A DNA stretch of 64,000 nt, from contig CALWKE010000001.1 in the NCBI GenBank assembly GCA_944381185.1, positions 456,939 to 520,938 of the forward strand. The letters are read 5' to 3'. Origin of the DNA: an uncultured Clostridia bacterium (GTDB taxonomy: Bacteria; Bacillota; Clostridia; Christensenellales; UBA1242). Every line of letters starts with the position of its first letter. Positions within the stretch are counted from its first letter, which is position 1. The position numbers were made by a program, and so were the translations under genes. The notes beneath the pieces are model-generated. The model had not been told where the DNA came from, searched no databases, and saw only the letters and a program-made list of their open reading frames with translations. Shown one piece after another: positions 1 to 64,000 of the stretch.

Positions 1-1
1 T

Positions 2-1225
2 GAAGACCAAGTTTTTATTGCTGGCAAAAGATTTGTTGGTCGTGAAGCTTGTTTTATTAAAGATTATGTTAGGGCAATTGCCAGCAAGGCAAGGCGTCCT
101 TTTAGTTTGAAATATTTTAACAAGGGATACAGCGAAGAAGACCTTGAAGAATATGAATATGAAATTGAAAAGGCAAAGTTTTTGGCAGACCCAAAAAATG
201 AAGACCTTTTAATTAAAATTAATGAACTTTATTTAGATTCAATTTTTGGCATTGGCGAATGCTATTATTATGGGCTTCCAAATTGCTATAAAGTTAGTGA
301 CTTACCGGCAGATAAGCCATCAAGAGAAGATGAAAACTTTATTTTTGTTCATAGTGATAAATTCTTAACAGCCATGCTTGACGCTCCAAAATATTTTATT
401 GAGCCTTGGGTTACTCAAATTAACGACCATTTTCACAAGGTTGAAACCCGAAAGTTTATTTTTAGAATTGGCAATGAAACTTTGCTGGGCGAACTTTCAA
501 AAGACACGCAAAGAGCATATAATTCGGTTGCTGTTAATGCAAAAAGTTCAATCAAATTTAGCGTATACTTCAAAGGTCTTGAAGAAGGAAAGTTTATTGC
601 CGACAGGTGGGACTACCTTCCCCTTTCAACTCACCACAACAAGTTTGATGAAAATGGAAATTTTTGCACCTATGGCATTTTGGTTCCAAAAACAAAGTTT
701 AGCCATAAACACAAATATAATCTTCATAACAGGCTTGTTTTATCACAAAACCAATCGCCAGATATTGAGCCAACCATAATAAATAAAAACAATTCAAATG
801 AAGAAAATATTTATAACAGTTTTGATGATTTTTGCGAAACCTTTATCAATTTAAACAATTTTCAAAAGGGGCAAATTGCCTATGAAGACCTTGTAAAGCA
901 CGGGCTTAAAAAAGTTGGTAAAATTCATTGCACCCCTTATGATGAGGCACAGCACACTGTTGTTCGCCATGAAGAACTTAACAAATCGTTGGTTAGTTTG
1001 CATCAATATGAATATATTATTGACAACAATAATATTGAATTGCCTGAAATTTTTAATGATAATTTTTTAACTTTCGACTCTTTTTCATCGAACTATTCAA
1101 TCGGTTCTAATTATGAAAACTTTAACCCTGATTATATTCTTGACTATTTTGACGTACTAAAAAAATCAAAGGAAAATAAAGACTCAAAAACAAGTGATGA
1201 AGAAAACAAAAAGCGGGAGATGTGA
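2..1225 (+). CDS. hypothetical protein, 5' end outside window
   Basis: The frame of ORF 107..1225 stays open back to nt 2 (EDQVFIAGKRF...), so the TTG at 107 is probably not the start. TGA stop at 1223-1225. No family recognised by eye. Confidence 0.5.
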   Translation, partial: EDQVFIAGKRFVGREACFIKDYVRAIASKARRPFSLKYFNKGYSEEDLEEYEYEIEKAKFLADPKNEDLLIKINELYLDSIFGIGECYYYGLPNCYKVSDLPADKPSREDENFIFVHSDKFLTAMLDAPKYFIEPWVTQINDHFHKVETRKFIFRIGNETLLGELSKDTQRAYNSVAVNAKSSIKFSVYFKGLEEGKFIADRWDYLPLSTHHNKFDENGNFCTYGILVPKTKFSHKHKYNLHNRLVLSQNQSPDIEPTIINKNNSNEENIYNSFDDFCETFINLNNFQKGQIAYEDLVKHGLKKVGKIHCTPYDEAQHTVVRHEELNKSLVSLHQYEYIIDNNNIELPEIFNDNFLTFDSFSSNYSIGSNYENFNPDYILDYFDVLKKSKENKDSKTSDEENKKREM

Positions 1226-1226
1226 T

Positions 1227-1613
1227 ATGTTAGACATTGCCAAACTTCAAAAAGTTTTTAAATCTGAAAATTCATTCACAAAATATGAAAACGGAATTGT
1301 TTTTAACAGTAATCTTTCAAATGATAATGGCGACACTTTTGCCTTTGAATTTGTTGAACTTGAAGGCAAAATTGTTATTTCTGACATGGGCTTAACTGTT
1401 AAAAATTTGTTAGAGCGTGGCTTTGACATTTTTGAAGAAATCGACCTTGCCGAATATTCAAATAAGGTTATGCGTCATTTTCATGTTCAAAGAAATAAAA
1501 ATAATGAACTATTTGTTATTGCAAGTTCAGAAAGTGAATGCCCTGTCGCTCTTGGAAAACTTGCAGAGTGCATAACACTTTTAACCTTTATTGATTTACA
1601 ATTTGAAGAATAA
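1227..1613 (+). CDS. hypothetical protein, DUF1828-like by overall pattern
   Basis: ATG at 1227 lies 8 nt after GGGAG and 1 nt after the upstream TGA, so the genes are coupled. 128 aa starting MLDIAKLQKVF. Family resemblance is from memory only. Confidence 0.45.
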   Translation: MLDIAKLQKVFKSENSFTKYENGIVFNSNLSNDNGDTFAFEFVELEGKIVISDMGLTVKNLLERGFDIFEEIDLAEYSNKVMRHFHVQRNKNNELFVIASSESECPVALGKLAECITLLTFIDLQFEE

Positions 1614-1614
1614 C

Positions 1615-1647
1615 AAACAACCACAAAACTTTTTGTGGTTGTTTTTG
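1615..1647 (+). terminator. intrinsic terminator
   Basis: AACAACCACAAAA / TTTTGTGGTTGTT stem followed by a T-run, directly after the TAA at 1611-1613. Confidence 0.75.
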
Positions 1648-1654
1648 TGTTACG

Positions 1655-1720
1655 GCACGCTTTTTAGTGTTATTCCGAGCGTAGTCGAAGAATCCCATAA
1701 GCAGGAATGAGCAACCATTC
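1655..1720. repeat. solo copy of the cattccgagc..ggaatcccataag.aggaatg repeat family
   Basis: About 55 nt (gtgttattccgagcgtagtcgaagaatcccataagcaggaatgagcaac) match the last unit of the 41541-41713 array at roughly 85% identity by eye. Confidence 0.7.
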
Positions 1721-1726
1721 ATCAAC

Positions 1727-1755
1727 TTGACAAAATAAACAAAAAACTTTATAAT
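1727..1755 (+). promoter_or_regulatory. sigma-A type promoter of pnuC
   Basis: TTGACA (1727-1732), 17-nt spacer, TATAAT (1750-1755). Perfect consensus. Confidence 0.65.
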
Positions 1756-1824
1756 CATTGTGTTATCATGAAGTTTTTTTATAAAATAATACTTAAAAAT
1801 AATTTTGAATCACCATAGCAAATT

Positions 1825-1860
1825 CCTTAATTTTAGGTCTTTTAATTAAGGTCTTTTTTT
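1825..1860 (+). promoter_or_regulatory. terminator-like hairpin inside the pnuC 5' leader (possible attenuator or riboswitch expression platform)
   Basis: CCTTAATT (1825-1832) pairs with AATTAAGG (1844-1851), followed by TCTTTTTTT. It lies 38 nt upstream of the ATG at 1898. Confidence 0.5.
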
Positions 1861-1897
1861 CATGCAAAATAATATTAACTTTTAAAGAGGAATTTTT

Positions 1898-2752
1898 ATG
1901 GAACAAACAAAGATAATAGAAAAAAAAGAAAATAAACTTAAAAAACTTTGGAACTATTTTTCAACTTATGAAAAGGTTTGGTTCTTTTCAATAACGATTT
2001 TAGCGGTTGTTTTTGCCTTTCTTTTTCCTGAAGAAGATGCAAGCGGAGTTAATGGCAACATAATAATGGTTCTATACCTTGTTGATGTTGTGAGCAACAT
2101 TTTATGCGAACTTTTGATTTCAAAACAAAGCAAATGGAACTTTATGGTTTCGCTTGTGGTTGAAGCAGTTGAAATTGCAATATGTATTATTTGTGCATAT
2201 CGCTTTGCCACAATGGCAACAACAATATTCTTTTGGATTCCAATAGACATAATCAGCTTTTTTGTTTGGAATAAACACAAAGATAAAAAAGAAGAAAATT
2301 TAACAGAAGTTCGAAAACTAACAGGCTGGCAAGAAGCACTTGTTATTCTTGCAATTGTTGTTTGGACAGTTGGGGTTGGATATTTGCTTACTCTTATCGA
2401 CACCGAAAACGGAATCCTTTCAGACAGCCCAACACTTGAAAAAATTGTGTGCTATGTTGATGCCTGTGCAAGTGCAGTTGGCATTGCCAATGGATTATTT
2501 ATTTTGTTCAGATATCGTGAACAATGGATTGCGTGGTATATTGCATCATTTTGCGACCTTGCCATAAACATTATTGCTGGGCAATGGGTTCTTTTAGTTT
2601 TAAAAGTTGGATATTTAACAAACACCACTTACGGCTACATTAAGTGGACAAAATATATTAAATCGCATAAAGCAAATGTTGAATTAAAACAAAACATCGA
2701 TGATGAAAAATCAACTGAAATTTCTGACAATAAAATTGAAACAAACGCTTAA
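1898..2752 (+). CDS. pnuC: nicotinamide riboside transporter PnuC family
   Basis: Multi-TM protein. ISKQSKWNF and the C-terminal TYGYIKW / FFVWNKH match the PnuC pattern. SD AAAGAGGAA precedes the start. Confidence 0.65.
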   Translation: MEQTKIIEKKENKLKKLWNYFSTYEKVWFFSITILAVVFAFLFPEEDASGVNGNIIMVLYLVDVVSNILCELLISKQSKWNFMVSLVVEAVEIAICIICAYRFATMATTIFFWIPIDIISFFVWNKHKDKKEENLTEVRKLTGWQEALVILAIVVWTVGVGYLLTLIDTENGILSDSPTLEKIVCYVDACASAVGIANGLFILFRYREQWIAWYIASFCDLAINIIAGQWVLLVLKVGYLTNTTYGYIKWTKYIKSHKANVELKQNIDDEKSTEISDNKIETNA

Positions 2753-2818
2753 ATAACAACCAACTTTTTACATTGACATCATTTATTTTATTTTATATAA
2801 TGTTTTTAGAGGTGAATT

Positions 2819-3364
2819 ATGGCAAATAAACAATTTTATACAAATAAGTATTTAGGCGATGAGAAAGAAAAATATCAAGGTTTAATAACCGAAGAATCAT
2901 GCGTTGAAAGAACAACAAGTTATTTTGATAAATATGATATTTATGAATTAAACCTTTTTACAGGCAAAAACTCTCAAATTTCTGTTTTTGATTGCGAAGG
3001 TAATGAACAAAACGGAATTTATTTATCTTTTTCTTTTAGTGATAAAAATAAACTTCCTAAAGATGTAGAGTTTAAAAGTCGTCGTTTTTCACTGAATGCT
3101 AATCTTCCTGACATTATTAAAGCAGCAATAGTTGAAGATTATATTTATGGCGAACTTAAAAAATTGTTTAAATCAAAAACAAAAACAACTTCACTGATTG
3201 ATTTAAAAAATAAAATTGACCATGCTTTTGACGAAATGAAAAAAAATAATTCAAAAACATTAAATATTGATTTGGAAAAACTTATCGGCGAAGAAAATTT
3301 GCAAAACCTTATTGCACAAACCACTGAACTAGCTGAACGACAAAAACAAGGTCAAATGCAATAA
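2819..3364 (+). CDS. hypothetical protein
   Basis: SD AGAGGTGA precedes the ATG. 181 aa with no recognisable motif. Confidence 0.6.
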   Translation: MANKQFYTNKYLGDEKEKYQGLITEESCVERTTSYFDKYDIYELNLFTGKNSQISVFDCEGNEQNGIYLSFSFSDKNKLPKDVEFKSRRFSLNANLPDIIKAAIVEDYIYGELKKLFKSKTKTTSLIDLKNKIDHAFDEMKKNNSKTLNIDLEKLIGEENLQNLIAQTTELAERQKQGQMQ

Positions 3365-3392
3365 AAAAACAGGCACCTGCCTGTTTTTTTTT
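3364..3392. terminator. bidirectional intrinsic terminator
   Basis: AAAAAAACAGGCACCTGCCTGTTTTTTTTT lies between convergent genes. Confidence 0.75.
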
Positions 3393-3963
3393 ATTCTCCC
3401 ATTTGACTAGACTTTTTTGTTTCTGTTTTTGTTTGTTTTTGCATAGATAATGTTTTTAAATATTCCTTTCTCTTTGCAATTTGCTCTGCAATTTCTTCCG
3501 CTCTTTTAATTTTTAATTTTTCACCAATATCTTCTTTGTCAACAGTTTCATTATAATAATCTATCAAATTTTTATTCAACCTTTCAAGTGCGTTTATCAT
3601 TTGTGGGTCAAATGCTCTTTCAAGATATTTTTCAAAGGTTAATTTTTTTGACAAAAGTTCCGTTAACATATCAACCAGCACTCTGCCATATTTATGTGGC
3701 ACAACTTGACGAAATGATGAATCAACATAGCCATATAACCCATTTTTGCAAAGTGCATAGCCATTTGACACTGGCTCAATTTCTTCATATTCACAAGGAA
3801 GATTTTTGCCATCTTCGGCAATCACTCCCCATTTGTTATGATTTTTAACTTTATATTGATTTAAACTAACAACAAAAACAATGTCTTCATATGGTCCAAA
3901 TTGAGAATGATTTTCATTTTCCAAAAAATATTTCTTTCCAAGTATCCCTTTTTTAATTCTCAT
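3391..3963 (-). CDS. WG-repeat (KWG-like) protein
   Basis: KWGVIAEDGK..., NGYALCKNGLYGYVD repeats. GGAGGG SD favours the ATG at 3963 (MRIKKG) over 3975. Confidence 0.55.
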   Translation of the reverse strand: MRIKKGILGKKYFLENENHSQFGPYEDIVFVVSLNQYKVKNHNKWGVIAEDGKNLPCEYEEIEPVSNGYALCKNGLYGYVDSSFRQVVPHKYGRVLVDMLTELLSKKLTFEKYLERAFDPQMINALERLNKNLIDYYNETVDKEDIGEKLKIKRAEEIAEQIAKRKEYLKTLSMQKQTKTETKKSSQMGE

Positions 3964-4066
3964 AATTCCCTCCATATGTGTTTTTTTTAACTAACCTTAA
4001 TTATAATAACATAACAAAAACAGTCTGTCAATATTGAATTTGTTTTTATTATTTTATAATTTATTT

Positions 4067-4690
4067 TTAACGAATAAAATGAGTTTTTATGCTTTCTGGT
4101 AATTCTGGTAGCATTATGTTTGACTTTTTGCCAAGGTCAAAGCATTTTAATGCCCAAGCCATGTTCTTTGCCAAATTTTGCATTGTCTGCATACCTTCGC
4201 CGTCACCTGTGCACTCGCCTGCACTTCTGCCAAAGGCAACATTCCAATAACTTGAACCAACAACAAACATTCCAGAAATTAAAAGATGCTTGTTAATGTC
4301 ATCAAGCGCCGAAGTTGTGCCCGCACGCCTTGCAACAGCAACCGATGCTCCAACCTTTTGCTTGAATACACTTTTGCCAGCATAGAACATTCTGTCCATA
4401 ATCGACAAAAGCCTGCCACTTGCATGTGCATAATAAACTGGTGAGCCAAATACAAAGCCATCAGCATTTTTTGCCTTTTCAAGCCATTCATTCGCCACAT
4501 CATCATCAAAAACACACTTGCCTTTACCCACACAGCCACCGCAGGCAATGCAATCACGAATTGGTTTTGCACCAACAGAGAGAATTTCCGTTTCAATACC
4601 TTCACTATTTAACCGTTTAGCAATTTCGGCAAGTGCTGTTGCCGTGTTTCCGTTTTGATGAATGCTTCCATTGAATAATAAAACCTTCAT
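4067..4690 (-). CDS. flavodoxin-like NAD(P)H-dependent FMN reductase family protein with a Cys cluster
   Basis: MKVLLFNGSIHQNGNT..., CIACGGCVGKGKC, GSPVYYAHASG. SD GGAGAA. Confidence 0.7.
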   Translation of the reverse strand: MKVLLFNGSIHQNGNTATALAEIAKRLNSEGIETEILSVGAKPIRDCIACGGCVGKGKCVFDDDVANEWLEKAKNADGFVFGSPVYYAHASGRLLSIMDRMFYAGKSVFKQKVGASVAVARRAGTTSALDDINKHLLISGMFVVGSSYWNVAFGRSAGECTGDGEGMQTMQNLAKNMAWALKCFDLGKKSNIMLPELPESIKTHFIR

Positions 4691-4702
4691 AATATTTTCT
4701 CC

Positions 4703-5458
4703 TTAAATTATTAGTAATGAAATCAAATATAAAACAAGCAAATGTGCTGGGTAAAAAGAATAAAATAATCCTTTCAAACTTCGTTTGCCCTTCTCGCCAT
4801 TATAGAGCATCAAAATTGGAATTGATAAAAGTGCAAACAGTGAAACAAAACTATTAAACTCAATGCTTTCTGCAAGCAAAATGTGCACAAGCCAATATAA
4901 AATCATAAGTAGTGCAGAAAGGCTAAACATCAAAGGCTTTGCCCACTTTTTGTCAAGGTGGTTAAATAAATAGAATATAACAGATAGCAAAACACCATAA
5001 ATTCCATAGACAACGGGAATGTCAATTATTGTCATGCATATGGTAAGCACCAATATCACAAAAATTAAAAATCCGTTGAAGATTGCAAGCGATTTATTCT
5101 GCCTGATTTTGTCAATCAAAAACATCACTGTTAGCGACACCAAAAAAGTGAAAAATATATTAAACGCAAACAAATTGGTGTTGAGTGCAAAATAATAAAT
5201 CGGCTGTGAGATTAAAGCCAAAATAAGCATGGTTAAAAAATATCTTTTTTTGCTTCGTGTGTAGTGCCAACCTTCGGCAATAAAGAATGCAAAAATTGGA
5301 AAGGATAGCCTGCCCACACAGCGAAACACACTGTAAAGCCACGGCACGCCCAGCGAAATATAAAACTCTTCACCTAGCACTGCCCCCAAGTGGTCAATTA
5401 GCATGGTAACAAGTGCTATCCATTTTAAACTTGTTCTATCTAAACCCTTAAATTTCAT
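4703..5458 (-). CDS. TraX family membrane protein
   Basis: N-terminal LKWIALVTMLIDHLG is the TraX hallmark. Polytopic membrane protein. Confidence 0.65.
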   Translation of the reverse strand: MKFKGLDRTSLKWIALVTMLIDHLGAVLGEEFYISLGVPWLYSVFRCVGRLSFPIFAFFIAEGWHYTRSKKRYFLTMLILALISQPIYYFALNTNLFAFNIFFTFLVSLTVMFLIDKIRQNKSLAIFNGFLIFVILVLTICMTIIDIPVVYGIYGVLLSVIFYLFNHLDKKWAKPLMFSLSALLMILYWLVHILLAESIEFNSFVSLFALLSIPILMLYNGEKGKRSLKGLFYSFYPAHLLVLYLISLLII

Positions 5459-5529
5459 AATGTTATTTTAATACTTTTCTTGTGTTATTCAAAATAATTG
5501 CAAAATAAAAATAGCAAAATTGCTATTTT

Positions 5530-6261
5530 TTATTTTTGGGGTTCAAAGTTTTCAAAAATTATGTTGTTTGCAAACTTGCGAACTCTTTTTTCTTCCTCTT
5601 CACTTTTCACAACCCATGCAAGAACTGGCAAATTTTTAAATTTATCAACATATTTATTTGGCAGATACTTTGCTTCATAAGAAATAAAGTCTGGTTTAAT
5701 TAATTTGTTAAATAGCATTCTTTTTAACACAAATTTTGTAAATTTGTTAATATTTTCGTCGCCGTTTGAAAACCCGCCTGAAAGTTGCCCACAATAAATT
5801 TCGGGCTTATTTTTCTTGAACCACCTGATTGAAAATGGGCTGAATGACTGAATGGCAAACTTGCCACTATAACCTTTTAATTTTTCTAAAAGCACACTTT
5901 CAAGTTTCCCCGCTTTTCTATCGGTTTTTGTTTCAATTAAAAGTGGAACTTTGCCGTCAATAAGGTTCAAAACTTCATCAAGTGTTGGAATAACAAAATT
6001 TGTGTTAATGAGATTATAATTCTTTAAATCTTCACTTGTTAGGTTTTTGATTTTTCCAGACTTTGATGTCATTCTTGATAAGGTGTCATCATGAAAAACA
6101 GCAATCTCTCCGTCTTTTAAAAGATGAACATCAAGTTCAATAATATATCCCTTTTCTATTGCCCTTTCAAATGCACCTAATGAGTTTTCAGGAAACTTGC
6201 TTGTGTGAAGCCCACGATGTGCAATGGGCGTTTTAAAAAGCCAATCATAATTACTCATCAT
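5530..6261 (-). CDS. glycerophosphodiester phosphodiesterase
   Basis: IAHRGLH, PENSLGAFERAIEKGY, ELDVHLLKDGEIAVFHDDTL. The start overlaps the upstream stop (ATGA). Confidence 0.8.
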   Translation of the reverse strand: MMSNYDWLFKTPIAHRGLHTSKFPENSLGAFERAIEKGYIIELDVHLLKDGEIAVFHDDTLSRMTSKSGKIKNLTSEDLKNYNLINTNFVIPTLDEVLNLIDGKVPLLIETKTDRKAGKLESVLLEKLKGYSGKFAIQSFSPFSIRWFKKNKPEIYCGQLSGGFSNGDENINKFTKFVLKRMLFNKLIKPDFISYEAKYLPNKYVDKFKNLPVLAWVVKSEEEEKRVRKFANNIIFENFEPQK

Positions 6262-7271
6262 TTCACCTGACTTACATTTTTGCTTTTATTTTTTTCATAC
6301 CTAACCAAAAGAAATGATAAAATTAAGCCAACAATCAAAAGCCCAATGCCAAGCCCAAGGTCTAAACCAAGGCTTGCACCTGCACCCCAACTTCTGTAAA
6401 CTTCCATAACTTCGCTGTTAAAGAACATGGTTATTATTGAGCCAAGCGACAAACCTGAAATCATGAAAAATGCAGGGGCATGATATTTTTCAAATAGTTT
6501 TGTTAAGAGTTTTGACACAGAAACAATTCCAACCAAAAAGCCAACTGCAAGGCAAACATAAACCAAAAGCACACTTGGGTTTGCCTTCCAATAAGTTAAA
6601 CTTACCGAGTTCATTATTTCAGTAAAAACTCCAAAAGACATCAATAGTGCTGTTGCAGAAAGCCCCGGAACTAGTTGTGTTATTGCAATCAAAAAACCAA
6701 TCAAAACAAACAAGATGTAGTGATAAAATTTAAGATTTTCAAGTGAAAACGAACCACTTGTAACAAAAATAGAAATAGCAGAAATTGCAACGGGAACGGC
6801 AAGCCCTGCCACAAACAAAAGAACTCTGCCAGCCGTTACCTTTTCGCCCTTAATTTCATCAGTAACCGCAGGGTATGCCCCTAGCATAAGCCCCGCAAAC
6901 AGAGCAATTATTGCAAATGGAATTAGGTTTAAAAGTTCACGAACCCCAAAAAATCCGAGTGCAAAACCAATAACTGCACCAATTAAAATTGGAAGCAAAA
7001 ACATGATGCACTTTCTAAACCTTTTTAAAATGTTTCCAAATGCGTATAAAAGTTTTTCATAGAGTTTAAATATTATTGCAACTGCCGAGCCCGAAACTCC
7101 CGGAACAATAACCGCCAAACCAATAAACACGCCCAAAAGTCCACCCTTTGCAACTTCTTTTTTTGATGCATATGAAAGGTTCATTTCTTCGCCGTCTGTT
7201 TGACTTGTTTTATTTTCTTTAACCACATTTTCTTCTTCTGAATTCTTTTCTTTAATCTCTTCTTTTTTCAT
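6258..7271 (-). CDS. DUF368 family membrane protein (polyprenyl-phosphate transporter family)
   Basis: VPGVSGSAVAIIFKLYEKL and PGLSATALLMSFGVF are duplicated DUF368 motifs. The true start may lie at an internal Met. Confidence 0.7.
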   Translation of the reverse strand: MKKEEIKEKNSEEENVVKENKTSQTDGEEMNLSYASKKEVAKGGLLGVFIGLAVIVPGVSGSAVAIIFKLYEKLLYAFGNILKRFRKCIMFLLPILIGAVIGFALGFFGVRELLNLIPFAIIALFAGLMLGAYPAVTDEIKGEKVTAGRVLLFVAGLAVPVAISAISIFVTSGSFSLENLKFYHYILFVLIGFLIAITQLVPGLSATALLMSFGVFTEIMNSVSLTYWKANPSVLLVYVCLAVGFLVGIVSVSKLLTKLFEKYHAPAFFMISGLSLGSIITMFFNSEVMEVYRSWGAGASLGLDLGLGIGLLIVGLILSFLLVRYEKNKSKNVSQVK

Positions 7272-7278
7272 ATCTACC

Positions 7279-8895
7279 CTAACTTAATTTGTTATAATAT
7301 TTTTCACCAAAAAATTTAATTAAAACCAATGAAATTGCAAGCAAAAGCACAAACCATGCAAGAATAATTAATTCAAAACCAACTATTCCCACACTGGTTG
7401 CCAGCGTTGGAACGGCAAAGAAAATTGCCATTGGCACTGCTGAAACAATCATGTCAACAAACATGCTCACAAACAAACTTAAACTTTGCTTAACTGCTTC
7501 GGCTTCACTTTTCCAATTAAGTTTAGGAAAACGCAGATTGATAACAAGCCCCAAAACACTAAACGCCAAAATTGATATAGCTGAAACCACAAAAAGCAAG
7601 ATAACAAAAATTATATCAAAGGGAACAAAACACAAATAGATTATGTTTGCAACAAACACAAACGGAAGCTCTAAAAGCACGCTGAACAAAATTTTGCTTA
7701 TTGCCACACTTGAAAAACTAATTGGCAGTTGCTTTAAAATTTGAATTCTGCTTCCTTCCATTGAAATTGATGCACAGGTTGAAACAACCATTCCGGCTAT
7801 TAGTGGAACAAATATAAAATACATCATTTTAAAAGTGCCATAAACCAAAGTTGCATCTTCGCCAAGATTAATGGCTTCTTTTGCCGAACTGTTAGTTAAA
7901 ATTCCAAACACAACGGCAATAACCACCACCAAAATTGGACCCATTATTGTGTTTATTGTCCAAAGTGTGCTTCCAAAAAAACTCTTTGTTTCCTTTTTTA
8001 ATAAAGCCAGCCCCTTTGAACTTTTTTTGAAAGTTATTGGTTTTTTGCGAACACTTGTTTTTGTTGAAATTAAATTTGAATTGATTTTTTTGTATGACAC
8101 TGTTACAACTGCAATAGATAAAAACAAGTATGCCAAACTGATTAAAACAAAATACAAAAAATATAAAAAATTTCCCGTGTCAATCGCAAGTTGAATAAAG
8201 TAGATAAATGGAAAGATTATTTTTATTGCAAGTGGGATTTCGCCACCAACAAAAATGTTAATCAGTTCGCCCGAACCATTTGCCATTGATATTCCAAAAA
8301 TTGCAACCAAAAACAAAAGCATTATTATTGTTGAAAGAACATTTTTGTGTTTAAGTTTTGATGTTATTAAATTTACCACAAACCCAAGAATTGAACTGAC
8401 AAGCAAAACAAACATTGGCGAAAAAATAACTGCAAAGATTGCAAAGATTATACCCGTTAGCGAAACACCAGAGTAAACAAAATAAACAACAACCGCAGGA
8501 AGCAAAAATAGAAGGTTATAAAAAAGTGTTGTCACATATCCTGTTATAAATTTTGCAGTTACAACCGTTGTATTTTTTATTGGCAAACTTGCAAGCATTT
8601 CATAATCTTTTGACTTATAAAAAAGTGCTGGCACTTCATAAATCATTGTGAAAACTGAAAAGATTGTTGAAATCAAAAAACCATAGGTCAAGATAAAATT
8701 CTGCCTGCCAATAACTGATGCTTGCTCAGCAAATTGAATGTTCATGGTTGCCATTGCCCACCAAACAACAGCAACAATTAATGCAAGCAAAATAATGGTG
8801 GTGGCAAGCCCCCGTTTTTTCGCCTTTTCTCCATAAACATATCTGCCAAAAAGTTGTTTTAACTGAATTTTTGTAAGCGACCACAAACTACTCAT
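7279..8895 (-). CDS. ABC transporter permease, multi-TM
   Basis: 538 aa, highly hydrophobic. The start overlaps the stop of the upstream ABC ATPase gene (AATGAGTAG). Confidence 0.6.
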   Translation of the reverse strand: MSSLWSLTKIQLKQLFGRYVYGEKAKKRGLATTIILLALIVAVVWWAMATMNIQFAEQASVIGRQNFILTYGFLISTIFSVFTMIYEVPALFYKSKDYEMLASLPIKNTTVVTAKFITGYVTTLFYNLLFLLPAVVVYFVYSGVSLTGIIFAIFAVIFSPMFVLLVSSILGFVVNLITSKLKHKNVLSTIIMLLFLVAIFGISMANGSGELINIFVGGEIPLAIKIIFPFIYFIQLAIDTGNFLYFLYFVLISLAYLFLSIAVVTVSYKKINSNLISTKTSVRKKPITFKKSSKGLALLKKETKSFFGSTLWTINTIMGPILVVVIAVVFGILTNSSAKEAINLGEDATLVYGTFKMMYFIFVPLIAGMVVSTCASISMEGSRIQILKQLPISFSSVAISKILFSVLLELPFVFVANIIYLCFVPFDIIFVILLFVVSAISILAFSVLGLVINLRFPKLNWKSEAEAVKQSLSLFVSMFVDMIVSAVPMAIFFAVPTLATSVGIVGFELIILAWFVLLLAISLVLIKFFGEKYYNKLS

Positions 8896-9595
8896 TTTCT
8901 AACTCCAAAAACAAACTTTCAAGATTTTTTGTTCCACGAACTTTTTGCATCTCGCCACTTGCAACAAGTTTGCCCTGCTTGATGATTGCCACATGTGTGC
9001 AAATTTTTTCAGCCACTTCCAAAACATGAGTTGAATAAAAAATTGCTGAACCATTTTTAACAAACTCATTCATAATTTCTTTAAAAGCATGACTGCTAAC
9101 TGGGTCAAGCCCAACAAAAGGCTCATCAAGCAAAATGAGTTTTGGCTTATGAATAAGTGCCGAAACCAAAGCAAGCTTTTGCTTCATGCCGTGTGAATAA
9201 CTTGAAATTGGTGCACCCAAATCATTATAAATCTCAAGCCTTTTTGCGTAGTTTTCAATTTCGGCTTTTCGTTCTTCTTCACTAACATCAAAAATATCAG
9301 CAATAAAATTAAGATAGTCGATACCTTTAAGATGTTCATAAAGGTCAGGGTTATCAGGAAGATATGCAATTTTCTTTTTTGCTTCAATTGAATTTGTTTT
9401 AATGTTGATGCCGTCAATATAAATTTCGCCACCATCAAAGTCAATTATTCCAGCAATCGCTTTTAGTGTTGTTGTTTTCCCTGCACCATTATGACCAATA
9501 AAGGCACAAATCTGACCCGCTTCAACATCAAGTGAAAGGTCGTTAACTGCGATTTTTTCACCATATTTTTTTGTTAAATTCTTAATTTTTAGCAT
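8888..9595 (-). CDS. ABC transporter ATP-binding protein
   Basis: Walker A GHNGAGKTT, signature YSHGMKQKL, Walker B LILLDEP. SD AGGAGA. Confidence 0.9.
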   Translation of the reverse strand: MLKIKNLTKKYGEKIAVNDLSLDVEAGQICAFIGHNGAGKTTTLKAIAGIIDFDGGEIYIDGINIKTNSIEAKKKIAYLPDNPDLYEHLKGIDYLNFIADIFDVSEEERKAEIENYAKRLEIYNDLGAPISSYSHGMKQKLALVSALIHKPKLILLDEPFVGLDPVSSHAFKEIMNEFVKNGSAIFYSTHVLEVAEKICTHVAIIKQGKLVASGEMQKVRGTKNLESLFLELENE

Positions 9596-9611
9596 AATTT
9601 CTCCTATTTTT

Positions 9612-10205
9612 TTATATTTTTGCGTTTTTTATTTCATAAATTTTGTTATAAAGTTCTTTAAAATCATTTACTCTGAAAATGTTTTTTCCATAAACATCTT
9701 TGTTATAAACATTATCATAACAAATAACAGGAATTAGTTTTGAAATTTCTTTTATATTTCTTGGGCTATCTTCAATCATAATATCTATTTTTTTATTTTT
9801 GATATTATTTATTTTACTTTCACCACTAAAAATAATATCATCATATTCAATATTGTTTGTTTTTAACCAGTCTTTGACCAACTGTCGCATTTTTTCGCCC
9901 CTTTCATCATTTAAAGTTGAAAGGTATCTTGCAGTTATTATAAAAATTTTGTTTCCGTCTGCTTTAAGTTTATTCATAATCTCGCTCGCAAAGTCGCGAA
10001 CAACAACTTCTTTTGCATAGTCAAAAACCAACTTATCCCAAAACTCATCTTCATCTTTTGAAGTCACTCCAAACATGTTACATAGGTGATAAGCATTTTC
10101 ATCTATTAAAGGTATGCCCCGTCTTGCAAAATATTTTGTTCCTGCTTCAATTTCCCACTTTCTTGAATTATTCAAAACACCATCAATATCAAAACCAATA
10201 TTCAT
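9612..10205 (-). CDS. HAD-superfamily hydrolase (5'(3')-deoxyribonucleotidase-like)
   Basis: N-terminal FDIDGVLNN (DxDG), IITAR, IEDSPRN. Confidence 0.55.
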   Translation of the reverse strand: MNIGFDIDGVLNNSRKWEIEAGTKYFARRGIPLIDENAYHLCNMFGVTSKDEDEFWDKLVFDYAKEVVVRDFASEIMNKLKADGNKIFIITARYLSTLNDERGEKMRQLVKDWLKTNNIEYDDIIFSGESKINNIKNKKIDIMIEDSPRNIKEISKLIPVICYDNVYNKDVYGKNIFRVNDFKELYNKIYEIKNAKI

Positions 10206-10213
10206 AACTATTA

Positions 10214-10747
10214 CTAAACCCTCATAATAAGTTTGCCATTAAGGTCAAACACCGAAACTCCGCTTTCATCTAAAATGCCATAACATTTAACGGAGTCACC
10301 CTTTGGGTATGTGATGCTTGCAATATTAAAATAGGTCACGCCGTCAATTTCTGTTATTTTAGTTTTATGGAAGTGCCCATAGAGAACAACTGTGCCCTTT
10401 GCAAGTTTTGCTGGGGCTTCGTGGCTAATGTGGTGACCATGTGTGCAAAAATATGATTTGCCTTGAAGTTCAATCATCACACTTTCATTTAATTGAAAGT
10501 TGAGCACCATTTGGTCAACTTCGGCATCGCAGTTGCCACGAACAGCAACAATTTTATCTGCAAAACTATTTAAAATTTCTATTACGCTCTTTGGGTCATA
10601 GTCATCAAGCATGGTGTTGCGTGGTCCAAAGTATAATAGGTCGCCAAGAAGCAAAATTTTGTCTGCCTTTGTTTCAGCAAATTTTTGTTTTAAAATTTCG
10701 GCGGAATTTCTGCTTCCGTGAATGTCGGTCATAATTAAATACTTCAT
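10214..10747 (-). CDS. yfcE: YfcE/MJ0936-family metallophosphoesterase
   Basis: TDIHGS, LLGDLLYFGPRN, VRGNCD, THGH. SD AGGAGA. Confidence 0.8.
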   Translation of the reverse strand: MKYLIMTDIHGSRNSAEILKQKFAETKADKILLLGDLLYFGPRNTMLDDYDPKSVIEILNSFADKIVAVRGNCDAEVDQMVLNFQLNESVMIELQGKSYFCTHGHHISHEAPAKLAKGTVVLYGHFHKTKITEIDGVTYFNIASITYPKGDSVKCYGILDESGVSVFDLNGKLIMRV

Positions 10748-10969
10748 AATTGTCTCCTAAAAATTATGATTTTATTTTAGCATATATTAATTCCTATTAC
10801 AAACAATAAGCCATAACAACTATACAAATTTTAATATTTATGAAATAATCATATTGATTTTTTTCACTATTTTTACATATTTTTCAATTATTTTTGCAGT
10901 TATTTTTTATATTTAAACAAATTTCATTAAAATTTATATGAAATTTATTAAAAAATCGCAAAAAATATA

Positions 10970-10996
10970 AAAAGCGGGGCAAAAACCCCGCTTTTT
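10970..10996. terminator. bidirectional intrinsic terminator after tex
   Basis: AAAAGCGGGGCAAAAACCCCGCTTTTT. It overlaps the tex stop codon. Confidence 0.8.
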
Positions 10997-13229
10997 ATTC
11001 TTCTTCATTTGCTTTTTTGATTGAAAGGCCAATTCGCTTTTTAGCGATGTCAAGACTTATAACTTTAACTTTAACAATTTGACCAACTGTAAGTTCTTCA
11101 CTTGGGTGCTTGATATACCTATCACAAATTTCACTGATGTGAACAAGCCCGTCTTGATGCACGCCAATATCAACAAATGCACCAAAGTCAATAACATTTC
11201 GAACAGTGCCCTTTAACACCATACCCTCTTTAAGGTCTTCAATGCCCAGCACATCGGTTCGCAGTTCAAGGTGTTCAGCTTCTTCACGAATATCTCTGCC
11301 CGGCTTCACAAGTTCGCCAACAATGTCATTTAAGGTTGGAACACCAATGCCAACTTCTTTTGCAACTTTTTCTTCGCCTGCATCTTCAACAAGTTTTGGA
11401 AGGGTTGCAACCTTGCCATTTTTAACATCTTCTTCACTCATTTTGAATATTTTAAGCAATTTTTTTGCACTTTCATAACTTTCAGGGTGAACGGCAGTGT
11501 TATCCAAAATTTCATCTCCGCCAACAACACGAAGGAAACCTGCACATTGCTCAAAAGCCTTTTCTCCAAGTTTTGGAACCTTTAAAATTTGTGTTCTGTT
11601 TTTAAATGCTCCATTCTTTTCACGGTATGCAACAATGTTTTTGGCAATGCCTTCATTAAGACCTGCAATTCTTTTAAGCAAACTTGGGCTTGCGGTGTTA
11701 ACATCGGCACCAACGGCATTAACACAGTCTTCAACAACTCCGTCTAAAACTTCGGTGAGCCTTTTTTGTGGCATGTCGTGTTGATATTGCCCAACACCAA
11801 TGCTCTTAACATCAATTTTAATAAGTTCAGCAAGTGGGTCTTGAAGACGCCTTGCAATTGAAACTGCACTTCGAAGGTTAACATTAAAGTCTGGAAACTC
11901 TTCCGCTGCAAGTTTGCTGGCTGAATAAACCGATGCCCCCGCTTCAGACACAACTGCGTAGCCAACTTTTCTTGAAAGTGTTTTGATTAAGTTTGCAACA
12001 AAAATTTCACTCTCTTTGCTTGCAGTTCCGTTGCCGATTGAAATAACATCAACTTTATATTTTGAAATAAGTTCGGTTAAAATTCGCTTGCTCTCATCAA
12101 TCTTTTTAAATGGCTCGGTTGGATAGATAACCGCAGTGTCAAGCACTGTGCCATTTTCATCAATAACAGCAAGTTTGCAACCCATTCGGTAGCCCGGGTC
12201 AAACCCCAAAATTCTTTTGCCTTTGAGTGGGGCTTCCATAAGCAGTGGCTTTAAATTTATTTCAAAATTTTTGATTGCCTGCTCGTTAGCTTTATCTGTA
12301 AGGTCACTTCTAACTTCCCTTTCAATGCTTGGCTCAATAAGCCTTTCAAAAGCATCGACATGAACTTCATTTAAAAGTTCTTCAAATTGAGATTTTTTGA
12401 TTTTGAAATGTTTTGCAATAATTTCTAAACACTTTTCTTCATTAAACTCAATGTCAACTTTCAAAAATCCTTCATTTTCGCCACGATTGATAGCAAGAAT
12501 TCTGTGTGACGGAATTTTGCTAATTTCTTGCTTAAATCCGTCATAAGTAAGATAGGTGTCGGCTTCTCTTGGCTTGTCGTTACCCTCTTTATCTTCATAT
12601 TTATTGGTGTTATCAATAACTTCTTTCTTGGTCTTTTTTGCCTTTTCCTTCTTAAGGGCTGAACAAATGAAACCTGTTTTTTGCAAAAATTCTCGAAGGT
12701 CTTTTCGAAGGTCACTGTCATCACTGACCCTTTCAGCCAAGATATCTTTTGCTCCTTGAATGGCTTCTTCAACTGAATTAACACCCTTTTCTTCGTCAAC
12801 AAAATCCTTTGCAATCTCTGCAAGTGGCTTTGTTTCTTCTTGCTTTTCAATGATATCTGCAAGAGGCTCAAGCCCTTTGGCAATGGCAACAGTTGCCCTT
12901 GTTTGACGCTTTGGCTTAAATGGACGATAGATATCTTCAAGTTCGGTGAGTGTTTTTGCCTCATCTAACTTTTTAACAATTTCGTCTGTTAATTTGCCCT
13001 GCTCATCAATATTTTTAATGATTGACTTTTTTCTATCTTCAAAATTACGAAGATAGCCAAGCCTGTCTGCAAACTGTCTGATAACTTGGTCATCAAGACT
13101 GCCGTGCATTTCCTTTCTATACCTTGCAATAAATGGAATGGTTGCCCCCTCGTCAAGCAAACTGATAAGGTTTTTTGAATACTCTTCCCTTATATTAAAT
13201 TCCTTTGCAAGTGATTCATAAATTTCCAT
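10995..13229 (-). CDS. tex: Tex-like transcription accessory protein with S1 domain
   Basis: LDEGATIPFIARYRKE, YqgF-like and HhH regions, C-terminal S1 (GTVRNVIDFGAFVDIG). SD AAGGAAG favours the ATG at 13229. Confidence 0.9.
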   Translation of the reverse strand: MEIYESLAKEFNIREEYSKNLISLLDEGATIPFIARYRKEMHGSLDDQVIRQFADRLGYLRNFEDRKKSIIKNIDEQGKLTDEIVKKLDEAKTLTELEDIYRPFKPKRQTRATVAIAKGLEPLADIIEKQEETKPLAEIAKDFVDEEKGVNSVEEAIQGAKDILAERVSDDSDLRKDLREFLQKTGFICSALKKEKAKKTKKEVIDNTNKYEDKEGNDKPREADTYLTYDGFKQEISKIPSHRILAINRGENEGFLKVDIEFNEEKCLEIIAKHFKIKKSQFEELLNEVHVDAFERLIEPSIEREVRSDLTDKANEQAIKNFEINLKPLLMEAPLKGKRILGFDPGYRMGCKLAVIDENGTVLDTAVIYPTEPFKKIDESKRILTELISKYKVDVISIGNGTASKESEIFVANLIKTLSRKVGYAVVSEAGASVYSASKLAAEEFPDFNVNLRSAVSIARRLQDPLAELIKIDVKSIGVGQYQHDMPQKRLTEVLDGVVEDCVNAVGADVNTASPSLLKRIAGLNEGIAKNIVAYREKNGAFKNRTQILKVPKLGEKAFEQCAGFLRVVGGDEILDNTAVHPESYESAKKLLKIFKMSEEDVKNGKVATLPKLVEDAGEEKVAKEVGIGVPTLNDIVGELVKPGRDIREEAEHLELRTDVLGIEDLKEGMVLKGTVRNVIDFGAFVDIGVHQDGLVHISEICDRYIKHPSEELTVGQIVKVKVISLDIAKKRIGLSIKKANEEE

Positions 13230-13447
13230 AAAACTTCCTTTAAAGTAAATATTTGCCATATTTCAAGCGACTTTATTATACCAAACTTTTCCACTTTTTC
13301 AAAACAAATAACATACTTTACACCCTAAACTAAAACAAATAATTTGATATTGTAACAAAGCCCTATTCATAAATTTTATATTGAATTATTTTTTAATTTT
13401 ATTTTGATAATTTTAAATTTTTGATATAATTAATTTAGGTGGTGAAT

Positions 13448-14302
13448 ATGAAAATAGCAATTTCCGCAGAATCAACCTGCGACCTTTCAAAAGAACTTTT
13501 AAACGAATATGAAATTTCAATAATTCCATACACAATCATTCTTGGCGACAACGAAGTTCAAGATAATGCAGAAGTCCCTGCCAAGATTTTTGAGTATGTT
13601 GAAAAAACAGGCAATCTTCCAAAGACAAGTGCCATTAATGAAGAAACTTACACAGAGTATTTTAAAAATCTTTTAAAGACTCATGATGCCGTTGTGCACC
13701 TGTCTTTGAGTGGTGGAATAACATCTTCAACCGAGCATGCAAAACTTGCAGCCGAAAAACTTAAAAATGTTTATGTTATTGACTCAAAGTCGCTTTCAAC
13801 TGGCATTGGACTGCTTGCCATTTATGCCCGAAAACTTGCAAGGCAGGGATTTAATGCAGATGTTATTGCCCAAAAGGTTGAAACAAGAGTTCCTTATGTT
13901 CAAGCAAGTTTTGTTGTTGAACGCCTTGACTATCTTTATAAGGGTGGAAGATGCAATGCTCTTGCACTTTTTGGTGCGAATGTTTTTAAAATCCGCCCAC
14001 AGATTTTGCTTGTTGACGGCAAAATGAAACCAGCAAAAAAATATCGTGGAAAGATGGACAGAGTTATTGCCGATTACACAAAAGACACTCTTGCCGAGTT
14101 CAATAACCCTGACAAGTCTGTTGGCTTTGTGACCTACACAACCGCAACACCTGAAATGATAAAAAATGCAAAACAAGCCCTTATTGATGCTGGCTTTAAA
14201 ACAATTTATGAAACCACTGCTGGTGGAACAATCACTTCTCACTGCGGTGAACATGTTTTGGGCATACTCTACATTAACGACGGCGACAAAATTGAAAAAT
14301 AA
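13448..14302 (+). CDS. DegV family fatty-acid-binding protein
   Basis: MKIAISAESTCDL..., TSAINEE, DSKSLSTG, GGTITSHCG. SD AGGTGG. Confidence 0.85.
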   Translation: MKIAISAESTCDLSKELLNEYEISIIPYTIILGDNEVQDNAEVPAKIFEYVEKTGNLPKTSAINEETYTEYFKNLLKTHDAVVHLSLSGGITSSTEHAKLAAEKLKNVYVIDSKSLSTGIGLLAIYARKLARQGFNADVIAQKVETRVPYVQASFVVERLDYLYKGGRCNALALFGANVFKIRPQILLVDGKMKPAKKYRGKMDRVIADYTKDTLAEFNNPDKSVGFVTYTTATPEMIKNAKQALIDAGFKTIYETTAGGTITSHCGEHVLGILYINDGDKIEK

Positions 14303-14322
14303 AATTAAAAAATATTACAAGC

Positions 14323-14353
14323 AAAAAGACCATAAAATTTATGGTCTTTTTTT
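14323..14353. terminator. bidirectional intrinsic terminator
   Basis: AAAAAGACCATAAAATTTATGGTCTTTTTTT lies between convergent degV and the PHP gene. Confidence 0.8.
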
Positions 14354-15248
14354 ATTTTTTTTCTGTTAAATGTTTAACAATTTCATTCATATCACTGTTT
14401 GAAAACTCAAAGTCGTTTTTCACAAAGCCAATCAAAGGGCGAACGCCGTCATCTTCATGAAAATCTGAACCAATGGTGACAAATAAATTATGTTTTTTTG
14501 CAAACTTTTTCCACCTTTCAATTTCGTTAAAAACAACATTGTTTCGATTTGCATAAATGTAATATGCTTCAAGCCCCTGAACTTCCATTGAATCAATAAT
14601 TTTTTCAATATCTTCTTCATCAAGCCCATCTTCATGAGAATATGCCACAGGGTGTGCAAGCACAACAATGCCCCCCGCCTGCCTTATTATTTCACTTGCT
14701 TCTTTTGGGGTAACAGACTCTTTTTTAACATAGGCTGGGCAATTTTCATTCATAATGGTTTCAATAAATTCGCCTTTTGTTGGAATATGCCCAAAATTCT
14801 TTTTTAAAATTTCTTCATTTTCACTGTTACCTATTATATCAAGTGCAATGTGAGCCTTTGTTACCGCATCAATCTTGTCAAGTTCTTCAAAGTTAACTTT
14901 ATAGCCCAGTTCTTCAAGTTTTCTTGTAACTTTTTCAAGATAGATATGCCTTGTGTTTCGAATTTCATAGAGCCTTTTAATTAAAAACTCATTTGTCACA
15001 TCAATATTATAACCCAAAACATGAATACCCACACCATTAAACTTGGTTGAAATTTCAACAGCGGGAATAAGACAAATATTCTTATCTTTTAATTGCTCAA
15101 AGAGTTCATCGGTGTAAGCCGAAACAGTGTCGTGGTCGGCTATTGAAAAGTATAAAACATTGTTTTTTATCGCTTCATCAACAATCTGTTTTGGTGTAAG
15201 CTTTCCGTCCGAACATGTTGAGTGAATATGTAAATCAATATGTGTCAT
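14352..15248 (-). CDS. PHP-domain phosphoesterase
   Basis: MTHIDLHIHSTCSDG, IADHD, VLAHP, GSDFH. SD GGGGGAA favours the ATG at 15248. Confidence 0.75.
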   Translation of the reverse strand: MTHIDLHIHSTCSDGKLTPKQIVDEAIKNNVLYFSIADHDTVSAYTDELFEQLKDKNICLIPAVEISTKFNGVGIHVLGYNIDVTNEFLIKRLYEIRNTRHIYLEKVTRKLEELGYKVNFEELDKIDAVTKAHIALDIIGNSENEEILKKNFGHIPTKGEFIETIMNENCPAYVKKESVTPKEASEIIRQAGGIVVLAHPVAYSHEDGLDEEDIEKIIDSMEVQGLEAYYIYANRNNVVFNEIERWKKFAKKHNLFVTIGSDFHEDDGVRPLIGFVKNDFEFSNSDMNEIVKHLTEKK

Positions 15249-15259
15249 ATCTTTTCCCC

Positions 15260-16363
15260 CTACTCTTGATTTCTTTGCATTTCGTCTGAATCTAAACTTA
15301 CAAGAAGCCAATTACCCTTTTCAAAATCGCCATTTCGCCAGTCTGTAAATTTTTGTTTGATTTGATTCATAACAAAAGGGCTTCCAATTCTTCTTTTTGA
15401 TGATGGGCCTGCAACATTACAAAGAATATCAAAAACTTCTTCTTCGGTGAACATTGAAAATATTTCACTTCTAACTTGGTTAACAAGATTAATAACATCT
15501 TTTTGCTGACTCGTTGTTTTCGAGTTTGCACTATATGGCAAAATGGTAAATGCCATCAAAAAATCAAACACATAGTTGTAGCCCTGTGAATCAAAATCCC
15601 ATTTTTTGCGAAGAGAAAATGGATTGATTTTAAGTTCTTCAACATCCGTGCCCATGCTTCGATGCATATAGTTTGGAACACTTGAAATTAAATTTTTCAG
15701 ATAATTCAAGCCCACAACATGAACATCAACAGGAAGCCCCTTTGCAGGAATTTTCCCTCTTTTTAACGTGTCTGCAATTTCTGCCATATCATTTATTGCT
15801 TTTATTGGATTGGTATCAGAAGTTTCAAGCCCTTGCTTTTTTAACCCACTTTCAATCTCACGCATCAAAGCTGCTCTGTTACTATCAAAAATGCTGTCGC
15901 TTTCAATCGCCTTTGTGTCGTCATAAACATACCAAACATCAAGGTCTGGAAGACGGTTCAAAATTTTTCTTGGCTTGATTTCATTCGGAATTTTTGCACA
16001 AGGATAGCACACCATTTTTAAATCAGGCATTCTGTGATAATTTTCAACAAGGCAACCACCGCATTTCCAAGTCATGTTTTCCATTCCACGCTTTGCAACT
16101 TGTTGCATAAGTTCGTTGTTATACCTATACTGCTCATCAATTTCCTTTAAACTTAAGTCATAGCCCGGATAGCCCGTTGTGAACATAAGCACTGCGTGCT
16201 TGCTGTCCCCTGCAATCTCACGGTATTTGTCGTAATTGCTTTGAATATATTTCTTTTTTGCTTCAGCACCAATTTTTGTTCTTCCAAGTTCTTCAAAAGA
16301 ATTAGAAGAATCAACTGCAGTTTTGCAAACTTCAAATATTGTTGAATTTTTATCTATTGCCAT
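15260..16363 (-). CDS. hypothetical protein, possible nucleotidyltransferase fold with an inserted zinc ribbon
   Basis: CGGC-x15-CYPC, then RLPDLDVWYVY and PVDVHVV, which are NTase-like acidic strands. 12-nt gap to the PHP gene. Confidence 0.4.
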   Translation of the reverse strand: MAIDKNSTIFEVCKTAVDSSNSFEELGRTKIGAEAKKKYIQSNYDKYREIAGDSKHAVLMFTTGYPGYDLSLKEIDEQYRYNNELMQQVAKRGMENMTWKCGGCLVENYHRMPDLKMVCYPCAKIPNEIKPRKILNRLPDLDVWYVYDDTKAIESDSIFDSNRAALMREIESGLKKQGLETSDTNPIKAINDMAEIADTLKRGKIPAKGLPVDVHVVGLNYLKNLISSVPNYMHRSMGTDVEELKINPFSLRKKWDFDSQGYNYVFDFLMAFTILPYSANSKTTSQQKDVINLVNQVRSEIFSMFTEEEVFDILCNVAGPSSKRRIGSPFVMNQIKQKFTDWRNGDFEKGNWLLVSLDSDEMQRNQE

Positions 16364-16456
16364 AATTATCTCCTTAACAGTTTTATTTTACCATTTATTT
16401 GTATTTTTTTCAATAGTTAAAACACTCATATTCTTTTAGTTATTTTCTATTATAAA

Positions 16457-16485
16457 TTGAAAAAGTAAAAAAATATTGATATAAT
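16457..16485 (+). promoter_or_regulatory. sigma-A type promoter of the ABC-F gene
   Basis: TTGAAA, 17-nt spacer, TGATATAAT (extended -10). Confidence 0.55.
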
Positions 16486-16593
16486 AATTTCGTGTGAAAT
16501 ACTTTATACTCATTTTTACTTTAAAATGGTTTTTGTAAAAAGTATAAAAATAAAAATTATATAAGATTAATTAAAAAATAAAGGATTAATGTT

Positions 16594-18579
16594 ATGCAAC
16601 TAAAAATAAAAAACGCAACCTTTGGGTATGGTGGCGAAACACTGCTTGAAAACTTTTCTTTTGAAGTTAACACCGCCGACAAAATTGCAATTATTGGCAG
16701 AAACGGAACGGGCAAAACCACAATTTTAAAGATGCTGACTCAAGAAATTGAACTTCATCAGCCAGACAACGCTCCACCTGTTTTTTCAGTTATTGGAAAG
16801 CCTGTGATTTCATCACTAAAACAGATGACTTTTGATAACGAAAACCTAACTTTAGAAGAAGAACTTTTATCCTGTTACAGCAAAATAATTGAAGTAAAAA
16901 CCAAACTTGATGAATTGCAGAGCAAACTTGAAAAAGAATATAGCGACAAGTTGATTTCAACCTTTTCTTCCCTTCAAGAAGAATTTGAAAATATGGGTGG
17001 CTACTCATATTTGAGCGAACTAAACAAAGCCATAGCCTCTTTTGGTTTTAGTGAAGATGACAAACATAAAAAATTATGCGAATTTTCAGGCGGGCAAAGA
17101 ACAAAGATTGCCTTTATTAAACTCATTCTTTCAAAGCCCGATGTGCTTTTGCTAGACGAACCCACAAACCACCTTGACATCAATGCCGTGAACTTTCTTG
17201 AAAACTATATTTCATCATACAAAAAAGCGGTTGTTATTGTGTCACACGACCGTGCATTTTTGGATAAAACTATTAATATTGTTTATGAAATTTCGCATAA
17301 AAAATTAACAAAATATGTTGGCAACTATTCAAAATACATTGAAACAAAAAACACAAATTATGAACTTTTACTCAAAAAATATGAAGCCCAACAAAAAGAA
17401 ATTGCTTCTATTCAAGAATTTATTGACAGGTTTAGATACAAAGCCACAAAGGCAACACAGGTGCAATCACGAATAAAAATGCTTGAAAAAATGGAAAAAA
17501 TTCCTGCACCTGAAAAGCCTGAAACAAAAACATTTCGTGGAACAATCAAGCCCCGAATTGAAAGTGGAAGCGAGGTTTTGTCGGTCAATAAATTAAAAAT
17601 TGGTTACAGCAAAGATGCTGTTCTTGCCGAACTTGACTTTAAGGTTCAGCGGGGCGACCGGCTGGGCATTATTGGTGGAAACGGACTTGGAAAATCAACC
17701 CTGCTTGAAACTCTTGCCGAAAAAGTCCCTGCCCTTTCAGGTGAATTTAAGTTTGGATACCACACAGAAGTTGGATATTTTAGTCAAATATCTTCAAAAT
17801 CAAACAGCACAAAAACTGTTTATGAAGAGTTTCAAAACATTTATCCACACCTTTCAGATGGTGAAATCAGAAGTTCTCTTGGTGCTTTTTTGTTTTCAGG
17901 CAAAGATGTTTTAAAGTTAATGAACTCCCTTTCGGGCGGTGAACTTGTTCGTTTTGAACTTGCCAAAATTTTTGAAAAAAAACCTAATGTTTTAATTTTA
18001 GACGAGCCCACAAATCACATGGATATTGTGAGCCGCGAAACCCTTGAAAACTTGCTTTTGAACTATTTAGGAACCATTATTTTTGTTTCACATGACCGTT
18101 ATTTTGTGAAAAAAATTGCAACCAAACTTTTGGTGTTTGGTGAAGGTTCAGCAAAATTTTTTGATGGCACTCTTGCTGAATTTAATGACCCCGTTTCAAG
18201 GCAGTTAAAACAAGAAGACAAGCCCGTTATAAAAAAACCTGAAAAGGTTGAATACCCAATAGATTTTGAAGAAAAAAAATCTGAAAATGAATTTGAAGAA
18301 ATGTCGCCCTATCTTCTTTCAAAAGAAAAGAGCAGGCTTGAAAACAGACTTAAAAAAATTGAAGAAAACTCTAAACTTTTAGACGATAAATTAAAACAAT
18401 TAGAAAGTGATTTTGTGAACCCTGAAATTGCAAGCGATTTCAAAAAACTTATGGAAATTCAGGCTGAAATTGAAAATACACAAATTTCAAATTCTAAACT
18501 TGAAGAAGAGTGGCTTGAAAAGAATGAAAATCTTGAAAAAATCAATGCACTTTTAAACAAACCTGAAAGCGAAGAATGA
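16594..18579 (+). CDS. ABC-F family ATPase with C-terminal coiled-coil extension
   Basis: Two ABC cassettes (GRNGTGKTT / GGNGLGKST, two LSGG signatures, LLLDEPTNHLD / LILDEPTNHMD) and no TM segments. Confidence 0.9.
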   Translation: MQLKIKNATFGYGGETLLENFSFEVNTADKIAIIGRNGTGKTTILKMLTQEIELHQPDNAPPVFSVIGKPVISSLKQMTFDNENLTLEEELLSCYSKIIEVKTKLDELQSKLEKEYSDKLISTFSSLQEEFENMGGYSYLSELNKAIASFGFSEDDKHKKLCEFSGGQRTKIAFIKLILSKPDVLLLDEPTNHLDINAVNFLENYISSYKKAVVIVSHDRAFLDKTINIVYEISHKKLTKYVGNYSKYIETKNTNYELLLKKYEAQQKEIASIQEFIDRFRYKATKATQVQSRIKMLEKMEKIPAPEKPETKTFRGTIKPRIESGSEVLSVNKLKIGYSKDAVLAELDFKVQRGDRLGIIGGNGLGKSTLLETLAEKVPALSGEFKFGYHTEVGYFSQISSKSNSTKTVYEEFQNIYPHLSDGEIRSSLGAFLFSGKDVLKLMNSLSGGELVRFELAKIFEKKPNVLILDEPTNHMDIVSRETLENLLLNYLGTIIFVSHDRYFVKKIATKLLVFGEGSAKFFDGTLAEFNDPVSRQLKQEDKPVIKKPEKVEYPIDFEEKKSENEFEEMSPYLLSKEKSRLENRLKKIEENSKLLDDKLKQLESDFVNPEIASDFKKLMEIQAEIENTQISNSKLEEEWLEKNENLEKINALLNKPESEE

Positions 18580-18592
18580 TTTTTAATAATAC

Positions 18593-18629
18593 AAAAAACA
18601 GCAAATTTTATTAATTTTTGCTGTTTTTA
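18593..18629. terminator. bidirectional intrinsic terminator
   Basis: AAAAAACAGCAAA...TTTGCTGTTTTT lies between the convergent ABC-F gene and pgi. Confidence 0.75.
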
Positions 18630-18667
18630 TTATATTTTTATTATTTTTTATTTATTTTTTGCGATTT

Positions 18668-19924
18668 TTAATCAATTAAATTTTGCTTCATATATGTTTT
18701 ATATTGTTCAACGCCCGGTTGATTGAATGGATTGACACCCAAAAGGTATCCACTGCAAGCACAAGCCTTTTCAAAGAAATAAACCAAATAGCCATATTCA
18801 AACTCATTGATTTCATCAATTTCAATTATTGCTATTGGAACCCCCGCTTCACTATGAGCTTTTATTGTTCCATTAAATCCAGCTCGTGAAATTTCACTAA
18901 CAAATTTATTATCTAAAAATTTTATAGGACTGCCCAGTGGAACATTTAAAACTTGATTATCTTTCTGCGGAATCTTAACATCAATAAAGGTTTCAGCAAC
19001 AATTGGTGAACCCTGTTGAATAAACTGACCAACAGAATGCAAATCAGTTGAATATGTTAACGAAGTAACAAAAATTCCTTTTTTGTCTTTGCCCTCACTT
19101 TCATCAAACAACTGTTGAAGCCAATCACCAAAAAACGCAAATTTTGTTGAAAACGATGCAAAAAACTCAATTTTTTTGCCAAGTTTTCGATTTAACAAAT
19201 ATCTATACACTGCATATCTATAAGCTGGATTTTTTTCAATATCACTTTCATCAAGGTCGTTATAGGCTTGAAGTGCACCTTCTAAAACTTTTTTAACATT
19301 TATTCCAGAAACTGCAAAAGGCAAAAGCCCAACTGCAGAGAGAACCGAATACCTTCCGCCCATGTTATCAGGAACAGAAAGGGTTTCAATACCTTCTTGA
19401 TTTGCCCGTGCACGAAGATAGCCCTTTTCACGATCAGTTGTAAAAATCATTCTCTTTTTATAGTCGTTTTTATATTTATTTTTCATGAATCGTTCAATGA
19501 TATTGAGTGTCACCAAAATTTCAACCGTTGTGCCCGACTTTGAAACAACATTAACCGTTATATCTTTATCTTTAATGGCTTCAAGTGTTTGAGAAAGGTC
19601 ACTGTAATCAAAACTTGTTCCTGCAAATAGAACTTCAACTTTAGATTTTTTTGAAAGCAGTGATATGCCTGCCTTTGCACCCAAATAACTGCCACCAATT
19701 CCAACCACCAAAAGAACATCTGAATCTTCTTCAATATGTTTTGCAAGTTTCAAAATCTTTGAAAGTTCTTTTTTGTCGTAAGTAAGTGGAAAATGCACCC
19801 AAGTTGTTCCCGCCGAATGGTCAGCAGAATGCAAATTTTTATGGATTTCATCTACTTTTTTTTGAAGGTCCCTTGCATAAAATTCATGTTCTTTAATCAT
19901 GCTGTGTGATAAATCTAATTTCAT
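18668..19924 (-). CDS. pgi: glucose-6-phosphate isomerase
   Basis: VVGIGGSYLGAKA, GGRYSVLSAVGLLP, FNQPGVEQYK. SD AAGGAGAAG. Confidence 0.9.
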   Translation of the reverse strand: MKLDLSHSMIKEHEFYARDLQKKVDEIHKNLHSADHSAGTTWVHFPLTYDKKELSKILKLAKHIEEDSDVLLVVGIGGSYLGAKAGISLLSKKSKVEVLFAGTSFDYSDLSQTLEAIKDKDITVNVVSKSGTTVEILVTLNIIERFMKNKYKNDYKKRMIFTTDREKGYLRARANQEGIETLSVPDNMGGRYSVLSAVGLLPFAVSGINVKKVLEGALQAYNDLDESDIEKNPAYRYAVYRYLLNRKLGKKIEFFASFSTKFAFFGDWLQQLFDESEGKDKKGIFVTSLTYSTDLHSVGQFIQQGSPIVAETFIDVKIPQKDNQVLNVPLGSPIKFLDNKFVSEISRAGFNGTIKAHSEAGVPIAIIEIDEINEFEYGYLVYFFEKACACSGYLLGVNPFNQPGVEQYKTYMKQNLID

Positions 19925-19947
19925 AACCCTTCTCCTTCAACTAAATT

Positions 19948-20886
19948 TTAATCAAACAAACACCTACAACCAAGTATGCCCGCATCGTTTGCAAGTGTTG
20001 CCGTTTTAACTTTTACTTTGAACCCCGCATGACGTGCATAGATATGATTATTAACATATTCTTCAAGTGGGGCGGTAAGTTTTGACCTTTGGCTTGAAAC
20101 CGCACCGCCTAAAAGTATTAGTTCAGGCTTAAAAATGTTGACCAAGTTAACAATGCCGTCCCCAAGATTTTTTATAAACTTATCAAACACTTGCCTTGCT
20201 GTTTCGTCACTATTAATGTATTCAAAAACAGTTTTTCCCGTAACTGTGTTTAAATCGTAAGTTTGCCACATGAGTGATTCAGGGTGTTTTTTCATTGCGA
20301 GTTTTGTTTCACGAACAAGTGCCTTTGTGCTTGCGAGTGTTTCAAAACAACCAAATTCTCCGCAAGTGCACTTGATTTTTTTGTCTGTAATTTTCATGTG
20401 TCCAATTTCGCCCGCATAATCACTGTGGTCAGAAATAAGCTTTCCGCCCATAACAACACCACCGCCAATACCCGTTCCGAGAGTGAGCATAACAAAATTG
20501 TCTGTTTTCTGCCCCGCACCAAAGTGCATTTCTGCAAGTGTTGCAATATCGGCATCATTTGCAATTTTTATTGGAATGTCAAACACCTTTTCAAGTTCGC
20601 TTTTAAGTGGATAATTTTTTAGTTTTAAATTTCCTGAAAACCCCAACACTCCATTTTTGCTGTCAATAAGCCCCGGAAGCCCAATGCCAATACCAAGAAC
20701 ATCTTTTGCTTTTATTTTATTTTCCTCTAAAAGCGAATTAATTATTTTTATTATACTATTTGCCAAAAAATTTGGTTTATCAGGAATTGTTTTTATTTTT
20801 TTTGTACATAAAATATCGCATTTTCCATCAATTATGCCTGCTTTTATATATGTTCCACCCACATCAATGCCAAAATAATATTTCAA
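19948..20886 (-). CDS. glcK: ROK family glucokinase
   Basis: YYFGIDVGGTYIKAG, LGTGIGGG, CTCGEFGCFE zinc motif. TTG at 20886 is preceded by AGAGGTGAG. Confidence 0.8.
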   Translation of the reverse strand: MKYYFGIDVGGTYIKAGIIDGKCDILCTKKIKTIPDKPNFLANSIIKIINSLLEENKIKAKDVLGIGIGLPGLIDSKNGVLGFSGNLKLKNYPLKSELEKVFDIPIKIANDADIATLAEMHFGAGQKTDNFVMLTLGTGIGGGVVMGGKLISDHSDYAGEIGHMKITDKKIKCTCGEFGCFETLASTKALVRETKLAMKKHPESLMWQTYDLNTVTGKTVFEYINSDETARQVFDKFIKNLGDGIVNLVNIFKPELILLGGAVSSQRSKLTAPLEEYVNNHIYARHAGFKVKVKTATLANDAGILGCRCLFD

Positions 20887-20967
20887 AGCACTCACCTCTA
20901 AAATAATAATAACATAAATTTCAAAAAAAAGAAAATTAAATAATAAAAAAAGAATTAACAAATTTTG

Positions 20968-21855
20968 TTAATTCCTTGCCAAAATAAATTCTACAAACTT
21001 TTTTGGTGCATTTGAAAGTGAATCAGGAAAGTATCCACAATAAATGTCTAGTTTTGGTGTTGTGAAGGTTGTTTTTAATTTTTTTAGTGTTCCATTTTTA
21101 AGGTCTTCACGAATATAATCTTCTTGAACATAGCCAACACCATTACCCTTTTTAACAAGTTCAAGCATTGTTTCACTTGTCCAAGACTCAATTATTGGAT
21201 TGATTTTTAAATCGCTTACGGCATTTCTTAAAATTCTTATTTCTTCAGAATTTTGCGAAGAGATAATAAGTGGCAAACTTGAAATAGAGTCAATGCCCAG
21301 TGCCTTATCAGTGTAAAACTTATCAGAAGTAACAAAGCAGTGTGAATAAGAAGTCAAATATTTTATTTCAAGTTTAACTTTGTCAGTAACGATTGGTGAA
21401 CTATCAAGCATGATATCAATGTTTTGAGTTTGAAGCATACCAACAAGTTCAGACACCGACCTGCTTACAATTTCAATTTTTATGTTAGGATATTTTTGAC
21501 GAAATGCTGTCACAACATCTGCAAGATACATAACTGAAATGTATGATGGCGAACCAATTTTAACAATACCTGTTTTGAGCCCTGCCATATTTGAAATTGT
21601 GTTTTCGCCCTTCCAAATTGAATTGAATGCACTTGAAATATATTTATAAAGAGTTTCGGCTTCACTTGTTGCACTCATGCCATTTGCCTTTTTATAAAAC
21701 AAACTTATGCCGAGTTGCTTTTCAAGTTCTTTTATGTTGTGGCTGACTGCTGGTTGTGAAATGTAAAGAAGTTCTGCCGCTCTTGATATATTTTGAGTTT
21801 CATAAACAACCAAAAAACTCTTATAAAGGTTATAATTAATATTAGAAAATTGCAT
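20968..21855 (-). CDS. LysR family transcriptional regulator
   Basis: HTH NISRAAELLYISQPAVSHNIKELE. SD GGAGAA favours the ATG at 21855. Confidence 0.85.
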   Translation of the reverse strand: MQFSNINYNLYKSFLVVYETQNISRAAELLYISQPAVSHNIKELEKQLGISLFYKKANGMSATSEAETLYKYISSAFNSIWKGENTISNMAGLKTGIVKIGSPSYISVMYLADVVTAFRQKYPNIKIEIVSRSVSELVGMLQTQNIDIMLDSSPIVTDKVKLEIKYLTSYSHCFVTSDKFYTDKALGIDSISSLPLIISSQNSEEIRILRNAVSDLKINPIIESWTSETMLELVKKGNGVGYVQEDYIREDLKNGTLKKLKTTFTTPKLDIYCGYFPDSLSNAPKKFVEFILARN

Positions 21856-21939
21856 AATTTTTCTCCAAAATAAACACAACCATTATAAATAAAATTTAAA
21901 AACTTGTCAATAGGTATAAACAAAATTTATTTTGCACAT

Positions 21940-21972
21940 AAAAAAATAGAGATTTTTGAGTATTTTCTCTAT
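21940..21972 (-). terminator. intrinsic terminator downstream of folD
   Basis: ATAGAGA (21946-21952) pairs with TCTCTAT (21966-21972), with a T-run on the minus strand. The loop is rather large (13 nt). Confidence 0.55.
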
Positions 21973-22072
21973 TTTTTACTATTTTTTATTAATTTTTATA
22001 AATTTTTGCGTTTTTTGTTATGCAATAACTAAAACAATTTTTTAAATTACTAATTTTCTTAACCAGCAATTA

Positions 22073-22906
22073 TCAATTATTCTCTTTCATATTATCAATC
22101 GCTATTGATGCTTGAGATAGAAGTGACGCAATTGTCATTGGCCCAACCCCACCCGGAACAGGTGTGTAATGACTTGCCTTTTGGTATGCCAAATGGTCAA
22201 CATCTCCAACATTGCCTTCATTGTAGCCAGCATCAACAATAACTTGACCTTCACCAAACCACTCTGCATTAACAAATTCTGCCTTGCCTATTGCAACAAT
22301 AACAATCTTAAAATCTTTAACCATATCTTGAAGATTAAGCGTTCTTGAATGAGCCACCGTTACAGTTGCCCCCGCCTTCATAAGCATAACGGCAAGTGGA
22401 AGCCCAACAATTTGGCTTTTGCCAATCATCAACACCTTTTCGCCAACAAGGTTTATTTTATATTCTTCAAAAAGTTTCATAATTCCAAGTGCCGTTGCAG
22501 GAACAAACATCTGCCTGCCCTGTGCCATAAGCCCAAAACTTTCTGCAGATAATCCGTCAATATCTTTTTGATAAGGAATAAGATTGAAACATTTTTGCTC
22601 ATCAATATGTTTTGGAAGAGGGTGCTGAATCATTATTCCCGCATATGCTCCATCATCTGCAAGTTCTTTCACTTTGTTTTCAACTTGCTCTTGAGTTGCG
22701 TTTTCATCAAAATGAAAAACATCACAGCCAATGCCAACATATTCACTCTTTTTTTTCTTCATGTTGCAATATACCGCCGAACCATAGTCATCGCCCACCG
22801 AAACTATTGCAATCTTTTTATCTGTTGGCTCTTTTTCAAACTTTGCCTTCAATTCTTCAACAATCTTTTTTGATGTTGCCTTTCCATCTAAAACTATATT
22901 TTCCAT
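22073..22906 (-). CDS. folD: bifunctional methylene-THF dehydrogenase/methenyl-THF cyclohydrolase
   Basis: PLPKHID, GKSQIVGLPLAVML, TPVPGGVGPMT. The start lies 2 nt after the thyX stop. Confidence 0.9.
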   Translation of the reverse strand: MENIVLDGKATSKKIVEELKAKFEKEPTDKKIAIVSVGDDYGSAVYCNMKKKKSEYVGIGCDVFHFDENATQEQVENKVKELADDGAYAGIMIQHPLPKHIDEQKCFNLIPYQKDIDGLSAESFGLMAQGRQMFVPATALGIMKLFEEYKINLVGEKVLMIGKSQIVGLPLAVMLMKAGATVTVAHSRTLNLQDMVKDFKIVIVAIGKAEFVNAEWFGEGQVIVDAGYNEGNVGDVDHLAYQKASHYTPVPGGVGPMTIASLLSQASIAIDNMKENN

Positions 22907-22908
22907 AC

Positions 22909-24249
22909 TTACTCCAAAGTGTCAAATTTTTGTTTCATTTCTGCCTGCTTTCCACAACAGAGTCTGCCTTCTGGGCAAACGCCAAAGGTGTAACAACTTG
23001 GACCATACATTTTAAACATCTCTCTGTCTAGTTTTTTGAGTTGCCTAATCATCTCTGTTGCTAAATTTCGAATTTCCCACTGTGCTCTGTTGCAGGTTCG
23101 AAGATTTGCAATATGCAAAAGTTCACGAGCATTTAAGGTTGTAACAAAATCAATCGCCGTTGCATGTGGAGTTACATAAATCATCAAATATGGGCTAACA
23201 TTTTGTTCAACAAACTTGTTATAAATTTTTCTATTTTCCTTTATTGCCCTTTCAAAATCTGCCTTAAGTTCGGCATTTTCTGCAATGCTATCAGGCATAA
23301 CAAACTTGTTTTTGCCTGCCATAACAAAGATTGGTTCAGTTGAAAGTGCTTGCATTCTGTGTCTTGTGTAATGCTTTAAAATAATGAGTGCAAAGTTTTC
23401 AACTTTAAATGTGTAGTTAAAGTGTTCAAGCATCTTTGAAAGTTTGTCATCATGAAGGGCTGTTTTGAAATCAAATTTTTGATAGCCACAAAACCTTGCA
23501 TACTCGTCAAGTTTTTCACTTGCATTTTCTGCCGACTGAACAAGAGTTGCCGTGTGCCTTACATATTCAATATCCTTGCATTTTTCAAAGTTTGCAGTTA
23601 TTGCATTTGAAAGGTCACTTGTGTAGCCACTTGCACTTGCTTCAACAAGCCCCGGATACCTTTCATCAAATTGCTCTTTTAGTTGCAGTCCTAGTGACTT
23701 TATTTCTTCATAATGACTGCCCCTGCCATAGATCATTGTGCAAATCACATGAATGAGTTCACGGGCATTAAGACTCATATAGATGTTGGTTTTAAGCCCA
23801 TAAGGAAGCACAAATCTTGCATCTTCAACAGGCACACCTGCCTGAACAAATTTATCATAAATTTTAAACATATTTTTATAGTGTTTTTTAAGCACTGTCT
23901 TTTGTTCTTCACTAAAACCATTTGGAAGATTGAACCCTGCTTTGCTGAAATTAACATATCTGCCCGACTTAATGGTATACGACGCAAGCCTAAACTCAAT
24001 TAAATATTGCTCAATGAAAATACTGACATTATTAAAAGCAATATTAAAATAGTGATGTTCAAGCACTGTTTTATGCCCTGAAGACACTACCTTTTTGATA
24101 AGGTTTAAATTTTTTTCTTTATCGGTTGCCTTTTTATAAAGTTCAACAGCACTGCCCGGTCTGGTTGAAATTCTGCCCCCACAAGAAACTATTCTTTCAC
24201 CATTTTTTGTTTCGCTTAAAATAAATGCACCCGTTTCATTATATTTCAT
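22909..24249 (-). CDS. thyX: FAD-dependent thymidylate synthase, internally duplicated (two ThyX-like halves)
   Basis: The N half has EFRLASYTIKSGRY and LNARELIH. The C half has TRHRMQAL and LNARELLHIANLRTCNRAQWEIR. SD GGGGGAT favours the ATG at 24249. Confidence 0.7.
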   Translation of the reverse strand: MKYNETGAFILSETKNGERIVSCGGRISTRPGSAVELYKKATDKEKNLNLIKKVVSSGHKTVLEHHYFNIAFNNVSIFIEQYLIEFRLASYTIKSGRYVNFSKAGFNLPNGFSEEQKTVLKKHYKNMFKIYDKFVQAGVPVEDARFVLPYGLKTNIYMSLNARELIHVICTMIYGRGSHYEEIKSLGLQLKEQFDERYPGLVEASASGYTSDLSNAITANFEKCKDIEYVRHTATLVQSAENASEKLDEYARFCGYQKFDFKTALHDDKLSKMLEHFNYTFKVENFALIILKHYTRHRMQALSTEPIFVMAGKNKFVMPDSIAENAELKADFERAIKENRKIYNKFVEQNVSPYLMIYVTPHATAIDFVTTLNARELLHIANLRTCNRAQWEIRNLATEMIRQLKKLDREMFKMYGPSCYTFGVCPEGRLCCGKQAEMKQKFDTLE

Positions 24250-24343
24250 AGTTTTATCCCCCAAATCGTATTAATAACATTTTAATAAAGTTACAGCTTT
24301 TCTGTCAATTTTAATATAAATCAAATTGAACAAATTTTTTGCA

Positions 24344-24378
24344 TAAAAAAAGAGAGCAACTTGCTCTCAATTTTTTTT
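24344..24378 (-). terminator. intrinsic terminator
   Basis: AAAAAAAGAGAGCAACTTGCTCTCAATTTTTTTT. Confidence 0.7.
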
Positions 24379-24697
24379 AGCTGATAAGACCAACGAAGTT
24401 TGACCATGTGCTTGGGAAGAACATGCAAACAACCACAAGTGCAATTGCAACATAGCAAATAATTCTAAATACTATGTTCTTATCTGCAACAAATTCAATG
24501 CCAACAAGTGCAACAACAACAAGTGGAGCATATTGTTCAATAACCACCAAAATGTTATAAACCGTTGGAGCATCTCCTAAAAATGGCCATTGTGCATTAA
24601 TGCAAAGAATCACATAAGCAATGATTGTGATGATTGCTGCAAAGCAACTGATGAAGTCAAAAACTTGTTTTCTTACTGATTTGCTGTTATCTACCAT
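24377..24697 (-). CDS. small membrane protein (3 predicted TM segments)
   Basis: SD AAGGAGA. 106 aa, hydrophobic. Confidence 0.55.
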   Translation of the reverse strand: MVDNSKSVRKQVFDFISCFAAIITIIAYVILCINAQWPFLGDAPTVYNILVVIEQYAPLVVVALVGIEFVADKNIVFRIICYVAIALVVVCMFFPSTWSNFVGLIS

Positions 24698-24720
24698 AAT
24701 TTTATCTCCTTGATATTTTT

Positions 24721-24749
24721 ATGATACAAAAATAAAAATCATTTGTCAA
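24721..24749 (-). promoter_or_regulatory. sigma-A type promoter of the small membrane protein gene
   Basis: Minus strand reads TTGACA (24744-24749), 17-nt spacer, TATCAT (24721-24726). Confidence 0.5.
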
Positions 24750-25172
24750 TTTTTAAAATAAAATAATTGTTAAATTTTTTAACAATTATTTTGCAGTTTA
24801 TGAAACAAGTCTGATTTCAGTGCATATATTATATTAGACCAACATTATTGGTCTAAATTAATTCACAAAAGACTAGGCTTATTTTAAGTAACATAAAAAG
24901 TTTCAAAAACTTGTTTGTGATTAATTTAAAAAATTTTCCATAGTCACAAAAAAAACACAATGTTTTCAAAGCAGACAAATTTGTCTGCTTTTTATAAAAA
25001 ACAAATTTTTGCACAAAATAAAAATATGGATAAAAAATCAACAACCTCATATCAAAATTTATATAACAGTGATTTAAAACACGTTGAAAAAAATTTAAAC
25101 AACTTTATTCAGGCAAAACGAGAGAATGCAAAACAAACAAACACCTATAAACAAGATTATTAAAAAGACCAC

Positions 25173-25200
25173 AAAAGCCACAGAAATTCTGTGGCTTTTT
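25173..25200. terminator. bidirectional intrinsic terminator
   Basis: AAAAGCCACAGAAATTCTGTGGCTTTTT. Confidence 0.75.
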
Positions 25201-25268
25201 GCATAAAATTTGATAATATTTATAATTTTTGCTATATTTTTTAATAATTTTCAGCAATTTTTGCGTTT

Positions 25269-27005
25269 TTATTTTAATTTTTCATCAATCATTTTTTCAA
25301 AATCGCTTTGAATCATCATATCGGCAAGTGGCATAATCAAATAGCCATTTAATTTTTTGCTAAATTTGTTAATAAGGGTTGCAACTGCTTGAAGTTCGTT
25401 TGACCAAACAAACCATTTATCAATATATTCCTTTGCTTTTGCAGGACTCTTATCAATTTGAATTCTAACAACTTCTGCCATCATTTTTCTTGTTGTTTCT
25501 TTTACCTTGTCAAAATCAAACCTAATCTTTCCGTCTGGCTGAAGAATAATTCCGCCCGCCGAAAATAGCCTATTCAAAATCATAACCGAACGCACTCTGT
25601 GAGCCTGACTTAAATCTGGCTTGCCCTTCAAAAAGTCACCTGACAGGCTTGACACAATAATCTCTTTTGACTGCTCATCGCTAAACACCCCTGCTTGAAC
25701 AAATTCATTCAAAAACGCATACATACCCATATCTGCTTTGAACTCTTCCATTATTGAACTATATTTGCCAAGCGTTGAATGTGCCTTTGGCCCAAGTGAA
25801 TGAGTGTTTTCATGACAGATAACTGCCCAATGGTCAGCATCAGGATTAAAAAATTTGAATTGGTCATCAGCAATTAAATTCTTATATAATTTTTTATTTA
25901 CACCAAATCTAACTTGCCTGTGATAAACATTTCTTCTTCCCCCACCAATTTCAAGTGAAGGCTTGTCATCGTTTGGAAGATTTTGTGCAAGCACCAAACT
26001 TGCCCTGTATGCTCCCTCGTCACCCGTGAGTGAAATAAGGTCAACATCAACAGCCGTTTGAGGAATGTCATCATGCTCTTCAAACTGCTCATACTCATCT
26101 TTATAAGGCATATATTTTGCAGAGATATCAATCAAACCTTTAAGTTTCTTCAAAAGTTTTGTTCCGTTTTTGTTGACAATACCAACTCTTGCACCAAGGC
26201 TGTCTTTGGCATAAACTGTTATGCCAGCCATCTGCAAGCGGTCATACAAAACCTTGTTTTCATAAATGGTCTTTGTAAGTTTTTCTTGATAACACTCCCT
26301 AGAAACCGTGAATTCAAACTTGCACTTGTCAAGAGTTGCCCAAACCTTGTCTGCCTTTGCATCAAGTTTTGGGTCAGGTGTTTCAAATGCCTGTGCCTGA
26401 AGTTCAAGATATTCATTAAATTTTTTGTCGGTTGAATGCTCTTTTGCAAGTCGAAGTTCTTTTGCAACAGACCTAAATTCATCAAAAGCCGAAACAAAGT
26501 CAATAGCTTTCAAAAGTTCGCCGTCACGAACAACAATACTTCTTTGATTAAGAATCTTTTTTATTTCTTCAATTTGCCCATTATCAAGCATCTTATTTAA
26601 AATGCTATGAAATTCGCTTTCAGTTAAATCTTCAGGAAAGTAGCCAAGCCCGTCTGTCTGCTCTAAATTTTTAACAAGTTTTGTTTGGTTGCCAAGAGCA
26701 TCAGGTGAAAACATGCTCTTTTGTGACATAAAAAGCCTTTTAGTAAGTTCGGCTTTTTTGTTACCTTTTTGAATTTCTTCATTTAAAAATTCAAGAAATT
26801 CCATATTATGATGATTTTCAAGTTTTAAATTGATTGTATCAAAATAACTTGCTGCCCGTGTTAAATGACAAAGCACCAAAAGGTCTTCTTTAGAAAGTTT
26901 TTTAACTTCTCGGCTGTCAATATTTAAAAACTTGACAGGTCTGTATCTTGACCTTGAAGTTCTGGTTTTTAATTCTTTTAAACTCATATTCAAAATAAAT
27001 TTCAT
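25269..27005 (-). CDS. putative zinc metallopeptidase, M49 (DPP-III)-like
   Basis: HENTH (HExxH) followed by EEFKADMG, the layout of the second M49 motif (EExxAD). SD AGAGG favours the ATG at 27005. Confidence 0.5.
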   Translation of the reverse strand: MKFILNMSLKELKTRTSRSRYRPVKFLNIDSREVKKLSKEDLLVLCHLTRAASYFDTINLKLENHHNMEFLEFLNEEIQKGNKKAELTKRLFMSQKSMFSPDALGNQTKLVKNLEQTDGLGYFPEDLTESEFHSILNKMLDNGQIEEIKKILNQRSIVVRDGELLKAIDFVSAFDEFRSVAKELRLAKEHSTDKKFNEYLELQAQAFETPDPKLDAKADKVWATLDKCKFEFTVSRECYQEKLTKTIYENKVLYDRLQMAGITVYAKDSLGARVGIVNKNGTKLLKKLKGLIDISAKYMPYKDEYEQFEEHDDIPQTAVDVDLISLTGDEGAYRASLVLAQNLPNDDKPSLEIGGGRRNVYHRQVRFGVNKKLYKNLIADDQFKFFNPDADHWAVICHENTHSLGPKAHSTLGKYSSIMEEFKADMGMYAFLNEFVQAGVFSDEQSKEIIVSSLSGDFLKGKPDLSQAHRVRSVMILNRLFSAGGIILQPDGKIRFDFDKVKETTRKMMAEVVRIQIDKSPAKAKEYIDKWFVWSNELQAVATLINKFSKKLNGYLIMPLADMMIQSDFEKMIDEKLK

Positions 27006-27130
27006 AAGCACCTCTAGTTTTATTATACACTAATTTTAAATTCTCTCATCAAAAATCACAAGCATATTTTGTAGATATAAAAACTTTAATTAAAATTTTT
27101 GCTAAAAAAAGAATGCTAAAAAAAGCACTC

Positions 27131-27535
27131 TTATTTTTTTCTTTTAATTTTTTTTATTTTTAAAACAACACTTGCAACAACTAAACCCAAAAGCAAAAGT
27201 GAAAAAATTAAAAATACAATATCAATAAAGAAAATCGAGCCAACAGCCTCTTCAACTTCTTTAAAGGTTTGAACCTGATTAAAAAAATACACAAATCCCA
27301 AAACGCAAACAACAAGTGCAACACACAAAACCACAAGGGTTTTTGTTTGCTCTAACAGTTGCCCCAAATTGTGCATAAAAATTTGAAGTTTTGTTTTTGG
27401 TTGAACAGGCTTAATGTCATTTGTTTCGCCCAACTTTTCTTGCTCATTTTCATAAACGAATTCTTGATTTCCACAATCATCGCAAACCAAAACTTCATCA
27501 CTTACAACTTTTCCACACTTACTGCATTTTTTCAT
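27131..27535 (-). CDS. zinc-ribbon membrane protein
   Basis: CSKCG-x13-CDDCG N-terminal ribbon and two TM segments. SD AGGGTGA. Confidence 0.5.
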   Translation of the reverse strand: MKKCSKCGKVVSDEVLVCDDCGNQEFVYENEQEKLGETNDIKPVQPKTKLQIFMHNLGQLLEQTKTLVVLCVALVVCVLGFVYFFNQVQTFKEVEEAVGSIFFIDIVFLIFSLLLLGLVVASVVLKIKKIKRKK

Positions 27536-27543
27536 AAGTCACC

Positions 27544-28140
27544 CTACATTTGTTTTCTATCAGAAATTGCCTTTGAAAGCGTAACTTCATCGGCATATTC
27601 AAGTTCACTTCCCATTGAAATGCCCTGTGCAATTCGTGACACGGTTACGCCTAGTGGCTTTAAAAGTTTTGCAACATACATTGCTGTAGCCTCACCTTCA
27701 ACATCAGGGTTTGTGGCAACAATAACTTCTTCTGTTTGATTTTCACTGACCCTTTTAAGAAGTTCTTTAAGCCTTATATCATTTGGACCCACACCTGCAA
27801 GCGGATTGATTGTGCCATGCAAAATATGGTATTGCCCTTTAAAGTTGCCTGTTTTTTCAATCGCCATGGCATCTTTTGGTTCTTTTACCACGCAAATAAC
27901 CTTGCTAGACCTTTCACGGCATATTTTGCAAGGGCTCTTTTCAGTATAATTTCCACAAATTGAACAAAATTTAACTTTTGATTTTACATCAAGAAGAGCT
28001 TCAGCAAAATTCTTTACATATTCATCACTTGACTTAATGATAAAATATGCGTATCTTTCTGCCGACTTTTTGCCAACGCTTGGAAGTTTAGAAAATTCAT
28101 TAATTAGCCTTGCGATTGGTTCAATGCTATTAATATCCAC
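27544..28140 (-). CDS. recR: recombination protein RecR
   Basis: LPSVGKKSAERYA HhH, CxxC-x12-CxxC zinc finger, Toprim region (VIVATNPDVEGEATA). The GTG start overlaps the ybaB TAG. Confidence 0.95.
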   Translation of the reverse strand: MDINSIEPIARLINEFSKLPSVGKKSAERYAYFIIKSSDEYVKNFAEALLDVKSKVKFCSICGNYTEKSPCKICRERSSKVICVVKEPKDAMAIEKTGNFKGQYHILHGTINPLAGVGPNDIRLKELLKRVSENQTEEVIVATNPDVEGEATAMYVAKLLKPLGVTVSRIAQGISMGSELEYADEVTLSKAISDRKQM

Positions 28141-28472
28141 TAAATTAAGCCTCCGAATGCACCAAGTTTTTCCTGTTTCATTTTATCAGCCTTTGATTTG
28201 GCATCATTGAATGCAGCAACAACAAGGTCTTCAAGCATTTCAACATCATCAGGGTCAACGGCTTCTGGCTTAATTGAAACACTAACCATTTCAAACTTTC
28301 CATTTATAACAACTTTAACAAGTTCGCCACTTGCACTTCCTTCAAACTCACTTTCATCAAGTTCTTCTTTTGCACGCATTGCGTCCTGTTGCAATTTTTG
28401 TGCTTGACGCATCATGGCTTGCATGTTTCCGCCACCGCCAAATCCGCCAAAACCACCAAATTTATTTCCCAT
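28140..28472 (-). CDS. ybaB: YbaB/EbfC nucleoid-associated protein
   Basis: MMRQAQKLQQDM-like core. AAAGGAGA SD favours the ATG at 28472. Confidence 0.9.
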   Translation of the reverse strand: MGNKFGGFGGFGGGGNMQAMMRQAQKLQQDAMRAKEELDESEFEGSASGELVKVVINGKFEMVSVSIKPEAVDPDDVEMLEDLVVAAFNDAKSKADKMKQEKLGAFGGLI

Positions 28473-28543
28473 AATAACATCTCCTTTCCACATTATTATA
28501 AAATTTATTTGTTATTTTTCAAAATATTTTTACACTTAATTTT

Positions 28544-29062
28544 TTAAATTATTTTTAATTTAGACCCAAGCAACATTTTTAACTCTTCAAGGTCTTTGCC
28601 GTCTGGCTGTTTTGTTTTTACTTTAAAAGTCAACTGCCTTTCTTCAAAAAAACTTGAAAGCACTTTGTTAAATTTTTCATTCTGTTCAAGTTCAACAAGT
28701 GAAGGGTCTTCGCCATAAATTTCAACAACACTATTTTCGACAAAAATCTTTTTTATTTGACGAGAAAGCATTAAAAGTGACATTTCTTTACTTTTTCGAA
28801 GATAACTTAACAGTTCGCCTAAAAGTTTTTCACCAAAATCAAGTTCTTCTGTGCTTTCAAACAAATTTTTGAGTTTTTCAGAAGCAAAAGGCTCAACCTT
28901 TTCGTTTGTTTTTTTGTTTTTTTCATCTAAACTTGTTTTACTCTCTTTGTCTTCTGACTTGATTTGTTTTTTTATCTCATTAACTTCATTTTTAAGTTCT
29001 TGAACAGCCTGAAAATTTTTATTGCCGGGGTCATTAGCTGGGAAAATTTTTAAGTTTTTCCT
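28544..29062 (-). CDS. dnaX: dnaX 3' segment (tau-specific linker plus C-terminal domain) in the +1 frame relative to dnaX
   Basis: The frame is open from the TAG at 29063-29065 and overlaps the last 9 dnaX codons. A K/E-rich linker is followed by LLGELLSYLRKSKEMSLLMLS...VEIYGEDPSLVELE, the usual Firmicute DnaX C-terminal pattern. There is no credible independent start or SD. Confidence 0.55.
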   Translation of the reverse strand, partial: RKNLKIFPANDPGNKNFQAVQELKNEVNEIKKQIKSEDKESKTSLDEKNKKTNEKVEPFASEKLKNLFESTEELDFGEKLLGELLSYLRKSKEMSLLMLSRQIKKIFVENSVVEIYGEDPSLVELEQNEKFNKVLSSFFEERQLTFKVKTKQPDGKDLEELKMLLGSKLKII

Positions 29063-30173
29063 CTAATGCTGAAACCCTTTGTTCAAGTGAAATATTGCTT
29101 ATTGTTTTTATTATCGCAGTTTCAAGCACAAGTCTTGGAAGAGTGCTGTAACGAAGTTCTTGCTCAACACTGCTTAAAATTTCAATGGCACTGACAAGTT
29201 CGCCATAATTTTCAGCAGTCGCTTGACCCTTCATTTTTTCATAGATATCATCTTTAACAACAACAATTTCACGAGCCTTATCGCCAAGTGAATAAATTAA
29301 AAGCAAATCCCTAAAATATGAAATCAAGTTGCTTGCAAACACAAGTGGACTTTTGCCACTTGAAAGCACTTTGTCAAGTTCAACCAAAGCACTGCCAACA
29401 TCTTTTTTCAAAATTAAATCTGAAAGGGCTATCAAAGTTTCTTTTTCTGAAATGCCTAAAACTTCAACAACTTTTTGATAGGTTAAATTGTTGCCTGAAT
29501 AAGACACACACCTGTCTGCGATTGAAAGTGTGTCACGCACACTGCCTTCGCCCGCCCTTGCAATAACGCTTATAGCCTGTTCATCAAATGTGACACCTTC
29601 TTCTTTTAAAATCTTACGAAGAATGGCCGACAAATCTTCAACTGAAACAAGCTTAAAATCAAAGCGAATACATCTTGAAAGAATTGTTGCAGGAAGTTTG
29701 TGAACTTCAGTTGTTGCCAAAATGAAAACCGTGTGTGCTGGTGGCTCTTCAAGTGTTTTAAGCAGTGCATTGAACGCACTTGTTGAAAGCATATGAACTT
29801 CATCAATAATGTAAACTTTATATTTGCCGACCACGGGTGGATACTTAACCTTTTCTCTTAAATCACGAATTTCGTCAACACCATTATTTGAAGCAGCATC
29901 AATTTCAAGCACATCAATGTTGGTTTTGTCAAGGGCTTTGCAAGTTTCACATTCAAGGCAAGGCGAACCATCACTACTGTTTGTGCAGTTGATTGCCTTT
30001 GCAAAAATTTTTGCTGTTGTGGTTTTGCCCGTTCCCCGACTTCCCGTAAAAAGATATGCGTGTGAAATTTTGTCTAACTTAATTTGGTTTTTTAGTGTGG
30101 TGATAATGTGGTCTTGACCAATAACTTCATCAAAAGTTCTTGGCCTATACTTTCTGTAAAGTGCTAAATACAT
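29034..30173 (-). CDS. dnaX: DNA polymerase III clamp-loader subunit DnaX, domains I-III (gamma-length product in the 0 frame)
   Basis: YRPRTFDEVIGQ, GSRGTGKTT, zinc module CxxCxxC, DEVHML, SRC. SD AAGGGGA. The 0 frame ends with TAA TGA. Confidence 0.95.
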   Translation of the reverse strand: MYLALYRKYRPRTFDEVIGQDHIITTLKNQIKLDKISHAYLFTGSRGTGKTTTAKIFAKAINCTNSSDGSPCLECETCKALDKTNIDVLEIDAASNNGVDEIRDLREKVKYPPVVGKYKVYIIDEVHMLSTSAFNALLKTLEEPPAHTVFILATTEVHKLPATILSRCIRFDFKLVSVEDLSAILRKILKEEGVTFDEQAISVIARAGEGSVRDTLSIADRCVSYSGNNLTYQKVVEVLGISEKETLIALSDLILKKDVGSALVELDKVLSSGKSPLVFASNLISYFRDLLLIYSLGDKAREIVVVKDDIYEKMKGQATAENYGELVSAIEILSSVEQELRYSTLPRLVLETAIIKTISNISLEQRVSALEEKLKNFPS

Positions 30174-30263
30174 ACGGCTTTCCCCTTTATTTTTTAATAT
30201 TTTTATTGTTTTTGCTTATTTTATATATATTTTTCTACTATTTTTCAGTGTTTTTGCGAAAAA

Positions 30264-30818
30264 TTATTTCATCTTTGCCTTTATTCTTTGAATGGTGTTA
30301 TCAATAGACTTTGCATCACGATTTAAGTTTTTTGCAATTTCTGCCTGTTTTTCACCCGCAAGATAATGCCTTAAAACCTCTAACTCAAACTTTGATAATT
30401 CTCTTTCACACTTCTTTAAATTTTCATTGAATTTTTCTTTATCAATAAAAATATCAAGTGGGTCATTTGAAGTGTTTCGGTCAAGCACCTTATCTAAAAT
30501 AGATTTTTCTTTGCCATCAGCGTCTGTGCTGGTTAAACTCAACGACTCGTTCAATGCCTTATTTTTTTGTGTGTTAGATTTTTTTATTGCATCAAAAATT
30601 TGACGACGAATACAAAGTTTGACAAATGGCTCAAACCTTGGCTCATTAATACTTTCACCATTATAATTTTTGCAGGCTTCAAGAATTCCAATAACCCCCT
30701 CTTCAAAAAGGTCTTCATCAGTGCCACCGGCAATATAATATCTTCGGCAAAAACTTGAAACATAACTTGAATATCTTTGCACAACTTCAACAACTTCACT
30801 TGGACTTATATTTTTCAA
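30264..30818 (-). CDS. sigH: RNA polymerase sigma factor, SigH-like
   Basis: DLFEEGVIGILEA, FVKLCIRRQIFDAIKKSNTQKNKALN as in Bacillus SigH. Position after rlmB matches Firmicute synteny. TTG start. Confidence 0.7.
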   Translation of the reverse strand: MKNISPSEVVEVVQRYSSYVSSFCRRYYIAGGTDEDLFEEGVIGILEACKNYNGESINEPRFEPFVKLCIRRQIFDAIKKSNTQKNKALNESLSLTSTDADGKEKSILDKVLDRNTSNDPLDIFIDKEKFNENLKKCERELSKFELEVLRHYLAGEKQAEIAKNLNRDAKSIDNTIQRIKAKMK

Positions 30819-30820
30819 AA

Positions 30821-31546
30821 CTACTTACTCCTTTGTTTTACTGCTTCATAAATTGCAATGCCTGCACTAACACTCGCATTTAGCGAATTAACCTTTCCAA
30901 ACATAGGGATTGACAATATTCCGTCACAGACCTTTCTTGTTAGTTCATGCACGCCATCGCCTTCGCCCCCAACAACAAGAGCAAGGTTTCCTGTTAAATT
31001 GCACTTTGTTATATTTTCGCCGTCCATGTCAAGAGCATACACCCAAACACCTAAACTTTTAAGTTTTTCAATAGTTTGGCTTAAATTTTGAACTTTGATA
31101 ACCGGCATGTATGCCGTTGCTCCCGCTGAAGTTCTGACCACCGTTTCGTTAACAGATGCACTTCGCCTTGCTGGAATGATAACACCCGTAAGCCCTGCAC
31201 ACTCTGCCACACGAATAATTGAGCCCAAGTTATGAGGGTCAAGCACACCATCTAAAATAACAAAAAACAATTCTTTGCCTTCACTTTGAGTTTTTGCAAT
31301 AACATCGTCAAGATCGGCATATTCATAATCGCTTTGCTCGGCAATAACACCTTGATGATGCTTTGTTTCACTCAACTTATCCATGGCTTGTTTTGGAAGC
31401 CACTCAACCCTTATTCCCTTGCTTCTAGCAATATTGAAAAGTTCTCTTATATCGCTGTCACTTGCACCATTTAAAAAACTAATCTTTTCAATCTTTGCAC
31501 CTGATGCAAGCAGTTCTTTAACAGGATTTTTGCCTTCTATTTTCAT
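30821..31546 (-). CDS. rlmB: 23S rRNA 2'-O-methyltransferase, SpoU/TrmH family (RlmB)
   Basis: LDGVLDPHNLGSIIR, LVVGGEGDG, IPMFGKVNSLNASV. Confidence 0.85.
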   Translation of the reverse strand: MKIEGKNPVKELLASGAKIEKISFLNGASDSDIRELFNIARSKGIRVEWLPKQAMDKLSETKHHQGVIAEQSDYEYADLDDVIAKTQSEGKELFFVILDGVLDPHNLGSIIRVAECAGLTGVIIPARRSASVNETVVRTSAGATAYMPVIKVQNLSQTIEKLKSLGVWVYALDMDGENITKCNLTGNLALVVGGEGDGVHELTRKVCDGILSIPMFGKVNSLNASVSAGIAIYEAVKQRSK

Positions 31547-31593
31547 AATTTCTCCAATTTTTTGTTAATTTTAATATATTTTTAAACTATTTT

Positions 31594-32013
31594 TTAAACT
31601 TTTTGCGAATTTTCTTGAATTGCATCAAGTGAATAATTCAAAAGTTCATTAAGTCTTTTTGTGTTACCAATAACATAGTGATAGCCAAGCAGTGCTTCAA
31701 ATGCCGTTGCATAGATATATTCGGTGTATGAAAAATTTTTTGCCTTTGTGTGAACGTGTGAATTCCTTGCCCGCCTTGCAATATCTTGCTCTTCTTCCGT
31801 TAAAAAAGGTTCAATTTTTTTGAAGGTTTTAAACTGTTCACCCGCACAAACCACACTTGAAACAAGTTTGTTCATTTTGTTGACTTTAACAGGATTTGTT
31901 TTTGCAATAAATGTTCTGACAAAAAGTGAATGCACACTATCGCCAATCATGGCAAGAACCAGCGGTTGCATAACTTTTGCCTGCTCTTTATCAAGACTTT
32001 CAAAAATTTCCAT
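31594..32013 (-). CDS. mrnC: mini-ribonuclease 3
   Basis: LAMIGDSVHSLFVR, ARN(S)H..AK, EALLGY. Confidence 0.85.
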   Translation of the reverse strand: MEIFESLDKEQAKVMQPLVLAMIGDSVHSLFVRTFIAKTNPVKVNKMNKLVSSVVCAGEQFKTFKKIEPFLTEEEQDIARRARNSHVHTKAKNFSYTEYIYATAFEALLGYHYVIGNTKRLNELLNYSLDAIQENSQKV

Positions 32014-32121
32014 AAAACCTTCCTATTCCACTTGATTATATCACAAAAGCCTTGATTTTAGCAAGAGTTATAACAGTATCAAGTTTTAAGTAAATAAAAA
32101 AAGAGGCTAAAATAGCCACCT

Positions 32122-32934
32122 TTATTTTATTTGTAAAAACTTTATTATTCCCATATAGATTGAATTAATAATTTTTTCTTGATATTCTTCGCTTAAAAGC
32201 AATTTTTCTTCCTCTTCATTTGAAAGAAACCCACATTCAACAATGACTGACGGTGCATAGGTGCACTTGAGCATAAAATAATCACCTGGGCTGATTGACT
32301 TGTTGCTATGGTCAAGATTTTTTAAAAACTCTTCTTGAATTGACTGTGCAATCTGTTTGCTGATTTCACTTGTTTTATCATAAAACACTTGAGCACCACG
32401 GAACTTGTGGTTTGTGTAACTATTTTGATGAAGTGAAATAACCATGTTTGGTCGAACTTTTTTTATGATTTCTTTTCGAAGTTCCATATCTTCTTTTTTA
32501 AACGCCTTGCCACCCGAACCCTTTGCCAAACTGTCTTCTGTTGTTCTTGTCATAACAACATTTATGCCTGAACCTTCTAATTTTGTTTGAAGCATTTTAG
32601 ATAATTTTAAATTTAATTCAGACTCTTTTATTTTTGACTTATAGCCAATTGAACCGGGGTCTGCACCGCCATGCCCCGCATCAATAACAATTGTGTAGTT
32701 TCGGCTTGGCACGGTGTCGGTTTCTTTTTGCGGACTAACAGTTTCAACTTCATCACCTTTAATTTCTTCAAACTCTTGAACATCTTTAGCCGAATTATCA
32801 AACTCAATATCTTCTGGGGTTTTTGCAAAACCAAATTGAATAGTGCATGCATTTGAAAAACAAAAAATTTGCAAAGTTAAAACAAAAATAAAAGATAAAC
32901 TTATAAGCATTAACAGTTTTTGATAAATTTTCAC
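32122..32934 (-). CDS. N-acetylmuramoyl-L-alanine amidase (Amidase_3)
   Basis: IVIDAGHGGADPG, ESELNL, ISLHQNS, ECGFLSNEEE. N-terminal TM/signal segment. GTG start. Confidence 0.85.
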   Translation of the reverse strand: MKIYQKLLMLISLSFIFVLTLQIFCFSNACTIQFGFAKTPEDIEFDNSAKDVQEFEEIKGDEVETVSPQKETDTVPSRNYTIVIDAGHGGADPGSIGYKSKIKESELNLKLSKMLQTKLEGSGINVVMTRTTEDSLAKGSGGKAFKKEDMELRKEIIKKVRPNMVISLHQNSYTNHKFRGAQVFYDKTSEISKQIAQSIQEEFLKNLDHSNKSISPGDYFMLKCTYAPSVIVECGFLSNEEEEKLLLSEEYQEKIINSIYMGIIKFLQIK

Positions 32935-33068
32935 CTTAACTATACCTCTAATATTAGTTGTGTTTATCTTTTTATTTTTTATACAGATAAAAAGAAAAAC
33001 TGCAAAATATGCAGTTTTTAATATAAAAATTTGTATTTTTTATTATTTTTATTGAATTTATTTTAATT

Positions 33069-34391
33069 TTAATCTATTTGAACAAAATTCATACTTGACG
33101 CTTCAAAAGTAACTGAAATTTGATTTTCTTCACCGTCACGCGAAACCGTGATTTTAACACTGTCACCCACACGAACATCGAGCATCAATTCACGGAATGT
33201 GAACTCACGAGTTATCATTGTTTTTTCGCCATTGATTTCAACGCTGACAAGTGTGTCATGAACTTGAAGAGTGCCCTCTTCAACAGCCTTGCCACCTGAA
33301 ACCAAACCACTAATCATAACTGTTTCAATAATCTCAATTTCACCTGTTGTCTCATCAAATTCTCTATAACTATCAACCCAAGATGTGTTTATGCCCAGTT
33401 CAAACTTTTGAATTTTTGTGCAATCACTTCCGTCACAATTATAAATTATGTTTTTTACAACTTTTTTAACAAGCGAACTTGGAATTGCACAATTGTGGCT
33501 GGTGTTTTCAATTCCACCATTGGTTATTCCTATCAATCTGCCGTTCATATCAAAAAGTCCGCCCCCACTGCTTCCACCTGCAATGTAGGCATCATGTCTT
33601 AAAACTCTGTAAGTTCCGCTTACACCCGCAATGGTCATGTTTGCATATTCACTGTCAACACTAACCACTCCCTTTGACACTGCAATTCCGTTATCAGAGG
33701 TGTTGCCAACCGCAAGACAACTTATGCCAGAAGCAACATTTTCATCATACATTTGAACAGCCCTTGCATCATTTTTTAACAAAACTTCACTTTCTTCAAC
33801 AAAGATGACTGCAAGGTCGTAAGTTCTTGACCCACCAAGATATGTTCCACGAACAATTTCATTTGAACCATAAAGTTCAATTTTATAATATTTTAAAATT
33901 TGTGACCTATTTGGTGCACAAACATGATAGTTTGTGATTATGTAAGCATTGCCACTATTATCAAGAGAATATATCACACCCGAACCATCTGTTGTTGAAT
34001 TGCCCATTAGCGATTGCGAACTATAGCCATGAACTTCAACCACTGAAAGCAGTGCTTTGCCCGAAGCAAGTGCAGTTGTGTCTGCAACAATATTAAAGTT
34101 TTGCAAAAATTCAATATATGTTCCTGAAAACTCTCCATTTTGAACCGCCTGCGTGTATGCTTCGTAACTATCAATAAAGTCTTTGCCGTCTTCACCATTT
34201 AAGCCATCTTCGCCATTTGAACCTTTCAAACTTTCAAGCCACTCTTCTTCACTGCCAACAAAGCCATGTTCAACTGCAATTTCATAGGCAGATTTTCCAC
34301 CACAGGCAGAAAACAAAAACAAACAAGGCACAAAAACCAAAACTATAACAAATATCTTTAAAAATTTAAAAATATTTTTTGACTTTTTCAT
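33069..34391 (-). CDS. trypsin-like serine protease lipoprotein with short collagen-like N-terminal segment
   Basis: Lipobox LFSAC, SAYEIAVEHGFVGSEEEWLESLKG followed by 5 GXY triplets, catalytic NYHV / DLAV / GSSGGGLF, PDZ-like C-terminus. Confidence 0.75.
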   Translation of the reverse strand: MKKSKNIFKFLKIFVIVLVFVPCLFLFSACGGKSAYEIAVEHGFVGSEEEWLESLKGSNGEDGLNGEDGKDFIDSYEAYTQAVQNGEFSGTYIEFLQNFNIVADTTALASGKALLSVVEVHGYSSQSLMGNSTTDGSGVIYSLDNSGNAYIITNYHVCAPNRSQILKYYKIELYGSNEIVRGTYLGGSRTYDLAVIFVEESEVLLKNDARAVQMYDENVASGISCLAVGNTSDNGIAVSKGVVSVDSEYANMTIAGVSGTYRVLRHDAYIAGGSSGGGLFDMNGRLIGITNGGIENTSHNCAIPSSLVKKVVKNIIYNCDGSDCTKIQKFELGINTSWVDSYREFDETTGEIEIIETVMISGLVSGGKAVEEGTLQVHDTLVSVEINGEKTMITREFTFRELMLDVRVGDSVKITVSRDGEENQISVTFEASSMNFVQID

Positions 34392-34462
34392 ATAATTTTC
34401 CTTTAAAATAAGATACTTTTATTATATCATTTTAAACATATTTGTAAACAAAAAACAAGCAA

Positions 34463-34487
34463 TAAAAAGGGGCGAACCTTTCGCCCA
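34463..34487 (-). terminator. intrinsic terminator after gltX
   Basis: Minus strand reads GGGCGAAAGGTTCGCCCCTTTTT. Confidence 0.6.
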
Positions 34488-34493
34488 CAAATT

Positions 34494-36176
34494 TTAATTT
34501 AATTCTTTTTCAAGGGTTGCAAGTGCATAGGCAATTCTTTGCTTAACTTCATAAACTCCCAAAAGTTTCATTATTGAATGAAGGTCAGGGGTGTTTGCTC
34601 TGCCTGTTATTGCAACGCGAATAATGTTGCTTGCATCTGCAATATTGCCTGCATAGGCTGTTGGGTTTGCCTTATAAGTTTTCATGTCAGCAAAGCCACA
34701 ATAAGCCGCACAAGTTTTAAGCCTGTTGAACCAATCTTCTTTGTTGTCTTCTGAAGAATAGGTTAAATAATATTCCGATAAAAGTTTATAAACCGCATGT
34801 TTGTTAAGTTTTGGGTCAAAGTTTGTGATTGTCTTTGGGTCAAAATATTCATCAAACATATAAGAGTAAAGTTCTTTTACTTCACTATAGCAGCCGATGT
34901 CCTTTCTTGGTCTTGGGCTGTTTTCACGGTCAATTGCAAGAAGCCTTTCTGCAAAGCCTTGGTGGAATAATAGAACTTTTGCAAATTCTTCATCATACTC
35001 ATTTGCCCAGTCAACAATATTTCGAAGAAGTTGTTTTGCAGGAATTGTTGAAATTATATTTTTTGAAATGTCATGAATTTTAACAATATCAAACATTGGG
35101 TTGCTTGAATTCATCTTTCTTATTGAAAATGGATACTCGGTGTAAGGAAGGGTTGGGTTTGCCTTTCGCCAGTTTTCGAACTCACTGTTTAGAAGATTTA
35201 AAAGATATTCATTTAGGGCAATGGTTGGATAACCCTTTTCCAAAAAGTATCTTGTGTCGGCTTCTGGGTCATAACGCTTGCTTAACTTTCTCTTATTGCC
35301 AGTTTTTTCATCAATCTTGCTGATAACTGGTGTGTGTGCATACTTTGGTGGTTTGATACCAAGCGCATCAAACACTTCAAGATGTGCTGAAAGTGATGGC
35401 CACCACTCTTCTCCACGAACAACGGTGGTTGTGTGCATAAGTGTGTCGTCAACCACATGTGCAAAAGCATAAGGTGGAATGCCGTTGCTCTTCATAAGCA
35501 CAATATCTTTTGCATTTTCATGAAGTTCTCTTTTGCCTTTAATTAGGTCAGTGAACTCAAATGTTTTATCTGGGTCGCCATTAGACAAAAGTTTAAGTGC
35601 CCAAGGCTTGCCCATTTTTAAATTGAGTTCAATATCTGCAATGTCAAGATTTCGGCAAGGGTCATGACTTAAAATGTCACCCATTTCTTCAATCTGTTTT
35701 TCACGGCGTTCTTCAACATCTTCCTTGCCCTCTGTTTGTTTGCAAAAACATGGAAACGCTCTGCCGAGTTCAACCATTCTTTTTGCAAAAGCCTGATAGA
35801 TTTCAAGACGCTCTGACTGCACATAACTGCCATAGTCACCAAGTTGTGGTTTGCCTTCGCCCATAAAGCCTTCATTTGGCTTTGTGTTAAATTTTGTGAG
35901 CATGTTAAAGGCAACATCTGCAGCATTTGCAACCTTACGCTTTTGGTCGGTATCTTCAACTCTCATATAAAAAATGCCGTTTGTTTTGTCTGCCAAAAGT
36001 TTGTCAATCATCGCGCCATAAAGTGTGCCCGTGTGAAAAAAGCCTGTTGGGCTTGGAGCAATTCTTGTTACTTCTGCCCCCGCAGGAAGTTTTCTTTCAG
36101 GATATTTTGCATAAAAATATTCAGGTGTGAGCGTTACATTTTTATAAAGTAAATTCGCAAGTTTTTGATAATCCAT
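34494..36176 (-). CDS. gltX: glutamate--tRNA ligase (long form)
   Basis: APSPTGFFHTG (HIGH-type) and KLSKR (KMSKS-type). 560 aa. Confidence 0.8.
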   Translation of the reverse strand: MDYQKLANLLYKNVTLTPEYFYAKYPERKLPAGAEVTRIAPSPTGFFHTGTLYGAMIDKLLADKTNGIFYMRVEDTDQKRKVANAADVAFNMLTKFNTKPNEGFMGEGKPQLGDYGSYVQSERLEIYQAFAKRMVELGRAFPCFCKQTEGKEDVEERREKQIEEMGDILSHDPCRNLDIADIELNLKMGKPWALKLLSNGDPDKTFEFTDLIKGKRELHENAKDIVLMKSNGIPPYAFAHVVDDTLMHTTTVVRGEEWWPSLSAHLEVFDALGIKPPKYAHTPVISKIDEKTGNKRKLSKRYDPEADTRYFLEKGYPTIALNEYLLNLLNSEFENWRKANPTLPYTEYPFSIRKMNSSNPMFDIVKIHDISKNIISTIPAKQLLRNIVDWANEYDEEFAKVLLFHQGFAERLLAIDRENSPRPRKDIGCYSEVKELYSYMFDEYFDPKTITNFDPKLNKHAVYKLLSEYYLTYSSEDNKEDWFNRLKTCAAYCGFADMKTYKANPTAYAGNIADASNIIRVAITGRANTPDLHSIMKLLGVYEVKQRIAYALATLEKELN

Positions 36177-36191
36177 AATCTCTCCTTAAAA

Positions 36192-36785
36192 TTAATTTGG
36201 TGCGGTTTCATCTAGATAAGTTGCCATAACATCTGCCATATGCATAAGCACGCAGATTGGATATTTGTAATATGCCTTTGAAAACTCAAAGTCGCCACCA
36301 ATAACTCTTTTATCAAACCCGCCCATATGCCAATTTATTGCAAGGGCTTCTTCACGAGTGAGCCTCATATAGCCATTTATTATATAAACTGACTTTTCGC
36401 CATGGCCATAAGGAAGCATATCATCAACTGCATAGTATGGTTTTTGCACCCACTCGCCATTTTCTTTCACATTTCTATATTCCGTTTTATAAAAACAACA
36501 TTTGCAAATGTCATGAAACAGTCCACATATTGCAATGGTTTCTCTGTTAACATTTTCTTCGCCATATTCAGCAGTTGCCAAATTCAACATTCTTTTATAA
36601 ACATTAATTGAATGCTTGCAAAGACCACCTGCTTCTGCCAAATGAAACTTTGAACTTGCAGGGGCTTCAAAAAAGTCAGTGGTAACAAGCCAGTTAATCA
36701 AATTTTCAAGCCCTTCCCGCTTAATATTTTCACGGGCAATGTTTAAAAACTCTTCTTTATTCTCATTAATCTCTTTTTGTTCCAT
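36192..36785 (-). CDS. HD-domain phosphohydrolase
   Basis: FHLAEAGGLCKHS, GLFHDICK. Confidence 0.7.
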   Translation of the reverse strand: MEQKEINENKEEFLNIARENIKREGLENLINWLVTTDFFEAPASSKFHLAEAGGLCKHSINVYKRMLNLATAEYGEENVNRETIAICGLFHDICKCCFYKTEYRNVKENGEWVQKPYYAVDDMLPYGHGEKSVYIINGYMRLTREEALAINWHMGGFDKRVIGGDFEFSKAYYKYPICVLMHMADVMATYLDETAPN

Positions 36786-36863
36786 GAACTTATTTTATCA
36801 CATTTTGCCTTTATTGTAAATTGCTAACAATGATTTTATATCTATTATTGTATTTTAACAAAT

Positions 36864-36897
36864 AAAAAAAGCAGAAATAAATCTGCTTTATTTTTTT
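36864..36897. terminator. intrinsic terminator
   Basis: AAAAAAAGCAGAAATAAATCTGCTTTATTTTTTT. It overlaps the stop at 36888. Confidence 0.7.
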
Positions 36898-37904
36898 GTG
36901 AATTCTGTTGAACCACAACTTGGACACCTTATGTCACCATCTGGCACAGGAGCACCACAGTATGCACAAACTCTGTTTGTGTTTTCAGCGGTTTCAAGAG
37001 CAACTTGTGCCTTTGCTTCTGCTTCAGCAACTTCGGCAGCATTCTTTGCATCTTGTGCAGCCTGTTCCTTTTTAGATTTCTTTAAAGCCCTAACAATCAA
37101 GATGATTAAAACCAGCACAAGCACACCAGCAATAACCCCAAACACTGTTGTCATTGTTTTTAAATTGTCTTTAGATGCAAGTTGAACTTTATAATCTTGA
37201 TTGTTTTCAAGTTCATAACCTGTGTTCATAACAACCCAAGAGCCGTCATCATAAGTGTAAGCAACATCAATTGTGCCATTTAAACCATTAAACTGTGAAG
37301 ATGAAAACTGTGTGTAAGTTTCACCAACCATTGTTTCGCCGGTTACTTCATTTTCATATTCAAAAACAATATAGTAATATGCAAGGCCATCTACTTCAAC
37401 ATATTCATAAGCACCTGTTCGTGGGTTGTCGTCATTATAATAGGTGTTAAACCTTTCATCAAAGGTTGCAGTTGCAAGATAATAACCCTCTTCACCTGCC
37501 TGTGCCTTTGAAATCATCTGCTCGTAATATTTTGCATCGGCTTCATAAACTTGAACTATTTTTGTTTTGTTTGAAAGATTGACCCCCATGATTATTGTTG
37601 CAATGAGTGCAATAATAAACAAAACAGCAACCATTCCAAGACCGCTTCTTGTTCCACTGCTCATAACAACTGGCCTGCCAAAGAACATATATGTTCTTGG
37701 AGCCCTGTTATAAACATGCCTTCTTCCGTAAGAATTATATCTTGGTGGTGGAGGTGGTGGCATTGCTGCACCCCTGTGCATAGGACGTGATGAATAAACC
37801 GACCTTGTTGATGGGCGTGGTGCACTCACTCTTCTTGAAGAACTGCTTGCTCTTGAACTTCCCCCGCCTGACCTTGACCTGCTGTGTGATGGACCTACTG
37901 GCAT
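36888..37904 (-). CDS. two-TM membrane protein with R/S/P-rich N-terminal tail and C-terminal zinc ribbon
   Basis: GGAGGT SD 7 nt before the ATG at 37904. N-terminus MPVGPSHSRSRSGGGSSRASSSSRR...PPPPPP. C-terminus CAYCG-x10-CPSCG. Confidence 0.55.
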   Translation of the reverse strand: MPVGPSHSRSRSGGGSSRASSSSRRVSAPRPSTRSVYSSRPMHRGAAMPPPPPPRYNSYGRRHVYNRAPRTYMFFGRPVVMSSGTRSGLGMVAVLFIIALIATIIMGVNLSNKTKIVQVYEADAKYYEQMISKAQAGEEGYYLATATFDERFNTYYNDDNPRTGAYEYVEVDGLAYYYIVFEYENEVTGETMVGETYTQFSSSQFNGLNGTIDVAYTYDDGSWVVMNTGYELENNQDYKVQLASKDNLKTMTTVFGVIAGVLVLVLIILIVRALKKSKKEQAAQDAKNAAEVAEAEAKAQVALETAENTNRVCAYCGAPVPDGDIRCPSCGSTEFTKK

Positions 37905-37982
37905 AAAAACTACCTCCAAAAATTATTATATTTTTATTATATCAAAGATTTTTTCATTTTTCCACAAAAATAAGCACTTTTA

Positions 37983-39332
37983 TTATTTGTTTAACATTTC
38001 ATCTATTTTTAAATAACTTTTATCAATTTTACTTGATTCTTTTTCGTCAAGCAAAACAATTATTGCAAACATCAAAAACACAAAAAATCTGTCAGTTAAA
38101 ATTGTTTCTTCTAACCCTAGCACCAAAAAAACAAAGAGTGGAAGAAGTTTTTTGAAACTTATATCAAATTTTGTTTCTTTGCTTTTTAAATAAGAGTATG
38201 CAAGCAAACATAACAAAATAACACCAATAAATCCGAACCTGTGAACAACAAACAAATATGTGTTGTGAGAACCAATATCAATGAGGTCTGCCGTAAATAA
38301 TCCCACCCCAAAAAGCATTTTTAAAACTGATGAACGAATATCATTTACATATAATTGCCAAATTGCCGACCTTCCTGTTGTTATTTGATTTATTAACGAA
38401 TTATTTTTGTTGTATGCCAAAAATCTTTCTAACATATCGATAACAAAATCATTGAATATAAAGCAAAGAATAGCAATTCCTGCAAGCACTGGAAGAATAA
38501 CTCTTAATGATTTCTTTTTAAATTTTATGATGAGCAGTATCAGCACATAGCAAACAATTCCAACAAAAACAACTAAAAAGGCTTTAGATAATGTTAAAAT
38601 TCCAACCACCAAACAAAGAATGATTTCTAAAATATTGAATAAAAATTTATCTTTTTTATTTGCAATTTTATAAACACTAAATGAAATCAAAAATAAGCAT
38701 AGCATTGAAAGATAGTTGGTGTGATAAGTAAACAATTTTAGTCTGTAATAAACTCCATCAAAAGGAGCAACGTCAAAAGAATAATTTGAAAACGCAAGTG
38801 AAAACAACGACAAAACTATTGAAACCAAAAGACCTAAAGTTAAAAACTTTAAAGATTTTAAAATATCAATATCTTTGTTCATAACAAAAATTAAATATGT
38901 GCCAACCAAAACAAAAATTATGTTTAGCCCTTGAATAATTCCATTTTGGTCAATTCTATAGTGAATAAGTGAATAACAAACAAGAATAAACAAAGTTAAT
39001 GCAAGTGGAATAACTGCTACTTTTTTTCGTTTTTTAACAACATCAATAATATAGTGAATTAAAAGTGAAACAACCCCCGCAATTTGACCGATCATAAAAT
39101 AATGTTGAACCACCGAAAACATCTCTGAAAACATCAGTAGACATAAAATATCCGTAGGCTTTGAAAAAAGATAAAAAACAATTGCCACAGCAGATGCAAA
39201 AAAATAAAAAGGATACCAAAAGCCCGATAAAAATAAAAATATTGAAATTAAAGAAATAACAAAAAATATTTTATATTTAAATATAAAACTACAAACCTTG
39301 TTATTATTTAATTTTGATAATATTAACTGCAT
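37983..39332 (-). CDS. O-antigen ligase/polymerase-like (Wzy_C) membrane protein
   Basis: At least 10 TM segments. TGRSAIWQ...FGVGLFT...GSHNTYL motif region. Paralogous to 42694..44088. Confidence 0.7.
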   Translation of the reverse strand: MQLILSKLNNNKVCSFIFKYKIFFVISLISIFLFLSGFWYPFYFFASAVAIVFYLFSKPTDILCLLMFSEMFSVVQHYFMIGQIAGVVSLLIHYIIDVVKKRKKVAVIPLALTLFILVCYSLIHYRIDQNGIIQGLNIIFVLVGTYLIFVMNKDIDILKSLKFLTLGLLVSIVLSLFSLAFSNYSFDVAPFDGVYYRLKLFTYHTNYLSMLCLFLISFSVYKIANKKDKFLFNILEIILCLVVGILTLSKAFLVVFVGIVCYVLILLIIKFKKKSLRVILPVLAGIAILCFIFNDFVIDMLERFLAYNKNNSLINQITTGRSAIWQLYVNDIRSSVLKMLFGVGLFTADLIDIGSHNTYLFVVHRFGFIGVILLCLLAYSYLKSKETKFDISFKKLLPLFVFLVLGLEETILTDRFFVFLMFAIIVLLDEKESSKIDKSYLKIDEMLNK

Positions 39333-39334
39333 CT

Positions 39335-40417
39335 CTATCCTTTTATCAACTTTTCAAAAAGTATAATATTATTTGAAAAAACTCTACCTAACTCATATTT
39401 TTTTGAAGTTAAAATTGCGTTTTTCTTGATTTCTTCTTGAAGTTTTAAATTATTTTTAACAAGTCGGAATTTTGAAACAAAACTGTCAAGGTTTCCAAAC
39501 TTATAAAGCACACCATTTTCAAGGTCTGAAATAACATCAACTGCACCCTTAATGTCTGCCGAAAAAACAACTTTGCCCGCCATCATTGCTTCAATTATAT
39601 TAAAGGGGCAACCCTCAATTTTGCTTGCTGAAACATAAAAATCTGTGTTTTCAAGATATTTGCTTATATCTTTTTGATAGCCACAAAAATTAACTTTTTT
39701 ATCAACCTTTAATTTTTTTGCATAGTTAATAAATTTTTGTGTTTTAACCCCATACCCCAGCAAATTAAGTTCAATGTTATAATCAAATTTTTCAAGTGCC
39801 TTAACTGCCTTAATCAAAAACTTTTGATTTTTTCGAGCGGAAAGTTCACCAATAAATGTAAAGACAATCTTGTCATCATGGCGTTCTTTTTGATTAATCC
39901 TTACTCTTGAATTATCAACACCCATTCCGTCAATAAAGAACACTTCGCCTTTTGAAAGTTTATGCTTTTTTGCATATTCAAAATCTTCTCTGTTCATCGT
40001 GACTATGTTGTCTGTTTGCTTTGCCACAAATTTTTCCGCAAGTTCAAGAGCAAATCTTTTAATAGCGCCAACATGTTTGCTAAAAAGATATCCGTGCACA
40101 ATGTTAACCACTTTTGGCTTGTTTTTAAGACCTTTAACTGCACACCTAACATAAAAGGCTGCAAGAGTTGTATTTAAAAAAATTACATCAAACTTATATT
40201 CTTTTAAAATTTTTCTTATTTTTTTAATAATACCTATGTTTTTAATCAAAAAATCTTTCTTTTCAAAATGTATATCAAAATCAGCTTCAAAGCCAAAATC
40301 ATTTTTTGCCATAGTAAAAACATCATAAGTTTTTTTTAACTCATTAATGTATGGCATATGAAAATTTGCAATGTGACTCATTGTTGATGCCACAACTAAA
40401 ATTTTTTTCTTTGTCAT
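39335..40417 (-). CDS. glycosyltransferase family 4 (GT-B)
   Basis: KILVVAST...; EGCPFNIIEAMMAGKVV is the E-x7-E region. SD GAGGAA favours the ATG at 40417. Confidence 0.8.
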   Translation of the reverse strand: MTKKKILVVASTMSHIANFHMPYINELKKTYDVFTMAKNDFGFEADFDIHFEKKDFLIKNIGIIKKIRKILKEYKFDVIFLNTTLAAFYVRCAVKGLKNKPKVVNIVHGYLFSKHVGAIKRFALELAEKFVAKQTDNIVTMNREDFEYAKKHKLSKGEVFFIDGMGVDNSRVRINQKERHDDKIVFTFIGELSARKNQKFLIKAVKALEKFDYNIELNLLGYGVKTQKFINYAKKLKVDKKVNFCGYQKDISKYLENTDFYVSASKIEGCPFNIIEAMMAGKVVFSADIKGAVDVISDLENGVLYKFGNLDSFVSKFRLVKNNLKLQEEIKKNAILTSKKYELGRVFSNNIILFEKLIKG

Positions 40418-40575
40418 TTGTTCCTCAAAGCATGTCTTTTTAATTATCATTATAAATATAATGTCTTTTTTACCTTTTGTCAATTAATGATATTTATAAT
40501 CTTTGGCATAAACAATTGATTTTTTTATAACTATGGTATATAATGTATTACGAGAATAAATTTAGGAGAAATATA

Positions 40576-41463
40576 ATGAAGGAAGAACTTTATAGCAATT
40601 TAAGCATAACAAACTCTTTCTATTCAAAATTTGTTAAAAGATTTTTGGATTTTTCATTGTCACTGACAGCAATAATCATTTTGTCTGCTGTGCTTGTTAT
40701 CTTCTACGTTTTAACCCTGCTATTTCTTGGACGCCCAGCAATCTACAAACAGGCAAGACCGGGCAAAAATCACAAGGTTTTCAATATCTATAAATTTCGT
40801 TCAATGAACAACAAAAAAGATAAAGATGGAAATCTTTTGCCAGATGAACAAAGAATAACCGCTTTTGGCAAATTTTTAAGAAAAACTTCTATTGATGAAC
40901 TTCCACAACTCTTCAACATTTTAAAAGGTGACATGAGTTTTGTTGGTCCAAGACCACGACTTGTTAAAGATATGATGTTCTATGAAAATGAAGTTTTTAA
41001 ATATTATGTTGTTCGTCCGGGTTTAACTGGTCCAACACAGGTTACTGGAAGAAACAAAAACACCTGGGAACAAGTTTTTGAAAAAGATATTGCATATATG
41101 CACAAGATAACTTTTTGGGGCGATGTTAAAATTTTCTTCAAAACATTCACATCAATTTTTAGTTCAACTGGTGAAACCCACTCAAATGCAGAAGAAAACA
41201 AAACAAACACAAAAGAACAAGAATACTACTATGCAGATTACCTTAAACGAACAAGAAAGGTTTCTGATGAACAATATCATTACGGAATTGAACTTTCTGC
41301 AAAAATAGCAAAAGGTGAAAAGCCACTTGTGTTCCATTCCGAAATAAGAGATGCTGAAGCCTTTGAAAAACTTATGGCAAAGCAAGAAGAAAACGAACTT
41401 CAACCAATTCTTCTTGAAGGGGATATTGAAGAAGTTGTTTTAAACAAAACAGAAATTGCATAG
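40576..41463 (+). CDS. polyprenyl-phosphate sugar-phosphate transferase (bacterial sugar transferase family)
   Basis: KRFLDFSLSL, YKFRSM, DELPQLFNILKGDMSFVGPRP. SD AGGAGAA before the ATG at 40576. C-terminal extension of about 100 aa. Confidence 0.85.
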   Translation: MKEELYSNLSITNSFYSKFVKRFLDFSLSLTAIIILSAVLVIFYVLTLLFLGRPAIYKQARPGKNHKVFNIYKFRSMNNKKDKDGNLLPDEQRITAFGKFLRKTSIDELPQLFNILKGDMSFVGPRPRLVKDMMFYENEVFKYYVVRPGLTGPTQVTGRNKNTWEQVFEKDIAYMHKITFWGDVKIFFKTFTSIFSSTGETHSNAEENKTNTKEQEYYYADYLKRTRKVSDEQYHYGIELSAKIAKGEKPLVFHSEIRDAEAFEKLMAKQEENELQPILLEGDIEEVVLNKTEIA

Positions 41464-41494
41464 AAAAACAGCACAAATTTGTGCTGTTTTTTTT
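41464..41494 (+). terminator. intrinsic terminator
   Basis: AAAAACAGCACAAATTTGTGCTGTTTTTTTT. Confidence 0.8.
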
Positions 41495-41540
41495 GTGGAA
41501 AAACCCAACCTGTCAGTTGCCTTCGGCTTTTCTTCCACTC

Positions 41541-41713
41541 TTTCCGTGTTATTCTCTATTGCAGTCGAAGATCCCCCATTTTTTTCGTGTCATTCCAAGC
41601 GAAGTCGAGGGACCCCATTTCTTTCGTATCATTCCGAGCATAGTCGAGGGACCCCATTTCTTTCGTGTCATTCCGAGCATAGTCGAGGAATCCCATAAGT
41701 AGGAATGTGCAAC
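41541..41713. repeat. tandem array of four 39-bp units (first unit degenerate) ending in a hairpin-capable terminal unit
   Basis: cattcc recurs at 41591, 41630 and 41669, with a degenerate attctc at 41552. Unit is tttctttcgtgtcattccgagcatagtcgagggacccca. The last unit ends ggaatcccataagtaggaatg. Confidence 0.9.
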
Positions 41714-41788
41714 TATACAAAGCATTCAACATACCACCGCACAACCGCCTGCACACGCTGGTGTGTTGCGAAGTGTTGTCACCAAAAC

Positions 41789-42688
41789 TTATTCTTCATC
41801 AAAAAACTTTTCTGAATCATAACTATCCAAAAAATTATGTCTGCCCTCATTATCTTTATAGCCAATAATGGTGGCAAGATTCACATTTTGAACACTTCTA
41901 AAAATATTTGTTTCAATTTGAGCATTGTCTTTTTTTAGTTCAGCAATCAACTGCTTAACCTTTTTTCTCTTTGAAGAAAGTTCTCTGTTTTCCTTTTCTT
42001 CCACAGAAATTTTTTCAGTAAACTTGCACGCACAAGCAATAAATTCAAGCCCATTATACTTTGCCCAATTAATGATATCCGCCTCACGAATAAGATACAT
42101 TGGTCTAATTAGTTCCATGCCCTCAAAATTAGTGCTGTGAAATTTGGGCATCATGGTTTGCACTTGCCCACCATAAAGCATACCCATAAGTATTGTTTCA
42201 ATCACATCATCAAAATGATGACCCAGTGCAATTTTGTTGCAACCCAGTCTTTTTGCTTCAGCATAAAGATAACCCCTTCGCATTCTTGCACATAAATAGC
42301 AAGGGGATTTTTCAATTTCAAAAACATTCTCAAAAATATTGCTTGAAAAAATCTGAATTGGAACATTCAAAACTTTTGCATTATATTTTATCTTTTCTAA
42401 ATTTTCAGGGTTATAGCCCGGGTCCATAACCAAAAACACAAGTTCAAAATTAAACTTGTTGTGACGCTTAAGTTCTTGAAAAAGTTTTGCCATAAGCATT
42501 GAATCTTTTCCGCCTGAAATGCAAACGGCAATCTTGTCATTAGGTTCGATTAATTTATATTCATTTAATGCTTTTGCAAACCTTGAAAATAACTGCTTGT
42601 GAAATTTTTTGCGAATAGAAAGTTCCGCTCTGTCACAAACAGACATTTCTTCACTATTAATTTTTTTATTATTTTCTAAATTTTTCAT
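41789..42688 (-). CDS. ttcA: PP-loop ATPase, TtcA-family tRNA thiolation enzyme
   Basis: CISGGKDS PP-loop, CYLCARMRRG, C-terminal CACK cysteines. Confidence 0.75.
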   Translation of the reverse strand: MKNLENNKKINSEEMSVCDRAELSIRKKFHKQLFSRFAKALNEYKLIEPNDKIAVCISGGKDSMLMAKLFQELKRHNKFNFELVFLVMDPGYNPENLEKIKYNAKVLNVPIQIFSSNIFENVFEIEKSPCYLCARMRRGYLYAEAKRLGCNKIALGHHFDDVIETILMGMLYGGQVQTMMPKFHSTNFEGMELIRPMYLIREADIINWAKYNGLEFIACACKFTEKISVEEKENRELSSKRKKVKQLIAELKKDNAQIETNIFRSVQNVNLATIIGYKDNEGRHNFLDSYDSEKFFDEE

Positions 42689-42693
42689 ATTTT

Positions 42694-44088
42694 TTATTTT
42701 ACTACATTATTATTTGGTTCTTCAATAAATTTTTCATTCTTCTGTTTTGTTTCTTCTTTATTATTCTTTTCAAACATTAACATTACTGAAATTATTAAAA
42801 ATACAAATCTTGCATCTAAATTCGTTTCTTGAATTGAATAAATTAAAAATGATAAAAATGGAAGCAGTTTTGTTAAAGAAAAATGCAATTTTTCTTCACA
42901 TGATTTTGCATAGATAATTGCAAGTGCAATAAGTAATAGTGTTCCCACAATTCCAAATCTAAATAGAATTGCAAGATAAAGATTATGTGGACCAATATCA
43001 ACAACATCTAATGTAAATAGTCCCTCACCAAAAATTAATTTAACTGGTGAAGATAAAAGTTCATCAATAAATTTATTCCAAATATCAAGCCTTCCAGTTA
43101 ACATTTCATTAATAATATTAACCTTTCCTATAGGTATAAGTCTGTTTATTATATCTATTATTTGATTATGAAAAATCAAACCCAAAACAATAACCACACT
43201 TGCAAATATTGCAATAGGAAGAATAGATTTCTTTTTATATCTTATAATTAAACATATAATTGCATAAATTATTTCAAATAACAAAACTACTAAAAATGCT
43301 TTTGACAGAGTAAATAATCCAACAACTAATCCACTTACAAAGAATAAAATATCTTCTATTAAAACAAGTTTTGTCATTTTATCATTTATAAGTGAGTGCA
43401 CTGAATAAGCAATAAGAAATAAACAAATATAAGCTAAATGGTTTGTATGGAAAGAAAATAAAACAAGCCTAGTTTCATCACCACTTCCAAATAAAACTTT
43501 ATCTTTTATGCTGATAAAAGAATAATTCCAATTATCAAAAACAAAAACCTTTGCTGAATCTACCCAATACAACATCAAAGTTAAAACAGCCGATACTGCA
43601 ATGCCAGCAAAAAGAGAACGAAATAATTTTCTAAACTTTATTTGGTCACGATAACAAAACATTACATAAATTAAATACATAAAAGCTATTATTAACAGAC
43701 CTTGAAAAAAACTATACTTATTCACTGCATAATGAATCAGCGAATAAATAACAACAATTATAGTTGTTGCAATAAGCGGCCACTTATAAACTTTTACTCG
43801 TTTTTTGCAAATATCAACTATATATTTGATAAAAACAATCAAAAATGTTCCAACGGCGATAACAATATAAAAAACAATCACACCTGAAAACAGTATAAAA
43901 TAAAACGAATAAGCAAAAATATCCTCAATGCTTGATATTGCATATGATGCAAGAATAAAAACCGCCGCAACATAAATTGCAGGATTCCAAAATGTAGAGA
44001 TAAAAAACAACAATGTTCCAACAAACAGTGTAATTATTAATTGATACTTTTTATAAAAGTCAATAATATTTTTCTTTTGAATCTGCAT
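42694..44088 (-). CDS. O-antigen ligase/polymerase-like (Wzy_C) membrane protein
   Basis: Shares long collinear blocks with 37983..39332 (LTLSKAFLVV, TGRLDIWN, FGEGLFT..DIGPHNLYL). Confidence 0.7.
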   Translation of the reverse strand: MQIQKKNIIDFYKKYQLIITLFVGTLLFFISTFWNPAIYVAAVFILASYAISSIEDIFAYSFYFILFSGVIVFYIVIAVGTFLIVFIKYIVDICKKRVKVYKWPLIATTIIVVIYSLIHYAVNKYSFFQGLLIIAFMYLIYVMFCYRDQIKFRKLFRSLFAGIAVSAVLTLMLYWVDSAKVFVFDNWNYSFISIKDKVLFGSGDETRLVLFSFHTNHLAYICLFLIAYSVHSLINDKMTKLVLIEDILFFVSGLVVGLFTLSKAFLVVLLFEIIYAIICLIIRYKKKSILPIAIFASVVIVLGLIFHNQIIDIINRLIPIGKVNIINEMLTGRLDIWNKFIDELLSSPVKLIFGEGLFTLDVVDIGPHNLYLAILFRFGIVGTLLLIALAIIYAKSCEEKLHFSLTKLLPFLSFLIYSIQETNLDARFVFLIISVMLMFEKNNKEETKQKNEKFIEEPNNNVVK

Positions 44089-44276
44089 AAAACACCCAAA
44101 CCAAAATTAATAGAAAATAAAATTTATTTTAAATTAATTTAACAATTATTTCTATACATATAATAAATATTATATTGTTCTTTGTCAAATTGATACATAT
44201 TTAAAATAAACTACATTAACAATATTTTCTTACATTAAATATCAAAACATGTTAACTTATAATTTATATTTAACAT

Positions 44277-44304
44277 AAAAATCTCACAAAATTGTGAGAT
44301 TTTT
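44277..44304 (-). terminator. intrinsic terminator after the CoA-disulfide reductase gene
   Basis: AAAAATCTCACAAAATTGTGAGATTTTT. Confidence 0.75.
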
Positions 44305-44325
44305 ATATATTTTTTATTATTTCTT

Positions 44326-46032
44326 TTAATTTTTTGCGTTTTTTATTTCCATTCCACAAGGCATAATTTTTGAAGAAACACATTTTTCATCGTGCACAAT
44401 TTGATAGTATCTAAATCCACCTGCAAAGTTATATGCATCAAAACCATTTTGCATCAAAATTCTTGTTGCAATGTAACTTCGAAGCCCTGACTGACACATA
44501 ACATAAATCTTTTTGTTTTTATCAAGTTTAGATAACTCTTTTCGCAAACTATCAACAGGAATGTTAACAAAACCATCTGCGTGCCCACGCTTAAACTCAT
44601 TGATTGTTCGCGTGTCTAACAAAAAGGCATTCTTATCTTTTTTTATCTCTTCAAGGTCTTCATAATAAAACTGCTTAACTGTGCCCGTGACAATGTTATC
44701 AATCATAAAGCCTGCCATATTCACAGGATCTTTTGCCGATGAGTATGGCGGAGCATAGGCAAGGTCAAGGTCTTTAAGGTCGCTGGCTTTCATGTTATTA
44801 AACATTGCCGTTGCAATAACATCAATTCGCTTGTCAACCCCTGCATAACCCACAATTTGGGCACCAAAAATTTTCTCTGTTTTAGGGTCAAAAATAACCT
44901 TCATCGTCATTGCCTGTGCACCCGGATAATAAGTTGCATGATTTGCTGGCGAAAGCACAACTTTTTCATAGTTAACGCCTGCCCTTTTTAGCAAACTTTC
45001 ATTGAGCCCAACCATGCCTGTTGTTAAACTAAATAGTTTTAACACCGATGTTCCAAGCCCACCAACAAATTTGCTGTTTCTTCCACAGATATTATCTGCA
45101 ACAATTCTGCCCTGCTTGTTTGCTGGGCCTGCAAGAGATATAACCGCTCTTGTGCCTGTTACCAAATGTTTGATTGACACTGCGTCGCCAACGGCAAAAA
45201 TATCTTTTTCAGAAGTTTCCATTCTTTCATTAACAACAATGCTTCCCTTTTCGCCAAGTTCAAGCCCTGCATCTTTGGCAAGCGAAGTTTCAGGCAAAAC
45301 ACCAATAGCAAGAATTATTATTTGAGATTCAATCTCTTCACCCTCTTCAAAAACAGCCCTGATTCCTGATGCTGTTTCCTTAAACTCAACAACATTTTTG
45401 TTTAAAAGTAAGTTAACACCATTTTTTCGAAGTTCAGCATGCAAAAGGCTTGCCATATCAAAGTCAACAGGGTTTAACACATGGTCACCTTTTTGAACTA
45501 GGTTAACTTTTATTTTTTGTTTTATGAGATTTTCAACCATTTCAAGCCCAATAAACCCACCACCAACCACGGTTGCAGTCTTCACTTTTTGACTTTTTAT
45601 GTAATCAAAAATTTCAAAGGTATCTTCAACTGTTCGAAGTGTGAAAATTTTTTTGCTTCCAACACCAACAACCTCGGGCAAAATTGGGTGAGCACCCGGG
45701 GCAAGCAAAAGTTTGTCATAAGATTCTTCAAAAACATAGTCCTTTGTTAAATCTTTAACAAGAACCGTCTTTTTATCTTTATTAATTTTTATAACTTCAT
45801 GATTCACAAAAACATCAATATTAAACCTTTCTTTAAAACTTTTTGGCGTTTGAAGAGTAAGGTCTTCTCTGTTTTCAATCTCGCCACCAATGAAATATGG
45901 AAGCCCACAATTTGCATATGAAACATAGCCCGTGCGTTCAAAGATTTTTATCTCGGCACTTTCATCAAGTCTTCTAATTCTTGCTGCTGCCGATGCACCA
46001 CCAGCAACTCCGCCAACAATAACAACTTTCAT
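44326..46032 (-). CDS. cdr: CoA-disulfide reductase with C-terminal rhodanese domain
   Basis: VVIVGGVAGGASAA, SYANCGLPY redox Cys, second dinucleotide fold, C-terminal CQSGLRS rhodanese loop. Confidence 0.85.
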   Translation of the reverse strand: MKVVIVGGVAGGASAAARIRRLDESAEIKIFERTGYVSYANCGLPYFIGGEIENREDLTLQTPKSFKERFNIDVFVNHEVIKINKDKKTVLVKDLTKDYVFEESYDKLLLAPGAHPILPEVVGVGSKKIFTLRTVEDTFEIFDYIKSQKVKTATVVGGGFIGLEMVENLIKQKIKVNLVQKGDHVLNPVDFDMASLLHAELRKNGVNLLLNKNVVEFKETASGIRAVFEEGEEIESQIIILAIGVLPETSLAKDAGLELGEKGSIVVNERMETSEKDIFAVGDAVSIKHLVTGTRAVISLAGPANKQGRIVADNICGRNSKFVGGLGTSVLKLFSLTTGMVGLNESLLKRAGVNYEKVVLSPANHATYYPGAQAMTMKVIFDPKTEKIFGAQIVGYAGVDKRIDVIATAMFNNMKASDLKDLDLAYAPPYSSAKDPVNMAGFMIDNIVTGTVKQFYYEDLEEIKKDKNAFLLDTRTINEFKRGHADGFVNIPVDSLRKELSKLDKNKKIYVMCQSGLRSYIATRILMQNGFDAYNFAGGFRYYQIVHDEKCVSSKIMPCGMEIKNAKN

Positions 46033-46344
46033 TTATCTTTCAATCTCCCCTTTATAACTTGCAATTCCGCCAATATTTTCAGTGTTAACATAACCTAAAA
46101 AATTTAATTTTCGAGTGGCATCAGCACTTCTTGCACCGCTGTAACAATATGTGTAAATTTTTGTGTTTTTATCTTTCACAAGTTCTTCAATTTTTTGAAT
46201 TTCATCAAGCGGAAGGTTCACACTTTTTGGAATATGCCCTTCTTCAAATTCTTCTCTTGTTCTAACATCAAGAAGCACCGCATTTTTTTGAGCATTAAAC
46301 TCTTTTACACCACTATTAATATCATTACCAAAAAAATTAAACAT
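46033..46344 (-). CDS. single-domain rhodanese
   Basis: LLDVRTREEF, CYSGARS active-site loop. Its TAA abuts the cdr ATG. Confidence 0.8.
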   Translation of the reverse strand: MFNFFGNDINSGVKEFNAQKNAVLLDVRTREEFEEGHIPKSVNLPLDEIQKIEELVKDKNTKIYTYCYSGARSADATRKLNFLGYVNTENIGGIASYKGEIER

Positions 46345-46484
46345 AGACTCTCCTATTTAACATTATATTAAGATTATACAAAATTAAACTTTCTTTGTAA
46401 AACAAAAACAAAATTCAAAATTAGTTGGTTAAGGGCAATTTGTTTTAATAACCAAAATAAAAAAGTGTATTTCTACACCCCCCT

Positions 46485-46829
46485 TTATTTTAGTTTTAAT
46501 GCATATTTAATCGTTTGCAAGTTTCGACCAATTTCAAACGCACCCGCCTGCATAATGATGTTTCTGAATCTATAGTCACTATCTTTAACTTCAAACAAAA
46601 CACCCAATCTTTCACCCTGCTTTAACACTTTTAAAAGTTCGCCAAACAAAAACTTTCCATATCCATTAGACTGAAACTCTTTCAAAACAAAAATTTCAAT
46701 AGGGTTTGTTTCTCTGTTAAAAAGATATCCAAAGCCAACTTCTTTGCCGTCAACTTTTAAAATATATTTATCTGCAAGTTCTCTGTCTGAAACATCGGCT
46801 TTAATCACTTCTTTTAACTCTTTTATCAT
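46485..46829 (-). CDS. small GNAT-like acetyltransferase
   Basis: VLKEFQSNGYGKFLFGELLK resembles the GNAT motif A region. ATGA overlap with the upstream gene. Confidence 0.5.
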   Translation of the reverse strand: MIKELKEVIKADVSDRELADKYILKVDGKEVGFGYLFNRETNPIEIFVLKEFQSNGYGKFLFGELLKVLKQGERLGVLFEVKDSDYRFRNIIMQAGAFEIGRNLQTIKYALKLK

Positions 46830-47665
46830 TCACCCATTTCTCCCCTTTCAACTTTTCTTATTTTATAGTCATAAAAATCTTTAAAACTGTCATGACTACT
46901 ATATGTTTTTTCTAGTTCTTCAAGCAACCTATCCTTTTCATCTTTACTTTTTGTTCGCAAAAACTCTTTGTATTTTTTAATCAGAAAATCCGTTAACTGC
47001 TCTTCATTCAAAACAACCTTCTTTTCAGAGTCTGAATAACTTTTTAAACAAGACTTTCCCGTTAACCCCCAATCTGCATCATAGTCATTTTCTAACTTAA
47101 GGTCGTCATCAAGCAAACTAATCATATAAGCCGAATAGGTTTTAACAAAATCAATTTCGTTTACTTCTGCATTAAAAGAATACTTTTCTCTTAACCTTTT
47201 AATTGCCACTTTATCTTGCGGATTTATTTTTGAAAGTTCACTTAAATAATGCATTTTCATAACATGAAAACGATGCATTCCATTTTGAGCAACAATATAT
47301 TTTCCACTATCAACTTCGTTTAAGCAAATTGGCTCTTTTTTGTTGCTTTCTTCAAAGGCAGACATCGCTTCGCCCAGTGGAATATTAAGCATTGAAAGTG
47401 AACGAGTGTGATAGGTTTCACCTTTTTCATCAAAAAAGGAAGAAAGATTGTCAATAATGTTATCAGGACTGCCATAGTTATAATCACAGCCAATAACATC
47501 TGCTATTGAAACTTTCTTTACTCTTTTTTTAGGTTTAAACAAACCATAACAACAAACAACCTTGTTTACATCAAAACCCCTTTTTGATTTACACTCTTCA
47601 AGTTCTTTTGCTTTTAAAGCATCTAACCCTAATCTTTTTAAAAATTCTTGTATTGTTTTATTCAT
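46826..47665 (-). CDS. hypothetical protein, possible ParB/Srx-like N-terminal fold
   Basis: ICLNEVDSGKYIVAQNGMHRFHVMK resembles the ParB-like DGxHR strand-helix. Otherwise unknown. Confidence 0.35.
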   Translation of the reverse strand: MNKTIQEFLKRLGLDALKAKELEECKSKRGFDVNKVVCCYGLFKPKKRVKKVSIADVIGCDYNYGSPDNIIDNLSSFFDEKGETYHTRSLSMLNIPLGEAMSAFEESNKKEPICLNEVDSGKYIVAQNGMHRFHVMKMHYLSELSKINPQDKVAIKRLREKYSFNAEVNEIDFVKTYSAYMISLLDDDLKLENDYDADWGLTGKSCLKSYSDSEKKVVLNEEQLTDFLIKKYKEFLRTKSKDEKDRLLEELEKTYSSHDSFKDFYDYKIRKVERGEMGE

Positions 47666-47724
47666 AATTTTATTTTAATAGTTTTTTATAGTTCCTGTCA
47701 ATTTTAATAAAAATTAGCCTAAAA

Positions 47725-48213
47725 CTATAATTCCTTTGCATTTATTGCTGATTTTAAAATTTCTATTAATTTGCTAAACGCAAAAGTGACCGCTCTTCTT
47801 CGGACAGTGTTACGCTTTTCATAAAATTGTTTTTTAAAGGTATATGTTTTGCCTTTAACGCAAAAGCCAAAGCAAACTGTGCCAACAGGGATTTCCTCTG
47901 TTCCCCCACTTGGACCTGCAAGCCCTGTTATGCCAACACCAATATCTGCACCAGTCACTTTGCAAACACCCTCTGCCATTTCGCCTGCAACCTCAAGGCT
48001 CACAACATTATTCTTTTCAATGGTGCTTGGGTTCACGCCAACAAGTTTTGTTTTCATTTCGCTTGAATAGGTCACAAAACTTGCCTCGACCACCTTTGAC
48101 GCATCAGGAACATTTATAATTTTTGAAATAAACATTCCGCCTGTGCAACTTTCAGCTGCCGAAATTTTTAAATGCTTTGTTATAAGCAAATTAACAAGTT
48201 CATATTCTTTCAT
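47725..48213 (-). CDS. pncC: nicotinamide-nucleotide amidohydrolase (CinA C-terminal domain)
   Basis: ISAAESCTGGMF, VTYS, GITGLAGP. Confidence 0.8.
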   Translation of the reverse strand: MKEYELVNLLITKHLKISAAESCTGGMFISKIINVPDASKVVEASFVTYSSEMKTKLVGVNPSTIEKNNVVSLEVAGEMAEGVCKVTGADIGVGITGLAGPSGGTEEIPVGTVCFGFCVKGKTYTFKKQFYEKRNTVRRRAVTFAFSKLIEILKSAINAKEL

Positions 48214-48250
48214 AATATCACCAATAAAATAATACCACAAATTGTTTGCA

Positions 48251-48763
48251 TTAAATTTTTTTTATCAAATATTTATCGAATATTTTTAAAAAATTGCTTT
48301 TCTTTTTTTGAAATGGTTGTTTATTAAAAGTAGATTCATTAATACTTAAAGATTTTTTATTTTTAATAAATTTTTGTGCATATTCTTGCTTTTCATTATC
48401 TGAAACTAATTTTCCCCAAATAACTTCTTCAATTTCTCTACAGAACCAAACCAAATCATATTTTTTCATTTTACAATAGTTTTTTATATCATTATTAAGA
48501 TTATTATCTCTTATACTTATATCAAATTCATCAGTATCAAGACAATATATAACATAAAACTCATCATATGTAGATCGCTTTTTAAGTTCTTCAATTTTTT
48601 TCTCTACTTTTATATAATTATAACTAGGTTTTCCATCCAATGGAATAAACTCTAATTTTATAGTCGAATCAATAATATAAAATATATTTAATAAAGTTGA
48701 AATATACATATGATCACTTTTCCCTTTAGGTGACTCTATTACAATAGCTAAAAGTTTACTCAT
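48251..48763 (-). CDS. small RloB/Toprim-like protein, partner of the upstream ATPase
   Basis: The ATG at 48763 lies inside ATGAGTAA, overlapping the ATPase stop. LLAIVIES, VIYCLDTDEF (DxD) and WFCREIEEVIW occur in RloB-like order. Confidence 0.45.
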   Translation of the reverse strand: MSKLLAIVIESPKGKSDHMYISTLLNIFYIIDSTIKLEFIPLDGKPSYNYIKVEKKIEELKKRSTYDEFYVIYCLDTDEFDISIRDNNLNNDIKNYCKMKKYDLVWFCREIEEVIWGKLVSDNEKQEYAQKFIKNKKSLSINESTFNKQPFQKKKSNFLKIFDKYLIKKI

Positions 48764-50123
48764 TCTCTTCATCTCCAAATACACCTAAAAAATCAAATGA
48801 TTCAATGTTAAATGGAGATAAATTTATTAATCCCTTTTTATATAAATTTGAAGGAGAATAATTTCCATTTTTAACCCAAGGAACAATTTGTGAATTTGGC
48901 GATAAAAAATCGATTGACAGATTATTGACTTTCAAAATATCCATTAATCCTACATTATGTGTTGTAAAAATTAATTGACCTTTTGCATACTTTATTACAT
49001 ATTCAACAATTTTATTTAGCAAAACATCATGAATATTTGCATCAAATTCATCAATAAAAACTATTTCCCCATTATTTAAATTACTTAATGCAGAATATAG
49101 ATTAATAATTTTTTTAATACCCGTACTTTCATATTTTCTATTAATTTTTACTCCATTACTATATACTAAAATTAATTCACACTCATAAAATTCACCATTA
49201 TCAACTTTTTTTATTTCTATATCCTCTAAATCATTTTTAAATACTTTAATAAAAGACTTTAAATTTTTTACCCATTTTACATAATTATCATAGTTTTTTC
49301 TACTAACAGTTTCTATACTATCTTTAGTTATCCTGTTTTCCGATAACATTTTCCCTAATAAAATATCATCATCTAATTTATTTTGTAATTTATAAATGAT
49401 TTTAAGAGATTCTCTTACAGTTTCAATATTTATATAGTTTTCATCAGTATCCTGTAAAACAACATTAATACTTCTACAAAATACCGCTAAAGTTAACATA
49501 TCTAATGAAAAATTTTTATCTAATTTTATAAAATCATCATTTTTTATAAGAATATTTGTTACTGTAGATATAAATGTTTGTCTACTTAAAAGATTATGAG
49601 TTGCATTATTTATTAAATTAATTATTTTTTTATTGTATTTTGTATTTATATTTTTCAATTCACCATTTACTACTTCATATAAAATATTATATTTTTCATT
49701 ATTTAATAAATTTTTGCCTCTCAATTTAGATAATTTTTCTTCACTAATTAAAATTCTACCATTATTTTTAGTCAAACATACATAACTAGAATAAACTCCT
49801 AGTACATTATTATTGTCATCTAATATTACATATATGACTGATATTGAAAATTTTTCTTCTGTTTGATTAATTAAATTTATTAAGTTAGGTTGTGTATTCT
49901 CTATAGTAATATAATCATCATAGATCATTAAATTTTTAAAAATATCAATAGCCTTCATAATTGCAGTTTTCCCTGCTCCATTTGGACCATATATTGATTT
50001 TACATGATATTTTTCTATATCTTTTAAATTTTTTGTTAAATTATTTTTATAAAAATTTAACTCAATTGGCTTATCTATATTTTTTATCCCATTTATTTTT
50101 ATTTTTAAAACGAAAAAATTCAT
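48756..50123 (-). CDS. ABC/SMC-like AAA_21-type ATPase
   Basis: Walker A GPNGAGKT, long helical insert, YESTGIKKII, Walker B IVFIDEFD, FTTHN. SD AGGAGG. Confidence 0.8.
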   Translation of the reverse strand: MNFFVLKIKINGIKNIDKPIELNFYKNNLTKNLKDIEKYHVKSIYGPNGAGKTAIMKAIDIFKNLMIYDDYITIENTQPNLINLINQTEEKFSISVIYVILDDNNNVLGVYSSYVCLTKNNGRILISEEKLSKLRGKNLLNNEKYNILYEVVNGELKNINTKYNKKIINLINNATHNLLSRQTFISTVTNILIKNDDFIKLDKNFSLDMLTLAVFCRSINVVLQDTDENYINIETVRESLKIIYKLQNKLDDDILLGKMLSENRITKDSIETVSRKNYDNYVKWVKNLKSFIKVFKNDLEDIEIKKVDNGEFYECELILVYSNGVKINRKYESTGIKKIINLYSALSNLNNGEIVFIDEFDANIHDVLLNKIVEYVIKYAKGQLIFTTHNVGLMDILKVNNLSIDFLSPNSQIVPWVKNGNYSPSNLYKKGLINLSPFNIESFDFLGVFGDEENE

Positions 50124-50366
50124 TTTCTCCTCCTATATATTAATAAAATATACAAAATGTATATATTTATATTATATATATTATTATAACCAAAAGTCAA
50201 TATTTATGTCAAAAATTTAAAATATTTATGATTTTACTATAAACATTATAAATACCTTTTTGCTAATCTGTTTTTATATTAAATATAAAACACTAGAAAT
50301 ATTCACTTGTAAAAAACAATTATTTGATTTCAAATTCGTTGGTAAAGTTTTATTTCTTCAGTTTAA

Positions 50367-51181
50367 GACATTTTTGAATTTGTAAAACCAATTTTGGATA
50401 AAATTGTAAAAAATAATTACACTTATAAAGTTGTTAAACAAGATGAAGAACACTATTTTGATAAAACATAAAAATTAAAATTTTATACAAATAAATTTGA
50501 ACTTAAATGCGAAATATCTATTTTTAATGAAAGTAAACTTAATAGTTTTTTAATAAGAGAAAGTAATGGCAAAACAACAACTTACAATAAGCGAATTTTA
50601 CTTGCAAAGTATTGTTGGATTATCATTTATAAATTTTTTGGAGATAAAATGTCTGAAAAAGAAAAAGGAATACTTATATTAATGTCAATTGTTTTTGCAT
50701 TTTCTACTATATTTCTCTTTGGTTGAATTATTATAAATATAACAGATAAAGACTATACTTGCTCTATTTATATTTCAGAAAAATTTGAATTAATTAGTTA
50801 TAATGTTTCAGGAAATATAAAAAATCGTTCTGATAAAACCATATATGTTGATAGTGTTATTATTCATATTTTTGGAATAAAAAATAATACAAAATAGATA
50901 GAGTTTTATGATTTTTACAATATTAAATTATTACCAAATGAGAAATATTACTTAGAAAATTATAAAGATTTAAACCTGTTGTTGATTGTAATATAGAAAA
51001 AGTAACTTATACCATTGGTGACAAAAATTTTGAATTAAGATATTCCCAAGATGAAGCCAAATTTAGATATACAAAAGAAAAAATAAAAACAATTGTTAAT
51101 AATTCTTTTGTTATTAACATAGTAATTATATTATATATTATTATTCTAAATATATTAGAATATAAAAAATGCAAACAATAA
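50367..51181 (+). pseudogene. decayed coding region (membrane-anchored protein remnant)
   Basis: A single frame runs 50367-50994, interrupted only by TAA 50469, TGA 50724 and TAG 50895. It then continues in another frame, 50972-51181. GGAG precedes the ATG at 50649. Confidence 0.45.
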
Positions 51182-51344
51182 TAAATTCAAAAAATACACA
51201 AATTAGTCGCTGAATAATTCAGTGATACTTTTTATTTGTCTCACAATTCTTTCACAATTTTATTCTTATTAGATTCTTTAAAAATTTTAAACAAAAAAAC
51301 CTGAATTTATCAAGGTTTACAATATGATATTTCAAATATCTATA

Positions 51345-51998
51345 TTATTTAATATTTTTAGAATTTATCAATTTTTTTAATTTAGATTCAATTGTTTCAA
51401 ATTTAATTAAATCATTTTGAAAAACTTCATGTGCATCAAGACAATAGTTTTTATCCATTTTATTATCTTTTAAATATTTTTTAGATAAAAACTTAGAAAA
51501 ATCCAAAATAAATGTAGCTATATATTTATTATCATTTTCTTTTAATGGCAAAGTAGCAAATTTACCAACAAATTCTCCGGTGTGCAATATTTTACATCTT
51601 GCACGATGAATAATAAATTTTAAATCTAAATTCTTATCTAAATGTTTAACTTTTGATAAATTTTTAAATTCATCTATAATTTCAATTATATCTTCCCCAT
51701 TAATCCATTTATTCTTTTTTTCATCATACAAAATATAAAACAAAGAATCTAACGATATAATTGCATTATATAATAATCTGTTAATTTTAATTAAATTATT
51801 AGCTTCAAAATTTTCAATATCACTTTTTAACTTAATTTAATTATTATTTATTTTTTCAGCAAAATATTTTTGATATGACTCAAGGTTCATCATAAAATCT
51901 TTAATATTCATTTTTGCATAAAAAAATAAGTTAATTAGTTTGTTTAGAGATTTTTTTGAGCCACTAATATATTTTTCAAAAAAATATTTATTATTCAT
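51345..51998 (-). pseudogene. HEPN-like (Rx4H) gene disrupted by two 1-nt frameshifts
   Basis: AGAGGAAG SD plus ATG at 51998. The three frame segments join if 1 nt is restored near 51894-51902 and 1 nt removed near 51835-51837, giving about 217 aa containing HRARCKILH. Confidence 0.45.
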
Positions 51999-52063
51999 TT
52001 TTTACTTCCTCTTAATTTATACATCTTAAATAAAACTAATTTTAAATTAATATTTTTCTAACT

Positions 52064-52096
52064 TAAAAAGGTAGCAAAAATGCTACCTTCTTTTTA
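52064..52096. terminator. bidirectional intrinsic terminator after the tRNA operon
   Basis: AAAAAGGTAGCAAAAATGCTACCTTCTTTTT. Confidence 0.75.
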
Positions 52097-52161
52097 TAAA
52101 TATTGCAATATGTGAACTTTTAAAAATATAAACACATTCATAGTTCGCATATTGACTGTTT

Positions 52162-52236
52162 TGGTGACCCCAAGCAGATTCGAACTGCTGACTTCACCGT
52201 GAAAGGGTGATGTCTTAACCGCTTGACGATGGGGCC
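52162..52236 (-). tRNA. tRNA-Glu (UUC)
   Basis: 75 nt: GGCCCCATCGTCAAGCGGTTAAGACATCACCCTTTCACGGTGA...GGGGTCACCA. Full cloverleaf, anticodon loop CTTTCAC, encoded CCA. Confidence 0.95.
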
Positions 52237-52241
52237 ATGTT

Positions 52242-52318
52242 TGGTAGCGGCGATAAGATTTGAACTTATGACCTGCCGGGTATGAACCGATTGCTCTAGC
52301 CAACTGAGCTACGCCGCC
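52242..52318 (-). tRNA. tRNA-Met (CAU), elongator-like
   Basis: 77 nt: GGCGGCGTAGCTCAGTTGGCTAGAGCAATCGGTTCATACCCGGCAGGTCATAAGTTCAAATCTTATCGCCGCTACCA. Loop is TTCATAC. It lacks the initiator GGG/CCC anticodon stem. An Ile2 (lysidine) identity is not excluded. Confidence 0.85.
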
Positions 52319-52387
52319 ACATTGTTCGTTATGCTTTTTGCCCGCTTTAAACCACTATGCGTAAACAAAAACATGCTTAACGACAAT

Positions 52388-52416
52388 AATATAATATAAT
52401 TTATCTTTTTTGTCAA
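52388..52416 (-). promoter_or_regulatory. sigma-A type promoter of the tRNA-Met/tRNA-Glu operon
   Basis: Minus strand reads TTGACA (52411-52416), 17-nt spacer, TATATT (52388-52393). Confidence 0.55.
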
Positions 52417-52447
52417 CATTTATTTTTTATTTTTTATAACAAATTTT

Positions 52448-53299
52448 TTATTGTTTTTTATTTAGTTTTTCACAGTATTCTGTGTAGTGCTTGCAAACAG
52501 TATTTGACTTTCCATATTCCATAACTTTAGAATTTTCAATCCAAAGTGCATTCTCGCATAATTTTTGCACACTTGCAATGTTATGTGAAACATACATAAA
52601 CGACACGCCTCTTTGTTTGAGTTCTTGAATTTTTTCCATACTCTTTTTTTGAAAGTTTGCATCGCCAACTGAAAGAACTTCATCAACCAAAAGAAGGTCT
52701 GGCTTAATATCGATCGCAATTGCAAACCCCAGCCTTGAAATCATGCCCGAAGAATAATTTTTAAGTGGCATTTGCACAAAGTCTTGAAGTTCAGCAAACT
52801 CTATTATTGAATTGATTTTCTCTTTCATATGTTTTCTGCTAAAACCCAAAATTGCACCATTAAGATAGATATTTTCAATGGCATTTGCCTCCATGTCAAA
52901 CCCCGCCCCAAGATTTAGCAAAATAACCTCGCCTTTGGTTTTAATCTTTCCGCTTGTTGGTTTAAAAATACCCGCAACAATTTTAAGAAGTGTTGACTTA
53001 CCCGCACCATTATGCCCAATAACACCCAGCGACTCACCTTTTTTTATCTTAAAACTAACATCTTCAAGCACGGTTAAAAATTTCTTTTTATTCTTTCGCT
53101 TAAAAAATTGAACAACCCTTTCTTTAAGTGTGTCAACTTTTGTTTCACGAACCTTAAATTGCATGCCAACATTTTCTGCTTCAACTAAAAATTCTTGGTT
53201 TTGGCTTTGCTCTAAATTTTCTTCACTTGATGATTTATCTGAATTTTCGTTTGTTATACTCTTACCCTGAACTATTTCATTTTTAGATTCTTCTGCCAT
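52448..53299 (-). CDS. polysaccharide/teichoic-acid export ABC ATPase (Wzt/TagH-like)
   Basis: GVIGHNGAGKSTLLK, YSSGMISRL, LLLVDEVLSVGD. Low-complexity N-terminal extension. Confidence 0.85.
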   Translation of the reverse strand: MAEESKNEIVQGKSITNENSDKSSSEENLEQSQNQEFLVEAENVGMQFKVRETKVDTLKERVVQFFKRKNKKKFLTVLEDVSFKIKKGESLGVIGHNGAGKSTLLKIVAGIFKPTSGKIKTKGEVILLNLGAGFDMEANAIENIYLNGAILGFSRKHMKEKINSIIEFAELQDFVQMPLKNYSSGMISRLGFAIAIDIKPDLLLVDEVLSVGDANFQKKSMEKIQELKQRGVSFMYVSHNIASVQKLCENALWIENSKVMEYGKSNTVCKHYTEYCEKLNKKQ

Positions 53300-53309
53300 A
53301 AAACTCTCC

Positions 53310-54119
53310 TTAAATGTTTGTCATAAAGTTCTTTTTTAATGATTTAAACACAACAATTCCAATAAAAAGCGAAACTAATCCACATAAATATAAAACCCCC
53401 AGTGTGTGCATGTATGGAATTCCGTAGCCAATATAGTGGAAGTTATACATTGCATTTCTGAAATAATTCACAAAATGATACATTGGGTTGAGTTTAACTG
53501 CAACAAAGGCTGGTGACCCCGGACTTAAAATATCTACCTTATAAAAGATTGGTGTTAAATAGGTCCAAAGTGTTAAAAACACATTATAAATATGCTTTAT
53601 ATCTCTGCAATAAACATATATTGCCGACAAAAACAAACTTATTCCGTATTCAAAAAGAACAAATGCAGGAAGCATTAAAATTACAAACAAAATTTGATAA
53701 CCAAAGATGTCATAGCCACCAAAGATTGCCATGCCACCCATAATTAAAAGAAGTGCAATAAAAGAAAATCCAAAAGTTACCAGTGATGACATCGTTGATG
53801 CAAGTGGAAACATATACGCATCAACTTTTGTTTTTAAAAGGAGTCCTCTATTGTTGACCACCGAAGGCAATGCCCCACTTGTTGCCGAACGAAGTGCCTG
53901 AAACATAATGTTACCCGTTAAAAGATAAATTGGATAGAGTGGGTCGTTTCTTCCAAAAAACTGTGAGAAAACAAGCCACATAACAAACATGTTAAGAAGT
54001 GGGTTTAAAATTGTCCACAAAACACCAAGAGTGGAGTTTCTGTATTGCGTTTTAACACTCTTTCGAACAAGTTCATAGAGCACATTCTGATTTTTTTTCA
54101 AATTTTTAACAAGTTCCAT
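53310..54119 (-). CDS. ABC-2 type polysaccharide export permease (Wzm/TagG-like)
   Basis: Six TM segments. N-terminal ELVRKSVKTQYRNSTLGVLWTILNP is a typical ABC-2 pattern. Confidence 0.8.
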   Translation of the reverse strand: MELVKNLKKNQNVLYELVRKSVKTQYRNSTLGVLWTILNPLLNMFVMWLVFSQFFGRNDPLYPIYLLTGNIMFQALRSATSGALPSVVNNRGLLLKTKVDAYMFPLASTMSSLVTFGFSFIALLLIMGGMAIFGGYDIFGYQILFVILMLPAFVLFEYGISLFLSAIYVYCRDIKHIYNVFLTLWTYLTPIFYKVDILSPGSPAFVAVKLNPMYHFVNYFRNAMYNFHYIGYGIPYMHTLGVLYLCGLVSLFIGIVVFKSLKKNFMTNI

Positions 54120-54131
54120 TTGTTCTTCCTA

Positions 54132-55370
54132 TTAAAGTTTAGATTTTAATTTTTTACGAATATTGCTTCCCTTTGGAAATAGAAGTATCCCCAAGCTATA
54201 AAAAAATCGATTATGAATAATTTTAAGTTTAAATGATTGTTTTTCTTTTGGCATAACAAAATTTGCAACTTTTTTTGTGCTTGCCAAGTCAAACTTTTTG
54301 CCAAATAAAAACTTAATCATAACAAGTTCTTGAAAGGCAAAACTTCGCTTTTTTGCAAACACAACCAAATGTTTGTTGCTGAAAAACACCTTTTGAATTG
54401 CACTTTCAACTTCTTCAACATTTTGTGGCAAAAGTTTGTGTTTTGCATAGGGCTTGTGTGCCACCCAAGGCAGTCTTTTGACTTTTTTCACACCATAAAT
54501 ATCTTTGATTTCCCTTGCCTTGTTTTTAAATTTTGAATGCTTTGCGGTTTCATAAGCCGAAGACGCCATTATGTTTTTCCACATATAAAAATGTTTTGAG
54601 AGCTCGTCAAATCTGCCAATTTCTTTTAAATGCTTTTCCATTAAAGAGAATACTTTTGACATGGTTAAATGCTGATTAAAAAACTTATCTTCACTGCTAA
54701 CAAAAATCTCTTGCCCGTCATGAATTCTGTAATAATAATTGCCCAGATGTGTGTTTGCAATTTTGCTCGCTTTTGAAAAGGCAAAAAAAGTGATTAAAAC
54801 ATCTTCGGCAAAGACCATTTTATCTAAATTTTCTTGGTCTATTCTGTTTTTAACCCAAAGCAAAAGTTCTCTTTTAAAAATTTTATTCCAAAGCACATAA
54901 TATGAATGCTCGGTGCCAAAAAAACGAAAGTATCTGCGAAGAACGCCGTCTTCTTCTGAAATAAAATTGGTTTTTATTGTTGAATCGTTTTGGCAAACAT
55001 ACTTTGCCCGTTCCGTCCAAAAAGCCCAGTTGTTTATAACGATTTCAGCACCTGTTTCCTCTGCCATCAAAAACATCGCTTCATAGTAGTCAAACGACAC
55101 CTTGTCGTCACTATCAACAAAAGCAACATAGTCACCTGTTGCCTTTTCAATTCCAAAAAGGCGTGCAGAAAGAGTGCCCTTGTTTTCTGTTTTAAAAAAC
55201 TTGAAGTTCGGATATTTCTTTTTTAAGTTATCATAATTTTCAGTTGAGCCGTCATCAACAACAATAACTTCTAAATCTTTAACCGACAAATTTTTTAAAC
55301 TTTCAAGGCAGGTAACAAAAAATTCTACTTTTGTGTTAAACACAGGAACAATTATTGATAGTTTTGCCAT
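54132..55370 (-). CDS. glycosyltransferase family 2
   Basis: LSIIVPVFN...VVDDGSTE...FVDSDD. SD AAGGAAG favours the ATG at 55370. Confidence 0.8.
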   Translation of the reverse strand: MAKLSIIVPVFNTKVEFFVTCLESLKNLSVKDLEVIVVDDGSTENYDNLKKKYPNFKFFKTENKGTLSARLFGIEKATGDYVAFVDSDDKVSFDYYEAMFLMAEETGAEIVINNWAFWTERAKYVCQNDSTIKTNFISEEDGVLRRYFRFFGTEHSYYVLWNKIFKRELLLWVKNRIDQENLDKMVFAEDVLITFFAFSKASKIANTHLGNYYYRIHDGQEIFVSSEDKFFNQHLTMSKVFSLMEKHLKEIGRFDELSKHFYMWKNIMASSAYETAKHSKFKNKAREIKDIYGVKKVKRLPWVAHKPYAKHKLLPQNVEEVESAIQKVFFSNKHLVVFAKKRSFAFQELVMIKFLFGKKFDLASTKKVANFVMPKEKQSFKLKIIHNRFFYSLGILLFPKGSNIRKKLKSKL

Positions 55371-55539
55371 AACATCTTCCTTTATATTCTTTTTATATAA
55401 TAACACACAGCAAAAAAAGTGTCAAAATATAATCTTAAACAAATTAATTGAGTTTTGTGCAAAAATGTGGCACACATGTTTTGAATTTTTCATATTTTGT
55501 TTTATCATAAAATTATATTAATCACAAAAGGAGAAGCCT

Positions 55540-56034
55540 ATGGATTACGACAGAATGAAAGCCACCAAAGTTTCTAAAAAGAAATACGATGGCGGGTTTG
55601 AAGTTTCAAGGTCAACAAAAACAAAAGCCAAACGCACTCTTTCAAAAGCAGGCATCAGCATTGTTGCAGTTATTCTTTGTCTTATTATTGGTGTGGCGGG
55701 TGGATTTTTTGTTTCTAAATTCGCCTTTAAAAATGACACTTTTGAAATGATGGCCTATGCAAACGGCAGTGCCGACATCTATATTGGAAGCGATGAAGAC
55801 CAAACCACCTACACCGAACTGGGCGTTAAGTGCATCGCCTTTGGAAAGGACATTTCTAGCGATTGCAAAGTTACCTATTACTACCGCTCTGACCTAACTG
55901 AAAGTGAAGTTGAAGTTGACGCCGTTGATGAATCTGTTGCGGGAATATACTACGCAGTTTACACCTGCCCTAACATAAAGTTCAGCACGGTTAAACTTAT
56001 TCGAAACATAATTGTTTTGGGTGAGGAGGTGTGA
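55540..56034 (+). CDS. membrane-anchored hypothetical protein
   Basis: SD AAAGGAGAAG. A single N-terminal TM segment followed by a beta-rich domain. The TGA lies 1 nt before the next ATG. Confidence 0.55.
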   Translation: MDYDRMKATKVSKKKYDGGFEVSRSTKTKAKRTLSKAGISIVAVILCLIIGVAGGFFVSKFAFKNDTFEMMAYANGSADIYIGSDEDQTTYTELGVKCIAFGKDISSDCKVTYYYRSDLTESEVEVDAVDESVAGIYYAVYTCPNIKFSTVKLIRNIIVLGEEV

Positions 56035-56035
56035 T

Positions 56036-57256
56036 ATGGCAAGAAGAAAAACATCAAAAACAAATAACATAATTGCTTCAATCATCTGTCTTGTTTTGGG
56101 GCTCGCCATTGGGTTTGTGTTTGAAACCTATCGGTCACTTCCTGACTCTTACAAAATTCCTGAAAAGGTTGCAGGTGGAAAGTATGAAAGCGTTGTAACG
56201 GGCGAAATTGATAGCGAAGTTGTTACATCAAGCGACCTATCAATTCACTTTATTGAACTGGGCAACAAGTATACAGGCGACTGCACCTTTATTAAAGTTG
56301 GCGACACCGAAATGCTGATTGATGCCGGCTCAAGAGCAAGCAGTATTCCATATATTTCAGAATATATCGACACTTATTGCACAGACGGCGTGCTTGAATA
56401 TGTTGTTGTGACCCACGCTCATCAAGACCACTATGCAGGTTTTGCAACAAACAGTTCAACCGACAGCCTTTTTGACCTTTACAAAGTTGAAACAATAATT
56501 GAATTCGCCCAGACCTATAAAAGTGAAAGTGCAAGCCAATACAAAAACTATCGCCGTGAAGTTGAAGAAGAGTTAACTGATAATAACGGAGCACTCTTCA
56601 CTGCCCTTGATTGCATTGAAGGCACTGCCACAATGAATGGGCAAACGGCAAGCCGAACCTTTGACCTTTCAGACGACGGCTCAATTTATTTTGAAATTCT
56701 CGACCAAAAATTCTATCACCCAGAAAACAAAGATGAAGCGGATTCTGAAAACAATTTTTCTGTTTACTTGCAAATTGTGCAGGGCGACAAAAAATATTTG
56801 TTCACTGGCGACCTTGAAGAAGAAGGCGAAGAATCTTTGGTTAAACTCAATCGTAATTCACTTTCACATGTTGAACTTTACAAGGCAGGGCACCATGGTT
56901 CAAAAACCTCTTCATCAAACGCCTTGCTTAAAGTGATTACACCTAATGTTGTTTGCGTTTGTTGCTGTGCAGGAAGCAGTGAATACACAAGCAAAAATGA
57001 AAATCAATTCCCTACTCAAGAATTTATTGACAGGGTGTCACCTTACACCAATCAAATTTATGTGACAACCCTTTGCGTTGATTACAAGGCGAATAAGTTT
57101 GAATCATTCAACGGAAATATTGTTGTTTGTGCCAGCACCAATCAAGAAACCGAAGAAACCACCATTGCAGTCTTTTGCTCAAACAACACAACGGTGTTAA
57201 AAGACACCGAGTGGTTCAAGGCGAATCGAACACTACCTGAAAACGCAGTTGCATAA
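56036..57256 (+). CDS. membrane-anchored MBL-fold hydrolase (ComEC/Rec2 beta-lactamase-domain-like)
   Basis: SD GAGGAGG before the ATG at 56036. N-terminal TM segment. VVTHAHQDHYAGF, FTGD, YKAGHHGSKTSS. Confidence 0.75.
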   Translation: MARRKTSKTNNIIASIICLVLGLAIGFVFETYRSLPDSYKIPEKVAGGKYESVVTGEIDSEVVTSSDLSIHFIELGNKYTGDCTFIKVGDTEMLIDAGSRASSIPYISEYIDTYCTDGVLEYVVVTHAHQDHYAGFATNSSTDSLFDLYKVETIIEFAQTYKSESASQYKNYRREVEEELTDNNGALFTALDCIEGTATMNGQTASRTFDLSDDGSIYFEILDQKFYHPENKDEADSENNFSVYLQIVQGDKKYLFTGDLEEEGEESLVKLNRNSLSHVELYKAGHHGSKTSSSNALLKVITPNVVCVCCCAGSSEYTSKNENQFPTQEFIDRVSPYTNQIYVTTLCVDYKANKFESFNGNIVVCASTNQETEETTIAVFCSNNTTVLKDTEWFKANRTLPENAVA

Positions 57257-57297
57257 TAAAAAATCGCAAAAATTCAATAAAAATAATAAAAAATATG

Positions 57298-57335
57298 GCA
57301 AAAATTATTAAAAAATAATAATTTTTGCTTTTTTT
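57298..57335 (+). terminator. intrinsic terminator
   Basis: 12-bp stem GCAAAAATTATT / AATAATTTTTGC with a 7-nt loop and T7 run. Confidence 0.8.
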
Positions 57336-57455
57336 ATTTCAAATTATGTTATCTATAAACAAGTGAAATCTTTCAAAAATTATTGTGACAGGGGTTGAAT
57401 TAAAAATCAATATTTGTATGTTAAAATAAAAGCAAACAATAAACAAGGAGATATT

Positions 57456-58745
57456 ATGACACAAATAAACTTAAAAGAAGAATTCAACCATTTAAAAATC
57501 AAAACACCTTATGCCCCAATTGTGTGCGGAAACAAAAATTATTCAATTTCAATTGATTTTAGCGACGATTGGAGCAATATTCAAAACAAAATTGCAGTTT
57601 TTGTGATAGGTAGCAAAAAAACCGCAGTCGAATTTTCGGGCGACACATTTGCTGTTCCTGCACTTCCAAATGCAAATCATGCAAAGTTAATAATTATGTC
57701 AGCCGAAAGTGAAAGTGAAGCAAAAGTGACTTCAACCTTTGAACTTAACTTAAAACCAACCCTTCATGCCGATGACATGAAAGAATTTAAACCACTCTCA
57801 AACTATGCACAGGAAATGATTTCAAAAATAAACGGGCTTGTTAATGGAACTGTTAAAGCAAAGCATGCCGAACTTGCCGACACCGCAACCATTGCACTCA
57901 ACTCATCAAATTCAAACTTGCTTATAAACGGCGACTTCAAAATCAACCAGCGTGGAAGCACAATTTATAACTGCACAAAAAATGAATACACTGTTGACAG
58001 ATGGCTCGGCTCAAACAATTTAACTGTAACAAAAACCGCAAGCGGTGTTACCCTTTCAAACACAAGCACATCAGCAAGCACAACTTTTGTTCAAAAATTA
58101 GAAGAACCCTATTCATCATTTGCAGGGCAATCACTCACACTTTCTGCAAAAATCGCTGGCGAAATTTACTTTTTAACAACCACCATTCCAGCCACAGCAC
58201 CAACCACTGCAACAACTCTTAAAACCGCAACCATTTCAACTGGTGTTTCACTTGTTATGAATGTTTACACAAACAGCATTTTAGGTTTTGGCATAAACCT
58301 TTCACCTGAAGCAACCACAACTTTAACCTATTTAAAATTAGAAGTTGGCACATCGCCAACAATTTTCACCCCTCGCCCCTATGCCGAAGAACTCGCCCTC
58401 TGCCAAAGATTTTATTTAGAAATAAAACCATATAACAATAATTATGATTTGTTTGGTATAGGTGGTGTTACATCAACAACAAATTCACAAATTATTATTA
58501 CAATAACAAATCCATTAAGAATTACTCCAACTCTTGTTGTTTATGGAAATGGATTTACAATAGTTACTGCTGGACTCCAAACAATATATAAACCAAATAA
58601 TATTTCAATTAGAAGTATATTTTGCAATCAAATAATTTTAAATTGTGGTTCTGAAACAGAAATTCAAAATACAAATCAATTTGTTTTTTTAAGAAACCAT
58701 GAAAGTGGTTCTTCAAAAATATCATTAGATGCTGAAATTTATTAA
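57456..58745 (+). CDS. phage tail-fibre / receptor-binding-protein-like protein
   Basis: SD AAGGAG before the ATG at 57456. NLLINGDFKINQRG, YTVDRW, YLKLEVGTSPTIFTPRPYAEELALCQRFY is a pattern I associate with Firmicute prophage fibre proteins. No signal peptide. Confidence 0.4.
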   Translation: MTQINLKEEFNHLKIKTPYAPIVCGNKNYSISIDFSDDWSNIQNKIAVFVIGSKKTAVEFSGDTFAVPALPNANHAKLIIMSAESESEAKVTSTFELNLKPTLHADDMKEFKPLSNYAQEMISKINGLVNGTVKAKHAELADTATIALNSSNSNLLINGDFKINQRGSTIYNCTKNEYTVDRWLGSNNLTVTKTASGVTLSNTSTSASTTFVQKLEEPYSSFAGQSLTLSAKIAGEIYFLTTTIPATAPTTATTLKTATISTGVSLVMNVYTNSILGFGINLSPEATTTLTYLKLEVGTSPTIFTPRPYAEELALCQRFYLEIKPYNNNYDLFGIGGVTSTTNSQIIITITNPLRITPTLVVYGNGFTIVTAGLQTIYKPNNISIRSIFCNQIILNCGSETEIQNTNQFVFLRNHESGSSKISLDAEIY

Positions 58746-58771
58746 AAAAAGCCAATATTTTGGCTTTTTTA
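58744..58771. terminator. bidirectional intrinsic terminator
   Basis: AAAAAAAGCCAATATTTTGGCTTTTTT lies between convergent genes. Confidence 0.75.
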
Positions 58772-60676
58772 TAATGAAATAATATTTGTATATTTTTGAC
58801 CTGAAAGGTTAATATATCCAATATTTAATACGGCATAATTTCCATATTCTTCTGAATTTATTTCATTTATACATTTCATTCCTATTATTAAACTATCAAA
58901 TTTATCAAGATCTAATTTTTTATTAATAATTAATGGATTGTTTATTAAATTAGTAATATCTTCAGAATATATCTCATTTTCATTTATTTTTATATATACG
59001 TATAAACAACTCTTTTCTATTAACATATTAGGCAAAACATTAATATTAATTTGAATATATTCTTTATCTATAACTTCTTTATTTACTTTTAATTCACAAT
59101 AGTCATCTTTTTTTATGTATTTTTTATCAAAACCAAATGTTGTTTCATATAGTCCAATTATTTTAAATATTTTATTATTACTATTTGTATTAAAGGTTAT
59201 ATTATTTTTTAATCTTATTTCATTAAATTTATCTATTTTGTATAAATCAAATAAACTATCTTCACTATTTTCTATATAATACAATAATTCAGGCCATAAC
59301 TTCTTTGTCGTTAACTTTACTATTAAGTTTTTATCTCTAATTATTTTTGGTTCACAAAAACCAAACTCTAATAATTTTCTACAATTTAATAACATATATG
59401 TGTTAAATGCCCAGTCATTTTCAAGTAAAGTTGCCGCATTGTTCCATGCACTCATTCTCTGTTCCCAATAAAATAATCTAACTCTTTCATAATCAAAAAT
59501 CTCATCCCATTGGTTTCTCTTCCAAAAGTCATTAATTATATCCTTTATTTCGTGACGAATTGACCAATACATCATCCATCCTGACATGATTTCTTGAGGT
59601 GAATTATGTTTTGGTGGTTTTGGATAAACATAAGTCAAATCTCTAATTATTTCAATTAAATTACTTTGAACGTGAATTCCATTTGGTAATTCATTTAAAT
59701 ATTCTTGAATTACACCTGGAATATGTTGATGATAATGATTTCTTTTAACTATTTTTAGCATTTCATCATTTAATGAATGTTTTAACTTTAATGTCTTAAA
59801 ATTTAAATTATAAACCTCACTAATTTTTTTTGCATAATTATAATCCTTAAATCTATTAAATTGGTTATAATCTTTCAAATTTGGTGATTCATTTACAAAA
59901 GTAAAAAACACACATTTATCTTTTATTTCTTTACATGCCGAAATTGTCAATTTGCTATCATTCCCTGCTGTTGTTGATATAATTGGTGTCGTATATTTAG
60001 CAAGTGTTATCATTTGATTTTTTAAATGATTTGGTAAAATTGTTAAAATTTCATCTAATGTTGTTTCTTTATGATTTTCTCTAGGATAAAATCTTCTAAT
60101 ATTTAATTTTTGTAAGTCAATTTCATGATTAGCCAATAAAATTTTTATATTTTTATAAGGGGTCAAATCTCCTGGCAATGTCCAAGGTCTATTTTTTTGT
60201 ATTTTATTATAAATTTCATAAAATGGATGGTTCGCATCTTTTGTTAAACCTGCAATAATCTCATAATGTGAAGCAATAATACATTCTTTTTCATGATAAT
60301 AAACACTTCTCATAGCGGTAGCATCATTTAAAGCATATAAATTTTGATTATGTCCATAAATTATAATAAACCTTCCATTTAAATTATCTATATATTCATA
60401 AAAATTATTTAATGATTTTTTTAAGTTATTTATTAAGTTTTTACAAATTAAATCAATTTCCATATGCCAATCAATAGTATCCATCGCATATCCCATAATA
60501 AGACACATATTATCATCTTCTCTTTTATAAGAAAATTGATTTTTTGAATCATACCATAAACTATATGTTTTATTACAGTATTCAAAAGAAAAATTTTTCC
60601 AATCTTCTTTTGGAGATTCAATTTTTTTGTCCGAAAAAACAAATCCTCTGCAAAATAAAGCATAATTATAGTTCAT
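58769..60676 (-). CDS. hypothetical protein with asparagine-synthase-like architecture and degenerate catalytic motifs
   Basis: LNGRFIIIYGHNQNLYALNDATAMRSVYY resembles AsnB L.G.FAF...RD..G..PLYY. TTAGNDSKLTISA sits where the SGGxDS PP-loop belongs. There is no Cys2. SD AAGGAGA. Confidence 0.4.
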   Translation of the reverse strand: MNYNYALFCRGFVFSDKKIESPKEDWKNFSFEYCNKTYSLWYDSKNQFSYKREDDNMCLIMGYAMDTIDWHMEIDLICKNLINNLKKSLNNFYEYIDNLNGRFIIIYGHNQNLYALNDATAMRSVYYHEKECIIASHYEIIAGLTKDANHPFYEIYNKIQKNRPWTLPGDLTPYKNIKILLANHEIDLQKLNIRRFYPRENHKETTLDEILTILPNHLKNQMITLAKYTTPIISTTAGNDSKLTISACKEIKDKCVFFTFVNESPNLKDYNQFNRFKDYNYAKKISEVYNLNFKTLKLKHSLNDEMLKIVKRNHYHQHIPGVIQEYLNELPNGIHVQSNLIEIIRDLTYVYPKPPKHNSPQEIMSGWMMYWSIRHEIKDIINDFWKRNQWDEIFDYERVRLFYWEQRMSAWNNAATLLENDWAFNTYMLLNCRKLLEFGFCEPKIIRDKNLIVKLTTKKLWPELLYYIENSEDSLFDLYKIDKFNEIRLKNNITFNTNSNNKIFKIIGLYETTFGFDKKYIKKDDYCELKVNKEVIDKEYIQININVLPNMLIEKSCLYVYIKINENEIYSEDITNLINNPLIINKKLDLDKFDSLIIGMKCINEINSEEYGNYAVLNIGYINLSGQKYTNIISL

Positions 60677-60935
60677 ATCACAATTCTCCTTAGTTTTTAA
60701 CTAATATTTCTACATTATTAATTGTCTTTACATTTTTATAATAATTTAATAAAAAACTATTATATTTATTATAAACATCAACATTAACAATTACAAAATC
60801 GAAAGGCATTTTAGTGCCAATATCAATATTTAATGAATAGATTGATAAAATATTAAAACAAATAATTAATATTAAAATGAGAAAATAAACTTCTAAAAAA
60901 AATATTTTGGGAAAAATTTTATATATTCTTCCAAA

Positions 60936-63041
60936 TTACCATAATCCTTTTTTAGTTAAATATTCATCTCCTGCTTTTTTACCAGCAAATATTCTAATGA
61001 AGCAATATTTAATTCCCCTTTTTTTTGCTAATTTTAACTTTTGTTTAAATGGAGTTTTTATTTTTTTTGACTTACAATTGCTTTTATTTTGTTCGTTTTT
61101 TAATATAATCTTTAATTTTTTGTTTTCATCTATAATATCATTAAAATACTTCATTATATTTGAAATTCCCAACAAATATTGAATAAACTCATAATTGTTT
61201 TTTGAATACCAATAGTCCTTTTTATGATTATTAAAATCAAAAAATGTATTAGAATTTTCTTTTATTATAGTCAATATTTTATCAAGTCCTTCAACTGTTT
61301 TTACATTTTTAAAATTATTTACTATTTTATCTAATGAATTATTTAAAAAACTTTGTTTGTATTTATCAAATAAATTATGTTCTTTTAGGTAATTATAAAG
61401 GATCATATTTGCATCCCAAAATAATGATGGGGTTTCATCTTTTGTAGATTCAAGACTATTTGAATTATTAATACGATAATATAAGAGTCTTTCTTTTACA
61501 CAAGTTATTCTTTTTGCATATGCAAGTGCTATAACAACAAAATAAAAATCTTCTGACCTTTTTATCGGCAAAAATTTAATATCGTGTTCAATTATAAACG
61601 AACGTTTAAACATTTTTGCCCATGGATTTCCACCTGTTATATTAAATATATATTTTGGAATATCATCTCCATTAAAAACATCTTTTGGAGGGAGTAGTCT
61701 TTCATTTAATGAAAAACCTGCTCCATCAATTGACACTTTTTTTGTTTTATCATCTAAAGAAAACGCCTTTGTTATAACAATATCCGAGTCAAAACTTATT
61801 GCTTTTTTATACATTTTCATTAAAGCATTCTCTTTTAATTGGTCATCTGCATCAAGAAAAACTATATAATCTCCTGTTGCTTTTTGCACCCCATTATTTC
61901 TTGCAACTCCCGCATATTGATTTTGTTGTCTAAAAAGTTTTATACGATTATCTTTTGATGCAAATTCTTTTAACTTTTCATAAGTTCCATCTGTTGAACC
62001 ATCATCAACACATATTATTTCAATATCTTTTAATGATTGACTTGTAACAGATAAAATGGTTCTATAAATATATTGTCTTGCATTATATGAAGGAATAATA
62101 ACTGAAACTAAAGGGTTATCAATTTTAATTGTATCTTCATTTTGTAGTTCTTGTTTTGTAAAATATACGTGATCTGGTTTTATTTTTTTTAAATATTTTC
62201 TATTTAATTCTATTTTATTAAATGGTGAATTTCTAAAATATTCAAACCATTCTTCTGCTAATGGAACATCAATATATTTGCTTGGTTTATCAGCAGAAGC
62301 AAAATGAACGATATCAGCATTTTTTAAATAATCAATCATTTTTGATTGTTTTTTTAATCCAAAAAAATTAATAAAAATATCTTCACTATAATTTCTCCAA
62401 CAAGTAATTACGAAATTATATTTTAATGATAAATATTTTACCTTATCTTTAAAAACAACATTAAATGCGTCTTGATCCATATAAAAGTTGTTTTTATATA
62501 ATCTATATTTTATAAGTTTTTGTGGAATTTTATCTTCTCTTAATTTTTTTAAGTTTAATAGTAACATTCCCGAATTAAAGTAATATTTATTTTTTACCTT
62601 TAACCTTTTTCTAAAGTCAGATGGATATGTTAACCCATTATAATCAACAACTACCCCTGAATAAACTTTTGATATATCTTCATTGTAAAGGTTTACCAAA
62701 TCTGATTGAAATAACACATCGCCATCGATATATAAAATCTTATCTAAATTTTGAAATATATTAGGTAAATCAAATTTAAAAAGAGCTGTCGTTGACACGT
62801 GCAAATTATCTTTTTTTAAATTTTCATATTTTGTTCCATCAACTTTAATAATGTTAATTTTAAAATTTTTTGATTTTAGTTTATTAAATTTAGATATATA
62901 ATTATTATCAACATTATTACAAATTATATTAATGTTATATACACAATTATCATTTCTATGTTTTTTTAATGAATAAATTGCAACACCTGTAAGAATTGAA
63001 AAATCATTATCTGTTATAAAAACAATATTAATATTTTCCAT
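60936..63041 (-). CDS. bifunctional glycosyltransferase (N-terminal GT8, C-terminal GT2)
   Basis: GT8: IVFITDNDF, YIDGDVLF (DxD), VHFASADKPSKY. GT2: VSVIIPSYN, CVDDGSTDGT, FLDADDQL. The ATG at 63041 lies 4 nt after the ugd stop. Confidence 0.8.
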   Translation of the reverse strand: MENINIVFITDNDFSILTGVAIYSLKKHRNDNCVYNINIICNNVDNNYISKFNKLKSKNFKINIIKVDGTKYENLKKDNLHVSTTALFKFDLPNIFQNLDKILYIDGDVLFQSDLVNLYNEDISKVYSGVVVDYNGLTYPSDFRKRLKVKNKYYFNSGMLLLNLKKLREDKIPQKLIKYRLYKNNFYMDQDAFNVVFKDKVKYLSLKYNFVITCWRNYSEDIFINFFGLKKQSKMIDYLKNADIVHFASADKPSKYIDVPLAEEWFEYFRNSPFNKIELNRKYLKKIKPDHVYFTKQELQNEDTIKIDNPLVSVIIPSYNARQYIYRTILSVTSQSLKDIEIICVDDGSTDGTYEKLKEFASKDNRIKLFRQQNQYAGVARNNGVQKATGDYIVFLDADDQLKENALMKMYKKAISFDSDIVITKAFSLDDKTKKVSIDGAGFSLNERLLPPKDVFNGDDIPKYIFNITGGNPWAKMFKRSFIIEHDIKFLPIKRSEDFYFVVIALAYAKRITCVKERLLYYRINNSNSLESTKDETPSLFWDANMILYNYLKEHNLFDKYKQSFLNNSLDKIVNNFKNVKTVEGLDKILTIIKENSNTFFDFNNHKKDYWYSKNNYEFIQYLLGISNIMKYFNDIIDENKKLKIILKNEQNKSNCKSKKIKTPFKQKLKLAKKRGIKYCFIRIFAGKKAGDEYLTKKGLW

Positions 63042-63045
63042 ACAT

Positions 63046-64000
63046 TTAATCCCTTTCAAAAATATCTCTTGTGTAAACTTTTTCTTTTGCGTTTTCAAGA
63101 GCCTTGTCAAACCTGTTAGCCAAAATTATGTCACACTCTTTTTTAAATTTTTCAAGGTCACTTTCAAGTTCGGTTCCTTCTGGTGCAATTTTGATGCTAG
63201 GTTCAAATATCACAACTTTTCGTTCTTTTGCTAAAATTTTTATTATGTCAAAAATTGCACTTGACCTGCAGTTATCAGAACCCGACTTCATAATCAGTCT
63301 GTAAATTCCAACGGTATCGGTTGAAATTGTTTTATCTAAAATGGTGTTAGCAATAAACTCTTTTCTAACTTGATTGCTATCAACAATTGAGTCAATCAAA
63401 CTGTTTGGTATGCCACTATAATTTGCCTTCAACTGTTTTGTGTCTTTAGGAAAACAATAACCACCATAACCAAAAGATGGATTGTTATAAAAGTTTCCAA
63501 TTCGTGAATCGGCACACATTCCTTCAATTATATCTTTGGTATTTAACCCGTTTTTAATTGCGTAGTTATCAACTTCATTAAAATAGGCAACTCGCATTGC
63601 AAGATATGTGTTAGAGAAAAGTTTAACACTTTCGGCTTCCAAGGTGTTCATAACAAGAATTGGCATATCTTTTTTTATCGCACCTTCTTTAAGAAGTTCA
63701 GCAAATTCTTTTGCTTTTTCAAGTTCACTTTCATTTTGTTTGTTGCAACCAACAATTATTCGTGTTGGATAAAGATTGTCTTTAAGGGCTTTGCCTTCCC
63801 TTAAAAATTCAGGAGAAAACATTATGTTTAAATTTTTAAACTTATCTTTAACTTTGTTTGTGTAGCCAATTGGTATGGTTGATTTAATTATAACGGTTGC
63901 TTGACTTTCAATTTGAGAAAGGTTTTCAAGAACGCTATCAACTGAACTGGTATCAAAATAATTTTGTTCTTCATCAAAATTTGTTGGTGTTGCAATTATT
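63046..64000 (-). CDS. ugd: UDP-glucose 6-dehydrogenase, 5' end outside window
   Basis: SPEFLREGKALKDNLYPTRIIVG, GYGGYCFPKDT (catalytic Cys). The frame is open to the window edge (IIATPTNFDEE...). Confidence 0.85.
   Translation of the reverse strand, partial: IIATPTNFDEEQNYFDTSSVDSVLENLSQIESQATVIIKSTIPIGYTNKVKDKFKNLNIMFSPEFLREGKALKDNLYPTRIIVGCNKQNESELEKAKEFAELLKEGAIKKDMPILVMNTLEAESVKLFSNTYLAMRVAYFNEVDNYAIKNGLNTKDIIEGMCADSRIGNFYNNPSFGYGGYCFPKDTKQLKANYSGIPNSLIDSIVDSNQVRKEFIANTILDKTISTDTVGIYRLIMKSGSDNCRSSAIFDIIKILAKERKVVIFEPSIKIAPEGTELESDLEKFKKECDIILANRFDKALENAKEKVYTRDIFERD

What the first reader, a model, noticed from the sequence alone, without database searches (positions are those of the whole stretch)
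28544..30173. dnaX is split exactly after domain III; the tau-specific part continues in the +1 frame across TTT CCC A one codon before the stop
The 0 frame gives a complete gamma-length clamp loader of 379 aa, ending ...LEEKLKNFPS, then TAA TGA. The next 164 codons (K/E-rich linker plus a DnaX-type C-terminal domain) lie in the +1 frame. That frame is open from 29062, so it overlaps the last 9 dnaX codons. It has no SD or plausible start.

The overlap reads AAA AAT TTT CCC AGC TAA. On TTT CCC A, the Phe tRNA (UUU to UUC) and the Pro tRNA (CCC to CCA) could both re-pair after a +1 shift. This would give a tau of about 541 aa, a typical Firmicute length.

E. coli makes gamma by a -1 shift and Thermus by transcriptional slippage. 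Here the 0 frame would give gamma and recoding would give tau, which is the inverse arrangement. Alternatives are a 1-nt assembly error or a genuinely split gene.
Basis: partly seen in the sequence, partly recalled or inferred. Interest (0 to 1): 0.66.

Follow-up and report, generated by a model that had tools for sequence, protein, structure and literature searches.

The report
Conserved +1 frameshift site in dnaX
In a large group of uncultured gut Clostridia, the DNA-replication gene dnaX stops after its short (gamma) form and the rest of the long (tau) form continues one base out of frame across an invariant TTT CCC A. The ribosome most likely has to slip forward one base to make tau, and I found no earlier report of dnaX being decoded this way.

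Summary
It is neither an assembly error nor a chance ORF. dnaX (30173..29034, minus strand) ends after domain III at 379 aa (…KLKNFPS TAA TGA). The tau-specific linker and C-terminal domain lie in the +1 frame (29062..28544), with no ATG/GTG/TTG for the first 59 codons after the junction.

Twenty other frame-broken loci from independent assemblies show the same layout. Their DnaX N-terminal identity is 66–89% where measured, and the C-terminal part is only 30–50% identical. CCC A is invariant in all 21 loci, and TTT CCC A in 20 of them. The 0-frame stop follows 1, 2, 3 or 6 codons later. In one relative the +1 frame opens only 11 nt before the stop, which confines the shift to TTT or CCC.

The linker varies from 47 to 99 codons in the 18 loci scored. 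It has no +1-frame stop there, against 201 stops in frame 0 and 60 in frame +2. More distant relatives encode the same domain fused in frame.

I found no conserved start codon, SD, poly-A run, 3' RNA structure or Rfam element. CCC makes up only 5.7% of Pro codons in the window.

Best explanation: programmed +1 ribosomal frameshifting by peptidyl-tRNA-Pro (CCC to CCA), giving a 542-aa tau, while standard decoding gives gamma. A reversed dnaX layout is already known, but only with a −1 shift at poly-A. This case is a new variant and has not been tested experimentally.

The parts
29034..30173 (-). dnaX 0-frame ORF. It gives a 379-aa, gamma-length clamp-loader subunit (AAA+ domains I-III). Stop is TAA at 29036-29034.
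   Evidence: ORF list and translation. Pfam DNA_pol3_delta2, DNAX_ATPase_lid and DNA_pol3_gamma3. NCBIfam PRK05563 at 540 bits and TIGR02397 dnaX_nterm at 457 bits. Walker A GSRGTGKTT, four-Cys Zn module, DEVH and the SRC motif are visible in the translation.
29039..29045 (-). Proposed +1 shift site, TTT CCC A (0 frame UUU_CCC_A; +1 frame UUC CCA).
   Evidence: TTT CCC A is invariant in 20 of 21 frame-broken loci, and CCC A in all 21. L026's +1 frame opens at ATT TTC CCA, which confines the shift to these codons. It is the only in-frame TTTCCCA among 40 long ORFs of the window, and CCC is 5.7% of Pro codons.
29031..29038 (-). The last two bases of the final sense codon AGC (29039-29037), then the tandem 0-frame stops TAA (29036-29034) and TGA (29033-29031) that end gamma one codon after CCC.
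   Evidence: Sequence. TAA lies one codon after CCC in 18 of 21 loci. It lies 2 codons after (TAG, L025), 3 after (TAA, L027) and 6 after (TAG, L028) in the others.
28838..29038 (-). Tau linker in the +1 frame. It is K/E/N-rich, about 67 codons long, and contains a predicted helix with the conserved E-(I/V)-K motif.
   Evidence: In 18 loci it has no stops in the +1 frame, against 201 in frame 0 and 60 in frame +2, although its length varies from 47 to 99 codons. K31 is nearly invariant across 30 clusters. A helix is predicted at residues 16-42. The window has no start codon before 28864.
28547..28837 (-). Tau-specific C-terminal globular domain in the +1 frame (LLGELLSYLRK … LLGSKLKII). The stop TAA at 28546-28544 follows it.
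   Evidence: The profile search finds 112 clusters, and the same domain sits at the C-terminus of in-frame DnaX in outgroups (P0213, 530 aa, residues 406-529; also P0201, P0148, P0178, P0212). Substitutions are biased to the third codon position in the +1 frame. AlphaFold pLDDT is above 90 for residues about 80-150. There is a weak match to PRK05563 positions 376-510.
29036..29062 (-). Overlap of the two frames. The +1 frame opens after a TAG, 26 nt upstream of the gamma stop.

Best explanation
dnaX of this organism, and of a broad clade of uncultured low-GC Clostridia, appears to be decoded in two ways.

- **Standard decoding** ends at TAA, one codon after UUU CCC, and yields a 379-aa gamma-like subunit (domains I-III).
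- **Frameshifted decoding:** a fraction of ribosomes shifts +1 on UUU_CCC_A. Peptidyl-tRNA-Pro most likely re-pairs from the rare CCC to the overlapping cognate CCA. The preceding Phe (UUU in the E site, or the Phe-Pro nascent end) probably helps. Translation then continues in the +1 frame through a 67-codon linker and a roughly 95-residue C-terminal domain, giving a 542-aa tau (…KNFP-ANDPGNK…).

Tau therefore depends on recoding, and the tau:gamma ratio is set by frameshift efficiency.

**Shown here:** the two-frame architecture; its conservation; the invariant shift motif; coding of the +1 frame from the junction onward; homology of the +1 product to the C-terminus of in-frame DnaX.

**Inferred:** that the event is ribosomal; which tRNA slips; how efficient it is; that both products function.
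For: 1. **Frame break is clade-wide.**
   - Of the 120 nearest DnaX clusters (78-100% identity), 118 are 379-381 aa long.
   - Twenty other frame-broken loci from independent ENA, Logan, NCBI and JGI assemblies carry the C-terminal ORF in the +1 frame.
2. **Invariant motif.** TTT CCC A is present in 20 of 21 loci and CCC A in 21 of 21, while flanking codons and the third positions around it vary. CCC is a rare codon here, at 5.7% of Pro codons and 1.5 per 1000.
3. **The shift window is tightly confined.** The +1 frame opens only 11 nt (L026), 14 nt (L008, L022) or 20 nt before the stop.
4. **The stop can move while the heptamer stays** (L025, L028).
5. **The linker is coding from the junction.** There are 0 stops in the +1 frame, 201 in frame 0 and 60 in frame +2 over 1128 codons. 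Length differences between lineages keep the frame.
6. **No conserved initiation signal.** There is no conserved start codon or SD. Gene callers start this ORF at scattered positions. All 34 short clusters whose call reaches the junction read FP-x-(N/K/…).
7. **Fused outgroups exist.** Loci L016, L017, L019, L023 and L024 and proteins P0213, P0201, P0148, P0178 and P0212 have the same domain fused in frame after domain III.
8. **Precedents from the literature.**
   - +1 shifting of peptidyl-tRNA-Pro on CCC_N occurs in low-GC Listeria phages, where CCC is also about 5% of Pro codons.
   - The E. coli pheL site UUC_CCC_UGA shifts at 15% and depends on the penultimate Phe (PMC3082878; PMC5009743).
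   - The UGG isoacceptor of tRNA-Pro is intrinsically prone to +1 shifts (PMC4519876, title and abstract).
Against: - No protein, ribosome-profiling or reporter data exist for any member.
- The codon after CCC is an ordinary sense codon (AGC, AGU, AGA, AAC or AUC), not a stop or a demonstrably slow codon as in classical +1 sites.
- I found no SD-like, stem-loop or pseudoknot stimulator, so the basis for high efficiency is unexplained.
- The tRNA-Pro gene set of the organism could not be examined.
- Some lineages have TTG or GTG codons in the overlap (L001, L006, L015, L018) that could in principle start a separate protein.
- L027, the only locus without TTT, is a contig at 1.5x coverage.
Confidence: 0.8

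Rival explanations
1. The gene is genuinely split. DnaX is gamma-only, and the C-terminal domain is made as a separate polypeptide by independent or coupled (termination-reinitiation) initiation in the +1 ORF.
For: Gene callers do find TTG or GTG starts in the overlap in some lineages (L001 at -15 and -8; L006; L015; L018 at -5 with GAGG). All database entries for this domain in the clade are stand-alone ORFs.
Against: - Start candidates are not conserved. The window, L008, L014 and L022 have none for 39-59 codons after the junction, and L026's frame opens at ATT.
- No SD is conserved.
- The linker upstream of all candidate starts is stop-free and frame-preserving in 18 of 18 loci, and it carries a conserved E-I-K helix motif.
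- Separate initiation would not explain invariance of the rare CCC and of TTTCCCA at synonymous positions.
- An untethered tau C-terminal domain could not link a polymerase to the clamp loader (established tau function; inference).
Confidence: 0.1
2. The frame is restored by something other than ribosomal slippage. Candidates are transcriptional slippage, RNA editing that adds or removes a base, or a dedicated quadruplet-reading tRNA-Pro that decodes CCCA.
For: dnaX in Thermus and the reversed dnaX of Chlorobi and others use transcriptional slippage (PMC3711429, PMC5009743). The window happens to have A5T4C3 at the site. Comparative data cannot tell RNA-level events from ribosome-level ones.
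Against: - Slippage-prone templates need homopolymer runs of about 7-8 or more (PMC3711429).
- Relatives read AAGTTTCCCAGT, with no run longer than 3.
- No poly-A or poly-T is conserved.
- A quadruplet-decoding tRNA would also affect the other 23 CCC codons seen in the window's long ORFs.
Confidence: 0.07
3. The break is an artefact or decay: a 1-nt sequencing or assembly error, or a recently pseudogenised tau tail.
For: The window alone cannot exclude an indel in A5T4C3. One relative (L028) does carry an unrelated in-frame TGA inside domain III, which shows that errors or decay occur in such contigs.
Against: - The same break occurs in about 87 contigs of the same species-level protein and in 20 other frame-broken loci assembled by different projects.
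- The C-terminal domain is under purifying selection in the +1 frame. Third-position differences dominate, for example 10/4/32 in L012-L020.
- The domain is conserved across 112 clusters at 50% identity.
Confidence: 0.01

Closest known systems
Reversed two-ORF dnaX of Chlorobi and other genera (Antonov et al. 2013, NAR 41:6514, PMC3711429; Atkins et al. 2016, PMC5009743)
   Same: The 0 frame ends right after the recoding site and gives gamma. Tau requires recoding. The gene is annotated as two ORFs and is missed by standard annotation.
   Different: Those cases are -1 at the DNA level and sit on poly-A runs of 7-10 A (transcriptional slippage, or an E. coli-like -1 PRF). This one is +1, on UUU_CCC_A, with no homopolymer run, in Clostridia.
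E. coli dnaX -1 programmed frameshift (A_AAA_AAG with a 5' SD and a 3' stem-loop)
   Same: It is the same gene and has the same outcome: two clamp-loader subunits that share domains I-III, with the boundary after domain III.
   Different: In E. coli tau is the 0-frame product and gamma is the frameshift product. The direction is -1, with tandem tRNA-Lys slippage and defined stimulators. None of these features is present here, and Rfam finds no hit.
+1 frameshifting of peptidyl-tRNA-Pro at CCC_N: Listeria phages PSA/A118/A500 (tsh CCC_UGA; PSA cps ACA_CCC_UCC), phages with CCC_UAA, and E. coli pheL UUC_CCC_UGA (PMC5009743, PMC3082878)
   Same: The shift codon is CCC in a low-GC host where CCC is about 5% of Pro codons. 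The +1 codon is again Pro. pheL has Phe immediately before Pro, and that Phe raises efficiency. The pheL site needs no 3' structure.
   Different: In those cases the A-site codon is usually a stop (a 'shifty stop'), or a pseudoknot follows. Here a sense codon follows CCC, the stop is usually one codon further on, and no structure was found. This case is a chromosomal essential gene, not a phage gene or a leader peptide.
prfB (RF2) +1 autoregulatory frameshift, CUU_UGA_C with an SD 3 nt upstream
   Same: It is a chromosomal, widely conserved bacterial +1 PRF in which the full-length essential product needs the shift.
   Different: prfB uses tRNA-Leu on CUU_U, a UGA in the A site sensed by RF2, and a conserved SD stimulator. 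None of these applies here: the GAGG seen in the window is GAAG in most relatives.

Membership tests
DnaX (tau/gamma) clamp-loader subunit | AAA+ module with Walker A/B, a four-Cys Zn module, the SRC motif, and DnaX domain III | tested here: met
   Pfam DNA_pol3_delta2 (1e-46), DNAX_ATPase_lid and DNA_pol3_gamma3. NCBIfam PRK05563 at 540 bits (cut-off 400) and TIGR02397 at 457 bits. The motifs can be read in the translation.
DnaX (tau/gamma) clamp-loader subunit | The tau-specific C-terminal extension is homologous to that of in-frame DnaX proteins | tested here: met
   A profile of the +1 ORF hits the C-termini of in-frame DnaX: P0213 (530 aa, residues 406-529, E=2.5e-8), P0148 (1.7e-18), P0178 and P0201. 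Loci L016, L017, L019, L023 and L024 are fused in frame. Only a weak match to PRK05563 positions 376-510 (E=1e-3).
DnaX (tau/gamma) clamp-loader subunit | The C-terminal domain has the fold or function of the polymerase-binding tau domain V | tested here: inconclusive
   The AlphaFold model is confident for the domain (pLDDT above 90). No PDB match is significant: the best Foldseek E is 0.14, and E. coli tau-c (5fku_E) scores only E=0.47. The sequence profile has no PDB hit.
Programmed +1 ribosomal frameshift (CCC_N, peptidyl-tRNA-Pro type) | Two overlapping ORFs with the downstream one in +1. The downstream product is homologous to the continuation of the upstream one. | tested here: met
Programmed +1 ribosomal frameshift (CCC_N, peptidyl-tRNA-Pro type) | A shift-prone codon allowing re-pairing in +1, conserved at synonymous positions across lineages | tested here: met
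   CCC_A is present in 21 of 21 loci and TTT_CCC_A in 20 of 21, although CCC is only 5.7% of Pro codons.
Programmed +1 ribosomal frameshift (CCC_N, peptidyl-tRNA-Pro type) | A slow A-site codon (stop or rare codon) next to the shift codon | tested here: not met
   The codon after CCC is AGC, AGU, AGA, AAC or AUC. In the window these run at 9-21 per 1000 where counted, so they are not rare (AUC was not counted). The stop lies 1-6 codons further on.
Programmed +1 ribosomal frameshift (CCC_N, peptidyl-tRNA-Pro type) | A cis stimulator (5' SD-like element or 3' stem-loop/pseudoknot) | tested here: not met
   GAGG upstream is not conserved. The 3' 70 nt fold weakly, with z between -1.8 and +0.3 and different structures in each locus. 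RNAalifold finds 0 consensus pairs.
Programmed +1 ribosomal frameshift (CCC_N, peptidyl-tRNA-Pro type) | A trans-frame protein product is demonstrated | not testable with these tools
   This needs proteomics or a reporter assay.
E. coli-type dnaX -1 PRF element (Rfam DnaX frameshifting element) | A_AAA_AAG heptamer with an SD and a 3' hairpin, in the -1 direction | tested here: not met
   No Rfam match at gathering threshold, or at E<=10, around the site. The direction is +1.
Reversed dnaX with poly-A slippage (Antonov 2013) | A -1 frame relation and a poly-A run of 7-10 at the junction | tested here: not met
   The frame relation is +1 in all the frame-broken loci scored. No conserved homopolymer is present.

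The most novel reading that the evidence does not exclude
This is a stimulator-less, moderately to highly efficient +1 frameshift on UUU_CCC_A that sets tau:gamma stoichiometry in a whole clade of gut Clostridia.

It would work because the organism reads the rare CCC with a shift-prone tRNA-Pro(UGG), and because of the Phe-Pro nascent end. Tau supply, and hence replisome assembly, would then respond to tRNA-Pro charging or modification (TrmD m1G37) and to EF-P status.

That would make it a second widespread chromosomal +1 PRF in bacteria alongside prfB (own knowledge, not checked here). It would also be an independent fourth route to gamma and tau.
Probability: 0.25. Interest if true: 0.85.

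Novelty: new variant of a known kind. Interest (0 to 1): 0.72.

Why it matters
- **A new route to tau and gamma.** dnaX is the textbook bacterial recoding gene. Known routes to tau and gamma are -1 PRF, transcriptional slippage and proteolysis. A conserved +1 PRF that is required for the essential long subunit would add another, independently evolved route.
- **A rare kind of bacterial +1 PRF.** From my own knowledge of the field, not from the papers searched here, it would be one of very few chromosomal +1 PRF cases in bacteria apart from prfB.
- **Gamma in Firmicutes.** It implies that a Firmicute-type lineage makes a gamma subunit, whereas, again from my own knowledge, Bacillus makes only tau.
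- **A minimal shift cassette.** The site is a natural, apparently stimulator-free UUU_CCC_A cassette for studying tRNA-Pro slippage.
- **Annotation.** The tau tail is mis-annotated or truncated as a hypothetical protein of 59-215 aa in 106 of the 112 matching clusters (50% identity). Annotation pipelines could fix this with a ribosomal-slippage rule.

Tried and rejected
- **First genome-contig scan:** run with a four-sequence C-terminal alignment, it found nothing because the patterns were too specific.
- **30-sequence alignment:** too diverse for the search for related loci. A six-sequence alignment worked.
- **Pfam on the +1 product:** nothing. NCBIfam gave only a marginal PRK05563 match, and only 1 of 30 members reached it.
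- **PDB searches:** neither the sequence-profile search nor the Foldseek search of the AlphaFold model gave a significant hit, so I could not show that the domain is a tau domain V.
- **Stimulators:** I looked for an SD-like 5' element, which is not conserved. I also looked for a 3' structure and found none. Rfam had nothing.
- **Stop codon as 'shifty stop':** I considered the stop as the stimulator of shifting at AGY_UAA. I rejected it as the core mechanism because the P-site tRNA cannot re-pair there and the stop moves in L025, L027 and L028 while CCC_A stays.
- **tRNA-Phe slippage as the sole event:** UUU to UUC with a hungry CCC in the A site is weakened by L027 (AAC CCC A), but it is not excluded.
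- **Transcriptional slippage:** rejected for lack of any conserved homopolymer.
- **Literature:** searches for a +1 dnaX case or for the heptamer found none.
Full report
**Observation**

The gene is on the minus strand.
- dnaX starts at 30173 and runs 379 codons to TAA at 29036-29034, followed at once by TGA.
- The product has the full DnaX N-terminal architecture. Pfam finds DNA_pol3_delta2, the ATPase lid, and domain III at residues 231-370. NCBIfam PRK05563 scores 540 bits and TIGR02397 scores 457 bits.
- The +1 frame is open from 29062 (26 nt before the stop) to 28544, which is 172 codons.
- Its first ATG/GTG/TTG is the TTG at 28864, 59 codons after the junction, with no SD.

**Not an error, and not peculiar to this genome**

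- A search with the +1 product returned stand-alone ORFs only. Three of them (about 50% identical) cover the junction.
- Their contigs show a 379-aa dnaX overlapped by a +1 ORF in the same sigH-dnaX-ybaB-recR context.
- A search with the 379-aa DnaX shows that 118 of the 120 nearest clusters (78-100% identity) are 379-381 aa long. The 99-100% clusters alone come from about 87 contigs.
- Further loci came from protein look-ups, GTDB species representatives and JGI metagenomes.
- tBLASTn frames show a clean split. Every locus whose DnaX N-terminus is at least 76% identical to the window's, plus three partial ones at 66-70%, has the C-terminal part in frame +1. Five loci at 54-67% (L016, L017, L019, L023, L024) have it in the same frame as a normal tau, with 121-156 extra residues.
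- A profile search of 1.8 billion representative proteins found 112 clusters with this C-terminal domain. Of these, 106 are short ORFs of 59-215 aa with scattered starts. The six long ones are in-frame DnaX or fragments of it, for example P0213 (530 aa, domain at 406-529).
- The +1 ORF is therefore the homologue of the tau C-terminus. The frame break is a derived feature shared by one clade. NCBI labels these genomes only as uncultured Clostridia MAGs from human, goat and other guts.

**The conserved element**

Anchored on the 0-frame stop, the only invariant block is TTT CCC A-N-N TAA.
- The codon after CCC is AGC, AGT, AGA or AAC in 18 loci.
- L025 reads TTT CCC ATC TCA TAG.
- L028 reads TTT CCC AGT GAC ACG CCC AAC TCA TAG.
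- L027 reads AAC CCC AGT AAT AGC TAA.

So CCC A is present in 21 of 21 frame-broken loci and TTT CCC A in 20 of 21. The position and identity of the stop can change.

The +1 frame opens only 11 nt before the stop in L026 (ATT TTC CCA), 14 nt in L008 and L022, and 20 nt in several others. The change of frame must therefore happen on UUU or CCC (or on the following sense codon, where no re-pairing is possible).

CCC is rare: 24 of 418 Pro codons (5.7%, 1.5 per 1000) in 40 long ORFs of the window. dnaX holds the only in-frame TTTCCCA among them.

All 34 short clusters whose called ORF reaches the junction read F-P-x-(N/K, sometimes D, H, I or T). That is what TTC CCA NNT AAN predicts.

**The +1 frame is translated from the junction onward**

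- The linker between the junction and the globular domain varies from 47 to 99 codons among the 18 loci scored. It contains no +1-frame stop, against 201 stops in frame 0 and 60 in frame +2 over 1128 codons.
- Start-codon candidates are not conserved, and none has a conserved SD. The window, L008, L014 and L022 have none for 39-59 codons.
- The linker carries a conserved helix motif (E-I/V-K, K31 nearly invariant) upstream of the window's first possible start.
- The domain is under clear purifying selection in the +1 frame (differences by codon position 10/4/32 in L012-L020). The linker evolves fast, with a modest excess of third-position changes.

**What was not found**

- No conserved SD-like sequence. 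The window's GAGG is GAAG in most relatives.
- No stable or shared 3' structure. The z-scores run from -1.8 to +0.3, and RNAalifold finds 0 pairs.
- No Rfam family at the site.
- No conserved homopolymer that could support transcriptional slippage.

**Mechanism**

The best-supported reading is programmed +1 ribosomal frameshifting at UUU_CCC_A.

I favour peptidyl-tRNA-Pro slipping from CCC to CCA, for three reasons.
- CCC_A is the universal element.
- CCC_N is a documented +1 site. It is used in low-GC Listeria phages, where CCC is also about 5% of Pro codons, and it occurs at E. coli pheL UUC_CCC_UGA. That site shifts at 15% and depends on the penultimate Phe, with no 3' signal (PMC5009743, PMC3082878).
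- tRNA-Pro(UGG) is intrinsically shift-prone (PMC4519876).

The near-invariant UUU fits either the Phe effect seen in pheL or an additional tRNA-Phe UUU to UUC re-pairing. Both slips give the same peptide, …KNFP-ANDPGNK…, and a tau of 542 aa.

The unusual point is that the next 0-frame codon is an ordinary sense codon. The stop is usually one codon further on but can be up to six, so this is not a classical 'shifty stop'. The efficiency and its determinants are unknown.

**Comparison with what is known**

- Recoding in dnaX is classical: -1 PRF in E. coli and transcriptional slippage in Thermus.
- A reversed organisation, in which tau needs recoding, was described by Antonov et al. 2013 (PMC3711429) and noted by Atkins et al. 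2016 (PMC5009743). Those genes are -1 at poly-A runs, in Chlorobi and other genera.
- Full-text searches found no report of +1 frameshifting in dnaX or of this heptamer.
- None of the 112 database clusters is a fused product from this clade, so no source annotates the slippage.
- I therefore rate it a new variant of a known kind. The gene and the outcome are known, and the shift chemistry has precedent, but the combination, the direction and the lineage are new.

**Limits**

- Everything rests on comparative sequence analysis.
- I could not show that the C-terminal domain is structurally a tau domain V.
- L027 and L028 are low-coverage contigs.

Noticed in passing
window 25269-27011 (-): A 580-aa ORF lies downstream of recR. 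It is conserved at the same position in most relatives with sequence there (products of 576-581 aa). It has no Pfam hit, and it contains an HExxH-type motif (HENTH), so it may be an uncharacterised metallopeptidase.
   Followed up: partly
L028 about 580-660 (relative's dnaX, domain III): An in-frame TGA interrupts domain III (KAIEI*GSEEQNLRYS) in this relative. It is probably a low-coverage error or local decay. The locus still keeps TTT CCC AGT, with the 0-frame stop six codons later.
   Followed up: partly
L027 about 845-872: This is the only junction without TTT. It reads AAC CCC AGT AAT AGC TAA, and the +1 frame reads ACC CCA GTA. It comes from a single contig at 1.5x coverage. If real, it shows that CCC_A alone is enough.
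   Followed up: partly
window 28140-28493 (-): The ybaB/ebfC ORF is listed as 117 aa from an upstream ATG, but the homologues in relatives are 106-110 aa. The real start is probably the second ATG (MGNKFGG…), just after a GGAGA.
   Followed up: no
window 27131-27535 (-): A small zinc-ribbon protein (134 aa) with a predicted hydrophobic C-terminal half sits between recR and the 580-aa ORF. Relatives have ORFs of 131-173 aa at this position with no Pfam hit on record.
   Followed up: no
window 29031-29036 (-) and relatives: The gamma stop is TAA exactly one codon after CCC in 18 of 21 loci, and in most of the 34 protein-only representatives that reach the junction. A few show TGA at the same position (inferred from FPxD). 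This preference is stronger than the mechanism seems to need, and I have no explanation for it.
   Followed up: partly
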